This document shows positions 1-64,000 of a DNA stretch of 64,000 nt, piece after piece; within the stretch, counting starts at the first letter, position 1; every line of letters starts with the position of its first letter. The notes under the pieces are model-generated. The model searched no databases. It was not told where the DNA came from and was given only the letters and a program-made list of their open reading frames with translations. The translations under genes and the position numbers were made by a program. The DNA lies in assembly GCF_963921235.1 (NCBI RefSeq), contig NC_086108.1:59646001-59710000 (forward strand), in the 5' to 3' direction. The stretch is from Mobula hypostoma. Its lineage: Eukaryota.

Positions 1-92
1 CTTTTTTCCATTGATCTGCTTGGCCTGCTGTCCCTCCACCATTTTGTGTGTGTTACTTGGAATTCTAGCATCTGCAGTTTTTTTCTTGTTTG
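1..92 (+). mobile_element. Degenerate 3' terminal (pLTR) fragment of Penelope-like element
   Basis: gatctgcttggcctgctg...cattttgtgtgtgttacttggaattctagcatctgcag resembles the 3' end of the PLE at 19250-19335. Confidence 0.7.
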
Positions 93-532
93 CTTGCAAA
101 TTTAACTGCCTCAACCAAATCAATCGAAATGAGCATTGCTGATATTGTGAAATTAATGTAGGAACATTTAGAATTGAAATGATTGTTGACTGCAGAACAA
201 GTTAGGTTTCATAAGTGGAATCAAAAGGAATGGGAGTCCATTTAAGTGTAAGTGGCTGAATTGAAGAAGTTGTATGAGCACTGTCAGTTCAAAGGTGGCC
301 TTAATGATACACTGAGTGATCATCCAGTTTGTGGAATCTTACAAAAAGGCATTGAAAACTGGCTGCTCACTGAAGCACAGCTGAAACTTAAAAGAGCAGT
401 TGAAATACATGTCTCAATGGAAACAGCAGTCAGAGAAGCTGTCAGGAATGAAAGTGAGTGTGAACAAAATTCTAAGCAGACAACTACCTGGGCGAACAAA
501 TAGTGTTAGCATTGTGGCACGGACTCCTATAC

Positions 533-1130
533 TTTACTTTATTGTCACCAAACAATTGATACTTGGGCATACAATCATCACAGCGATATTTGATTCTGCG
601 CTTTGCGTTCCCTGGAGTACAAATCAATAGTAAATATTAAAAATTTAAATTATAAATCATCATTAGAAAATAGAAAAGGGAAAGTAAGGTAGTGCAAAAA
701 AGCAGGTCCGGATATTTGGAGGATACGGCCAGATCCGGGTCAGGATCCATTCAGCAGTCTAATCACAGTTGGAAAGAAGCTGTTCCCAAATCTGGCCATA
801 TGAGTCTTCAAGCGCCTGAGCCCTCTCCCGAAGGGAAGAGGGATGAAAAGTGTGTTGGCTGGGTGGGTCGTGTCCTTGATTATCCTGGCAGCATTGCTCC
901 AACAGCGTGCGGTGTAAAGTGAGTCCAAGGACGGAAGATTGGTTTGTGAGTTGTGCTGGGCTGTATTCACGGTCTTCTGCAGCTTCTTCTGGTCTTGGAC
1001 AGGACAAATTCCATACCAGGTTGTGGGGCACCCTAGAAGAATGTTTTCTACGGTGCATCTATAAAAATTAGTAAGGGTTTTAGGGGACAGGCCAAATTTC
1101 TTTAGCTTTCTCAGGAAGTAAAGGCGCTGG
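533..1130 (-). mobile_element. 5'-truncated Rex1/Babar-type LINE 3' fragment inserted in Gypsy gag
   Basis: ORF 740-1231 QRLYFLRKLKKFGLSPKTLTNFYRCTVENILLGC...SFFPTVIRLLN is typical Rex1 C-terminus; AATAAA near 3' end; Gypsy sequence rejoins across it. Confidence 0.85.
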
Positions 1131-1381
1131 ACCAGACCAATACAGGTTTCGTGGTGAAACTTGCAGAAAATGCAACAAAGTAGGACACATACAAAAAGCA
1201 TGTCAGGCAGACAAAAGTAAATGTACTGCACCTGGAAGAAAAAAAGCTAAAAAGTCAAGTTGCAGTTTCAAAAAGAGCACTAATCTGCATGCTATTGATG
1301 AAAGATCAAATAATGATGACATATAGACAGGACTGGGTAGCCTTGAGATTTATAATATGAAAAGTAACAATAGATAAGCAA

Positions 1382-1486
1382 CATACATCAAAGTTGCTGG
1401 TGAACGCAGCAGGCCAAGCAGCATCTATAGGAAGAGGTGCAGTCGACGTTTCAGGCCGAGACCCTTCGTCAGGACTAACTGAAGGA
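1382..1486 (-). mobile_element. Short PLE pLTR insertion with 10-bp target-site duplication
   Basis: agataagcaa at 1372-1381 and 1487-1496; body near-identical to 15957-16079. Confidence 0.85.
1441..1476 (-). ncRNA. Minimal type-I hammerhead ribozyme motif (PLE-type)
   Basis: Minus strand reads AGTC-CTGACGA-AGG gtctcgg CCT-GAAAC-GTC-GACT: stem I AGTC/GACT, CUGANGA core, stem II AGG/CCT, GAAA, palindromic ACGT in place of helix III, GUC cleavage triplet. Confidence 0.8.
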
Positions 1487-2820
1487 AGATAAGCAATTTG
1501 GCTTTCACAAGAAGTGAATGGTAAATTAATGAAAATGGAATTTGACACTGGCTCAGTTGTTTCAGTTCATTTCACAAAATGAGTTGAATTGGCATTTCAA
1601 AGGTACTGAACTGAAAATATCCAGCTGAGGATTTTTAGTGGAGAAAAGATAACTCCTGTGAGAATGACTTTTGTAACAGTGAAATACAGCAGCCAACAAG
1701 CCACATTGGGCTTGTATGTGATAAAAAAAACATTAGGGGGGGCATGATTCGCTGAGACAGCTACAACTCAATTGGAGATCTATCCACTATTTGCATTCCA
1801 CGTACCCTGCAAAAGAGCCAACTGCAAGGGAATTAAGAAAGGTACTGGATGATGTGACAGGAGTATTCAGGGATGGCACTGGAAAACTCAAACATATAAA
1901 GGGTAAAACAGTGTTAAATGGAAATACCACACTCAGGTTTTACAAAGCCTGTTGGGTTCCCTATACCATCCGTGATAAAGAAGCCAGTGAAGCTGAGGAT
2001 CACATGGAAGCTGAAGGCGTTCTATCCATGGTTGAGTGGAGCCCATAGGCATCACCAGTGTTTCCAGTAGCCAAGAAGAATGAATCTGTGAGGATCTATG
2101 GTGATTTTAACGTCACCATCAACCCAGTACTGAAAGTAGACCAATAACCCCAGCTTAGGGTAGAGGATATCTTTGAAAACATTTCTGGAAGGAATCGTTT
2201 CACCAAAGTGGGCTTAGCTGAGGCCTACTTGCAGATGGAGATGGAAGAAGAGTCCAAAGTATTTCACACAAATGGCTTTATTGCTATAATAGACTTATTT
2301 ATGCACCAATACTCTGGCCGAAAGCTGTGGACCAGGGGCTGCAAGGCAGTCCAGGCACTCAGTGCTACCTGGATAACATTATTGTAACCGGGAAGGATCA
2401 CAAGGAACATCTCTGAAATCTCAAGTTTGTTAAATATATTATAATAATATAGGCTCGGGGCACAACATAAGAAGTGTGAATTCTTTAAACCAATCACCAT
2501 CAACATACAAGGATTACACAAGTGTGCTCAGAAAATTCAAGCCGTCACAGATGCCCCAAGGCCAAAATTTGTAGCCATTTTTGGGATTTTTCTGTTTCTA
2601 TAACAGGTTCCTGCCAAACATGGTTACTGTGCTCTCCCTTGAACTCATTACTGCATATTGGATATTGGAAGAAATGGCAATGGACAAAGCAATGTGAGGT
2701 GACTTTCAAAAAGGTAAAGGAAATGGTGACGCCACTGTACACACACATTATGATTCTCATTGTCGAAGCTTGCCAATGATGCCTCTCTTTAAGGTATAGG
2801 TGCAGTCATGTCACACGTTA

Positions 2821-5800
2821 AACATAGAACATAGAAAAACGACAACACTATACAGGCCTTTCGGCCCACAATGCTGTGCTGAACATGTACTGACTTCAGA
2901 AATTACCTAGGGTTACCCATTGCCTCTGTTTTTCTGAGTTCCATATACGTACCTGTCCAGGAGTCTCTTAAAAGACCCTATCTTATCATCCACCTCCACC
3001 AACATCGCTGGCAGCCCATTCCACGCACTCACCACTCTCTGCGTAAAAAACTTACCCCTGACATCTCCTTTGTACCCACTTCCAAGCACTTTAAAATTGT
3101 GCCCTCTCATGTTAGCCATCTCAGCCCTGGAAAAAAGCCTCTGACTCTCCACATGATCAATGCTTCTCATCATCTTATACACTCTGTTAGGTCACCTTTC
3201 ATCCTCTGTTGCTCAAAAGGCCAAGTTCATTCAACCTATTTTCATAAGGCATGCTCCCCAATCCAGGCAACATCCTCGTAAATCTCTTCTGAACACTTTC
3301 TACAGTTTCCACATCCTTCCTGTAGTGAGGTGACCAGAAATGAGCACAGTACTCCAAGTGGGGTCTGACCAGGGTCCTATATAGCTGTAAAATTACATTT
3401 CAGCTCTTGAACTCAATTCCACAGTTGATGAAAGCCAATGCACCTTATGCCTTTTTAACCACACAATTAACCTGCGCAGCAGCTTTGGGCATCCTCTGGA
3501 CTCAGACCCCAAGATCCCTCTGATCCTCCACACTGCCAAGTGTCTTACCATTAATACTATATCCTGCCATCATATTTGACCTACTAAAATGAACCACCTC
3601 ACACCTATCTGGGTTGAACTCCATCTGCCACTTCTCAGCCCTGTTTTGCATCCTATCAATGTCCCGCTGTAACCTCTGACAGCCCTCCACACTATCCTTA
3701 ACACCTCCAACCTTTGTGTCATCACCAAACTTACTAACTCATCCCTCCACTTTCTCATCCAGGTCATTTATAAAAATCACAAAGAGAAGGGGTCCCAGAA
3801 CAGATCCCTGAGGCACACCATTGGTCACCAACCTTCGTGCAGAATTTGACCCGTCTACAACCACTCCTCGCCTTCTGTGGACAAGCCAATTCTGGATCCA
3901 CAAAGTAAGGTCCCCTTGGATCCTATGCCTCCTTACTTTCTCAATAAGCCTTGCATAGGGTACCTTATCAAATGCCTTGCTGAAATCCATATACACTATA
4001 TCTACTGCTCTACCTTCATCTATCTGTTTAGTCACATCCTCAGAAAATTCAATCAGGCTCATAAGGCATGACTTGCCTTTGACAAAGCCATGCTGACTAT
4101 TCCTAATCAGACTATTCCTAATCAAACTATTCCTCTCCAAGTGTTTATAAATCCTGCCTCTCAGGATCTTCTCCATCAACTTACCAAACACTGAAGGAAG
4201 GCTCACTGGTCTATAATTTCCTGGGCTATCTCTATTCCCTTTCTTGAATAAAGGAACAACATCTGCAACCCTCCAATCCTCTGGAACCTTTCCCATCCCC
4301 ATTGATCATTTAAAGATCATTGCCAGAGGCTCAGCAATCTCCTCCCTCGCCTCTCACAGTAGCCTGGGGTACATCTCGTCCGGTTCCGGAGACTTATCCA
4401 ACTTGATGCTTTCCAAAAGCTCCAGCACATCCTCTTTCTTAATGTCTATAGGATCAAGCTTTTCCATCCGCTGTAAGTCATTCCTACAATCGCAAAGATC
4501 CTTTTCCGTAGTGAATACTGAAGCAAAGTATTCATTAAGTACCTCTGCCATCTCCTCCAGTTCCATACACACTTTTCCACTGTCACACTTGATTAGTACT
4601 ATTCTCTCATGTCTTGTCCTCTTGCTCATCATATACTTGTAGAATGCCTTGGGGTTTTCTTTAATCCTGCTCACCAAGGCCTTCTCATGGCCCCTTCTGG
4701 CTCTCCTAATTTCATTCCTAAGCTCCTTCCTGCTAGCCTTATAATCTTCTAGATCTCTGTCATTACCTAGTTTTTTGAACCTTCAAGCTTTTCTTTTCTC
4801 CTTGACTAGATTTTCAACAGCCTTTGTACACCACGGTTCCTGTACCCTACCATCCTTTCCCTGTCTCATTGGAATGTACCTTGCAGAGACCTGACACCTG
4901 ACCAGGTTCATTTCGCAATACCAGATCAAGTACAGCATCTCCTCTTGCAGGCTTTTACGCATATTGTGTCACGAAACCTTCCTGAACACACCTAACAAAC
5001 TCCACCCTATCTAAACCCCTTGGTCGAGAGAGACGCCAAACAATATATGGGAAATTATAATCTCCTACCATGACGACCCAGTTATTATTACACCTTTCCA
5101 GAATCTGTCTCCCTATCTGCTCTTCAATGTCCCTGTTACTATTGGGTGGTCTATAAAAAACACCCAGTAGAGTTATTGATCCCTTCCTGTTTCTAACTTC
5201 CACCCACAGAGTCTCAGTAGACAATCCCTCTATGACTTCCTCCTTTTCTGCAGCCGTGACACTATCTCTGATCAGCAGTGCCATGCCCCCACCTCTTTTG
5301 CCTCCTTCCCTGTCCTTTCTGAAACATCTAAAGCCTGGCACTCTAAGTAACCATTCCTGCCTCTGATCCATCCAAGTCTCTGTAATGGCCACCACATCAT
5401 AGCTCCAAGTACTGATCCAGGCTCAAAGCTCATCTGCTTTGTTCATGATACTCCTTGCATTAAAATAGACACATCTCAAACAATTGGTCTGAGTGTATCC
5501 CTTCTCTATCACCTGCCTATCCTCCCTCTCGCACTCTCTCCAAGCTTTCTGTATGTGTGAGCCAACTGCCCCTTTCTCCATCTCTTCAGTTCGGTTCCCA
5601 CCCCCAGCAATTCTAGTTTAAACTCTCCCCAATAGCCTTAGCAAACCTCCCTGCCAGGATATTGGTCCCCCTGGGATTCAAGTGCAACCCGCCCTTTTTG
5701 TACAGTCACACCTGCCCCAAAAGAGACCCAATGATCCAGAAATCTGAAGCCCTGCCCCCTGCTCCAATCCCTCAGCTACACATTTATCTTCCAACCCACT

Positions 5801-6080
5801 CTATTCCTATACTCACTGTCGCATGACACAGGCAGTAATCCCGAGATTACTACCTTTGAGGTACTGCTTCTCAGCTTCCTTCTTAACTCCCTGTAGTCTG
5901 TTTTCAGGACCTCCTCCTTATTCCTACCTATGTCTTTAGTACCAATATGTACCACAACCCCTCTGGCTGTTCACCTTCCCACTTCAGGATATCGTGGACG
6001 CAATCAGACACATCCCTGACCTTGGTACCTAGGAGACAAACTACCATCTGTGTATCTTTCCTGCGTCCACAGAATCACCT
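2821..6080 (-). mobile_element. CR1 LINE: ORF1 SGNH-esterase part, ORF2 APE+RT, 3' UTR; decayed
   Basis: EN VAITETW...GVFYRPP...GDYN (4955-5395); RT YRPVSL...QHGF...[12 protein letters not shown]...[10 protein letters not shown] (3739-4302); C-term RGHNFKV...FFTQRVV; ORF1 FLDHW...GLHLNPRGTNILA (~5620-5760); aacatagaacatag tail; ~225 bp internal deletion near 4888 relative to the 33838 copy. Confidence 0.93.
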
Positions 6081-7092
6081 GTTTAACCATTACTGATCAA
6101 CAACTAGTGACCATTTTCAACCTACAGAAGGCTGTTCCATTAACAGCAGCATCATGTATGCAGAGATGGGTTCTGATTTTTGAAGTTCACTTGGATCTTC
6201 TCAAACCCAATCTCAGAAGGATTATGCAGGAAAAACAGCTGAGACAAATTGAAAGCTCCTCTAAACAAGAAGGTTTGATATTTCATTCCTGGATAAACAG
6301 TCTTGGTGAGGGACTACAGACTTGATCAAGAGTGGGTACTTGGGAAAGATTAAGGACAGAAATGAACCATTTTCAGTTGAAATTGTGTCTGGTATCATCT
6401 GGAAATGACACATTGATCAGCCAAGTAGAGCAGAGGAAAATGTCAGAGAAGAAATGTGTCCAGAGCTGTCAGATTCACTTCCTGCAGTCCGGAATCAACT
6501 CCTACAGCCACCACAGAGGTGATCCCAGAACCTGAGATTGTTTCTCAGCCACAAGATTCTCTTGCCAAGCAGAGTGATGCCCCTTGTCAGGAAAGACATT
6601 ATTCAACAAGAGTGGGAAAGTTTCACCGTGATTAAATCTTTAGGCCCAAATGAGACAATTTTAAAATTTACTATACTGTGGATGTCTGTATAGTAGTTGT
6701 ATTATATTGTGTATTGTGTGTATAGTAGTGATGCATTCTATATTGAGTTGGATTCTATATTGTGGCTCACTTCAAGTAAAAAATGAAGTTAGACTCATAT
6801 TCCTGGCTGTCTCGTTTCAATTACAAAGTCAAATTAAGCATTTTGTAATCTCTTCACTACTTATGGGTAAAATATAGGTTACAATAAGATTTCACGAAGT
6901 GTGAAGGCCAAGAGACCAATTGGCACTGAATTACATCAGCTGTCTGCTCTCCTGTTCTGTGGTTGCACAGCTTCCAATGCCCTTGTTCAGAAAACCTTTC
7001 CCTCTGTCCAAACAGTTGTGATGACCAGAGTCAATTATGAGTATGAAAATTTTGAATAATGTTTGATTTAAAGGAAGAAGAGGCAAAGCAGA

Positions 7093-7868
7093 GTAATGAT
7101 GGCTCTAATCGGTCACTCCTTTGCTTGCATCTTTGGAAACAGCTCTATTTCCATCTTTAATATCTTTACTTTTCCCTTTCAGGGTCTTTTGAAGACCCTG
7201 ACCTGAAGTTACATGCTGACTTCAGTTCTTTGCAGGAATGGGACCCACTCTCGGGGTTTCCCAACCGGCCGTTGTTCGGCACGCCAAGGGCTCATCCTAA
7301 GAGTCCGGCTCGGATTTGGAAGCTCTGGAGATGGTGGATCTAGGGTCAGTGTCATGGCAGGAGACCTGTGTGTTGTCGGGGCAGTCAGGATATCTGCGAC
7401 TGGGTGCCCGGAGACCCGAGATCTTTGAGATCTGGAGCACAGAGCTCAAAAAAAGTGACATAACAGACTTTTAACATTGTGAACCAACGAGTTGTTTGTT
7501 ATGTTTCTCTGCTTGCTGGGAAAACAGAGACTCCTCCTTTTCCCTTACTAGGGAGAGAGAGGGCAGTTGGTGTGTCATATACCGGGTGAAATGCGTAGTC
7601 TTTGGGGTAACTGCAAGTCTGCGTCCTTGCTATTGCTTTGCTCACGCTTGAGTGCTCGGTGGGTGGGGGGGATTGTTGTTTGCTGGTGCTTATGCGTGGG
7701 AGGCAGGGGAGCTGGCGGGACTTTGGGGTTCTAACAGTTAACTGTCCTTTATTCTTTGGAGAACTCCTCTGTTTTCGGACGGTTGCAAAGTAAAAGCATT
7801 TCAGGATGTATATTGTATACATATCTCTGACATTAAGTTGGACCTTTGAACCTTTGAACCTTTGAAAT
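7093..7868 (+). mobile_element. Non-coding, non-autonomous retroposon with (CCTTTGAA)3 tail
   Basis: Starts ATGATGGC, ends ...ctctgacattaagttgga-cctttgaa x3; no recognisable ORF; resembles 7886-8770 at both ends. Confidence 0.55.
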
Positions 7869-7885
7869 AGAGAGGAGCGGAGCTG

Positions 7886-8222
7886 AAGATGGTGCCAGAG
7901 AGTGACTTCTCCTAGCCCATCAGTGAAACACTTAAATACTTCCTCTTCTAATGTCTCTATTTTCTTTTTCAGAGTGGTGGGGTCCTGTTGTTATTTTTGA
8001 TCTATAGTGGCACTTATACGGTGGCTCTGCTTAGTAGTGTGTTCCCATTCTTGGAGCTTACCGATCGGCTGCATTTTCCATATGTCCGTGTTCGGCCTCA
8101 GTCGGGTGCCTTCGAGGTGCGGCCTTGCATGGCCCTGTGGACACAAATTCTCACCAGTGTTGTGAAGTGAACCGGGACATTGAAGACAGTAAAAGTGGCT
8201 GTCGGAGACCTCTGCACTCGAT

Positions 8223-8284
<62 letters not shown>

Positions 8285-8770
8285 CTCCTCTCTCCTCTCT
8301 CTCCTCTCTCTCCTCTCTCTCCTCTCTCTCCTCTCTCTCCTCTCTCTCCTCTCTCTCCTCTCTCTCCTCTCTCTCCTCTCTCTCCTCTCTCTCCTCTCTC
8401 TCCTCTCTCTCTTTCTCTCTCCTCTCTCTCTTTCTCTCTCCTCTCTCACTCTCTCTCTCTCTCTCTCTTGATAGTGAATGAGAGTTTGCTGCTGATTCTC
8501 AAGTCGGGGAATTCGAAATGAAAGTAGCGCCTCAGACTGACTAGAACATTGAAACAGTGACTGCTTGTCTCCTGTTTTGTTGTGACTAGAGTAAGTGGTG
8601 GGAGAGGGAGGAGTAGAGTTGATGCTGCTTGTGTCTGGGAGATGGATAGAGGGCTTTGGGGTTCTAATGTTTTTTTCTATCATTGGTGTTTTTTTTCTTT
8701 TTTAAGGATGTCTGTGGAGAGTGAGAATTTCAGGTTGTGTATTGTAATTAGAACCATTGATCCATTGAAA
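7886..8770 (+). mobile_element. Related non-autonomous retroposon containing a microsatellite
   Basis: Starts GAAGATGGTG; 3' motifs ctttggggttctaa and atttcagg.tgt.tattgta shared with preceding element; ccattga repeat tail. Confidence 0.5.
8225..8468. repeat. Compound (TC)n / (TCCTCTCTC)n microsatellite
   Basis: Directly visible pyrimidine tract of ~244 bp. Confidence 0.97.
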
Positions 8771-9314
8771 TAAAAATAAAAGAACAATAAAAAAATAATA
8801 AATTCATTACAAATAATGTTAAGGTTATGTAATTAATTAAAAAGAAGCAGAAGGTGTTCCATAATGCCTTCCAACCTCTGGAACAGTCAGATTGTAGCTC
8901 CCTTTAAGAGAAGTGGACTTCTATGGAACAGGATGTCTAGCTGGTAATGACTGCTAGTTACTCACAATACTGGGTATCCTATTGAAGTGATAGGACAATG
9001 ATTAATGCAATTAGTTGTGACTGCATGTAACAATTGTGAAAATGAGAAGAAGTTGGCACAGTGCCTCGATCAGAAGCAACAGTTTAATTGTAAAAAAAGA
9101 TCCTTGCACCTATTTGTGGAGGCTATTTATTTTTTCCCTCTTCAGTTGGAGCCTTTATTTCAGAAAATAAAACAAATTTGTTTTGCTTTTGCCATAATTT
9201 TGAGTAAGGATCAATTTTGTAGCTGCTTTTGCAGTGATAATGCCTTCTACCTGGTATCCTGATGTTTAGATTATACAGGTCAGTCTATTATTCATTTCTA
9301 TTGTTGCTGCTCCG

Positions 9315-9768
9315 AAATATGATTATGAAGACATGTAATCCTTTTTTATTGTCATTTAGTAATGCATGCATTATGAAATGATACATTATTTCCTCCGGTG
9401 TGATATCACAAAACACAGGATGAACCAAGACTGAAAACACTGACAAAACCACATAATTATAACATATAGTTACAACAGTGTAACAATACCATAACTTGAT
9501 GAAGAAGTCCATGAGCACAGTAAATTTCAAAGTTTCTCAAATGTCCCACATCTCACACAGACGGGAGAAGGAAGAAAAATTCTCCCTGCTATGCCGACCG
9601 CAATCCGACTCTGAGTCATCTGAAAACTTCGAGCTCTGATCAGCTCTCCGACACTGGGTACTGAGCACCAGCTCTGTCCAAACAACTTGACCTCCTTCTA
9701 GGTTGCCAAAAGCAGGCAAGGCCGGGGATTTTGTGGCCTACCCTCCGAAAGATTCACGACCACACAGA
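9315..9768 (-). mobile_element. 3' part of non-autonomous retroposon or LINE UTR
   Basis: Minus strand ends aatgacaataaaaaaggattacatgtcttcataatc; CpG-containing non-coding body. Confidence 0.45.
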
Positions 9769-9830
9769 AATTGTATATTTTCAGTGTTTTACCTACAAAT
9801 CTCCTTAAACTTCATCCTAAGCTTTTTCAC

Positions 9831-11630
9831 CATAAGACATAGGAGCATAATTAGGTCATTCCACCCACCAAATCTGCTCCATCATTCTATCATGGATGAT
9901 TTCTTATCCCTCTCAACCCCATTCTCCCCCCTTCTCCCTGTAACCTTTGACACCCTGATAAATCGAGAACCTATGAACCTCCATCTTAAATACACCCAAT
10001 AACTTGGCCTGCACAGACACCTGGAGCAATGAATTCCACAGATTCACCACCCTCTGGCTAAAGAAATTTTTTCTCATCTTTCTAAATGGCCATTCTTCAA
10101 TTTCAAGGCTAAGCTCACTGCTCTTTGACTCCTACACTATAGAAAATATACTCTCTAAATCCACTCAATCAAGGCCTTCGATAGGTTTCAATGCGATGCC
10201 CCTCATTCTTCTAAACTCTAACAAGTACAGGCCCAGAACAATCAAATGCTCTTTTTATACATTAACTCTTTCATTCCTGGGATCATCCTCAGATATCCCG
10301 TCTGCCACTTTGTTGCCTATTCCCCAAAATCTGTATAGGTCCTTCTATAGACACTCTGCTTCCTCAACAATACCTGCCTCTCCAATTATCTTTGTATTAT
10401 CTGCAAACCTGGCCACAAAACCATCAATTCCTTCATCCAAATCATTAACATATAATGTGACAATAAGTGGTTCTAATACTGAGCCTTATGGCACACCAAT
10501 AGTCACCAACAGCCAACCAGAAAAAGCCCCCTTTATTCCCACTCGTTGCCTCCTGTGATTCACCAAAATTCTGCCTATGCTAGTACCTTTCCTGTGATAC
10601 AATAGGCTTCTATCTTAGCAACACATATCAAAGTTGCTGGTGAACGCAACTTTGGTCATGTTTAGGCTTTTACCTTGTTAAGCAGCCTCATGTGTGGCAC
10701 CTTGTCAAAGGCCTTCTGAAAGTCCAAGAAAGCAACAGCCACTGATTCTCTTTTGTCCATCCTGCCTATTATTTCCTCAGAGAATTCCAACAGATTTATC
10801 AGACCAGATTTGCCCTTTAGAAAACTATGCTGACTTTGGCCTGTTTTATCAAGTATCATAATAGACTCCAACATCTTTTCAACCACTGAAGTCAGGCTAC
10901 CAGGCCTATAATTTCCTTTCTTCTGCCTCCCTTCCTTGTTAAAGAATGGAGTGATATTTGCAATTTTCCGGTCCTCAGGAACTATACCAGAATGTACTGA
11001 TTCTCAAAAGACCATTATTAATGCCTCCACAAAATCTTCAGCTGCCTCTTTCAGAACTCCGGGGTGACATCTGTCTAGTCCGGGTGATCTATCTACCTTC
11101 AGACTTTTCAGATTTCCAAGCCCTTCTCCTCAGTAATAACAATGACATTCACCTCTGTCCCCTGACACTCCTGCATTTCTGGCATACCACTAGTGTCTTC
11201 CAGAGTGAAGACTGATGCAAAACACTTATTCAGTTCATCTGCCATTTCTTCGTCCCCCATTACTACCTCTACAGTGCCATTTTCCGGTGATCCAACATCA
11301 TCTAATCTTTTCTCTTTGTTACTCCTTATGTATCTGACAAAACATTGTATTCCTCTTTTCTATTATTGGCTTACTTTCGTATTTTAACTTTTCTCTCTTT
11401 ATGGCTTTTTTAATTACCTTCTGTTGTGTTTTAGAAGTTTTCCTATCCCCTACATTTCCATTATTTTTTTACTATATTAAATGCCTTCTCTTTAGCTTTT
11501 ATGCTCTCTTTAACTTCGCCAGCCATGGTTGCCTCATCCTCCCTATAGAATACTTTGTCTTTAGGATGTATCTTTCCTGCTCCTTCTGAATTTCCCCCAG
11601 AAACACCAGCCATCGCTGTTCTGCCATCAT
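9831..11630 (-). mobile_element. CR1 LINE ORF2 fragments plus 3' UTR
   Basis: QHSFLKGKS...FLDFQKAFDKVPH (10662-10886); cataagacataggagca tail; internal deletions. Confidence 0.88.
10617..10662 (-). mobile_element. 46-bp fold-back PLE pLTR micro-insertion
   Basis: agcaacacatatcaaagttgctggtgaac then inverted gcaactttgg; flanked by taggcttctatctt (10603-10616) and taggcttttacctt (10663-10676). Confidence 0.7.
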
Positions 11631-13211
11631 CCAGTGTTTATAAATTAGGCAGGTTGTCCAGTTTTAATTTAAAAGTGCAAGGTTTTGCAATTCTCTATGC
11701 TTTTTATCATTTAAAATTATCTTGCCTTAATTCATTCTGAGGTTTCTCCCTCATTGATTCCACCATCTTTCCCTTATTTGGTATCATTTAAAATGGTATC
11801 GAGCTTCTGAAGGCATGTTATCTGACTACAAACTGTGGCTTTGCCACTTGAAGGATCCACTCTCCTGTGAGCTGAGTCAGTATTTACTCTATGCAGACAA
11901 GGGTTCCAATTTCAGTACCTCCGCAGGCCTTCCACTCATAATTCCCATCATTTTGGGAGCCAAAATAAGCCTGCAAAACATTCCAATGAAGCCAGACAAC
12001 TAGAACAATGATAAAATATTCATACTTACATAAAGCCATTGCAGTCCAAATCAATTAAAGTCAGTGGAGAACTTTCATCAGATATAACAAAGTGCCTGTT
12101 GTTCAGATAGATTCCCCAATGTAAACAGTGTGACAAAACTGCAGACAGTTGTCAGGAAGTTTGGGACTTGTATGTTCACTCATGGATGTGACAGAATCTC
12201 ACATTTCCTGGCACTTGTGTTAGGAAATGTTGGCAGTTGATGCAGAACATTCACCTGCTTCTATCTTATCTTATCTCATCATTGAGTTCCTCATTCTATC
12301 GGTGCTTAGTTGGACTTCATGCTGGTCTTTGCAAATACTGTGGCCATATCACCATCTAATATTGAGGATTTATTTGCTTTAATACTTATAGCTTGTTCAA
12401 TACTTCAATCAGACATATTGGATGAATGTTCTGTCAACGTATCTTTGAGAAGACAGATTGTTTATAAGTCCCACTTTCTTGCCTTTGTATAGTTCTGAAA
12501 ATGGCCTTTTTATTCATAATCACAAATGGCCCATAACCATAAATGAGTTCAAGACGTAATAAAGATATTAGCATTTTAGGGCATCAGGCTGAAGATAGGT
12601 GAGAACAAGATAATAAATTGAAACAAATTAGGTTTAAAGATGGTGAAATTTTCACTCGTGAAAGTGAAGCAGCTGATTTGGAGAAGTCTTGAGTGTTCCC
12701 ATATGATGTAACAGGACCTAGTCTCTGTTATCGCTTTACCAACTGTCAGTTTGCCCCTAGTCAATCCCATTGTAACAAAGCCTGAGTGTCTTGGGTCTCA
12801 TCGTTCAGACTCATGGTAGGAACTCTGACCTCACATCTGCTCTGGTGGATCTATTAGCACAAACCTGTTAACTTTAAAGGAAATACAGACTGGGGAAATT
12901 ACTCGTAGGTGCTTCTTCTCTGCTCACTTTGTCAGAGGTCCAGTGAAGCTCTCTTTCCATACAGAAGAATGGTTCTTGTCTCACTTCCAGTAGTTTTAAG
13001 ATAGCACAGCAAGAAGCACTGCAAGGAGAAACCAAAACCTTCTGTAGCTAAAACTTTGTTCCAGTTGAAACTGAATATGCTGTGCAATGAACAATGCTGT
13101 ATTTTATTAAACATCTAAGCCAGATCAATGCATAGCAGTGTAGTGTTATTCTACCAGATTATTAAGAGAGGTTTGGATGATGCCAGCTTAAAATGATTGA
13201 TTCACTAACAT

Positions 13212-13780
13212 TCCATATAACCATATAACAATTACAGCACAGAAACAGGCCATCTCGGCCCTTCTAGTCCGTGCCGAATTCTTACTCTCACCTAGTCCCA
13301 CCGACCTGCACTCAGCCCATAACCCTCCATTCCTTTCCTGTTCATATATCTATCCAATTTAACTTTAAACGACAACATCGAACCTGCCTCAACCACTTCT
13401 GCTGGAAGCTCGTTCCACACAGCTACCACTCTCTGAGTAAAGAAGTTCCCCCTCATGTTACCCCTAAACTTTTGCCCTTTAACTCTCAACTCACGTCCTC
13501 TTGTTTGAATCTCCCCCACTCTCAACGGAAAAAGCCTATCCACGTCAACTCTATCTATCCCTCTCATAATTTTGAATACCTCTATCAAGTCCCCCCTCAA
13601 TCTTCTACACTCCAAAGAATAAAGACCTAACTTGTTCAACCTTTCTCTGTAACTTAGATGAAACCCAGGCAACGTTTTAGTAAGTCTCCTCTGTACCCTC
13701 TCAATTTTATTGACATCTTTCCTATAATTCGGTGACCAGAACTGTACACAATACTCCAAATTTAGCCTCACCAGTGCCTT
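13212..13780 (-). mobile_element. Young 5'-truncated CR1 3' fragment
   Basis: ORF 13292-13771 LEYCVQFWSP...RRLRGDLIEVFKI...FFTQRVV; ccatataa x2 tail. Confidence 0.92.
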
Positions 13781-15744
13781 AGAGAAACAAAAGTATAATT
13801 CTTACCCAGGCCTAAATGTGCCTTTAATTTCATACTCCTGGTTCGCAACCTTCTGAAATAATGAATTTCTCACACCACCATTCAGGATATTTAAGGGAGG
13901 CAATAAATGCTGTCCATGCAAGCAATATTAGCAGCTTTGAAAACATCCTGTTAAGAAAAATTTAGAGCCTTGTGGCGATATGAATGAAAACTTTCTCACT
14001 GCCAGGTCTGAAGGCCAACAACACAAGAGTCCAGTGACCTGAACAAGGAGCAACTATTCTTCATTCTCATCCTTTGGCACCAGCACAGTCACCACTCTGT
14101 AGCTGACAGCCCTCTCGTATCACTTAGCAACTCGTGCTGAAATGCTGCTCTTCAGCTGATATTGTTGAGGGAAAAGATGCTGTCAATATGCAGGATGTTT
14201 TGAGAAATGACCAGATGAAATATGTACTTAATAATTACATTAATTATTAAGCACTTCTAGATAATTAGCACATGGAGTATCATGGTGCATAGCAGGCCAT
14301 GTTAGGGATAGAAAGCTGGAAGTTTGAAATGCAGGAGCCAATAGAAACGAGATAAATTACCCAGTTAATGTGTAAATCAGATGCTGCTTGAGAGAGAACT
14401 CTTTGATTACGCTTTGAAGACGGAAATGACATGGAATTCTTAATATCACTTGTACAAGCAGACGCAGTTGGACAAGCTTCCTTTGCCTGATATTTGAATT
14501 ATCAATGGAGCAATGAGTGTGAAAGAAAATCAGGTGGAATTGGAACAGTCCATCTGCACCTCATGACCACGCACCAGCCAGAGCTTGTTTCAACAACAAG
14601 GACTGCTTGAAACACAGTTCATTTATAAAACCTCATTCCAGCACAGGTCTGCTGTGCATTTACTTTCTGGGAAGTGATTTCAGCAAGTACTTCAGAGGGA
14701 AAAGGGAAAAGGAAAAAAGAAAAATTATTGGTTGAGCACAATTACTTTACTCTCTCAGTCAGAGAGACATGTGGAATTGAGCACTAGAAAGCAGCCAGCT
14801 GACAACAAATCAATCCCTGGTGGATATCTGGTAAGAGAATAGCTGGACAACTGTGACACTGAGTACAAATTAATTTGTGAAAGCATGGATCTTATTTGAA
14901 AGTAAGGAGAGGAAAATTGGACTTAGTCTGTGCTGCATTGCTTCAGAATGACAGCAGTGCTCTGTGGACATACTGGTGCCATGAAGTGACGATGATTCAG
15001 AAGAAACCAACTAAAGTGAAATTCAGAATGTATTTTATCATGACATCTGATACACAAGTCATTTCTAGCACATATTGATCTCATAACTGTTAGGATTGCA
15101 ATGTAAGTGACAAGACATTGCTATTTCTGAAAATACTGACCCATTTGAAGGAATCGGCAGATTTTCATCAGCAGTCATTTTATCTGTATGCTTTCAAACC
15201 AATGTGGAGTTTCTTGGTCACTGGCTTATGAAGTGCTGAACCATCCAATGGGAAAGATTGTCAGGGTAAACCTATGCTTGTTTACACTTGAATGATGAAT
15301 AAGCACAGGCACAAACCAGTTGGACCCATAAATTTTATGTGACATAAGTAGCAAATTGTGCTTTAAGATAAATTTGAAAAACTGCTGAAATATTCTTTCA
15401 ATAGCCACTTTGCCCTTTCTTCCCCAAAATACCTGAGAACCTTAGTGAGAGGTGAAATTGTTCAGAACAATAACCAAAGGCTAGAACACACTGGGATCAT
15501 GCTGATAAAGTTTTAGGATGAATCCAGGCAACCACTAAGCAAAATCTTCCTCTGTAACTGTGCACTGCCAGACTCAAGTGGAACGCAGGTGCTAATAAAC
15601 TTCTGGCTCCATTGAACTGAATACTTCTCTGTTTGGCAAGATAACAGACTGCAGCTTCTGCTTAATACTATGACACCAAACTATAACCCCAATCCATTTT
15701 ATTGGGTTAGGATATGCAAGATATTCTACCATTGAGAGAGAGTT

Positions 15745-15900
15745 GCACAGAACGTAGCATTGCTACCTCTGAGCTCCAGATGTTTGGCTATGATCCTGAC
15801 ACAGGGAGCATTATGTGTAAAGTTTCTTCATTCTCCCTGCAAGCGATTAAGTTTCCTCCACATACTCTGGTGTGCTCTCTGTGGGTTAAATAGCCATTAT
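15745..15900 (+). mobile_element. Degenerate V-SINE/HE1-like SINE
   Basis: tgtgtaaagtttcttcattctccctg...gtttcctccacatactctgg resembles the V domain. Confidence 0.5.
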
Positions 15901-15956
15901 AAATTAGTTCTTGTGAAATCAAAAGGGATCTAATAAAATACTACTTATTTTAACTT

Positions 15957-16079
15957 CAAGCAACACACATCAAAGTTGCTGGTGAACGCAGCAGGCCAGG
16001 CAGCATCTCTAGGAAGAGGTACAGTCGACGTTTCAGGCCGAGACCCCTCGTCAGGACTAACTGAAGGAAGAGTTGGTAA
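15957..16079 (-). mobile_element. Short PLE pLTR insertion with perfect 14-bp TSD
   Basis: acttattttaactt at 15943-15956 and 16080-16093. Confidence 0.9.
16023..16058 (-). ncRNA. Minimal type-I hammerhead ribozyme motif
   Basis: Minus strand AGTC-CTGACGA-GGG gtctcgg CCT-GAAAC-GTC-GACT; one substitution versus the 1441 copy (G-U at base of stem II). Confidence 0.78.
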
Positions 16080-16235
16080 ACTTATTTTAACTTACTTATT
16101 TAATAGACATATATATACTTAGTGTAATTCACTTTTTTCCATCTATATTTATTTATCATGTATTTCATTGTACTGCTGCTGGTTAACAAATTTCATGACA
16201 TAGGGTGATGGTATTTAACCAGATTCTGATTCTGA
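16080..16235 (+). mobile_element. Rex1-like LINE 3' UTR tail
   Basis: tgtactgctgc...acaaatttcatgaca...gattctgattctga; same tail type at 22597, ~31100 and ~45080. Confidence 0.55.
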
Positions 16236-17942
16236 CAATGAAATACCAAGTCACAGGCTGACAGATAAAATAAAGGAAAGCAGAAAGGGACTAATGGAAT
16301 TTCTTTGATTTCTTTGCTGAGAGCTAGTATGGAATTGATAGGCTTATTGGACGCCTTTTGTGTCACAGAAAAAGAAACGTTGATGTGTTAGTTATAATGC
16401 ATTGGCCTCTAGCTCCAGCTCCAGCCTGGACCTTGGCTGTCAGCAAGTACAGGCCAAATCATTTCTCGCTGCTGTTGGGCTCCCGGGGCTCCCCTTGCTC
16501 CGCTGCCACTCTCCAACCCTGGCTCTTGGATCCTCAGAGCCTTCATCTTCCTCCCACCCTATCTTCTCTAAAAACACCATCCCTCCCCCTTCCCATGACA
16601 CCTCCAACCCTCCTCGCCACTTCAATCCCAGCTCTAATCACTCCCGTGTCATCTTCATTCCTGCCCACCTTCCCCTCTCTGACATGGAATGTTCTGGTCT
16701 CAGTGAGACCCCTTTGTCCACACCTCGGTGAGTTCCATGCCTAAAATTATGCTGAGCTCTTCTTCAGTTGCCTCCTCCTCCAAACCCACTTCTTCGGCAA
16801 GAATTCTATATCCCACACTGATGACCCCTTCTATCGTCTCCAACTCTCTTCCTCTTCTTGGACACCCTGCATTCATTTTCTGCCTGCCTTGGATCTTTTC
16901 ATCTCTAATTGCTGACAAGACATCTACCAGTTCAACTTCAGCGCTCCTCTCTAGTCCTCAAACTTTACCCCTTCTGAATGCACTCCTCTCCACTCTCTCC
17001 GCACTAATCCCAACCTTGACATCTAACCCACAGACAAACGGGGTGCTGTTATAATGTGGCAGACAGACCTCTACCTTACTGACACCAGGTGGCAACTCTC
17101 AGACACCTCCGCATACCTACCTCTTAAAGAGGACCCCACTCCAAACCATCAGAAAACTGTTTCCGACATCATCACTGACCTCATCAACTCTGGAGAACTC
17201 CCATCCACTGCCACCAAATTCATAGTTCCCTTACCCTGCACTGCTTGATTCTACAAATCTAAGTGTCTGGGAGACACATTGTCTCCGCCTGCTCCTGCCC
17301 CACTGAACTCGTGTCCTCATACCTCTCCTTTGTTCTGTCCCCCTTGATTCAGTCCCTTCCCACTTACATTGCAACTCTTCTCATCCTCTAGATCTCCTTG
17401 TTAACTTTCAATTCCCTGGCCCTTACTGTCACATTTTGTAACAATACTGTTACATTGGATGTCCAGTCCCTATATAATTCTGTCTTCCATCAAGAAGGCC
17501 TTATAGTTCTTTGTTTCTTTCTCAATAAAAGAGCTAATCAATTCCCCTCTGCCATCACCCTCCTCCATCCGGCAGAATTGGTCCTCACCCTCAGCAATTT
17601 CTCCTTCAGCTCCTTTTACCTTTTCTAAACTCAAGGGGAAGCCATGGGCAATGCCTTTTCACTGGCTCTGTAGAACAGACCATGTTCCAAGCCTTCCTCG
17701 ATAATGCTCGCCAAAGCTTCCTCCACTACATTGATGACTGCATTGGTGTTGCTTCATTCACCCATGTTGAGCTTGTCAATTTCATCAATTTTGCCTCCAA
17801 CTTCCATCCTGCCCTTAAATTCACTTGGTCCATTTCGGACACCTCCCTCCCCTTTCTTGAGCTTTTCGTATCCATCTCTGGAAACAAACTGCCAACTGAC
17901 ATCTTCTATAAACCTACTGATTCTCACAGTGATCTTGACTGA

Positions 17943-18105
17943 CATGTGGCTGTTGTGTCTTACGTTTGTACTATTTATTGTTATGTTTATTATTTAGTGT
18001 GTTTTTTATGTTATGATTAGACTGCTCCTGGGAAACGTTGTCTCATTCTGCCCTGCAGAGCTGATGTATGGTTAGAATGACAATAAAGTTTTTTTGAATC
18101 TTTGA
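17943..18105 (+). mobile_element. 5'-truncated LINE 3' UTR with ttgaatc tail inserted into the PLE
   Basis: 11-bp TSD atcttgactga at 17932-17942 and 18106-18116; aataaa before tail. Confidence 0.8.
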
Positions 18106-19200
18106 ATCTTGACTGAACCTCTTCCCACCCCACATCCTGTAAAAATGTCATTTCCTTTTTCAGTTCGTTCGTCACCACCACATCTATTTCCAGAATAAGA
18201 TTTTCCTTTCTGGAACATCAGAGATTTCCTCTTTCTTCAAAGAATGTGGTTTCCCTTCCTCCACCATTGATGCTGCCCTCACTTGCATCTCCTCAATTTC
18301 CCAGACATCCACATTCACCCCATCTTCCCACCACCTTAACAGTGATCACATTTGTTTTGTACTTACCTACCATCCTATGAGCTTCTGCATCCAATGCATC
18401 ATTCTCCACAACTTTCACCATCTGCAAAAGGATTCTACCACTAAACACTTCTTTACCTCTCCCCACGGTCTCTGCTTTTCACTGTGATCATTCCCTCCAT
18501 GATTTCCTTCCTGTTTCATCCCTCCCCACTAATCTCCCTCCTAGCTCATGTATCTGCCAGTGACAGAAATGCTGCACCTACCTCACTTCCACTCAGGGTC
18601 CCAAACAATCCTTGCAGGTGAGGCAACACTTCACCTGTGAATCTGCTGATGTCATTTATTGTTTGCAATGGTTCAGATGTACCACCCCCCTCCCAACTAT
18701 ATTTTGAGACCCGTCGTAGATCGTAGGTTTGGGGACTGCTTCACCAAGCATCTCTGCTCCATCCGCAAAAAGCAGAACTTCTTGGTGGCCCAACATTTTA
18801 ATTCTGATTCCCATTCCCATTCTGACATGTCGGTCAATGGCCTCCTCTTGCACTACGATGAAGCCACCATCAGAGTGGAGGAGCAATACCTTATATTCCA
18901 TCTGGGTAGCCTCCAACCTATTTGCATGAATGTCAATTTCTCCTTCCCATAATTTTTTCCCTTCCCTTCCTCTCTTTTTCTATTCCCCACTCAAGCCTCT
19001 TACCTCTTCTCACCTGCCTGTCAACTCTGTTTAGTGCTCTTCCTCCTTCCCTTTCTCCTTTGGTCCACTCTCCTCTCCTATCAGATTCCTTCATCTCTAG
19101 CCTTTTATCTTACCACCCACCTGGCTTCACCTATCACCTTCTAGCTATCCTCCTTCCCCTCCCCCCACCTTTCTATTCTGGCATCTTCCCCCTTCCCTTC

Positions 19201-19238
19201 CAGTCCTGAAGAAGGGTCTCAGCTGGAAAAGTCGACTG
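19201..19238 (+). ncRNA. Degenerate hammerhead motif in PLE pLTR
   Basis: CAGTC-CTGAAGA-agggtctcagctg-GAAAA-GTC-GACTG; stem I intact, stem II and ACGT palindrome damaged. Confidence 0.6.
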
Positions 19239-19809
19239 TTTGTTCATTTCCATAGATGCTGCCTAATCTGTTGAGTTCCTCCAGCATGTTGTGTGTAGTG
19301 CTTTAGATTTCTAGCATCTGCAGAATTTCTTGCGTCTATGATATGCTAGTTCAGCTATCCCAGGAGAACAGTAACACATTTAAACAAGTTGGAAGAGCTG
19401 TGGAGGAAAATACTTCAATCTTTTGGTCAGATGTGGTTAGGATATAGGTCATTATGGAATGGGGAAGGCTGCCACCATGTCCAATACACTATGCATTAAC
19501 ATCAGAGATTGATGGCTATTACCTCAGAGCCTACAGCTTCTGGTAATATTTAGATTGGTAGAGATAGCACCAACAAGAACAGAATATGATAATAGAACCT
19601 GATCCACAGTAGGTTATATTGGAAGACATATATTGATGAAAATATGGTAAAAAGTCAACATGTAGGCATAATTTTGCTCCTTTATCAATGCTTTTCTAAT
19701 GATAAAGTAAGGAAAATCCAACCCATTTGTGTCTATGGACCCAGTGGAATCTCTGAGCTCTAAATGAAGCTGATTTTGTGTGGACATAGCTTCAAATTCA
19801 ATCTGGTAA

Positions 19810-20292
19810 ATTGATGAATTGGCTTATTACTGGTACATGTTACAGTGGTAAGACTTATTTTGCAAGGCATCCATACAGATTATGTCATCACATCAGTGCA
19901 TTGAGGTAGTACAAGGGAAACAATAACATAACACAGAACAAATTACGGCAGTTACAGGGAACGTGTAGTATAGGTGGAAGGCCGTATCAAGGTAGATTGT
20001 GAAGTCAAGAATCCATCTTAGCTTTCTACAGAACTGTCCAATAGTGTTATAACAGTGGGTGAGGAATCACAACTGTCCTCGAGCCTGGAGGTACATGCTT
20101 TCAGGCTTATTATTTTCTGCCCGATAGGAGAAGGGAGAAGAGAAAATGTGCAGAGCGACAGGGTGACTGTGGTCTTTGATAATGTGGGCTATTTTTTCAA
20201 GGAACGAGAAGTGTAGAGAGAGTCCTTGGAGGGGTGGTCATTTTCTGTGATGTGCTGAGCTGTGTGCACAACTCTCTGCAGTTTCTTGTGGT
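19810..20292 (-). mobile_element. Rex1/Babar LINE 3' fragment
   Basis: HKKLQRVVHTAQHITENDHPSKDSLYTSR matches the 740-1231 element. Confidence 0.75.
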
Positions 20293-22729
20293 ATTCTATT
20301 AGCCTGGTCAATAAAACGGAGCATGTTGAATGATGAGGTGCTTTCCCTGTATCTGAAACGGCATTCATTTTTCTCAGACTGGGACTTAGAGCTAAACCCC
20401 AGGAACAAGAAACATGGAAAATACCCACTGTGAAACAAGTAATGCTGCATTTTAAAGCAAGTACAGGTTTTGGCATTTTTAATTATTGGAGACATGCTAA
20501 CTCTTGATCAACACAAAGGCACTTTCATAACTAAAAAGAGAGAATATTAGTTGGAGGATCCTGTTACAAAACATTCACTGCTGACCCCTGCCCACGTTTG
20601 ATGGCAACAAATTACTATAGGATTAGATTACACTCTGATGCTTTCATCTTTTATTTCCACCCAATGTGTGCTGGAAGAATTATTAAAATGTCAATGCTGT
20701 CTTTGGGAAATGGCCCAGGACAAAGACAACCCGATAAGTTAAACAGACAAGATCACTAATGCTTCAGATTTGATGATACTGTATTAAGTCCATATGTAAC
20801 AGTGAGTGGGTGTCTGTTAGTGACACGGGAGTGATAGTGAAACAAATTTGCAGACTGGATAAGGGCAGCTGATCTATAAAAGGGTTGTAGTCTGTGTGGA
20901 ATGAAACTCAGGTGACTGGTGAATTTGAAGCTAGAATAATTTCATAAATATTTTTGCAAATGGTGTCACCGGATAGGGACAGGAGCAGACTCATCTGTGC
21001 TGCTGTAACTAGCCTAAAGGAAAGAAAGGGTAAAGAATTCAAACTCAATCTAGACATAAAGGTTTAAAGTGGAATGAATGGCCAGTGAATAGGTTAAATG
21101 GGTAACAGATTAAAGAGCTTGATTCTGAATAAAATAATTTAAGTCTTTTCAGTGTTCACCTGGAAAAGTTTCTGGTTCTTTGACTTGGTGCTGGACAAAT
21201 AGCCCAACTTTATTGGAGAAGTAAGGACTTGGGTCCTGTTTGCAAACACCGTATAAATGAATCTGTACTGACTCATTACTTTTGCTGAGGGGAAGCAAAA
21301 ACAAGTGGTCTAGAGGTGACAAAGACAGGTAGAACTGATCCTTTGAGCCAAATAGAAGTGGACCCAGTGAAGGCAATCCTTTAAGTGTTGACCCTGAAAT
21401 AGGAGTTTTCAAAGTCAAGCATTAGGGACAATGTGTGAGTATCCTGTATTAATGCAAGCATCATTGGACTACATTTTCTCTGATTTAGTGCCCAGCTGCT
21501 GGAGTTATAAGGAAATAACTTATACATGAACTTTTTAAAAACACATATCTCATCTGATTACATATTTAGTCCTGCACCTACATCAAAATGTTCACCAATT
21601 TAGATTGGATGATTTTGTAGACAGGACATGTTACAACATTATTTTATCTCAAACATTTTGTCTGAATATTTGGATATGATACAAAGTATCATTTACAAAT
21701 TTTATAAGCTGGTTTTTTCATCTATGATATAATTGAATATGTATTGACCTAATCAATGTTGCATGCTCCAGTATTACGCTCTCTAATATTTGGTAATGGA
21801 CACAATCACAAAGTGTCAACACTATGTAATATTTACTGTATTCACCCAGTTTTGTTGGATAAATGCATTCTGCCAAACGGAATTGAAATTTGAGGACCCT
21901 ATATATTTGTCATTTGTGGAAAGAAGTTGAGAAAGAACTTGCATTTTGTTTTTCTAGGTACCAACACTATTATTGAGATGTTTTTGGATACCCACTTAAA
22001 ATGGAAATAAATTAGGATTCATTTTATTTTCTTGGTTTATATGGCTGCTGAGTTCTCTCGTTAGTTCAGTGAGTGTAACTTAGATCATGATGGTATAAGA
22101 TCAATCCCTGATTTATCACTAGGATGGGAAGCTGCTACATTTGGCTTTGAGGCTTTGACTAAGAAAGGGAAAAGTCAATAAAGTTTGCCCAGGTTGTTTT
22201 GTATTGAGGCAGATCTTTATTTCCGTGGTGATCCTAGAATAACAAGGACTGCATCTCTGACTAAGAAGTTAAATGGGTTTTCTTTATTCACAGCGTGACA
22301 GGAGCACAGAATAAGCTCATGAAGATGAACATCCTCTCACCAAGGGCAGATGAGTAGTGATGATAAAGATTATTCCCAAAGAATATTCATCACTTTGTGC
22401 AGGTAATCCATGCTTTATATCAGCTGAAGATGTCTTAGTCAATCAGAATGCTCATTGGAATGAAATAGCTCTTGTTGCCACTTTTAAATTCCATAGCCAT
22501 TGACTGCTTTGCCTGAGGAGCACTTGGCCTTCATGAAACACCACCACCATGAATTATCAGTGCGAGTTTAGGAGAAAGTCAGCACCAAAAGCATACCAGA
22601 ATCAGAATCAGAGTCAGGTTTATTATTCCTGTCTTTTATTAAATGAAGTTTGTTGTGTTGTAGCAGCAGTAAAGTTCAAAGACATAAAATTACTATAAAT
22701 TTCAAAACAGTGCACTTAAAAAAGGAATA

Positions 22730-24333
22730 CAGGTTCCCCCGTCATCCGAAGGTAGAGCGTTCCTATGAAACGGTTTGTAAGCCGAAATGCCGTAAAGCGA
22801 AGAAGCAATTACCATTTATTTATATAGGAAAATTTTGTGAGCGTTCGCAGACCCAAAAATAACCTACCAAGTCATGCCAAATAACACATAAAACCTAAAA
22901 TAACAATAACATATAGTAAAAGCAGGAATGATATGATAAATACACAGCCTATATAAAGTAGAAATACTTCTCTACAATGATTGCCTGCACAGATCTCTGT
23001 AGCGAAAATCTCACACAAGCGCTCTCAGCAGAAAATCTTACGCAAGCGTTGTTGGCATAAACGCGCTCTCCAGTAACCTTTAAACTATGAAGCTGCCAAA
23101 TCTACCAAATAACACGTAAAAATACACAGCCGATATAAAGTAGAAATAATGTATGTACAGTGTAGTACCACTTACCGGAATTGGGAAAACAGCGCCGAGC
23201 ACACTGATGATGGTGTGTTAGACTGAGTCGTTGAAGGCTGGGTGGTGCAGTGGCCCCCACCCTCCGGGCCGCCAGCCCGATACATTGCCACGAAGAATGC
23301 AGCAGTAGTCGGGAGGCACCCAGCACATCTTTAAGAAAAAAGCCGAAATAAATATGCTAACTAATTAGGTGCTGTCTGGCACGTAAGTGTCCGCGCAGAT
23401 CAGAGGCGATTGCCGATTGTATCGCCTCCGCTCTGGGCCGACAATTACGTGCTAGGCGGCACCTAATTAATTAGCATGTTTATTTCAGCTTTTTTCTTAA
23501 AGATGTGCTGTGTGCCTTCCGGCTCCCGCTGTGTTCTTCGTGAATCGGTACAGTATCTGTCCGGGGCCCAGGAGTTGGGGTGGTGGGACACGGGAGTGTC
23601 ATCTCATCGTCGATCAGGGCAGGCAGCTCATCTTCTCCTATGACTGCCCGCCTCGATGTCGAAGGTCGAGGTTCGTCGTCTGCTGTGGCTGATGTGGAAG
23701 GCTTGCTTGACTGCTGAGCCTTGCGCATTTTTCTATCATACAGTTATTTGTAAGCACTCAAACCAACCTGCAGATATCCCCTAAACCTATGTACCCTTTC
23801 AAGATTAAAGTCGTACTTTATCATTGCAGCGAAAATCTCACGCAGTTGCTTCACTTTCTGCATTCGGTTGCATTCAGTTTCGATTGTTATCCTTTCCTCT
23901 TCCAATTGCATCAGCTCTTCATCTATCAGTTCTTGGTCATGGGATGCCAAAACCTCTTCAATATCATTTTCGTCAACTTCCACAAGCCAAACTCACTTTA
24001 TCCTTGCTTCGTTCACCACGATCAAAATGCTTAATTATGTCTAGTTTTACGCTAAGTGTAACACCCTTACTCTTTCAGGCTTTTCCGACACCTTAGAACT
24101 CATCTTGCTAACGGCGGCTCAATGCAATGTGTTAAAGCAATGTCATTCCGAATCCGGGGGAGAGCGGCTGCTTGGGGCGCGCTCTGCCTTTTATCGCGCA
24201 CTGATTTTTTCGCGCGCTGCCTTTCTTTTTAACAGTGAAAACACCTTCTGAAAGCGAAAACAGGGTACTAATGTAGGTCTTTTATAACAGTGAGGTTTCG
24301 TAAAGCGGACGTTTGAAAAGAGGGGGACACCTG
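22730..24333 (-). mobile_element. Internally deleted Tigger/pogo DNA transposon
   Basis: TIRs caggttccccc / gggggacacctg; TA at 22728-22729 and CA (mutated TA) at 24334-24335; N-terminal VTLSVKLDIIKHFDRGE joined to C-terminal EVDENDIEEVLASHDQELIDEEL; catalytic domain absent. Confidence 0.88.
23289..23542. repeat. 254-bp imperfect palindrome inside Tigger
   Basis: cacgaagaa...gaggcgat [loop 23411-23420] atcgcctc...ttcttcgtg. Confidence 0.9.
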
Positions 24334-27300
24334 CAATGAGGTAGAGTTCATGGATTCGTGGACCTTTCAGAAGTCTGATGCCAGTGGGCAGAAGCTGTTC
24401 CTAAAATGTCGAATGTGGGTCTTCAGGCTCATGAAACTCCTTCCTGATGATAGAAATGCGAAGAGGCTATGTTTAAGATAGTGAGGGCCTTATAATAAAA
24501 GATGCCGCCTTCCTGAGCGCCTGTTGAAGATGTGCTGAATGGGGAGGATTGTGGCTGCGATGGGATTGGCTGAGTCTGTAAGCCTCTGCAGTCTCTTGTG
24601 ATTCGGCACCTTGGAGCCTCCCTGCCTGGCTGTGATGCAACTGCTCAGAACGTTCTCCTCCATATATCTACGGAAATTTGCGAGAGTTTTCGGTGACAAG
24701 CCCAATCTTCTCAAACTCCTAATGGAGTAGAGGCACTAACATGCCTGCTTTGTGATTGCATTAATGTGTTGGCCTCAGGACAGATTCTCTGTGATGTTAC
24801 ATCCAGGAACGAAGCCTCTCACCCTGTTCCCTGCATGTCCCTCAATGAGGACTAGTGTGTTCTTCTGATTTCCCTTTCCTGAAGCTCACAGTCGATTTGT
24901 CGATCTTGCTGACATTGCCTGAGAAGTTTTTGTTATGACACCACTCAACCAGCTGACCTGCCTCCCTTCTGCAGTGTCATCATCAAATTTATAGATGGCA
25001 TCTGAGCTGTGCTTAGTCAAGCAGACGTAAGTGTAGGGAGAGTAGAGCAGTGGGCTAAGAACACACCTTTGAGGTGTGCCAGTATTGATTGTCAGTGAGG
25101 AGATGTTACCACCATTCCATATGTGGTCTGCTGATGAGGAAGTTGAAAATTCAGCTGAGAAGGCAATACAGATTTTCAGGTTTAGAATCTTTTTGATTAG
25201 TATTGAGGGCATAATGGTATTGAATACTAAGCTGTAATTGATAACCAGCAGTGTGACGTATACTTTGTTGTTGTCTAGATACTACAAGGAGAGTGGAAAG
25301 CCAAAGAGATTGTATCCACTGTTGATAGGTGAATTGCAGTGCATCCAGGTCTTTGCTCAAGCAACAGTTAATTCAATCATAATTAACCTCTCGAAGCACG
25401 TCATTACAGCAGATATGATGCTATCACTTCATAGTCAATGGCACAGCTCATCCTGGTCTTCTTGGGACAGGTATAATTGCTACTCTTTGAAGCAGATATG
25501 AACCTCTGACTGCAGCAGCAAGGCTAACAATGTCCTTCAACAGTCCATTCAGTTAGTCAGCACAGGTTTTCAGTACGCAGCCAGGTAAACCATCAGGGCC
25601 TGGTGTTTTATGTGCTTTTACTCCCTTGAAGGATGTTCTGACATCTGCCTCTGAGACAGAAGACACAGGGTCGCCTTTCAAAGCATGCATAAAAGGTGGT
25701 GAGATCACCAAGGAGTGGAGCATCACTGCTGGTTATGTTGTTTGGTTTCACCTTATAGAAGGTAACGGTATGCAAACCCTGCCATAGCTGTCATGTATCC
25801 AGTTGTGTCTCTATACTTTTACACTTCCACAGTGGTGTTCCATGGGTTATACCTGGACTTCTTGCAGATTTAGCCCTCAGCGGACTGTGAATCTCCTGGT
25901 TCATTCAGGGCTTCTGATCTGGAAAGTCTTGGTATGTTCTTGAAGGTACTTAAAGTCAGTGATGCCTATGGCATATTCATTCAGAGCTGATGATGAATTG
26001 CTGAGTATTGCCTGGTCCATCATTCGTGCAGTCCTGTAAATGATGGCACACAATTTTATTGGTCAAACTAGTGCAGCACTAAGCACCACTCCATATCACA
26101 AAAAAAATAAGACACCTTGATTTAACATTACCGATGATCAAATAACATATCACAGATCTATTGCTGGGTATCTAAGGTATTAGCTCAATATGATTGTCAT
26201 GATGCATTTGTAACACCAGTAATCAGAAATGAGAGAACAGCATGGAAATAAAAACCAAAGTAATTTTTCATACAATCTTCTGAAGCATTCGAGTAATCAT
26301 GTTGATGCTTAGTTGCATATTCAACAGGCTCTCTGATGCAAAGTGATTCACTGTAAGTTGCTTTCCTAAATCTGAGCTTTGCAAAGCACCTTCAAAATAA
26401 TGTAAGTTCATACTCAGTGTTCCTGGAGTGTGAGCTTTTGACCAGCTTCTACTTCTGCAAGATGATTTTCAATGACTTGTTGGAGGTTTATTGAAGCCAC
26501 TACTCCACTTGTAGATCCCACCAGGATAGATTCTGTCAGTTGTTGAGTAGAACTGATGATAATCAGTTGTGCTGTTAAGTCACTTCAGATTTTGTGCAAC
26601 ACAAAGCCTTGTAAACCAATGCATCAAGAAGGTGTTCAATACTGTTTCTGAAATTATTTGATTTCTTTATGCTGTGCAGTGTAAGTCCTGTGAAGCCAGC
26701 TGACGAGGTCAACAAACATGACCTGAAATGTGTTTGTAACTGACAGTTGCATCTGTTTTCCTTCCTTTCTTGATGAGTATGGTACTGTTGTTTTCTCAAG
26801 GGCAGTGACCTCGATTTTGGGATAGTGGATCGCATACCGACCACGTTATCTCATTCTTCAGTCAGGTCATGGCAGCACTTGTTCACACTTTTCATAGCTA
26901 CATTGACAATAGCTTTATCACATGACTTTGTTAGGTTCCATGATCTAGTATAGGATCCTGAAGCTTTTTGCCCAGTGTAAGTCTTAGAAGATATCAACCA
27001 CTGGTGATCCACATGAGTTCACCGCCATAGTAATGAAGCCCAAAATGAGATGCAAATTTTGGACTTCTATATTTGTCTAGAGTTTCTTCCACTTCAAGAG
27101 TTAATGCCAGCAACTCCCATCAGAGCAGACAGCATCTACCAGCAAAATCTGAATTAATTATCGTGATGGATATGCAGGTGAACTTCAAAAGCTCGAAGGA
27201 ATTAATGAATATCAAATAGAACTGAGACTGACATTTATTACAAAGGCAGTTGGATAGAATAACTTTTATCTTTAGTGAACCAAGAGATTATAGATGCTGG

Positions 27301-27379
27301 AACAAACAAACTGCTGGAAAAACTCAACAGGTCTGGCAGCATCACTAGGGAAAAATAGATGACTGATGAAGGATCTAGA

Positions 27380-28271
27380 GCTTTCCCGGCATAAATGATG
27401 TATAAACTCTTCTCAGCTTCCAGCCGGGTACACTCATCGATTCTAACCAATATTTCAATGATAAATTCTGCCACCTTCATCAAGAGTGATAGCCGAGCAT
27501 GCCTAGTCTGGTGGTATTTATACTCCTATATTTCGTCCCTCCTGATAGGTTAGTCCTCATCCAATCAGGTGTCCATTCTTCCACCCTGCCTACAATCGAA
27601 TTCCAGTTCTTACCTAGAGCAAGACCTTTATCTTTGTTAAAATTCTTTTCCTCTAGTTTTCTTTCAACGGCTTCCTTTACCAGGTAGTCTCAAAAGCTAT
27701 CGGCATGGCACAGTAATTTTGTGCCATCAAATTCAATCCTATGGCCACTGTGAATGCAATGTTCTGCTTCCACCAATTTCTCCAGGTAATCCTAGTGGAT
27801 GCATCTCTTGTCCTTCTTCATGCAGGTTTCCACAGTGCATCCCATCTGGCTGATATATGCTACTCCGTATTTACAGGGAATCCTGTAAACACCATCCGTC
27901 CAGAATCCCAGGTCAGGTTTGACCTGCATAACCTGCAATTTGAGCTTCCTTACAGGTTTGTGGATGGTATTAATCTGGTATTTCTTCAGGATCCTGGCAA
28001 TCATTTCAGAAACCATGGAAATATAGGGAAGACAGGCAGTAGCGATGGGTTCCTCCTCGTTATTAGTTTTCCTGGTTATTCCATCGGCCCTTTTAAGGGC
28101 CCAATTGATTTCCTTCCTTCACCTTGTAGCCATTCTGTAGGAACATTGTGCGTAATTGCCGTATTTCCTCAGGGAGAGTCTCTGGGTCAGAAATATTTTT
28201 TGCATTATTAATCAAAGTCTCCGCTGGGAGACATGATGGTGGATGTTATTGTTGACATATAAATCCATGTT
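27380..28271 (-). mobile_element. Penelope-like element family 2, inverted arm (RT C-term, GIY-YIG, pLTR)
   Basis: IARILKKYQINTIHKP...GVYRIPCKYGVAYISQMG (27792-28016). Confidence 0.85.
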
Positions 28272-29370
28272 CATCACCCTTATACCCCAATTGTTTCTTC
28301 AAATAGGTCGATGACACCTTTGTAGTGTGGCCACGTGGACTCCAGGCACTCCAACAGTTCCATGATTGTATGAGTGGTATAGGTCCGAACATTCAATTTA
28401 CAATGGCGATGGAGAAGAATGATTGTCTCCTGTTTCTGGACATTCTAGTAAGACGGAAACTGGATGGTGGCCTCGGACATGGTATCTATTGGAAACCCAC
28501 TCACACGGACTTGTACCTCAACAACAACAGCCACCGTCAAGCCTCCCAATGTAGGGTTGTTCTTTCTACTTTGATTAACTGTGCAAAAGCTATTTTGGAG
28601 CTGGGGAGTCGCCCTCAGGAAATAAGACCATTATGCATGATGCTCCTACAGAATGGCTACAAGGTGAGGGAAATCATCTGGGCCCTTAAAATGGCCAAAG
28701 GAAAAATCAGGAAACCTAACAATGAGGAGGAACCTGTCACTACTACCTGTCTTCTCTATATTTCCATGATTCCTGGAAGGATCGCCAAGATCCTGAATAA
28801 ATACTGGATTAATACCATCCACAAACCCATAAGGAAACTCAAGTCACAGTTTATGTGGGTCAAAGATGACCTGTGACTCAGGTCAGCTGGGGTTTACAGG
28901 ATTCCCTGTGAATGCAGAACAGTGTATGGGACGCACAGTGAAAACTCACATCGAGGAGCACAAAAGGTATACCCATTTGGGTTACCCAGAGAAATCGGAC
29001 ATAGCAGAACACTACATTCACAATGGTCATAGGACTGACTTCAACGGCACAAAACTACTTTGCCACGCCAATGGCTTTTGGGGCTGCCTGGTAAAGGAAG
29101 CCATTAAGATAAAACTACAGGAGAAGAATTTTAACCAAGATGAAGATCTCACTCTAAGTAAGAACTGCAATTTGATTGTAAGCAAGGTGGGAGCATGGAA
29201 ATCTGATTGGATGAGGACTAACCAATCAGGAGGGATGGACTATGGGAGTATAAATACCACCAGACTAGACATGACCACGTATCATCCCTGATGAAGATGG
29301 CAGAGTTTGTCATTGAAATGGTGGTTATAATCGATACCTGGTCCTGCTGGAAGCCCGAGAAGAGTTTACT
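28272..29370 (+). mobile_element. Penelope-like element family 2, forward arm
   Basis: VDDTFVVWP (~28308); IQFTMAMEKN..LLFLDILV...YWKPTHTDLYL; GIY-YIG C-term KSDIAEH...KEAIKI; pLTR with CTGATGA(29288-29294)-hairpin-GAAA(29315-29318). Confidence 0.88.
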
Positions 29371-29563
29371 GGATAGCTGATGTTTCAGATTGAGACCCTT
29401 CATCCGGACAAATTCCTTTTTCTTACTATTAGCTATATCCAGTCAAATATCCTTCTATATCAGTCCATATGAAGAGTCTCAATGTGAAACATATACTGTT
29501 TATTTTCCTCCACAGATGCTGCCTGACCCAATGAGTTCTGACACCATTTTGTTTGTTGCTCCA
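29371..29563. mobile_element. Remainder of an older small inverted-pLTR element (left part ~27278-27370) hosting the family-2 PLE
   Basis: gatgtttcagattgagacccttcatccggac (minus degenerate hammerhead) and cagtccatatgaagagtctcaatgtgaaacatatactg...cagatgctgcctgacc (plus). Confidence 0.55.
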
Positions 29564-30384
29564 CCTCTTATCCTTAACTGACAATATTCTTATTTGGATT
29601 TGATCTCAAATGAATCAATAATAATTAAAATTCTTGCATCTGAGAAGTGGATTACCGTGGCCAAAATCAATTATTGAGATAAACTGATTCCTTACATTTT
29701 AGGTCTGGTAAAAACTATGTTGTATGTGTTAACTTTGTTGTAATTATCACCCATAAAAGTAATCCGGAATAAAAAGTGTTCCAGTCCTTGCACCCAGCAT
29801 AATTAGTGTGGACAACTTTGCTGGAAACTTTGGTAGTATTTACTTCACCAAGAATTGTTTCCAGATTTTAATTGGAGGCTGCAATCAAGTGCAATCTTTT
29901 AATAAAATAAGTCGATCACAGCAAGTTTATCCAGAAGTTGCCCACTTTACTATTTTGACACCAAGAAACAGAAGTATTTGCATGTCACATCCTTCATCCC
30001 TTTTCACTCCCATTTATCTATTTTTGCAATACAATTATAATATTTTCTGAAAGGTGCCACAAATTATTGGCTGTATTTCAGACTGAAGAGAAGTGTGTCT
30101 GCTGCTGGAAGATTAGATTAAGATGTTCAACATTTTGTGAAACTTTAATGGATTGCAGAAATGCTGCATTTCAAAAGCAGAAGACTGTTTACAAGACGAC
30201 ACAGAATTAAGGTAATTGGTAAAGTTAGTTGGTGTGAAAATGTGAAAATAAATGACCTCTTGCAATTTTAAACGTCATCATGTTTGAATGTTTGAGAAAT
30301 TGTCTTCCGTGGACATAAAGAGTCTTCAGTTTGGGAGACAGTGGCATTTGGATGTTGGCTGAACAGATTTAATTTGTTTTAATT

Positions 30385-30590
30385 TCGAGATGAAGCATGA
30401 TAACAGGCCAATTCCCCCAATTGCACTCACAATAACTATTTAACCTATTCATCTTTGGAATGTGGAATGAAACCGGAGCACACAGGGGGAACCCACAAGA
30501 TCATGGAGAGAACATACAGACAGTGGCAGAATTAAACCTGGGTTGCACGGGTTGTGTTAGTGTTACGCTAACCACAATGTTACCATAACA
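30385..30590 (-). mobile_element. V-SINE/HE1-like SINE remnant
   Basis: tctttggaatgtggaatgaaaccggagcac...aacccac...ggagagaacataca. Confidence 0.65.
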
Positions 30591-30929
30591 TCCACCCTCC
30601 CAAAAGATCTTTATTACATATGATGTCTTGAATGTGGATGCATCATGTTTGCCCTATCAAAGTGTGTGTAAAAAAACACAGAGCTCACCCAGAAGTGATG
30701 AGTTGTTTCCAATTATACCCCCCGATCTTGCCTAGTATGAGGTTATATTATGCAAGCCATCCCACAGCAGTCGAGGGTCATTCTGTAATTCCAGTTTAAT
30801 GAAATTGTCTCTTTGAGATTACAATGACTTTATGGAGATCACACCGAAGTTTTTATATAACTCTGGGTCAGCAGCCCTAAATACCACGTTCAGTATTTAG
30901 TCCTTAACGAATTATGATATGGACTTGTG

Positions 30930-31110
30930 AATCCAGGGTTTTAGTTGTTTTTTTCTCACTCTCTTTCTGCACCTACTTGTTTAACTTAATTTTTAAAAAT
31001 TCATTTCTTATTGTAATTTATAGTTGTTTATTATTATGTATTGCAATGTACTACTGCCATAAAATAACAAATTTCACAACATGTGTCAGTGATATTAAAC
31101 CTGATTCTGA
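30930..31110 (+). mobile_element. Rex1-like 3' UTR tail
   Basis: aacaaatttcacaacatgtgtcagtgatattaaacctgattctga. Confidence 0.6.
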
Positions 31111-31159
31111 CCCTGGAATGTTCTTGTGGGTGCACACTTATACGTACATGTAATTATGA

Positions 31160-31925
31160 GGTTGATGATGACTGTGGCATGTTTATTTTGGTTCGCTGAT
31201 GAATCCTTGAACATGGTCCAGTCCACTGAGTCAAAGCAATCCTGAATTGGCTCCTCCACTCCTGCCATGCAGTCCTTTATAGTCCTCTTCAGCAGACCAC
31301 ACTCTTCAGTCTCTGTCCATACACAGGCAGAAGAAGCACAGTCAGGTGGCTGGATTTACCAAAGAGTGGGTGAGGAATGTGCAGGCGTTCCTGATGGTAG
31401 AGTGGTTTTCACCATCTGGTATTGCAAGTGATGTGGAGAAAGAAATTGGACAGAGACTTCTTCAGGTAGCTTGATTAAATTCTCCTGCCACGGTGTGGCA
31501 GGCATTGAGGTATACTGTTTCACTCATTTTGATCACAGCACTTACTTCCTCAGATGCTAGCTTGATGTCTGCCTAAGGTGACTGCAGTCAGGGCAAAGGT
31601 GGAAGGTAGGATTTTTGGAATTTCTTTGTCAAGTGTTTCTGGTTGGAGGGGATCAGGAACAGGAAAAGACTACCTGTTCCATGCACCACAATGAGCTTAT
31701 TATAAAGCAGGCTCCATCACCTTTTCCCTTACCTAAACCCTGCTCTTTGGTCCATGTTGTGGATCATAAAAGCCTTGGGCTGCAGCATTGTGTCAGGAGA
31801 TTTGGGAGTCAGCCATGTCTCTGTGAAACAGAATACATAGCAGTTCTTCATGTTCCTCTGATAAAGTAATCCGGCTCTAAGGTCTTCAGTCTTGCTTTCT
31901 CATAACTGTACATTAACCAGAAGAC
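31160..31925 (-). mobile_element. Decayed Rex1/Babar AP-endonuclease region
   Basis: Minus-strand remnants CYVFCFTETWL, PHPLFGKSSHLTVLLLP, QDCFDSVDW. Confidence 0.65.
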
Positions 31926-32394
31926 TGCAAGAAAAGGAGGCATAATAAACTGTGCCTCAGGCTTACCTGAAGCACCATCCTGCAGTCATGTTTTGTGAGT
32001 TCTCCGTGGTGTTTCCATTAGCTGTGTTTACTTGTGCATAGTGTGTTCAAAGTCTACATGTTCTGTCCTGGGTTGTGGTGTTGTTAATTAATTTAAATGG
32101 CTTTAAAGTATGTTGCTTACCCGCAGCTGTTTCCACTACAGTTTTCTGGCTTAAAAGGTCCAGTCTGGTGTATGAAACTATGATGCTGCTAGCTGTCTGC
32201 AAATTAATGGATACTCTCAAAATGGCTATTGGAGCAGTGTTAATGCTGTCAGGGTTGATTAATCGGCATGTCTTCCCCCAACCTAAGCATTCATTCCCTC
32301 CATCACAGGTGCTCTTTGATTGCACTATATATCATCCACAAAACATTCTACAACAATTATAAAAAACACCTACAAATATAGTAATCCAATTAAA

Positions 32395-32448
32395 AACAAG
32401 AGAAAATCTGCAGATGCTGGAAATCCAAGCAACACACACAAAATGCTC
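32395..32448 (-). mobile_element. PLE pLTR terminal fragment
   Basis: aaaatctgcagatgctggaaatccaagcaacacacacaaaatgct. Confidence 0.75.
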
Positions 32449-32564
32449 CAAATTAGGTAATGCCACCATGAAGAAGGGAAAGAGGAGCAAATGCATGGGA
32501 ACATCAGCACTTGCAGGTTTCCTGCTGTGTTACCAATATCAGGGTCAGGTAAGGGAAAAGGCAG

Positions 32565-32760
32565 GCAGCACAGTAGCATTGTGATTGGCATAATGCTAAT
32601 ACAACTTTAGCTGTAAAATCAGGGTTTGATCCCACTGCTGTTTGTGAGGAGTTTGTATATTCTCATCATGACCATGTGGATTTCCTCCAGGTGCTCTGTT
32701 TTCAACTCATATTCCAAAGATATACAGTTGGGGTTAGTGAGTTGTGGACAAACTCTGGAG
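32565..32760 (+). mobile_element. V-SINE/HE1-like SINE
   Basis: gggtttgatccc B-box-like; ggagtttgtatattctc...atgtggatttcctccaggtgctc V domain. Confidence 0.65.
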
Positions 32761-33550
32761 GCACGAGAAGCGTGGGTACATTTGTGGGCTATCCAGTACA
32801 ATCCTTGCTGATTTGTTTTGACACAAGTGACACATTTCACTGTATGTTTCAATGTACCTGTGACAAACAAAGCTAATCTTCATCTTATTTTATTTCATCT
32901 TGATTTGCAAAATCCTCTTTTGTTCCTTCAACCTCACTTGATCTAATTACCAGAAGGATTGCATTCATTTAAGAAAATTACTCACTCTTACCTTCTCAAG
33001 GGTAAAAGGGAAAGATCAAGAAGTGCTGGCTTGATATCAGTGCGCAGATTATGGAAATGAATAAATTAAATATTCTACAGTGCCCTCTTCTCAGGCCGTT
33101 ATACTATCTAAGGTGGTGGAGTGCAGAGATTCATTTGAGGCTTAACCTAATATGAATACGTGTAGCAAAACTCAAAAGGTACTGTATGCTCGTCCCCTCA
33201 ATATGATTGTCATCATTAATAAACCTCTATTTTCTGTACTTGTTCAACATACTTTAATAACTTCTAAACCTCTTTAATTTCTAGATATTCACTATTTAGA
33301 AAATAATCCACATTTTATTAGAACCAAGTGAGCGTAATATTTGCCAACATTGAAAGCAATTTGCTATTGCTAAACTGCATTAGTATTTCTTCTGTAAATT
33401 AATTCTCACACACAAAGCTTAAAATACCTTTCCAGTAGTAACAAACTTTTTTATGTAGGTTTCTATCTCATTCAAGTTATTAATGAATATGAAAGCTGGA
33501 CTTAACATAGGTCCTTGGAAGCCATCAGCAGTTACACATTAACCTTTCAG

Positions 33551-33760
33551 GCATTGTTTTTGAGTGCTGTTGTGTCATTGTTGACTCAAGGCGATCCTAT
33601 GGATAGTGTACTTGTTCATAGGGATTTCATGGTAAGATACGAAAGTAGATGCCAGGCCTTTCTTCCATGCAGATACTGCTGCTGCCCAGGTTGGGACCCA
33701 GCCGGATTTGAACTCGGGACCATCTGCCTGAAAGCTGAGTGCTACCCCACTTGCCAGCCC
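33551..33760 (-). mobile_element. tRNA-derived SINE with possible RTE-like tail
   Basis: Minus-strand B box GTTCAAATCC; 3' end ccataggatcgccttgagtcaacaatgacac. Confidence 0.55.
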
Positions 33761-33837
33761 AAACTCTCAAGTACTAGACCATTATTCAACATCTCTATTT
33801 CTGATTGCAAAGCCAATTTCTTAACTAGGCCAGTAAG

Positions 33838-36800
33838 TAGAAACATAGAAAACCTACAGCACAATACAGGCCCTTTGGCCCACAAAGTTGTGCCAAACAT
33901 GTCCCTACCTTAGAAATTACTAGACTTCCTATAGCCCTCTATTTTTCTAAGCTCCATGTACCTATCTAAAAGTCTTTTAAAAGACCCTATCGTATCCGCC
34001 TCCACCACCGTTGCCGGCAGCCCATTCCACGCACTCACCACTCTCTGCGATAAAACTTACCCCTGACATCTCCTATGTACCTACTTCCAAGCAGCTTAAA
34101 CCTGTGTCCTCTCATGATAGCCATTTCAGCCCTGGGAAGAAAACCTCTGACTATCCACACGATCAATGCCTCTCATCATCTTACACACATCTATCAAGTC
34201 ACCTCTCATCCTCTGTTGCTCCAAGGAGAAAAGGCCAAGTTCACTTAACCTATTCTCGTAAGGCATGATTCACTATCCAGGCAACATCCTTGTAAATCTC
34301 CTCTGCACCCTTTCTATAGTTTCCACATCCTTCCTGTAGTGAGGTGACAAGAACTGAGCACAGCACTCTAAGTGGTGTCTGACCAGGGTTCTATATAACT
34401 ATAACATTATCTCTCAGCTCTTAAATTCAATCCCACGGTTGATGAAGGCCAATGCACAGTAGGCCTTCTTAACCACAGAATCAACCTGTACAGCAGCTTT
34501 GAGTGTCCTATGGACTCCAAGATCTCTCTGATCCTCCACACTACCAAGGGTCTTACCATTAATGCTATATTCTGCCATCATATTTGACCTACCAAAATGA
34601 ACCACCTCACACTTATCTGGGTTGACTCCATCTGCCACTTCTCAGTCCAGTTTTGCATTCTATCATTGTCCCGCAGTAAGCTCTGACAGCCCTCCACACT
34701 ACCCACAACACTTCCAATCTATGTGTCATCAGCAAACTTACTAACCATCCCTCCACTTCCTTATCCAGGTCATTTATAAAAATCACGAAGAGTAAGGGTC
34801 CCAGAAGAGATCCCTGAGGCACTCCACTGGTCACCGACCTCCATGCAGAATATGACCCGTCTACAACCAATCTTTGCCTTCTGTGGGCAAGCCAGTTCTG
34901 GATCCACAAAGTAATGTCCCTTTTGATCCCATGCCTCCTTACTTTCTCAATAAGCCTTGCATGGGGTACCTTATTAAATACCTTGCTGAAATCCATATAC
35001 ACTATATGTACTGCTCTTCCTTTATCAATGAAGTCACATCCTCAAAAAATTCAATCAGGCTCGTAAGGCATGACCTGCCCTTGACAAAGCTGTGCTGACT
35101 ATCCCTAATCATATTATACCTCTCCAAATGTTCTTAAATCCTGCCCTTCAGGATCTTCTCCATCAACTTACCAACCACTGAAGTAAGACTCACTGGTCTA
35201 TAATTTTCTGGGTTATCTCTACTCCCTTTCTTGAATAAAGGAACAACATTCGCAACCCTCCAATATTCCAGAACCTCTGTCATCCCCATTGATGATTCAA
35301 AGATCATCGCTAGAGGCTCAGCACTCTCCTCCCTCGCCTCCCACAGTAGCCTAGGGTACATCTCATCCGGTCCCGGTGACTTATCCAACTTGATGCTTTC
35401 CAAAAGCTCCAGCATATCCTCTTTCTTAATATCTACATGCTCAAGCTTTTCAGCCCGCTGCAAGTCAGCACTACAATCACCAAGATCCTTTACCGTAGTG
35501 AATACTGAAGTAACGTATTCATTAAGTACCTCTGTTATTTCCTCCAGTTCCATACACACTTTCCCACCGTCACACTTGACAGGTCCTATTCTTTCACGTC
35601 TTATCCTCTTGCTCGTCACATACTCGTAGAATGCCTTGGGGTTTTCCTTAAGCCTGACCGCCAAGGCCTTCTCATGGCCCCTTCTGGCTCTCCTAATTTC
35701 CTTTTTAAGCTCCTTCCTGTTAGCTTTATAACCTTCTAGATCCCTAACATTACCTAACTCTCTGAACCTTTTGTAAGCTTTTCTTTTCTTCTTGACTAGA
35801 TTTATTACAGCCTTTGTACACCATGGTTCCTGTAGCCTACCATAACTTCCCTGTCTTGTTGGAACATACCTATGCAGAACTCCACACAAATATCCCCTGA
35901 ACATTTGCCACATTTCTTCCATACTTTTCCCTGAGAACTTCTGTTCCCAATTTAAGCTTCCAATTTCCTGCCTGATAGCCTCGTAATTCCCCTTACTCCA
36001 ATTAAATGCTTTTCTAACTTGTTTGTTCCTATCTCTCTCCAATGCTATTGTAAAGGAGATAGAATTATGATCACTATCTCCAAAATGCTCTCCCACTGTG
36101 AGATCTGACACCTGACCAGGTTCATTTCCCAATACCAGATCAAGTACGGTCTCTCCTCTTGTAGGCTTATCTACATATTGTATCAAGAAACCTTCCTGAA
36201 CACACCTAACAAACTCCACCTGTAGTGTTCTCGTGCAGTGTGTTGAAACTCTGACTAAACACCAAGTTAAACTGGAGCCAATGAAGACAGAGTCGTAGTT
36301 AGTTTAACCATTTACTGTTCACTCTTCCACATTAACATTGTATGGTGAAAACTGTTGATAAAAAAACACAAACATATACAGCGTCTGTTTCATTCTGGAG
36401 ACCACCCGCACTCTCTTTTAGCGAGTGTCTCCAGCCGCCCCGAGTAGGGAGCGAGGAGGTTGCATCAAACCGCCGCTGGGCCTGAGTCCACCCCGCGTTT
36501 GAAATTGAAAAGTCGACACGCGCGCCGCTTCCTTTAACAGAAACCGTGTTAATATTTTTACTTCAAATACTTTCATAGGAACTTACAGCATTGCTTCTAT
36601 AATGTTTCTTTGTGGGCAGAAACGGAGCTCTTCACGATCATGCTGCACGCATGGCACCCACCTTCACACCTTCCCGAACCGGAGGTTACACATAAGACGT
36701 GGCGAAACCGGAGGTGACATCATCACATGCTGTGATAGACCATATACAATTAATTTACCTTTGTTATACTGTAACTTAATTATCAACCTTTAACTTTAAC

Positions 36801-37123
36801 TAGAAAATAGTTACCAACAAATTATTTAAAGCGTAGACCCAACAAAGTCAAATAAATGCCTTAAGGGCAACACACCACACCATTTAAACCCCTTGCTCTA
36901 GGGAGATGCCAATCGATATTTTGGAAGTTAGAATCTCCCATCACGACAACTCTTATTATTACACCTTTCCAGGATCTGTTTCCCTATCTGCTCCTCGATA
37001 TCCCTGTTACTACTGGGCAGCCTATAAAAAACACCCAGTAAAATTATTGACCACTTCCTGTTCCTAACCTCCACCCACAGAGACTCTATAGACAATCCCT
37101 CCATGACGTCCACCTTTTCTGAC
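33838..37123 (-). mobile_element. CR1 LINE ORF2 (same subfamily as 2821-6080), split by a solo LTR
   Basis: 361-aa ORF 35134-36219 (LDLVL...HFGDSDH...KSPGPD...NYRPVSLTS); RT 34613-35002; EN piece 36928-37131; tagaaacatagaaa tail. Confidence 0.93.
36221..36874 (-). mobile_element. Solo LTR (654 bp)
   Basis: TG...CA termini; 5-bp TSD ccacc (36216-36220) / ccaca (36875-36879); CR1 sequence rejoins across it; CpG-rich; orientation inferred. Confidence 0.78.
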
Positions 37124-38259
37124 CCATGCAAGGCTTATTTTAACTTTAACTTATAAGAGATTTTATCATGAGTTTTCTGGAAGTCGACATAAATGACATC
37201 CATAGACAGTCCTCAATCTGTTATTTAATTCACCACTTCAAAAAATTCAATGAGGTTTGTCCAACATGAGCTGCCAATTACAGATCCACATTCACTTGTG
37301 CTAATCAACATAACATTTTCAAGGCACCCTTAATTACAAACAGCAACTAGAAACTCCTTTTCACAGTGCCTTATTAAAAAAACTCTGAACAATTGAAGAA
37401 TAATCACATTCATATGGAATGAAGACACTGTTTCCATGTTTTAAGGTCATGTGCTTACATTGCACATCTTTTGGGTGAGTTTTCATGTTCATCAGTACAG
37501 GTTACCCTTTGTAAAACTTGCTCATATGTTATCAACGATAAACAATAAAGCAATCTTCAAAATATGTCATCTGCAAGATTTTCAACCACATTGGTCTTGT
37601 AAAATGAATCTGAGTAGTATGTGGTGACATATATTGTACGTACTTTGAGAATTAATTTACTTTGAACTTTAAAATACTGCTGTTGTTCACTCACAGAAGA
37701 ACCAGCTTTAACTAAATGTGTAGGCTCAAAAACAATATTATTTAGAGGGACCAATGACATTAAGTTAGTATTCATATTCTTCTTTCTAAGAAGTACCTCA
37801 GGATCAAGAATGACGTCCTTCCAATGAGGCCTACTTGGGGACAAAAAGATTCTTCCACAGATGGAGCAGGAGGCTAGTCTGTAAGGCGATGCAGTCCTTC
37901 TATGTCATATGCAGGGATTCTCTGAGCTCCCAGTCATGATCATCAGGTCTTTAGTAGCATTCGGAATGCTCCTTCTCCAGCCCGCAACCTACTTTAAGCG
38001 GTCATAGGTAAGAGATTCCCAACAGTTAATAGATGTTGCACTTCAGGCTTTGAACACATCTTTTACTTTTCCCCTTTTTCTGTGCCTTAAATCTCTTCTC
38101 AAGGCAGATCCCAGAATGGAGTGTATGATTCAGGAGTCTGGGGTCAGGCATGCTAATTCCTTGGCTTGTTGGAAGTGACAGGTTGAGTACAACTGGGGCC
38201 TCACTATGCAGAAGATCATCTGGATGAGAGCATTTGGTTTGTTTCTCCTTCAATGACAT

Positions 38260-39760
38260 TGCCTTACTGAGCTAGTCCCATTTGCAGGCATTTGTCCCAT
38301 ATCCCTCTACGCCAGAGGTTCCCAACCTGGAGTCCACAGACCCTTTGCTTAGTTGTATTGGTCAAAGGCATAAAAGAGATTGGGCACCCCTGCTCAAAAC
38401 CTTTCCAGTCTATGCATCTGTCCAAATGTTATAATTATAACTGTTTCTACCACTTCCTCTAGTAGCTTATTTTATATCTGTACCATCCTCTTTTTGGAAA
38501 AATTTACCCCTCAGGTCTCTGGTTAAATGTTACCCTCTCACTTTAAACCAATTCCCCCTAGTTTTAGACTCTCCTACTATGAAAAAAAGACTTTGGCCAT
38601 TCACCTTACGCCCCTCATGACTTTATATAAGACCATAAAATAAAGTAGCAGTATTAGGCCATTTGGCCCGTTGAGTCCACTCTGCCATTTGATCATGATT
38701 AATTTATTTTCCCTCACAACTCCATTTTTCTGTTCTCTCCTCGTAACCTTTGATGCCCTTGCTAATAAGAAGCTATCAACCTCTGCTTTAAGTATACCCA
38801 ATGGCATGGCCTGCACAGCCTAATGTGGCACTGTACTCCACAGATCCCTTGTATCCCTTGAAAAAAGAAATTCCTTCTCATCTCTGTTCCAAAGCAACAT
38901 CCTTCTATTCTGAGGCTGTGCAATCTTCATTCCACTCTAGTTAGGCCATTCAATGAGATCACCCCTCATTCTTCTAAACTCCAGTGAGTACTGACCCAGA
39001 GAACATCATAAGAAGTAGGAGCAGGAGTAGGCCATCTGGCCTGTCGAGCCTGCTCTGCCATTCAATAACAGCATGGCTGATCTGACCATGGACTCATTGC
39101 CATGTACCTGCCTTTTGCCCATAACCCTTAATTACCTTACAATGCAAAAAATCTATCCAACCTTGTCTCAAATATTTTTACAGAGCCATCAAACGCTCTT
39201 TATGTTTTAACCCTATCACCTCCAGGATAATTCTCATAAACCGCCTCTGGACCCTCTCAATGCCAGCACGTCCTTTCTTAGATAAGGGGTCCAAAACTGC
39301 TCACAATACTCCAAATGTGGTCCGACCCTCGGCATTACATTCCTGTTTTTATATTGTAGTCCTTGAGAAATGAATGCTAACATTGCATTTGTTTCCTTAC
39401 TGCTGACTCCATCTACAAATTAGCCTTTAGGGAATCCTGCACAAGAACTCTCAAATCTCTTTGCACCTCCATTTTCTGAATTTGTTCCTCATTCAGAAAA
39501 TAGTAACATTTTTATTCTTTCTACCAAAGTGTATAACCATTCACCTCCCTAGACTGTATTCCATTTTTCACATTTTGTCCATTCGCCTAATCTGTTTAAG
39601 TCCTGCAGACTCTGCATCCTCAGCGCTATTTGCCCCTCCACCTATCTTTGTACCTTTATAGGACCACTCCTCAACCTCCTACGCTCCAGGGGGAAAAAAA
39701 TCCTCACCTATCCAGTCTCTCCTAATAACTTAAACCCTTCAGTCCCAGTAACATTGTTGT
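38260..39760 (-). mobile_element. Cluster of three nested CR1 3' fragments (outer ~38260, inner 38630-39660, innermost 39001-39180)
   Basis: Repeated CR1 3' UTR and tails (ataagaccataa; cataagaagtaggagcaggagtaggcc); C-terminal ORF2 remnants. Confidence 0.8.
38313..38392. mobile_element. 80-bp hAT (Charlie-like) MITE
   Basis: TIRs cagaggttcccaacct / agattgggcacccctg; degenerate 8-bp flanks ctctacgc / ctcaaaac. Confidence 0.65.
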
Positions 39761-40896
39761 AAATATAGGAAGCGGTCCACATTTTCTAGGGGCTTGCCAT
39801 GAAATTTTATTGAGTGTGGTACAAGTATGTTGCCTTTTCTATTGCAAATATTGCATCTAATACCTAGCCTCTCATGTACTTCAGTAAATGCCTCGATCTG
39901 CTAGACACCGCAGCATCCAGTTGCTCTGCCACTGATCGGCGCCTGTTTCTGATTTCCAAGCGGGTTTGCTTTTAGAACGTATTTTGATACATAAGGTTTA
40001 CTCGCTGCTCAAATAACGTTACTTACAGCTCCAAGTCAACAGTTGAGCAAACGTACATACATCACCATGGTTATTACCAGGAGCTTAGTAGAAATCGCAA
40101 TAGTGCTGACCCTAATGAGATTTCACTGTCAACACCTCTGGCAGAATCCACATTATTCAGCAAGCAGAATGTATTACCTTGCTGTTCATGGCGAAACATG
40201 TGCATCACATGAGCCCAGCAACTGCAGCTGAGATTGAGCAAGAGAGGCATCAGCAGAGCAGCAGGGTGAAGATACATACGGGATGACCAAGAGGAGCGTC
40301 TGTGGTAGAACAGCTTATGCAAGAAGTCATTCATTCAATACCTTTATCAACATCAACAGATGTTCAATGTTAAACATTGCTACCATTTCCTTTGCTCTGC
40401 TATATTATTTGATCATGAATCAACCTTTATGAATTTAATTACATACATCCCTTCCTGCACAGTTGCATATTTGCTACTATAGTCATTTAAGCCATGGCAG
40501 TATCATAGGAATGGTATCCCATTAATGTGAGACAGTTGACTACTTTCACATTTCACCTTTACACTACAGCCATCAGGAAATATTCATTAATTCTGGGAAA
40601 TTACTCAGCTTAAACTGTTTGTAGACTTTCTCTTTCATAGAAGGACTGAAACTCCCAATTTAGTTCTCAATTTCAGCTAGATATTGCAGCTAATGTTTAC
40701 TAGGAAATTAAGTCTTCATTTGATAACTTGCTGTTATACCCCTAAAGCCTTAAAAATATGAATGTTACTCTTCCTTGTCCATCCAATGCCTTTACTCTTC
40801 AAGCCTAACAGAGGTGCATTGCAGTAATCTCAGAGATGGAATGTTTTTTATGAAAAACAGTTTATACTATCAGTAAATCATATCATCCTCATCAAA

Positions 40897-41560
40897 TGAA
40901 CATAGAACAGTACAACACTGCAACAAGACTTCAGCCCATGATGTTGTATCAAACTACTGAAACTAGGAATTAAATGCCTAACTAAACTAATCCCCTCTGC
41001 CTACCTAATGTCTATATCCCTCCATTCTCTGGTCATTTATGTGTCTATCTAAGAGCCTCTTAAATGCCTGTATTGCATTTACCTCTCCTACCACTCCTTG
41101 CAGTGCTTTCCAAGCACCTATCACTCTCTGTGCAAGGAAAAACTTGACCTGCATATCTCTTTGAACTGACCCTTCTCACCTCTCTCACCTTAAATGCATA
41201 CCTTGTAGTATTAGACATTTCAATGACTGGCTGCCTAGGTCTTTTATAATCTCATAAACTTCTTCCCTCAGCCTTTGCTGCTCCAGAGAAAAAGCCCAAA
41301 GATGGTTTAATCTTTTCTTCCTGTATATGCCCTCTCACATCTTGCTAAACCTCTTCTGCGCCCTCTCTAAATCCTCCATATCCATCCTTTGATGATGGAG
41401 TGACCAGAATTGAATGTATTACTCCATTCAACCTGAGTTACAACTTTGTATATTACTCCTAATCTGAGTTTTATAAAGTTGTAACATAGCTTCCTCATTC
41501 TTGAAGTCAAAGTCTCAACTAATACATCTTCTTTACTGCCCTATCAACCTGCGCAGCATT
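40897..41560 (-). mobile_element. Old CR1 3' fragment
   Basis: gaacatagaacagtac tail and 3' UTR similar to the 2821 copy. Confidence 0.75.
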
Positions 41561-42569
41561 ACTTTACAATTCTTGCAGTCAAATACACTAATGGAGATTT
41601 AAGGTCAGAGCAATGAAGCCAAATAGACACTTGGCAATTTCACATTGATTCATTAGAATACTTAGACAGCAGCTGAAAGCTATCTTAATCCACCTGATAA
41701 AAAATTTGCTCAGTAACCTCATAACTCTCTTGAAGTTGCAGCCGATTCTCTAATAATGCAGCCCATTCCACTTATCCGTCTGTACAGTTACATCTAAGCT
41801 CGTATTCAGGTCCTGTTGCTCCTGTGAAGTCTTAAATGAAAAACAAATGTTGGGGCTGCACAATAATGTGCTTCACCCAGAGAGATGAACTGCAGCCTTC
41901 TGAGAGCATTCTCCTGTCAATGAGCTTTGATTAGCAGACATTTCACACAGCAAGGTATGAGGCATCTTGCTGTGTCATCAAAAATTGTGATCATCCTCAC
42001 ATGGCCAAAAGCATCTCAGATCATTTTGTCGTGATGTTACTCTGTACTATAGTAGAATTTTTGAGGAAACCCTGCTTTGACAGGTAAGTATCCATTGTAA
42101 GCCTTCAAACCATCTGCATGGATCCACTGTCACTGGTAACATTAAATCACCATGTTGTAACACTAGCAGACTGCTGTTGGCAGCACCAATTGCTCTCCCA
42201 TGTCAGTTACTTCATGTGGCTTCATGGCATGATACCACGGATTGTCCTCAGGCTCAGCTCAGTGTCCTGTCCTTTGATGCTGAGAACTTATTTGATAAAT
42301 GAATGACCACTGAAGAATGTACTTTATACTCGTGCAGCACTTGAGGATAAGGTGCATTTTGCAGCAACATACATGGACGTTCATCTTGTGCGTTGAAAAG
42401 ACGACTACACAAATCCTCCTGTGCAGCCAGTCCACTTACCTTGATTAATTAAAGAGAAAGGACAGAGGAGCAGAAAGCTTGAACAGAATGTACTGTACTT
42501 CAGTTAAATAGCTTCACTCAGCATGAGCTGTGAAAATAGACCAGTAACAAACTGAACGAAACAAAGCAT

Positions 42570-42892
42570 TAGAGTCAGACAGTGATACAGCATGGAAATG
42601 GAAACAGGTCTTTTGCTCCAATGAGGCTTGGCCGTCCATCAAGCACCCATTTATAATAATCTTCCACTCATCCTGTTTTATTCTTCCCTCACTCTCATTG
42701 AACCTTTTAGATTATATAATTTTTTTTACATACTCAGGTCAATATAAAATGGCGAATTAACCAACCAACCATAATATCTTTTATGTGTGAAAGGGGACTG
42801 CAGCATCCCAGAGAAACCCATGTGGTCATAGAGAGAATGTGCACATTCCACGAAGTAAGCACTGGAGTTCGGGATAAAATCTGGGTTACCAG
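42570..42892 (-). mobile_element. V-SINE/HE1-like SINE interrupted by hAT element (resumes ~43668)
   Basis: gagaaacccatgtggtcatagagagaatgtgcacattccac. Confidence 0.6.
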
Positions 42893-43659
42893 TAATGTTC
42901 CCTCTAACTTGTAGTGACCAGTGTGTGCAAAAATCTTGTGCTGTGCAATTTTTTGCCCAGTGACACCAATGTGTGCACACTGAAATTTATGCATAGAGAT
43001 ATTCATTTTAACAGCTAGCAAAACACTGTCAATAAGAACGTTGATCTCCTCTGGGTTTGACCATTTTCGCTCTTGTTCATTTGCACTCTCTTAAAGCATG
43101 CATAGTAGGTCTGTAGCAGGTAATGAAGGATTTTCTTGCTGGAGCAAGAAAAAACCAAGTTTTCAAATATCACTCCACTTCTTCCCACTTGCAAGTTCTG
43201 CAGCAACTTTTGTATTGTATCAATGCACGCAGGTGACACCAGATTCTGCATTATACATAAATATTTCTTGTAGCTGTATGATCCTGACCCCATGAGCTTT
43301 CAGTGTAGCAGTTTTTACTGTTTCATTAAGCCATTCTCCTTTAAATGAGCTTGCAGTTCTTTTGCACTTCATGCCCTTTGCTTCTTTGGAATTTGATGTT
43401 GTGAATCAATAATTTCTTCATAAAAACGGTATAAATAAGCTAGTTCTAAAATCTGCAGACAAATCATTGCTAACTTCATGTTGTCAACACCGCCCACACC
43501 AGAAACCAGAAAAGGAAATGTGATTGTGTGTGATCGTGAAACATACTTAACATGCCAACGAAGTAGAGGATGACAACCTTTTCTGCACAGTTTAAATTCC
43601 CTTGTGTGCTAGTAGCAAAAGGTGAGTGTGCGCACACGCACGCCTTCAAGGGAACATTG
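42893..43659 (-). mobile_element. Non-autonomous hAT transposon with probable transposase remnant
   Basis: TIRs taatgttccct / agggaacattg; 8-bp TSD gttaccag / gtcacaag (6/8); minus-strand SSFKGEWLNE remnant. Confidence 0.72.
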
Positions 43660-44009
43660 GTCACAAGCACTTGAGTCTGCAACTGCACTAGGGTCTTGTC
43701 TTTTGATTGCAAAGGAAACTTGCAGGAAGAGTGAGTCAATGTATATTTGCTGTCTGTAACTCTGAATTTTGTTGATTTTCTATTTAAGTTTGGGAGCCCT
43801 ACCAATGTGCGGCAGCGCTTCCGTCATGGTGCGCTTTGGCTGCAGAAAGCTTGCTCTCCACTTGGCTCTGATGTATAGATGTCACCTCAGGACGCCCGTG
43901 ATAGACTGACTCCAGACTGTGAGATGCCAACTACTACACAGAGTTTGGAAAGGAATTTCATGTACATTGGTAAGGGCAGAAAATCAAAAACTTATTTTTG
44001 ATGCTAAAA

Positions 44010-44470
44010 CGCTAGAATTCTAAAATAAAAACAGAAAATGCTGGAAAATCTCAACAACTCAGGCAGCATCTCTGGAATGAGAAACAGTGTTAACTCTTTA
44101 GGCTGAAGACGTTCAAAATCAGTATTACATTGTGGCAAGGGCGAGGGAATAAAAGGAAATAACTATCTCTGGTAAGGTAAGGTATGGCTGGTGTTTGCCA
44201 AAGTGGTACCACAGCAACGGTAGAGTTTGCCAGGTTTTCACTTACCATCCTACAGACTGCTTATTCAACAGTTTGTCCTTGATCATTACTGCCAGCTTCA
44301 ACAACATTCTACAACTGAACAGACCGTCTTCTCCTCTCCCCACGTAGCATTCTTTAAGTAACCATTATTGACTGGTCTACTCTTTCATCTCTGCCACCCA
44401 CTACTCTTCTCAGGGCACTTCCCCGTGTATCCACAGGGCATGCAACACCACTCTTTCACCTACACCAGTG
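44010..44470. mobile_element. Very old PLE remnants (minus pLTR, plus-strand coding remnant; continues ~45090-45330)
   Basis: aaaacagaaaatgctggaaaatctcaac...ggcagcatctctgg; loose similarity to 18360-18640. Confidence 0.45.
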
Positions 44471-45085
44471 GTCAGTGGTGGAAATGCTGAGCACCTTTAA
44501 GCTCCCGGGTGTCAGCATCTCAGAAGATCTATCCTGGGCCCAAGGTCTTGATCCAATCAGGAGCAAGACACACCAGAGGCTTTGCTTTGTCATTAGTTTG
44601 AGAAAATTTGGAATATCACCAAAGACTTTTTCAGATTCCTATTAATGTACTGTGGTGAGGATTCTGATCGGTTGCATTACAGCCTGATGTAGAGGCTTCA
44701 ATGCACAGATTTGCAAGACGCTACAGAGGTTTGTAGACTCAGCCACCTCCAACACGAGCACAATATTCCCATTCATCTCCAAGAAACAGAGCCTCAAAAA
44801 GGCAGCATCCATCACTAAGGACTCTCACCGTCTAGGAGATGCGCTCTTCTCTTTACTACCATCAGAATCTGAAGACCCACATACAATGATTCAAACATAA
44901 TTTTTCTCCTTCACCATTAGACTTCTGAAAAGTCCATGAACCCATGAACATCACCTCATTGTTCCTTTTTTTCATCCATTTACTTATTTAGAAATTTGTA
45001 ACAATTTCATGTCTTTGCAGAGGACTGCTGTTACAAAACAACAAATTTCATGTCATATAAAACAGTAATAATAAACCTGATTCTC
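44470..45085 (+). mobile_element. Rex1/Babar 3' fragment
   Basis: FKLPGVSISEDLSW...LRKFGISPKT...CTVVRILIGCITA; aataaacctgattct tail. Confidence 0.78.
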
Positions 45086-45334
45086 CTCTTCTGTTCTCAC
45101 TCTCTGGGATTCAAACAAAGCTTTCAGTTGATGAGCTGGGACATCTTCAAATCAGATATACTGCATTCATTAATAGAATGGGAAAACTAAATATAGATTG
45201 GGTGACAGCTTTAGAGAGCACTGTCATTCAGGTTTCATTGGCGATCCTGAGTTCCAGTTCCCTGTCATTGTAACTCTCTGTGGAGTCCTGCATTGGTTGC
45301 AATAAAGACAAGCATTGAAGAACATCACTTTAAG

Positions 45335-45630
45335 AACATAGGACGTACAATGTTACATCATAGTTCAGGCCCTCCAGCCCATAACCTTTTAACCTACTCT
45401 AAAATCAAACTAATCCTTCCCTCCTACATAAACCTCCAATTTTCTATCATCCATTCACCTATCTTAAGAGTTCCTTAAGTTCCCTCAAGTATCTGCCTCT
45501 ACCACCACCCCCGGCAGAGGATTCCTTATATCCACCACTCTCTGTGTAAAGTGCTTACTTTGGACGTCCCCTTACCCACTATACTTCCCTCCAACCACTC
45601 CAAAAATTGTGCTGCCCTTTCTCTTACATC
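45335..45630 (-). mobile_element. CR1 3' UTR remnant (followed by plus-strand Rex1 remnant 45650-45850)
   Basis: aagaacataggacgtac tail; ccaccactctctgtgtaaa motif. Confidence 0.6.
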
Positions 45631-47339
45631 TAGGCACATCATAAGCATCAGAACTGGTAACTGAATGCAACAGCACACTTGATGTGGAGGTTTCAATGCA
45701 CAGGGTTCCAAGAGGACACAGAGGCTTGTAGACTCAGACGGCTCCTACACAGGCACAATGTTCCCAATGATTTTCAGGAAGCAGTGCCCCAAGAAGGCAG
45801 CGTCCTCACCATTTTCTCTTTACTACCATCGGGGAAGAGGTACAGGAGCCTGACCCAGCATCTGCAGACTTACTCATGTTTGTGATTTGCTAACCCACTT
45901 CCTCTATTTGTATCATGGCTGGCCATTTCCCATGAAGGGTTAACCATTTGTACGTACTTTTTCCTCTCCCACAAACAATAGCAGAAATATTTTCCCTTTG
46001 GTTTAATTTCTCTGCAGCAGCTCAGACTGGTATTTCACAGGTTTTATGTAATGTTTATGTTTGTTTTCTCTTTCACCCACTATCTCATTTATCTATTAAC
46101 ATACGTATTTTAAATAATGGGATCAGCCTGACAACCTTGTTCCAAGCAATTTTGGAGGCTTTCCCAACTGCCTCTTCCGAGATACATCCTTATCGTGAGG
46201 TTTGATTGACCTTACAAAATCAGTTATTGGCAGTTAACTTCTGGGTGTGAAGGAACACTTCCACTTCCTTCTGCCTGATTAAAGGCTGCAAGCACCAAAT
46301 ATTTCCTCTCATGAAACCACCCCTGCAACTGAAGTTCTTGGTTCACTTTACCAGCATCCTCACTGATGTTCTGTGGGGAGCAGGCACATTGGATCAGGGA
46401 GGTGCCCTCCAAATACACCTGTCACTGTGAACTTGGTGGCTTCTCTGTGGTAGCAGAGGGCTTCCTTCCCTACCTCTTCAATGAAAGTCTAAGCAGAAAT
46501 AGAATATGTTAGGTGATCCTGCAACAATAATGAGCCTCAAATCTCATATACGCACTTGTAGTCCAGATCCTTTTTTCTAATATTGACTTAGAAGGTCATG
46601 TTAGAGATGTCATTGAGGTGAGTTCATGTGGAAACCAATAAGGTATGGCAAGAGACTAGAATTAACCCTTAAAAACCCACAACTGTCGAGGATTATGAAT
46701 AGTTGTCAGATTACAAGACTTGACTGCAGATTTATAATAATGTCAAAGAAAGAATTTGCACATTGTAGGAATTTTGTGCTCCCATGTATCTGCATGGTAT
46801 GCCACAAAGACTCTAAGTTTGGCTTTCTTATGATATTTGTACAGAAAGGGGATGCAAAAACATTAAACAGGTTATGTGATGTTGTAATGCGGTGCTCTTC
46901 CTGTTTAAGTACTGCAGGGCTTTCAACTTTGATTCTTTTGAGGCAGTTTGCTGTCCAAGTGCATCTTGATATAAGCTGTTCACACCTAGCTAACTTAATA
47001 ATTTAATGTCCTCCTGCAGTGTGAAGGATCCATTAATTAAGGGAGGCTGGAAATGAGCTAAGGAGGCTTGCAAATCTTGTAATCAGATGAGTACTCATAA
47101 GCTTGGATAGTTGTAGGTCTTTTATCAGTTAATTGAACACCCTAGTCTTTTGCAAAAATGTCCAGTAGTGCAGCCAAGCATGGGTGATTAGCTTAAGCAG
47201 GAGCTTATTGCCATGACACATGCAACAAATTGCTCCTTCAAACGTATCCAGAAATCGATGTAAGAAAAAGATGCAGTCTGCATGCAGAACACAGCAAATG
47301 TTCACACTGCAGTTCTGGATAGGCTTGCTAAAAGAGACA

Positions 47340-47675
47340 TTGAGTCACAGGGAGATGCAGCACAGAAAGGAGCCCTTTGACCTCCACCTACCCAAGACCA
47401 TGAACCACCCATTTACACTGACACTAGTACCTATCTCTCTTATTCTCCACACATTCTCTTCAATTCACCCCCAAGTTCTACTACTCGCTGCCACACAAGG
47501 AGTAATTGTCAATGGATAATGACCAGACAGCTCGCAAATCTTTGGGATAAGGGAGCAGACTGTAACTCCTGGAGGAAACCCATGTGGTCCCAGGGGAAGT
47601 GTACAAACTCCACACAGACAGATACGAGGTCAGGTTTGGAACCTGGGCCTCTGCAAGGTGAGGCAGTAGCTCTAA
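47340..47675 (-). mobile_element. V-SINE/HE1-like SINE
   Basis: cctggaggaaacccatgtggtccaggggaagtgtacaaactccacacagacag. Confidence 0.7.
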
Positions 47676-47764
47676 TATCATATTTGTTGTTTTCTGTATG
47701 TTCTTAGAAGGCATAGTAACCTATGCTCATGAGTGTTATAATAATATTACTAATAATAATGATA

Positions 47765-48428
47765 CAGGTTGAGTACCCATTATCCAAAATGTTTGGGAAC
47801 AGAAGTTTCAATTTTGGATATCCGCATTTTGGAATATATAATGAGATACCTTGAAATCGCCATCATTTCTCTGAATTTAAGAGCTACCACTGAGCAGACT
47901 TTGCTTTACACTTGTTCTTCAAGTACTGATGCAGCCGTTCAGCATGTCAGATTTTCATCAGTGACGATCTTAGTAGCTTCATCAATGGATTCCTCTGCTG
48001 CTTCGTGAAGAACAGATGCCATATCACCACAAATGTTTAAAGATTTAATGCCATGCCTTTTCTTAAATTTCTGCAACTAGCCTTCAGAATATTCACAATT
48101 ACCTTCAATTTTCAGTTCGTTGTGATAGATCTTTGCTTGTTTCATGATCAGCATACTGTTAAATGGAATATGTTCACTCTAAAACTGATGAATCCATTCT
48201 TTCAATACACATACAAAATCTTCATTTTTTGCTTTATTCAGTGTCTTTTTAAATTTTTCATTAACTTCTGTTTATTTGAGGTCACTTCTCAAAACTGTCT
48301 GTGGTGTGCAGAGACCTGTGATTCACCTGGGGACCTTCCCAGTGCCTTGTGCAATTTTCCATTTATGACGTCATGTCAGCACGCAAAAAAATTCTGATTT
48401 TGGAATTTCGGATAAGGGGCGCAAACTG
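47765..48428 (-). mobile_element. Tigger4/Zombi-like non-autonomous DNA transposon
   Basis: TA-caggttgagtacccattatccaaaat ... atttcggataaggggcgcaaactg-TA; CENP-B-like remnant LMKQAKIYHNELK...LQKFKKRHGIK on minus strand. Confidence 0.85.
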
Positions 48429-48431
48429 TAA

Positions 48432-48690
48432 TAACTTATTTATAGAGCACTTTTCATACAAACAATGCAGTTCAAGGTGCTTGACAATGGGATAAAGTGC
48501 AAACATGAAAATAAAAGACAAAAAAATGTCAGTTAAAAGCAAGGTTAAATAAATAGGTTTTGAGCTGGCTTCTAAAAGTGTCAACTGAGTCTGCATCTCT
48601 CATAGTTTTAGGTATTGAGTTCCATAATTTAGGAGCATTGTTCAAAAAAGTTGACCTGCCAATTATTTTTTGAGGGAGGTTTTTTAAATT
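48432..48690 (-). mobile_element. L2-like LINE 3' end
   Basis: tttatagagcacttttcatacaaac...gttcaaggtgcttgaca, with ORF2 C-terminal remnant. Confidence 0.6.
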
Positions 48691-51639
48691 TCAGAGACTG
48701 CCAGAAGGAGACCCGAGAGCTAAAGTATGTAGCAAGGTGCAGTGAATTCATCCTCAACAAACATCCTTCAAGCCTTCCTTCTCTTGCCCAAGCGCCCATC
48801 TGTAAGTGCATCAACCTGCCGTACTGGCCTGGATCCTGCTCTAGTTTGAAGTACCATCTGCCTATTTGTGGCATTCACCTGCATTAGAGAGCATTGGAAG
48901 ACATGGTTGAGTAGGTAATATTGTAACCCTCTTGGATGATTGAGTGGAGAAGTCATGAAGTAAGGATAAGAATATGGAAGGATTAATCCAATGAGGGAAC
49001 ATGTATTAACACTGAGTGAGTAAATGAACATAGAGATGAAGTCATGAGTGTGAGAATGTGCATGTGCACTCAGGATGGTGAAAAACATTCTGCATGAAAG
49101 TTTGAGTAATTAAAGAATATCATAAAGTTTTCACTTTTGCTTGCTGCGGTGATAATATTTCCATCTTCTGAGCTCTTCACACTTCTGCCTAAAGGACCCC
49201 AGCTTTAGTCTTTGCTGCATCACTATCCACCCCCAAGTTGCTCCAATCGATGCATGTCTATAGTTCCACCTCCTCAGCTATCCCCAACTTTCCATCCAAG
49301 CTCTCAAACCTCTCCAACCTTTGAATTAGCCCCTAAGTAACTCTGAAGGATGAATGAGACCTGACTTGCCTCCTTCAGTGCTAGGCTTCTCTTCTCTGCA
49401 ACTGCTCAGACTTGGTGGTCCACAATAACAGATGTGGAAAAGGAATTGTGTAAGGGATGTTTAATGCTCCCAGTACCTTGCCCCTTAGACAATCTGAATT
49501 TAGCTGTTGCAGCTCCATGATCAAAACAATCATTGGCACATTGTTTATCAAAGCTTAGTGCATCTTCCTCTGTGCCAATGAATTTGTAGGCTGGGTGGTT
49601 CAATCTGGTCTCTGGGTCACAATCATTATGAAGACTGTTAAGAAATACTTTAAACTTTCTTAGTATTTGCACTAAACACTTATCACCCAAGATAGGAGCA
49701 CTATTATTTCCACTCTGCCGCAAACCAACACATAACATCACATTACAGTCACTTTAATCTTCATTACAGAGCGGGGAATTGCAGAGTATTTATGCTTCAC
49801 TTATTATTTTATTGTCCTATTGAGCCATTAACAGGTAATGTTCAACACTATAATTAGTACCACATTTCAATAGCACTAATCACAGTACAGCTTATAAAAT
49901 CTTGCTGTACCATTAAAACTGCCATAAATGGCTGATAGTTTACGAATATGCAGGGCAAGAGAATGTCTCCAATGGATGTTAATGTAGCAGAATAGTTTTA
50001 TGGATTGCTCAACAATCTGTTGTCACTACGGAAAAGGCCAAGTAAAATTTAGCCTGTTTTAAAGAATTAAGAAAGAATCTGGAATGGGAGCTTCGGCTTC
50101 CCAGGAGCTGCTGATTCCATTTCAATGAACTAGGGCTGTTATCAGGGTGGTAAAATTGACGAGGTGTATTGCTTGCTTCGGTGATTTCTTGCTGAAGACA
50201 CTGAACTTTTATCTATGCCTTGGTAATTTTTAGTGTCTATTTAAGCAGTGCTTAGCTTTGAGTAATGCAATATAAAATCTCCTTAATGCCCCCAGGTGAT
50301 GGCAATAGCAATGGAAAAGTATGGCAAAGTAAATGTCTTTCTATTCTAACTTCTTCAGTTTAGTAGTGTACCTTATACTGAATCATTACCACTTCTCCCT
50401 TATCACACAAGTTGTACCTAGCAACCAGCTTACATATATTGCAACTGCTCCGGTTATGGCTAGTTCAATAACTTTGATTTGTGCCTAGTATGATAGGAGT
50501 TTAAATGGTCGTACTTATGTGTGATTCTGATACATTTGTACCGAGAGGATTGAAGTGGAACTTCTCAGGATCAATTGAAGGAGCAAGGTAACTTCCCTTT
50601 CTTTTTACTTATTTTTTTACATTTTATTAATAAAGTATTAAGGGGTAGAATGTCCACAGAAATTTTACTCAATTGTCTGTTAAAATTTTCAAAGAACCAC
50701 AGATTACCATCAAAAAATATCTGAAGTTACAATAGAATCCCATGCAAATTAAACCAGTAAATCATAAATTTTATGTTTGGGAATATTGAAGCAAAAATAG
50801 CAACATGTGTCACTTCCTGTATTTCATTTTGCATCATAACAATGAAGTATTCATGCTCATTTTTCCTACTTCCATGATGAATGATATTTCCTGATGTTGC
50901 TGGCAAGATAAGAATTTATGCTATGTATAAAGAACAGATTTGCTAGGCTTCTAATATATTAATATGCTGCACTGTCACTGACAAAAGAGCTTTAACAACT
51001 GATACAGTAATTTTACCTACATTCTATAAATCTGGCTTGGATATCAAAAATGAACATTAAAGTACTGCGTGCTCTCAATGTAGAATTCTCCAAAGAACTT
51101 AGAGTCTAACCCCAACATATGCTCTCCAGACAAATTTTTTATGGATTTAACGTCAGGAACTTCAGTAGACCTCTCCTCTAATTGCACTCTGTTTAATTGT
51201 CAAGACTAAGCACCCTTCAATAACTCCAAGAAGCACTAGAGCGAATATGATGACGGGGTAAAAATGGCCATTTCATTCATTATGGGCCATTTCTAGTCTG
51301 CTATCGTGCTTGTCCGAAATTGTGCCTCGGACCTCATTGTAATACTTTGCACTGTTTCCATAGCTCTAAAAGTACAGGATACAGAAGACTGGATATGAAA
51401 AATAGTTTTTGTTTTAAGGCTGTTATTCAACTACTGGCTCTCTGAGCTGCAACGATGTTTATAGGAAATTCCAGAAAGTTTACCTGCGAGGTACTCTTGG
51501 AAAAAAACCTTGTTTTGTGCTTGTTGTATCTCATGTATTTGTCAACATTCTTCAAAGAGGACTCCATTGGATAAAAGAGATCCAGAGAAAACACATATCA
51601 CAATAAACATCTCACCAGTGTGGCTTGATCCAGTTTGGA

Positions 51640-52330
51640 CTACAATTGTACAGACATACAGTAAAGAAACAGGTCCTTCCATCCATCATGTCCATGTGTC
51701 TATCAATTATCCATTTACCACCACTTGGACAGTAGCTATTTAGATGTTGGCAATTCTGGCACTTGCCCAAATACTTCTTAATTTGAGTGATAATGTCCAC
51801 CTCGGTCATCTTGTTAGCAAGTACGTTAAGATTCCATCCACACTGGGTGAAAATAATTTCCTTCAGATCCTTTCTAAACTTCTTCTCCCTTGCACTGACC
51901 CTGGGTCTTCTTGTTTCAGAAACCTCAAGGAAATTTATGAGAAAAAGAGTCCCTGCTATCTCCCTGCCTATGTCCCTCATAATTTTGTAGACCTCAGTTA
52001 GGTCTGATCTCAGCCTCCTCTGCTCTAAAGTAGACAAACTCAATGTATTCAGCCTCTTCTCAAAGGTCAGATGCCTTAACACAGGTAACATCCTGCTGAA
52101 TATCCTCTTCACCCTCTCCAGGGCAATGAAAAAAATGACTACAATATTCTAGCTATGGTCTAACCAATATTTTATAAAATTGTGTTAAAACTTCCCTGCC
52201 TTTATATTCTATGCCCCAGCTAATGCCTTCTTCATAGCCTTCGAAGATCCTTGGACTTGCAGAACAAAGTCCCTCCATTCCTCAGGAAGGCCCTGTCATT
52301 CATTGTGTAACAACTTTCTTCCAGTAACCC
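51640..52330 (-). mobile_element. Old CR1 3' fragment
   Basis: RLNTLSLSTLEQRRLRSDLTEVYKIM (51612-52112). Confidence 0.85.
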
Positions 52331-54520
52331 CAAAGTAAGTTTTAGTGTGTGAACCACTTTAAGATGCATTAAGGAAAAGAGTTAAAGATGTGGTGAGAAA
52401 TAACTGGGGGAGTTCCTACTTCTTTTCCCTGTATGAGGTCAAAAATTTACACTGTGTTGGGTGAGGTGCACTGGCACCCAGAAGAAAATAAGCAGACCTG
52501 GTGTTAATTTACATAAAAATATTACTATGATAGAAACTAACTATAGACCCATACTTAATGAACATGAAGGAGATGAAGGCATTAGAGACCTGAGCAGCAC
52601 CCAGACTGCTACAAGGCCTGTCCACATCTGCATTTTCCTTGTTTTTCTTGCAAGTAGAACTTCTGTCCATTTTTATATGGTCACCCATGTCCTTGGGACA
52701 ATGGGAGCTCTGGCTTCGGTCCCCAGTGTAAGACTGGAATTGCATCCTCCACATTAGCTGACCTTTTACCATGGTGTAATTAAAGTTAAAAAAGAACAAG
52801 ATTCAAGATTGCTTATTGACATTCTACAGTACGCAAGAGTAAAAGAGAATGAGATGGTTGTTACTCCAAATCTGATAAGCATAAAAAAAAACACAATAAG
52901 ACCATGAGACATAGGAGCAGAATTAGGCCATTTGGCACGTAGAGTCTTCTCCGCCATTCAATCATGGCTTGTCCTTTCTTTTTCTCCTCCTCAGCCCCAC
53001 GCCCCAGCCTTCACCCTGTAACCTTTGATGCCATGTCCAATCAGGAACCTGTTAAACTCTGCCTTAAATACACCCAATGACCTGGAATCCACAGCTGCCT
53101 GTGTTAATAGATTCCACAAGTTCACTACCCAGTGGCTGAAGAAATTTCTTTTAAACGGATGCCCTTCTATCCTGAGGCTGTGCCGTCTTATCCAAGACTC
53201 ACCCACCATGGGAAACATCCTTTCCACATCTACCATGCCTAGGCCTTTCAATATTTGAAAGGTTTCAACGTGATCCCCTCTCATCCTTCTAAATTCCAGT
53301 GAGTACAAACCCAGAGCTATCAAATGTTTCTCCTATGATAACCCTTTCCCTCCTGCAATCATCCTTGTGTACCTCCTCTGAACCCCCTCCAATGCCAGCA
53401 CATCTTTTCGTAGATGAAGAGCTCCAAACTGTTCACAATACTCAAGGTGAGGCCTCACCAGTGCCTTATAAGTGCTCAGCATCACATCACTGCTATTGTA
53501 TTCTAGACCTCTTGAAATGAATGATAACATTGTATTTGCCTTCCTCACCACCAACTTCAGGTTGTCCTGCAAAAGGACTCCCAAGTCCCTTTGCATGTCA
53601 GATTTTTTGGATTTTCTCTCCACTTAGAAAATGGTCAGCACATTCATATCTTCTATCTCAATGCATGACAATGCATTTTCCAACATTGTATTTCATTTGC
53701 CACTTTCTTGCCCATTCTCCTAATCTGTCTAAGTCCTTCTGCATCCTACCTGTTTCCTCAACACTACCTGCCCCTCCACCAAACTTTATATCATCTGCAA
53801 ACTTGACAATGAACGATCTATTTCATCATCTAAATCACTTATATACAGAATAAAAAGAAGTGGCCCCAACACCAGCCCCTGTGGAACACCATAAGTCACT
53901 GGCAGCCAACCAGACAAGGATCCTTATATCCCCACTCGCGGTCTCCTATCAATCAGACAATGCTCTAGCCATGCTAGTAACTTTCCTGAAATACCACGGG
54001 CTCTTAACTTGGTAAACACCTGATGTGTGGCACCTTGTCAAACGCCTTCTGAAAGTCCAAATTTACAATCTTCACTGTATTCCCTTTATCTCCCCTACTT
54101 GTAATCTCCTCAAAGAATTCCAGCAGTTTTTACAGGCAAGATTTTCCCTTAAGGAAACCATGCACACTTTTTCCTATCTTGTCCTGCATCACCAAGTATT
54201 CCATAACCTCATCCTTAACAATTGATTCCAACATCCCCCCAACTACAGAAGTTAGGCTAACTGGTTTATAATTTCCTTTCTGCTCTCTTCCTCCTTTCTT
54301 AAAGATGTGGAGTGACATTTGCAGTTTTCCAGTCCTCTAGCACCATGCCCGAGTCCAATGATTTTTGAAAGACCATTACTAATGCTTCCATAATCTCCCC
54401 CGCTACCTCTTTCAGAACCCTAGGTTGCAGTTCATCTGGCCCGGGTGACTAATGTACATTTGGGTCTTTCAACTTTTTGAGCACCTTCTCCCTTGTAATA
54501 GTAACCACACTCACTACTCT

Positions 54521-54964
54521 CAGGGGTGCAGTGGTAGCTGGAGCACTCTGAAACACATTCGGCACCTCTTTTAAGGAAAAAGCTGAACTAACCAAGCTAA
54601 TTAATTAGGTGCCGCCCAGGGTGATTTGAGTCTCTCAGAAACTGCTGATCTGGGATTTTTACGTACAACATACTCTGGAGTTTACAAAGAATGGTGCCAA
54701 AAACAAAAAAAAAATCCAGCGAATGGATTTAACGAGATGTTTTTGCTCACGGAACAGCCACTCGCTGGATTTTTTTTTGTTTTTGGCACCATTCTTTGTA
54801 AGCTCCAGAGTAGGTTGTGCATAAAAATCCCAGGAGATCAGCAGTTTCTGAGATACTCAAATCACTCTGGGCAGCACCTAATTAATCAGCTTGTTTATTT
54901 CAGCTTTTTTCTTAAAGAGGTGCCGAACGCGGTTCAGAGTGCTTCGGCTACCACTACACCCCTG
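54521..54964. mobile_element. 444-bp fully palindromic hAT MITE with mirrored Tc1-transposase core
   Basis: CAGGGGTG...CACCCCTG termini; perfect 8-bp TSD actactct (54513-54520, 54965-54972); arms ~205 bp; spacer ~54727-54757. Confidence 0.9.
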
Positions 54965-55072
54965 ACTACTCTTCTCTCGCACCTTTCAACATCTGGCACA
55001 CTGCTCTTGTCTTCCACAGTAAATTATGATGCAAAATATTCATTTAGTTCATCTACCATCTCCTTGTCCCCT

Positions 55073-55243
55073 CGAGGAAATCTGCAGATGCTGGAAATTC
55101 AAGCAACACACACAAAAATTGCTGGTGAACGTAGCAGGCCAGGCAGTATCTATTGGAAGAGGTACAGTCGACGTTTCGGGCCGAGATGTCTTCCAATAGA
55201 TGCTGCCTGGCCTGCTACATTCACCAGCATTTTTTGTATGTGT
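55073..55243. mobile_element. Fold-back PLE pLTR insertion with half hammerhead
   Basis: Perfect 12-bp TSD tccttgtcccct (55061-55072, 55244-55255); ~55-bp inverted arms; agtcgacgtttcgggccgaga at 55166-55186. Confidence 0.88.
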
Positions 55244-56074
55244 TCCTTGTCCCCTATTGTTACTTCTACAGTCTTATTTTCTAGCAGTCATGTAATCACT
55301 CTAATCTCTCTTTTATCTTTTACATACTTGAAAAAGCTTTTACTATCCACTTTGATATTGTTTGCTAGCTTGCTTTCATATTTCATCTTTTCCCTCCTAA
55401 AGACATTTTTAGTTGTCCTCTGTAGGTTTTTAAAAGCTTCCCAATCCTCTGTCTTCTCATTAATTTTTGATTTGTTGTATGCCCTCTCTTTTGCTTTTAC
55501 ATTAGCTTTGACTTCCCTTGTTAGCCACAGTTGTATTATTTCGCCATTTGAGTATTTCTTTGTTTTTGGAATACAATTTATCCTGCACCTTCCTCATTTT
55601 CCCTAGAAACTCACACCATTGTTGCTCTGCTATTATCCCTGCCAGTATCTCCTTCCAATTTATTTTGGCCAACTCTTCTCTCATACCACTGTAGTTTCCT
55701 TTACTCCACTGAAATACTGCTATGTCAGATTTTACTTTCTCCCTGTCAAATTTCAAGTTGAACTCAGTCATATTGTGATCACTGTCTCCTAAGGGTTCTT
55801 TTACTTTAAGCTCCCTTATCACCTCTGGTTCATTACATAACCCCAATCCAGTGTAGCTGATCCCCGAGTAGGCTCAGCGATGCACTGCTCTACCAAGCCA
55901 TCTCGTAGGTATTCAACAAACTTATTCTTTTGAGATCCATTACCGACATAATTTTCCCAATTGATGTGGATGTTGAAATCTCCCATGACTATCTTAACAT
56001 TGCCCTTTTGACACGCCTTTTCTAGTTCTTGTTGTAATCTGTACTCCCCATTGCAGCTACTGTTGGGATAAGCT

Positions 56075-56480
56075 TGAAGAATACAATGAAAGAAAAAAAG
56101 AAACACAATAAATCTATAAATAAAAGCAATCCTATAACACACAATGTACAAGTAACAGTTATAAACATAAACTGGTTGTACGTACATAAAGTGACGCTAG
56201 GTGATTTACCAGTCCTGAAGGTGTGGGGTGGTGATTTGGGTTAATGGATGGAGGTGTTAATTAGCCAAGTGGATTGGGGGAATTAACTATTTTCAATGTA
56301 GTGGTCCTGGTGTGGATGCTGTCTAGCCTCTTCCCTATTGGGACTGGAACAAACAATCCTTAAGTTATGTGTATGAGATCCTTCATGATATTGGTGGCTT
56401 TTTTCTGGCACCTTTCGGTACACATGATATTGATGGTGGATAGGCTAATGTCAGTGATGCACTGGGCAGTTTTAATTTAA
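56075..56480 (-). mobile_element. Rex1-like 3' fragment
   Basis: Similar to 533-1130 (atccttcatgatattggtggc; gctgtctagcctcttccc). Confidence 0.55.
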
Positions 56481-57577
56481 CATTATATTTTATCATTGAA
56501 AGAGATCTTATTAGCTGAAATATAATACTGCACGGCTTGATGGATTCTGTAAGCTCAGCCCATGAAATGATACTTGGTTTAACAGTGATTAGATTGTCTG
56601 CTCTGGCTTTACTTGCTTAGAATAAATAGCTGTCAGTTTAGTCTTTGACACATGATGCATTGATGTTACATTACCCAGTACACTTAACTGCAATTTAAAC
56701 AATCAATGTTGTTTTGTCATGTTTAATATTATACGCACCTACTGATCCCTGTCTTCCTATTTGCCCACCTCATTTTGGAGAATGGCATTAATAGATCTGG
56801 GATACTGACCATTGTGTTGTTAAAAATGTATTGATGGTAGTCTTCTCTAAATTCATAAAAAATTTGGGAATTTGCAGGAAAAGGAGATACACCCGACTCC
56901 CCACCCCACCTCCAGTCCTTAGCAAATGGCTAGACAATTTCTTTTGTTCCACCGTTAATTTCACCAATGCCAGTGTTACAATTAATACAACCAGATGTAC
57001 CAATTACCCTCCACAGACTCTACCACCATTACTTCACAAATTTCAGAGTCTCAGGGGAGAGTTCGTCCTTTGAAATGATGCCGGATTAGTTCTGTACACA
57101 AAATAAGTGTTTCTGAAAGGAGGCAAACAGCCAGTACTCAGGACCCTATCAGTGACAATGCATTGGATGACTGTATTCAGTACTTTCACATTCTTCCCCT
57201 CAGGCAGGTGCCAGTGATGTCAGGAACTTAATCCAAGGTGGAGAGAATACCAACAATCATGGGACTCGGCTCGTTCCACAGGGCATCCGAGCTCATCAGG
57301 TATTTCCTGGAGAGCACCATTGGACTTTATGGAGCTGCTTCCTTAGATGCTGAGATCCATTGATGAAGCTGACATCCCACTGGAGGTATTACAGTGAGCT
57401 TCTGGCACACATGAATAGGAAAGATGATGATTTGGCAGTCTTTAAAGTTACAAATGGCTTTGAGAATGGATGCTGAGAATGTCTCCAACTGGAAAACACA
57501 ATTTAAGGCCAGCAATATAAGATGGCTGCCAAGTAATTAATGAGGGGAATCAGAAAGATGTTCTTCATCTCAAGGCA

Positions 57578-58330
57578 ATAAGAACATAAGAAAGTAGGAG
57601 GAGGCCATTCAGCTCTGCTAATCTGCTTTGCCATTCAATAAAGTTATAACTGATATTTTATCACAGCACCATTCTCCTGCACTAAACCGATAATCCATAA
57701 TTTCTTTAATATATAAATATCCATCAATCTCAGCCTTTAATATGCTTCACCATTGACCCTCTATGGCTCTTTTAAGAAGAGAATTGCAAAGATTCACCTC
57801 TCTCAGGGTGAATTTTTTTTTTTACATATCTCTGTTCTGAATATTAAACTCCTTATTTGAGACTATGATTGGTGATTCTGAACACACCAGCCAGGGAAAG
57901 CATCAGCATATACCCTGTAAAGATTTGTAGGAACTTCGTATGTTTCATAGAAATATTTTTTCTTTCTCAAAAATTCATTAAAATGCCATAGCTAAATAAT
58001 TTCTCCTCATGTGACAAACCTAACACCCCAGGAGGAAATTGGTAAACATTCTCCTTCTCTAAATTTTCTTAGATCCTTCCTTAGGGAAACTAGATATGCA
58101 CATAATATTCTGGATGCTCTCTCGCTATTACCCTATAGAATTGGAGCAAACTGCCTCTACTCTTATACTTAAATTTCCATGTGATAAAGATTGACGTTAA
58201 ACTTGTCTTCCTAAATACATTAAATTTTACTGATATGTGTACCATGCCACCCAGGTTGCTATGAACACCAGCTGGAAAAATACTAAGCTTCAAACCACTA
58301 TATGTGAAGTGGTACAGACCTACAAAGCAG
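57578..58330 (-). mobile_element. Very old CR1 3' fragment
   Basis: ataagaacataagaaagtaggag tail; YKSRGSLLQFYRVIAREHPEYYVH. Confidence 0.7.
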
Positions 58331-58904
58331 GGCCTTTGTGTGCATCTGATGCGTGGCCTTGACGTTCTCAATACTATCTCACATGCATCCTCTCCATATT
58401 AAGCTGTTGTGGACAGGTGTCAGTAGAGAATTTGCACTTCTTTGAGGAATCTTGGAGAACAAGCTTGAATCATTTGCTACGTCCACCAAGTTACTTCGTT
58501 ATATAGCAGAGGTTGAATAGTTCTTGTTTTGGGAATCAGGTATTGGGCAAGTAAATGGAGTGGTTTTCCCAAAGTATCAGTTGAGTATAAACTTAATGCT
58601 GGGAACACTGGCCTGGGAAACACTGGCAGTGGTTCGTTTATACTTCTAGTGAAACAGATTGATTTTCCAGGTAACGTTAGAATATTTTTCCAGTGCATTG
58701 AGATGCTCGTTCTAAGAAGGCCAGTTCTTGAATTTGTTAAAAAGGATAAGGATCATTGCTGTCTGGTAAAGAGTGAATTTTGTTCCATGTCTAAAATGTT
58801 GATCTTGATCTTCAAATAAAAAATTAACTGATCAATGACTTTGCTGATACATTGAATGTAGTGATGAATTTTGTCAATGCTGTCTGCCTTATAGGAAGTG
58901 GTCT

Positions 58905-61530
58905 GTGTAAATACATCTATTGATGCTTCTGGACACATCTTCAGTGATGTTCCTGGAATCATTGGGTGTTTCGGGTCTTTCAACATCATACAACCTCCTC
59001 CAGGTGACCCAGCCGGGGCTGATCAGACCCCAGCTTGTGTCCAGTTGGCTAGCTACTTATGACTCCATGGCTCCCCTCTTTTGAGCCACAGCCATCTTAA
59101 GGCCCTCTCTGCCGCATCAGTGGTACTGCGGATGGCTCTCCTCTTCCTCTCTCCTTCGATGCCCAAAATGCTGAAGGCTCATACTAAAGAACGGACTATG
59201 AATTCCCTACAATCAACCTCCACGGGGAGACACCTCGCTCTCCATCCAGCCTGCTGACAGTTGCTGACCAGTCCTGCGTACTTGGAGAGTTTCCTTTCAA
59301 AGGCCTCTTCCAAGCTATCTTCCCATGGGACTGTCAGCTCCAGCAGCACCACTTGCTTAGTAGACTCAGATACTAGGACAATGTCTGGTCGCAGGGTGGT
59401 GGCTGCGATATGGTTGGGGAACTTCAGCTGCCCTTCGAGGTCCACCAACAGCTGCCAGTCCCTTGCAGAGGTCAGAATGCCTGCAGATGTTCTTTTGGCA
59501 GGTATTGGCTGCTCCCCAGCTCTGACAAAGGCAATGGTCTGCTTGGAGGGTTGGGACCGCTTCGCCCACTCAACTCCTGCGCTGACGGCTTCAGCGATGG
59601 TCTTCAGGACCTGATCATGCCTCCACCTGTACCGTCCCTCACCAAGTGCCCTTGCACAGCCACTGAGGATGTGCTCCAGGGTTCCTCGCTTGGAGCACAG
59701 TGGGCACGCAGATGACTCTGCCTTGCCCCATGTGTGCAGGTTTGATGGGCTTGGAAGCACATTGTACATTGCCTGGATGAGAAATTGGATGCAGTGTGAT
59801 TCGGCTTTCCAAAGATCAGCCCAGGTCACTTTCCTTTCAACCGCATTCTCTCATCTTGTCCAAGCTCCCTGTTGCTTCATTCCCACGGCCTTGCAGGCTC
59901 TCATCTCCTCCACTACTGCTCTCACCTCCTCCTGAACTAGACGACACCTTTCCTTCCCTCTGGTGTCCATTTGAGGAGTTGGAAATGATCCTAGCCCAGC
60001 TCGGCCTCATGTGACCACTCCCACCAGCCTCCTGTGACGCAGCCTCGCCTCTGCCTCCTGAACAGCTTCCTCTGCCCTCCACTTCCTGCCAGTACTTACT
60101 TGGATCCCTGCTCTAGCCACCTTCGGGTCACTTGAGTCCCTATACTGTAGCACTCCTCTGGCTGTTGTTACCTTGAATTCTTCCTCCAAGGATTTGAAGG
60201 ACAGTTGCAGTTTGTTGTGGTGTCCATAGAGTGCGATGCTGCTCAGGCTCTTTGGCAGCCCCAGCCATCTCCTGAGGTGGTTGCTAACCCTCCTCTCTAA
60301 GGTTTCGACTGTCGGGATCAGAACTGCATAGGCGAGAAGGGGCCACAGGATTCTGGGAAGAATGCCATGCTGATACATCCAGGCTTTAAACTTCTCAGGG
60401 AGGCCAGACTTGTCCACAGATTTCAGCCAGTCATCCAACTTGGTGCAGGTTGCCTAAATGGATGTTGTGTCCCTTAAAGAACTGTCAAAAACTTTGCCTA
60501 AGCTCTTGACTGGCTTTTCTGTGATGGTTGGGATGGCTGTACCTGCGATGCTGAACCAGAACTTGTTCTCCACCTTCCCTTTCCTCAGCACCATCGATCT
60601 TGATTTGGCAGGTTTGAAACGCATCCGGGTCCACTCCACCAGCTTTTCGAGCCCTTGCAGAATCCTCCGGCAGCCTGGGACTGATTCTGTGGTGATTGTG
60701 AGGTCATCCATGAATGCCCTGATAGGTGGTTGCCGTTGAGCGGAATTCATTCTGGGCCCTCTGGACTCTGGTTCAGCAGACTTAGTGAGCATGTTCATGG
60801 CTAGGGAGAACAGTGTCACTGAGATAGTGCACCCTGTGATGATGCCGACCTCCACCTTGTGCCAGGTTGATGTAATCGCTCCTGAAGAGACCCTCATCCT
60901 GAAGTTGCTGTAATAATCAGCGATAAAGTCTCTGATTCTGCTGGGGACGTGATATTTGGTCAGTGTGAGCTGCATCAGCTTGTGCAGAATGGAGCCATAT
61001 GCATTTGCCAGGTCGAGCCACAACACTGACAGGTTGCCCTTGTTCTCTCTGGCCTCCCTGATGAGCTGTGTCACCACACTGATGTGCTCCAGACAGCCCG
61101 GCATCCCTGAAATGCCACCCTTCTGGTCTGATGTATCAATATAGGTGTTCTTTGCTAGGTGCACATCCGGTTAGAAACTGCACTGAAGAAGATCTTCGCC
61201 TCGACACACAGCAGGGAGATGATGTGAAACTGATCTATCTGGGTGGCATTTTCCTCCTTCGGGATCCGCACCCCTTCAGCCACTCTCCACTGTTCTGGGA
61301 TTTTCCCCCTTCTCCAGAAGGTTCTCAGGATCTTCCACAGATACAGCAGGAGTTTGGGGCAGTTCTTGTACACTTTGTACGAGGTATTGCTTGGTCCTGG
61401 AGCCAAGCTTGCCCTTGCTTTGCGGATCTAAGATTCCTAATTTTTCATCCTGAGCTTTTTCTTCATAAAATAGCTCCACCACTGAGGTTCAGGTGACCTC
61501 AGTTCTGGACTACAATTGATGCACGTTGAA
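58905..61530 (-). mobile_element. 5'-truncated Hero-like (R2-group) non-LTR retrotransposon: RT + CCHC + restriction-like endonuclease
   Basis: APGP...YKVYKNCP; GCLEH; WLDLANAYGSI; GIITGCTIS; RAFMDDL; CPLCSKRGTLEHILSGC; WRHDQVL; RPDIVL...LLELTVPWE...ERKLSKY; ORF ends WLWLKRGEPWSHK* near 59053; several frameshifts. Confidence 0.88.
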
Positions 61531-61537
61531 CAGTTTC

Positions 61538-64000
61538 CATAAGACTACAATATATAGGACCAGAATTAGGCCATTTGGCCCATTGAGCCTGCTCCACTAT
61601 TTTATAATGGCTGAGCCAATTTTCCTCATAGTCCCAGCCTCCTGCCTTCTCCCCACATCCTTTCATGCCCTGGCCAATCAAGAATCGATCAACCTCTGCC
61701 TTAAATATACATACAGACTTGGCCTCCACAGCTGCTTGTGGCAAAGAATTCCACAGATTCACCACTCTCTGACTAAAGAAATTCCTCCTCATCTCTGTTC
61801 TAAGAGGATACCCCTCTATTCTGAGACTGTGTCCTCTGATCTTAGACTCTCCCACAATAGGAAACATGCTCTCCACATCCACTCTATCAAGGCCTTTCTC
61901 CATTCAATAGATTTCAATGAGGTTACCCCTCATTCTTCTGAATTCTGGTGAATACAGGCCCAAAGCCATCAAACACTCCTCATATGACAAGACATTCAAT
62001 CCTGGAATCATTTTTGTGAACCTCAGTTGAACCCTCACTAGTTTCAGCACACTCTTCCTAAAATAAGGGGTCCAAAACTGCTCACAATACTTTAAGTGAG
62101 GCCTCACCAGTGCTTAATAAAATCTCAACATTACATCCTTGCTTTTATATTCTTTTTTTTTATAGAGGCATCCGTTAGTCTCGTGAGACCATGGATTTGT
62201 GCCTTGGAAGGTTTCCAGGGCGCAGATCTGGGCAAGGTTGTATGGAAGACCGGCAGCTGCCCATGCTGCAAGTCTCCCCTCTCCATGACACCAATGTTGT
62301 CCAAGGGAAGGGCATTAGTACTCATACAGCTTGGCACCGGTGTCGTTGCAGAGCAATGTGTGGTTAAGTGCCTTGCTCAAGGACACAACGTGCTGCCTCA
62401 GCCAGGGCTCGAACTAGCGACCTTCAGATCACTAGACGAATGCCTTAACCACTTGGGCACGCGCCAACACTTTTATATTCTCATCCTCTTGAAATGAATG
62501 CTAACATTACATTTGCCTTCCTCACCACAGACTCAAGCTGCAAATTAACTTTTAGGGAATCCTGTACAAGTACTCTCAAGTCCCTTTGCACCTCAGGATT
62601 TAGTATTTTCACTCCATTTAGAAAATAGTTAACCTTTTCATTTCTTCTACCAAAGTGCAAGACCGTACATTTCCCTACACTGTACTCCATTTGCCACTTC
62701 TTTGCTCATTCTCCTTATCTGTTTAAGTCCTTCCGTAGCCTCACTACTTCCTTAAAACTACCTGCCCCTCCACCTAACTTCATATCATCTACAAACTTTG
62801 CAACAAAGCCTTCAATGTCATTATGAAATCATTGACATATAACATAAGAAGAATCGGTCCCAACAAAGACCCTTGTGGAATACTGCTAGTCACCGGCAGC
62901 CAACCAGAAGCGGCTTACTTTATTCCCAATCTTTGCCTCCTGCCAATCAGCCACTGTTACATCCATGCTAAAATCTTTCCTGTAATACCGTGCATGCATA
63001 GCTTGTTAAGCAGTTTCATGTGTGACACCTCATCAAAGGCCTTCTGAAAATCCAAGTACACAACAACAACAACATTGCCCTTTTGGCATGCATTTTCTCT
63101 CTCCGTTGTAATTTGTGGGTCACACCCTTACTACTGTTTGGGGTTCTGTATACAACTCCCATCAGGGTCTTTTACCCTCGCAGTGCCTTAGTTTTAACCT
63201 CAACACCTTCTGATCCTATGTCTCCTCTTTCTAATGATTTGATTTCATTTTTTACCAACAGAGCAATGCCGCCCCCTCTGCCTTCCTGCCTGACCTTTCG
63301 ATACCATGTGTATCCTAGGATATTAAACTCCTTGCTATATTCTTCTTTCAGCCATGATTCAGTGATGCCTACAATATCATATGTTACATGTCACTCTGCT
63401 AATGTGCTGCAAGTTCATTGACTTTATTTTTTATACTGCACGCATTCAAATATAACACCTTTAGTCCTGTATTCATCCTTTTCTATTTTGTCTGCCTTTT
63501 ACGTTTAAACTCATCCTGTTGACTGCAACTTTGCCCTATCAATAGCCTCTTCTCACTACACATTTCCTCTGTTTGTAACCCAGCTACCTCATCTTCAGCA
63601 CTACGATGCTAGCATTGAAATATACACAGCTCAGAACACTAGTTGCATCATGCTCAGCCGTTTGATTCCGAGCTTTGTCTGAGGTCTTACCAACATCTGC
63701 CCCCAAAACCTCTCCACTATCTGTTCTGGCACTCTGGTTCCCATCCCCTTGCAACTCCAGTTTAAACACCACTGTGCAGCATTAACAAATCCTCACGCTG
63801 GAATATTAGTTCCCCTCCAGTTCCGGTGAAAACTGTCCCTACTGTACCTGTCCCACCTTCCCTGGAAGAGAGCCCAATGATCCAAAAGCCTTATGCTCTC
63901 CCTCCTACACCAACTCCTTAGCCACATATTAAACTGTATAATCTTCCTAGTTCTGGCCTCACTAGCACTTAGCATGGGTAGCAATGCTGAGATCACAACC
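61538..64000 (-). mobile_element. CR1 LINE (ORF1 esterase, EN remnant, RT C-term, 3' UTR), runs off window
   Basis: RPHLKYCEQFW, RGHSLRI...FFSQRVV; DIVGITESWL; ORF1 FNMWLRSWC...LLDHW...GTNI (63793-63996); large internal deletion near 63085. Confidence 0.9.
62154..62469 (-). mobile_element. Full-length tRNA-derived SINE (CORE-like body, RTE-like tail)
   Basis: Minus head with A box TGCCCAAGTGG and B box GTTCGAGCC; tgtgtccttgagcaaggcacttaacc; poly-A end; perfect 12-bp TSD cttttatattct (62142-62153, 62470-62481). Confidence 0.88.

Follow-up and report, generated by a model that had tools for sequence, protein, structure and literature searches.

What kind of element left a small, hammerhead-bearing insert in the genome of the ray Mobula hypostoma, and how was it put there? 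An earlier note on a 64,000-nt stretch of this genome (contig NC_086108.1, positions 59,646,001 to 59,710,000; hereafter the window) had described an insertion of about 105 bp, flanked by a 10-bp target-site duplication (TSD) and carrying a minimal hammerhead ribozyme, and had read it as a recently mobilized, non-autonomous unit that was either retrozyme-like or an extreme truncation of a Penelope-like element (PLE).

We first delimit the insertion by its host, a decayed LTR-retroelement gag/protease region (zf-CCHC, E 3.3e-4; sister copies 85–87% alike) that is likely of Ty3/Gypsy type; one sister copy, L205, also gives a weak gag-asp_proteas match (E 0.045). In 15 of 19 other copies of this host element the site is empty, with exactly 10 nt between the flanks, indicating that 115 nt were gained at this locus. 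The insert was seen at none of the 19 sister-copy junctions, and the four remaining copies have flank spacings of 3, −2, −11 and 440, corresponding to deletions or a misplaced right-flank match. The duplication AGATAAGCAA, at 1372–1381 and 1487–1496, is carried once, as the identical 10-mer, by one sister host copy. Because nine of its ten letters also match the element (six at the element 3′ end, three at the 5′ end), the element part is 105–114 nt long and the true TSD 1–10 nt. The insertion and its 10-nt duplication thus stand as described, with the added length revised to 115 nt and the TSD left ambiguous; the insert is also free of coding sequence, as had been claimed, except that its final codons correspond to what is probably the beginning of the parent open reading frame (ORF). 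A second nested insertion in the same LTR relic (740–1246, minus strand) contains a reading frame matching ALKBH8_N (E 4.5e-9), a pattern known from LINE-derived sequence. The features of the locus and two further copies of the family in the window are collected in Table 1.

Table 1. Features of the hammerhead-bearing insertion, its host and related copies, in window coordinates.
Feature	Position	Strand	Remark
Host: decayed LTR-retroelement gag/protease region, broken by the insertion	1084..1600	+	zf-CCHC; sister copies
Left 10-nt duplication AGATAAGCAA	1372..1381	+	1376–1381 also matches the element's short 3′ end
Element-matching part, −45..+68 of the predicted cut; 3′-terminal PLE pseudo-LTR (pLTR) piece ending at the short (tail-less) 3′ end	1376..1489	-	1/114 differences vs ORF-joined pLTR of L376
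Helix I 3′ strand GACU	1441..1444	-	
GAAA box, loop-less palindromic helix III (ACGU) and GUC cleavage triplet	1445..1452	-	Predicted cut between 1445 and 1444
Unpaired A (1465) and stem II, 4 bp G-U/G-C/G-C/U-G, loop CUCG	1453..1465	-	
Catalytic box CUGACGA	1466..1472	-	
Helix I 5′ strand AGUC, −32..−29	1473..1476	-	Where 5′ ends of sister copies pile up
Right 10-nt duplication	1487..1496	+	1487–1489 also matches the element
Second solo copy, same PLE family, 96% alike	15955..16073	-	Own 14-nt duplication
Inverted (head-to-head) pair, same PLE family	55075..55241	.	One long-tailed and one short arm; core incomplete

Positions in the element are numbered from the predicted cut, with 0 the first base after GUC (window 1444) and the RNA sense on the minus strand. 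On that strand the insert reads AGTC (1476–1473), CTGACGA (1472–1466), A (1465), GGGTCTCGGCCT (1464–1453), GAAA (1452–1449), CG TC (1448–1445) and GACT (1444–1441), so that the CUGANGA/GAAA/UH core, helices I and II and a palindromic helix III are all present, as in PLE-type minimal type-I hammerheads. A minimal-hammerhead descriptor matched 20 times in 664 kb of unselected genome versus 0–1 per shuffle (10 shuffles), and exact matches to the 34-nt core number 45,316 in the genome versus 0 for a reversed-pattern control, which argues that the motif is not due to chance. An Rfam search of the window and of a 200-nt region gave no hammerhead match. The letters, the descriptor scan and the core count together bear out the PLE-type minus-strand hammerhead with its ACGU helix III and its predicted cut between 1445 and 1444.

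The pairing originally proposed for stem II, A-U/G-C/G-C, is replaced by a better-fitting register, an unpaired A followed by a 4-bp stem whose first pair is G10.1-U11.1. Of 130 copies, 30 have C at position 11.1, a change that keeps G10.1-C11.1 and breaks the A-U pair, and we therefore prefer the unpaired-A register, which is also 1.4 kcal/mol more stable by predicted folding; the A-U pair is broken in 5 of 12 aligned cores. Across these 12 descriptor-picked cores, helix changes are one-sided only, with no two-sided compensatory change, and a search for compensatory helix I families gave 444 matches, the 100 listed of which mostly look like point-mutated copies of the main family. Lunse et al. 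(2017) reportedly found cleavage as a dimer. Here the active fold is predicted to lie 4–6 kcal/mol above the ensemble (z 0.05), which would be consistent with a need for a dimer or a protein, as the texts of PMC4209133 and PMC11167929 describe for other PLE hammerheads. Two further observations concern related families. An older one repeatedly carries CUGCCGA in place of CUGACGA (A6C; for example C50_59546001:89766, C1_2737700:7277 and C1_2437500:1059), a possible natural core variant. In the families seen, a pyrimidine tract ending in CAG/TAG precedes the hammerhead (−60..−31; window 1475–1489), with the AG within helix I, and to judge by its letters it looks like a splice acceptor; an intron of Drosophila virilis Penelope is described as ending at helix I (PMC4209133).

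The hammerhead belongs to a longer coding element. The parent unit spans 3,522 nt with one ORF encoding a DKG motif, a reverse transcriptase (RT) with YIDD, a CX4CxxC linker finger and a GIY-YIG domain with two internal cysteines. A 679-aa open frame at L032:1918–3957 matches RVT_1 (E 2.5e-5) and GIY-YIG (E 6e-4), both with Pfam scores below the gathering cut-offs, and the atlas neighbours of the parent protein are RVT_1/GIY-YIG/HTH_animal at 0.98. Read by eye, the linker is CKRNKCYTC and CSRC lies between the GIY-like and YIG motifs, and the CX2-5CxxC linker finger and CCHH motif of the Neptune clade are both found; Nematis is described as likewise having a linker finger (PMC8557442). By sequence, the parent is a canonical EN+ PLE with Neptune-type motifs, the clade label coming from motifs and not from a tree. 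The closest named relatives of its protein are from Mobula hypostoma itself (87–94%), Hypanus sabinus (78–81%) and sharks (67–70%). Two ray gene models named for unrelated proteins, P0007 and P0031, contain large pieces of the PLE ORF and are probably annotation artefacts or cases of exonization.

Several observations tie the window insert to this parent. The hammerhead is found ~330 nt downstream of the ORF stop; in tandem copies the sequence continues from it across the tail and into the following ORF; and among 80 near-full-length copies, 15 extend back across an upstream hammerhead as pLTR-forming partial tandems. Copies extend upstream for variable lengths, continuous into the RT/GIY-YIG ORF, and genomic matches in the 3.48-Gb genome number 106,257 for the 31-mer adjacent downstream, the 45,316 given above for the core and 605 for a 34-mer near the ORF start. 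Short and long copies also have haplotypes in common (TAGC in 21/60 versus 18/44; CGTT in 17/60 versus 7/44), and the window copy differs at a single one of 114 letters from an ORF-joined pLTR. We hold it to be very probable that the insert is the 5′-truncated 3′ end of an autonomous PLE, likely made by the element's own RT and GIY-YIG endonuclease from uncleaved RNA, with a hammerhead predicted to depend on a dimer or on protein. The truncation branch of the earlier proposal is supported by the continuity into the ORF and by the match to an ORF-joined pLTR.

Its other branch, a non-LTR retrozyme, would be a non-autonomous tandem unit that self-cleaves to monomers, circularizes and is re-inserted by PLE machinery. 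The insert has the type-I hammerhead and the lack of an ORF that this predicts, and a PLE ancestry has been proposed for animal retrozymes in the text of a preprint (bioRxiv 10.64898/2026.07.22.740005); however, the window copy is single, no more than 3 of 132 cores lie within 1 kb of a neighbour on the same strand, and hammerhead units were not seen as short head-to-tail arrays. Copies form a continuum of lengths that reaches 2.7 kb, into the ORF, and they do not end at the cut site (15 of 20 inspected ends there are 3–4-nt microhomology junctions). The lack of tandem units and of cleavage-defined ends largely refutes the retrozyme reading and makes it highly improbable; the continuity with the ORF, the shared haplotypes and the scarcity of tandem neighbours likewise speak against the earlier suggestion of a retrozyme-like unit.

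To characterize the geometry of insertion in the PLE family, we mapped 141 young copies, 101 of them located in the first 3 Mb of C1 through the downstream 31-mer (covering 97 of the 100 listed sites of this 31-mer) and 40 taken at ≥86% identity from 664 kb of contiguous blocks. Their 3′ ends are bimodal, with 81 short ends at +50..+74, 58 long ends at +89..+113 and 2 run-through copies. The interval between these two fixed ends, ~35 nt apart at about +65 or +102, is the PLE tail, which is reported to lie between two internal RT start sites (PMC11167929). More than half of the copies (75 of 141) are arms of head-to-head inverted pairs, and for 71 of these 75 one arm of the pair has a long 3′ end and the other a short one. 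Duplications flanking the pairs reach at least 10 nt in 41 of 47 and measure 12–15 nt in 38 of 47, and solo copies have a duplication of at least 10 nt in 18 of 64 by a strict rule, versus 0 of 300 controls. Within pairs, arm lengths correlate (rho 0.58, p 2e-5; 47 pairs), and the arms of 41 overlapping pairs agree at 387 of 416 diagnostic sites versus 60% for random arms. The possibility that one arm was copied from the other by snap-back was rejected: in 27 of 47 pairs it is the short arm that extends farther in the 5′ direction, and the long arm has a tail missing from the short one. Inverted copies that are flanked by a TSD and tailed on one side have been reported (PMC3846280, PMC2377424), and the texts of PMC8557442 and PMC4209133 describe the PLE tail, inverted truncated copies and a hammerhead in the pLTR; the architecture of pair, tail and TSD is known already, and the junction counts come from the present analysis. 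Separately, two loci 1.4 Mb apart, L031 (C1:391500–401499) and L032 (C1:1823100–1833099), have the same inversion junction between a 2.76-kb arm and a 0.93-kb arm, with different flanks and swapped tails; the junction is absent from the other 28 of 30 loci, and the inverted structure may itself have been retrotransposed.

These data suggest a scheme in which the endonuclease would nick both target strands about 13–14 nt apart and cDNA synthesis would begin inside the RNA at one of two sites ~35 nt apart. If both nicks primed, an inverted pair with a long and a short arm would result; if one did, a solo copy like the window insert. For the window copy, synthesis would have begun at the short site, probably aided by 6 nt of target–RNA complementarity, and ended at about −45. 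Stubs, having no ORF-side sequence, would probably be dead on arrival.

Where synthesis ends is also non-random. On the 5′ side, termination per kb copied is 9–19 between −20 and −60 versus 1.3–2.7 outside the ribozyme region, with a larger excess among paired copies (21 per kb) than among solo ones (7 per kb), and 20 of the 141 mapped copies end at −28..−36. Genome-wide, 5′-end patterns that demand three mismatches just upstream of the tested position matched 2,992 times at −32 versus 89 times at −39; corrected by flank probabilities, a rough correction because many flanks are partner arms, these become about 7,400 and 320, a roughly 20-fold pile-up. With a wider pattern, 9,987 matches were found to end at −28..−35, and a hand tally of the 100 matches listed (the first 30 script-confirmed) placed 6 at −28, 15 at −29, 13 at −30, 18 at −31, 23 at −32, 13 at −33, 3 at −34 and 9 at −35, indicating a peak that spans the helix I 5′ strand and falls off sharply on its upstream side. 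Of thirty loci ending at −32, 29 were scored, 19 of them inverted and 10 solo; the partners vary, microhomology is absent from most, and one or more of the solos may belong to another family. The window copy, with its 5′ end at about −45, lies outside the pile-up class. Several −32 junctions (L261, L264, L270, L273 and L278) contain a short (A)CGA insert that matches element positions −25..−22, which suggests re-annealing at the AG of −21/−20 after the template end.

Mapping of copy ends relative to the cleavage site, as the earlier note had proposed, gave no comparable signal there. Matches numbered 235 at position 0 versus 87 at +3 and 239 at −4; 19 of 20 inspected position-0 ends are inverted junctions, and the excess at 0 vanishes once junction microhomology (3–4 nt in 15 of the 20) is removed, ruling against 5′ ends set by ribozyme cleavage. 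For the Poseidon element PAc, cleaved RNA is reported not to be the template and the hammerhead to be protein-assisted (PMC11167929), and the absence of cut-site ends is in line with uncleaved RNA as the template here as well.

The sharp boundary raises the possibility of a SINE-like family, in which stubs would be transcribed into RNAs of ~100–140 nt starting at the ribozyme edge and mobilized in trans as a lineage of their own. It would account for a 5′ boundary at −29..−33 in thousands of copies, and TTAGTC at −34..−29 is initiator-like. However, the haplotypes TAGC and CGTT occur in short and long copies alike, the window copy reaches past the boundary, and the stubs lack ORF-side sequence of the kind that the anole PLE is reported to require for priming (PMC11167929), making a separate SINE-like lineage very unlikely.

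As to what causes the pile-up within the autonomous PLE family, an RNA 5′ end has a little under an even chance; a block to the RT by the ribozyme, a ribonucleoprotein or a −44..−20 hairpin is a real possibility, itself somewhat short of even, and some other cause is unlikely. Near-full-length copies count against a simple transcription-start model, as 14 of 15 pass the helix I edge seamlessly; 5′ ends at −28..−36 were found in 1 of 15 full-length versus 20 of 112 3′-terminal copies (p 0.46; 80 of the 100 listed sites used). Cap copying was rejected, with G preceding −32 in 23 of the 100 matches listed (hand count) and no enrichment. A branch-point stop was set aside from the sequence under the rule relating a branch point to its acceptor AG, as the stretch from it to the acceptor-like site downstream contains additional AG dinucleotides. 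Four contig sets on L075 gave no interpretable splice joint or RNA end, and one set is probably DNA; these sets speak neither for nor against a reading. Tentatively, and with the balance of probability against it, we propose that the uncleaved hammerhead region fixes PLE insertion geometry: a protein dimer would prime both nicks from RNA of a single source, using two internal sites on it, and thousands of stubs would be run-off (strong-stop-like) cDNAs ending on the 5′ strand of helix I, where a major template RNA would begin at the initiator-like A at −32. If the run-off reading is true, long copies would need tandem read-through or circular templates, and ribozyme cleavage would matter there.

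In young copies the CpG sites of the core have decayed by 6–10%, about equally on both strands, and most other sites by 0–4%; CpG observed/expected is 0.70 versus 0.22 in the host flank. Because the core decays neutrally in young copies, CpG richness marks recent insertion: the recent mobilization claimed for this unit holds, and its CpG-rich core reflects youth. In older families, non-CpG core blocks are 72–91% conserved versus 54–55% in both flanks (68 of 90 copies, recruited by the downstream part and retained at ≥60% identity over −32..+3; this filter is biased towards the core, and the set still contains a few main-family copies); on sequence evidence this points to selection in master lineages. 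Random 5′ ends and a core no better conserved than its flanks had been named as the signature of ordinary truncated tails, and this signature is found by half: the ends are not random and pile up at the upstream edge, and the older-family core is better kept than its flanks.

Elsewhere in the window, related long inverted-repeat (MITE-like) elements at 23289–23542 and 54520–54965 give weak matches to microRNA families in Rfam, below gathering. An old inverted repeat of ~2 kb (27403–29368), with arms ~80% complementary and PLE-core remnants at its edges (27321–27349 and 29379–29412), is possibly an ancient inverted PLE pair. Decayed LINE-like reverse transcriptase copies lie at 3000–4400, 9800–11100, 34000–35400, 52900–54500 and 61500–63100 (direct-repeat families D1–D20).

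The window insertion is in itself ordinary genomic debris of a known class. The ray PLE family is useful for studying the integration mode of PLEs and the role of their hammerhead, and its more than 100,000 young copies let junction statistics be read at single-base resolution. Two priming sites, a 13–14-nt stagger, correlated arms, no cut-site enrichment and a ~20-fold edge pile-up together provide predictions for an in vitro PLE assay and for 5′-end RNA mapping. Our literature search did not find the ray family or the helix I boundary described; the supplements of PMC4209133 and of the 2026 preprint may list related families.

Compared with known systems, the ray family most resembles EN+ PLEs of the Neptune clade as the text of PMC8557442 describes them, with a single ORF of RT followed by GIY-YIG, DKG, a CX2-5CxxC finger and two cysteines within GIY-YIG, and with a hammerhead-bearing pLTR, partial tandems, an adjoining inverted 5′-truncated copy, a 30–40-nt tail at one end and a TSD; relative to that account, more than 100,000 stub matches and the sharp 5′-end pile-up at helix I are features of the ray family. 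Its hammerhead is like the minimal ones that Cervera and De la Pena (2014, PMC4209133) describe for metazoan PLEs in its loop-less palindromic helix III, the unpaired nucleotide between 9 and 10.1, G10.1-C/U11.1, a helix I of 4–5 bp and its occurrence mostly as single motifs from truncated PLEs, whereas stem II has 4 bp compared with 7–8 bp for Schistosoma; the main text of that paper names no elasmobranch family. Non-LTR retrozymes, described as tandem units yielding circular RNAs (PMC7229834; bioRxiv 10.64898/2026.07.22.740005), share with the ray copies a non-coding, PLE-derived sequence with a type-I hammerhead, but the ray copies have no tandem array or cleavage-defined unit, carry a minimal and not a canonical hammerhead, and are continuous with a coding parent. 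As in Poseidon PAc of Anolis (Frangieh et al. 2024, PMC11167929), two fixed 3′ ends match internal RT starts, and the dimer predicted there to cut both strands would explain pairs of a long and a short inverted arm. In contrast to PAc as described in that text, the first in-frame ATG of the ray ORF is placed not at stem II but 3′ of the hammerhead, within the tail or past it, and ray 3′ junctions show signs of short target–RNA complementarity, whereas priming by the anole element in vitro is homology-free.
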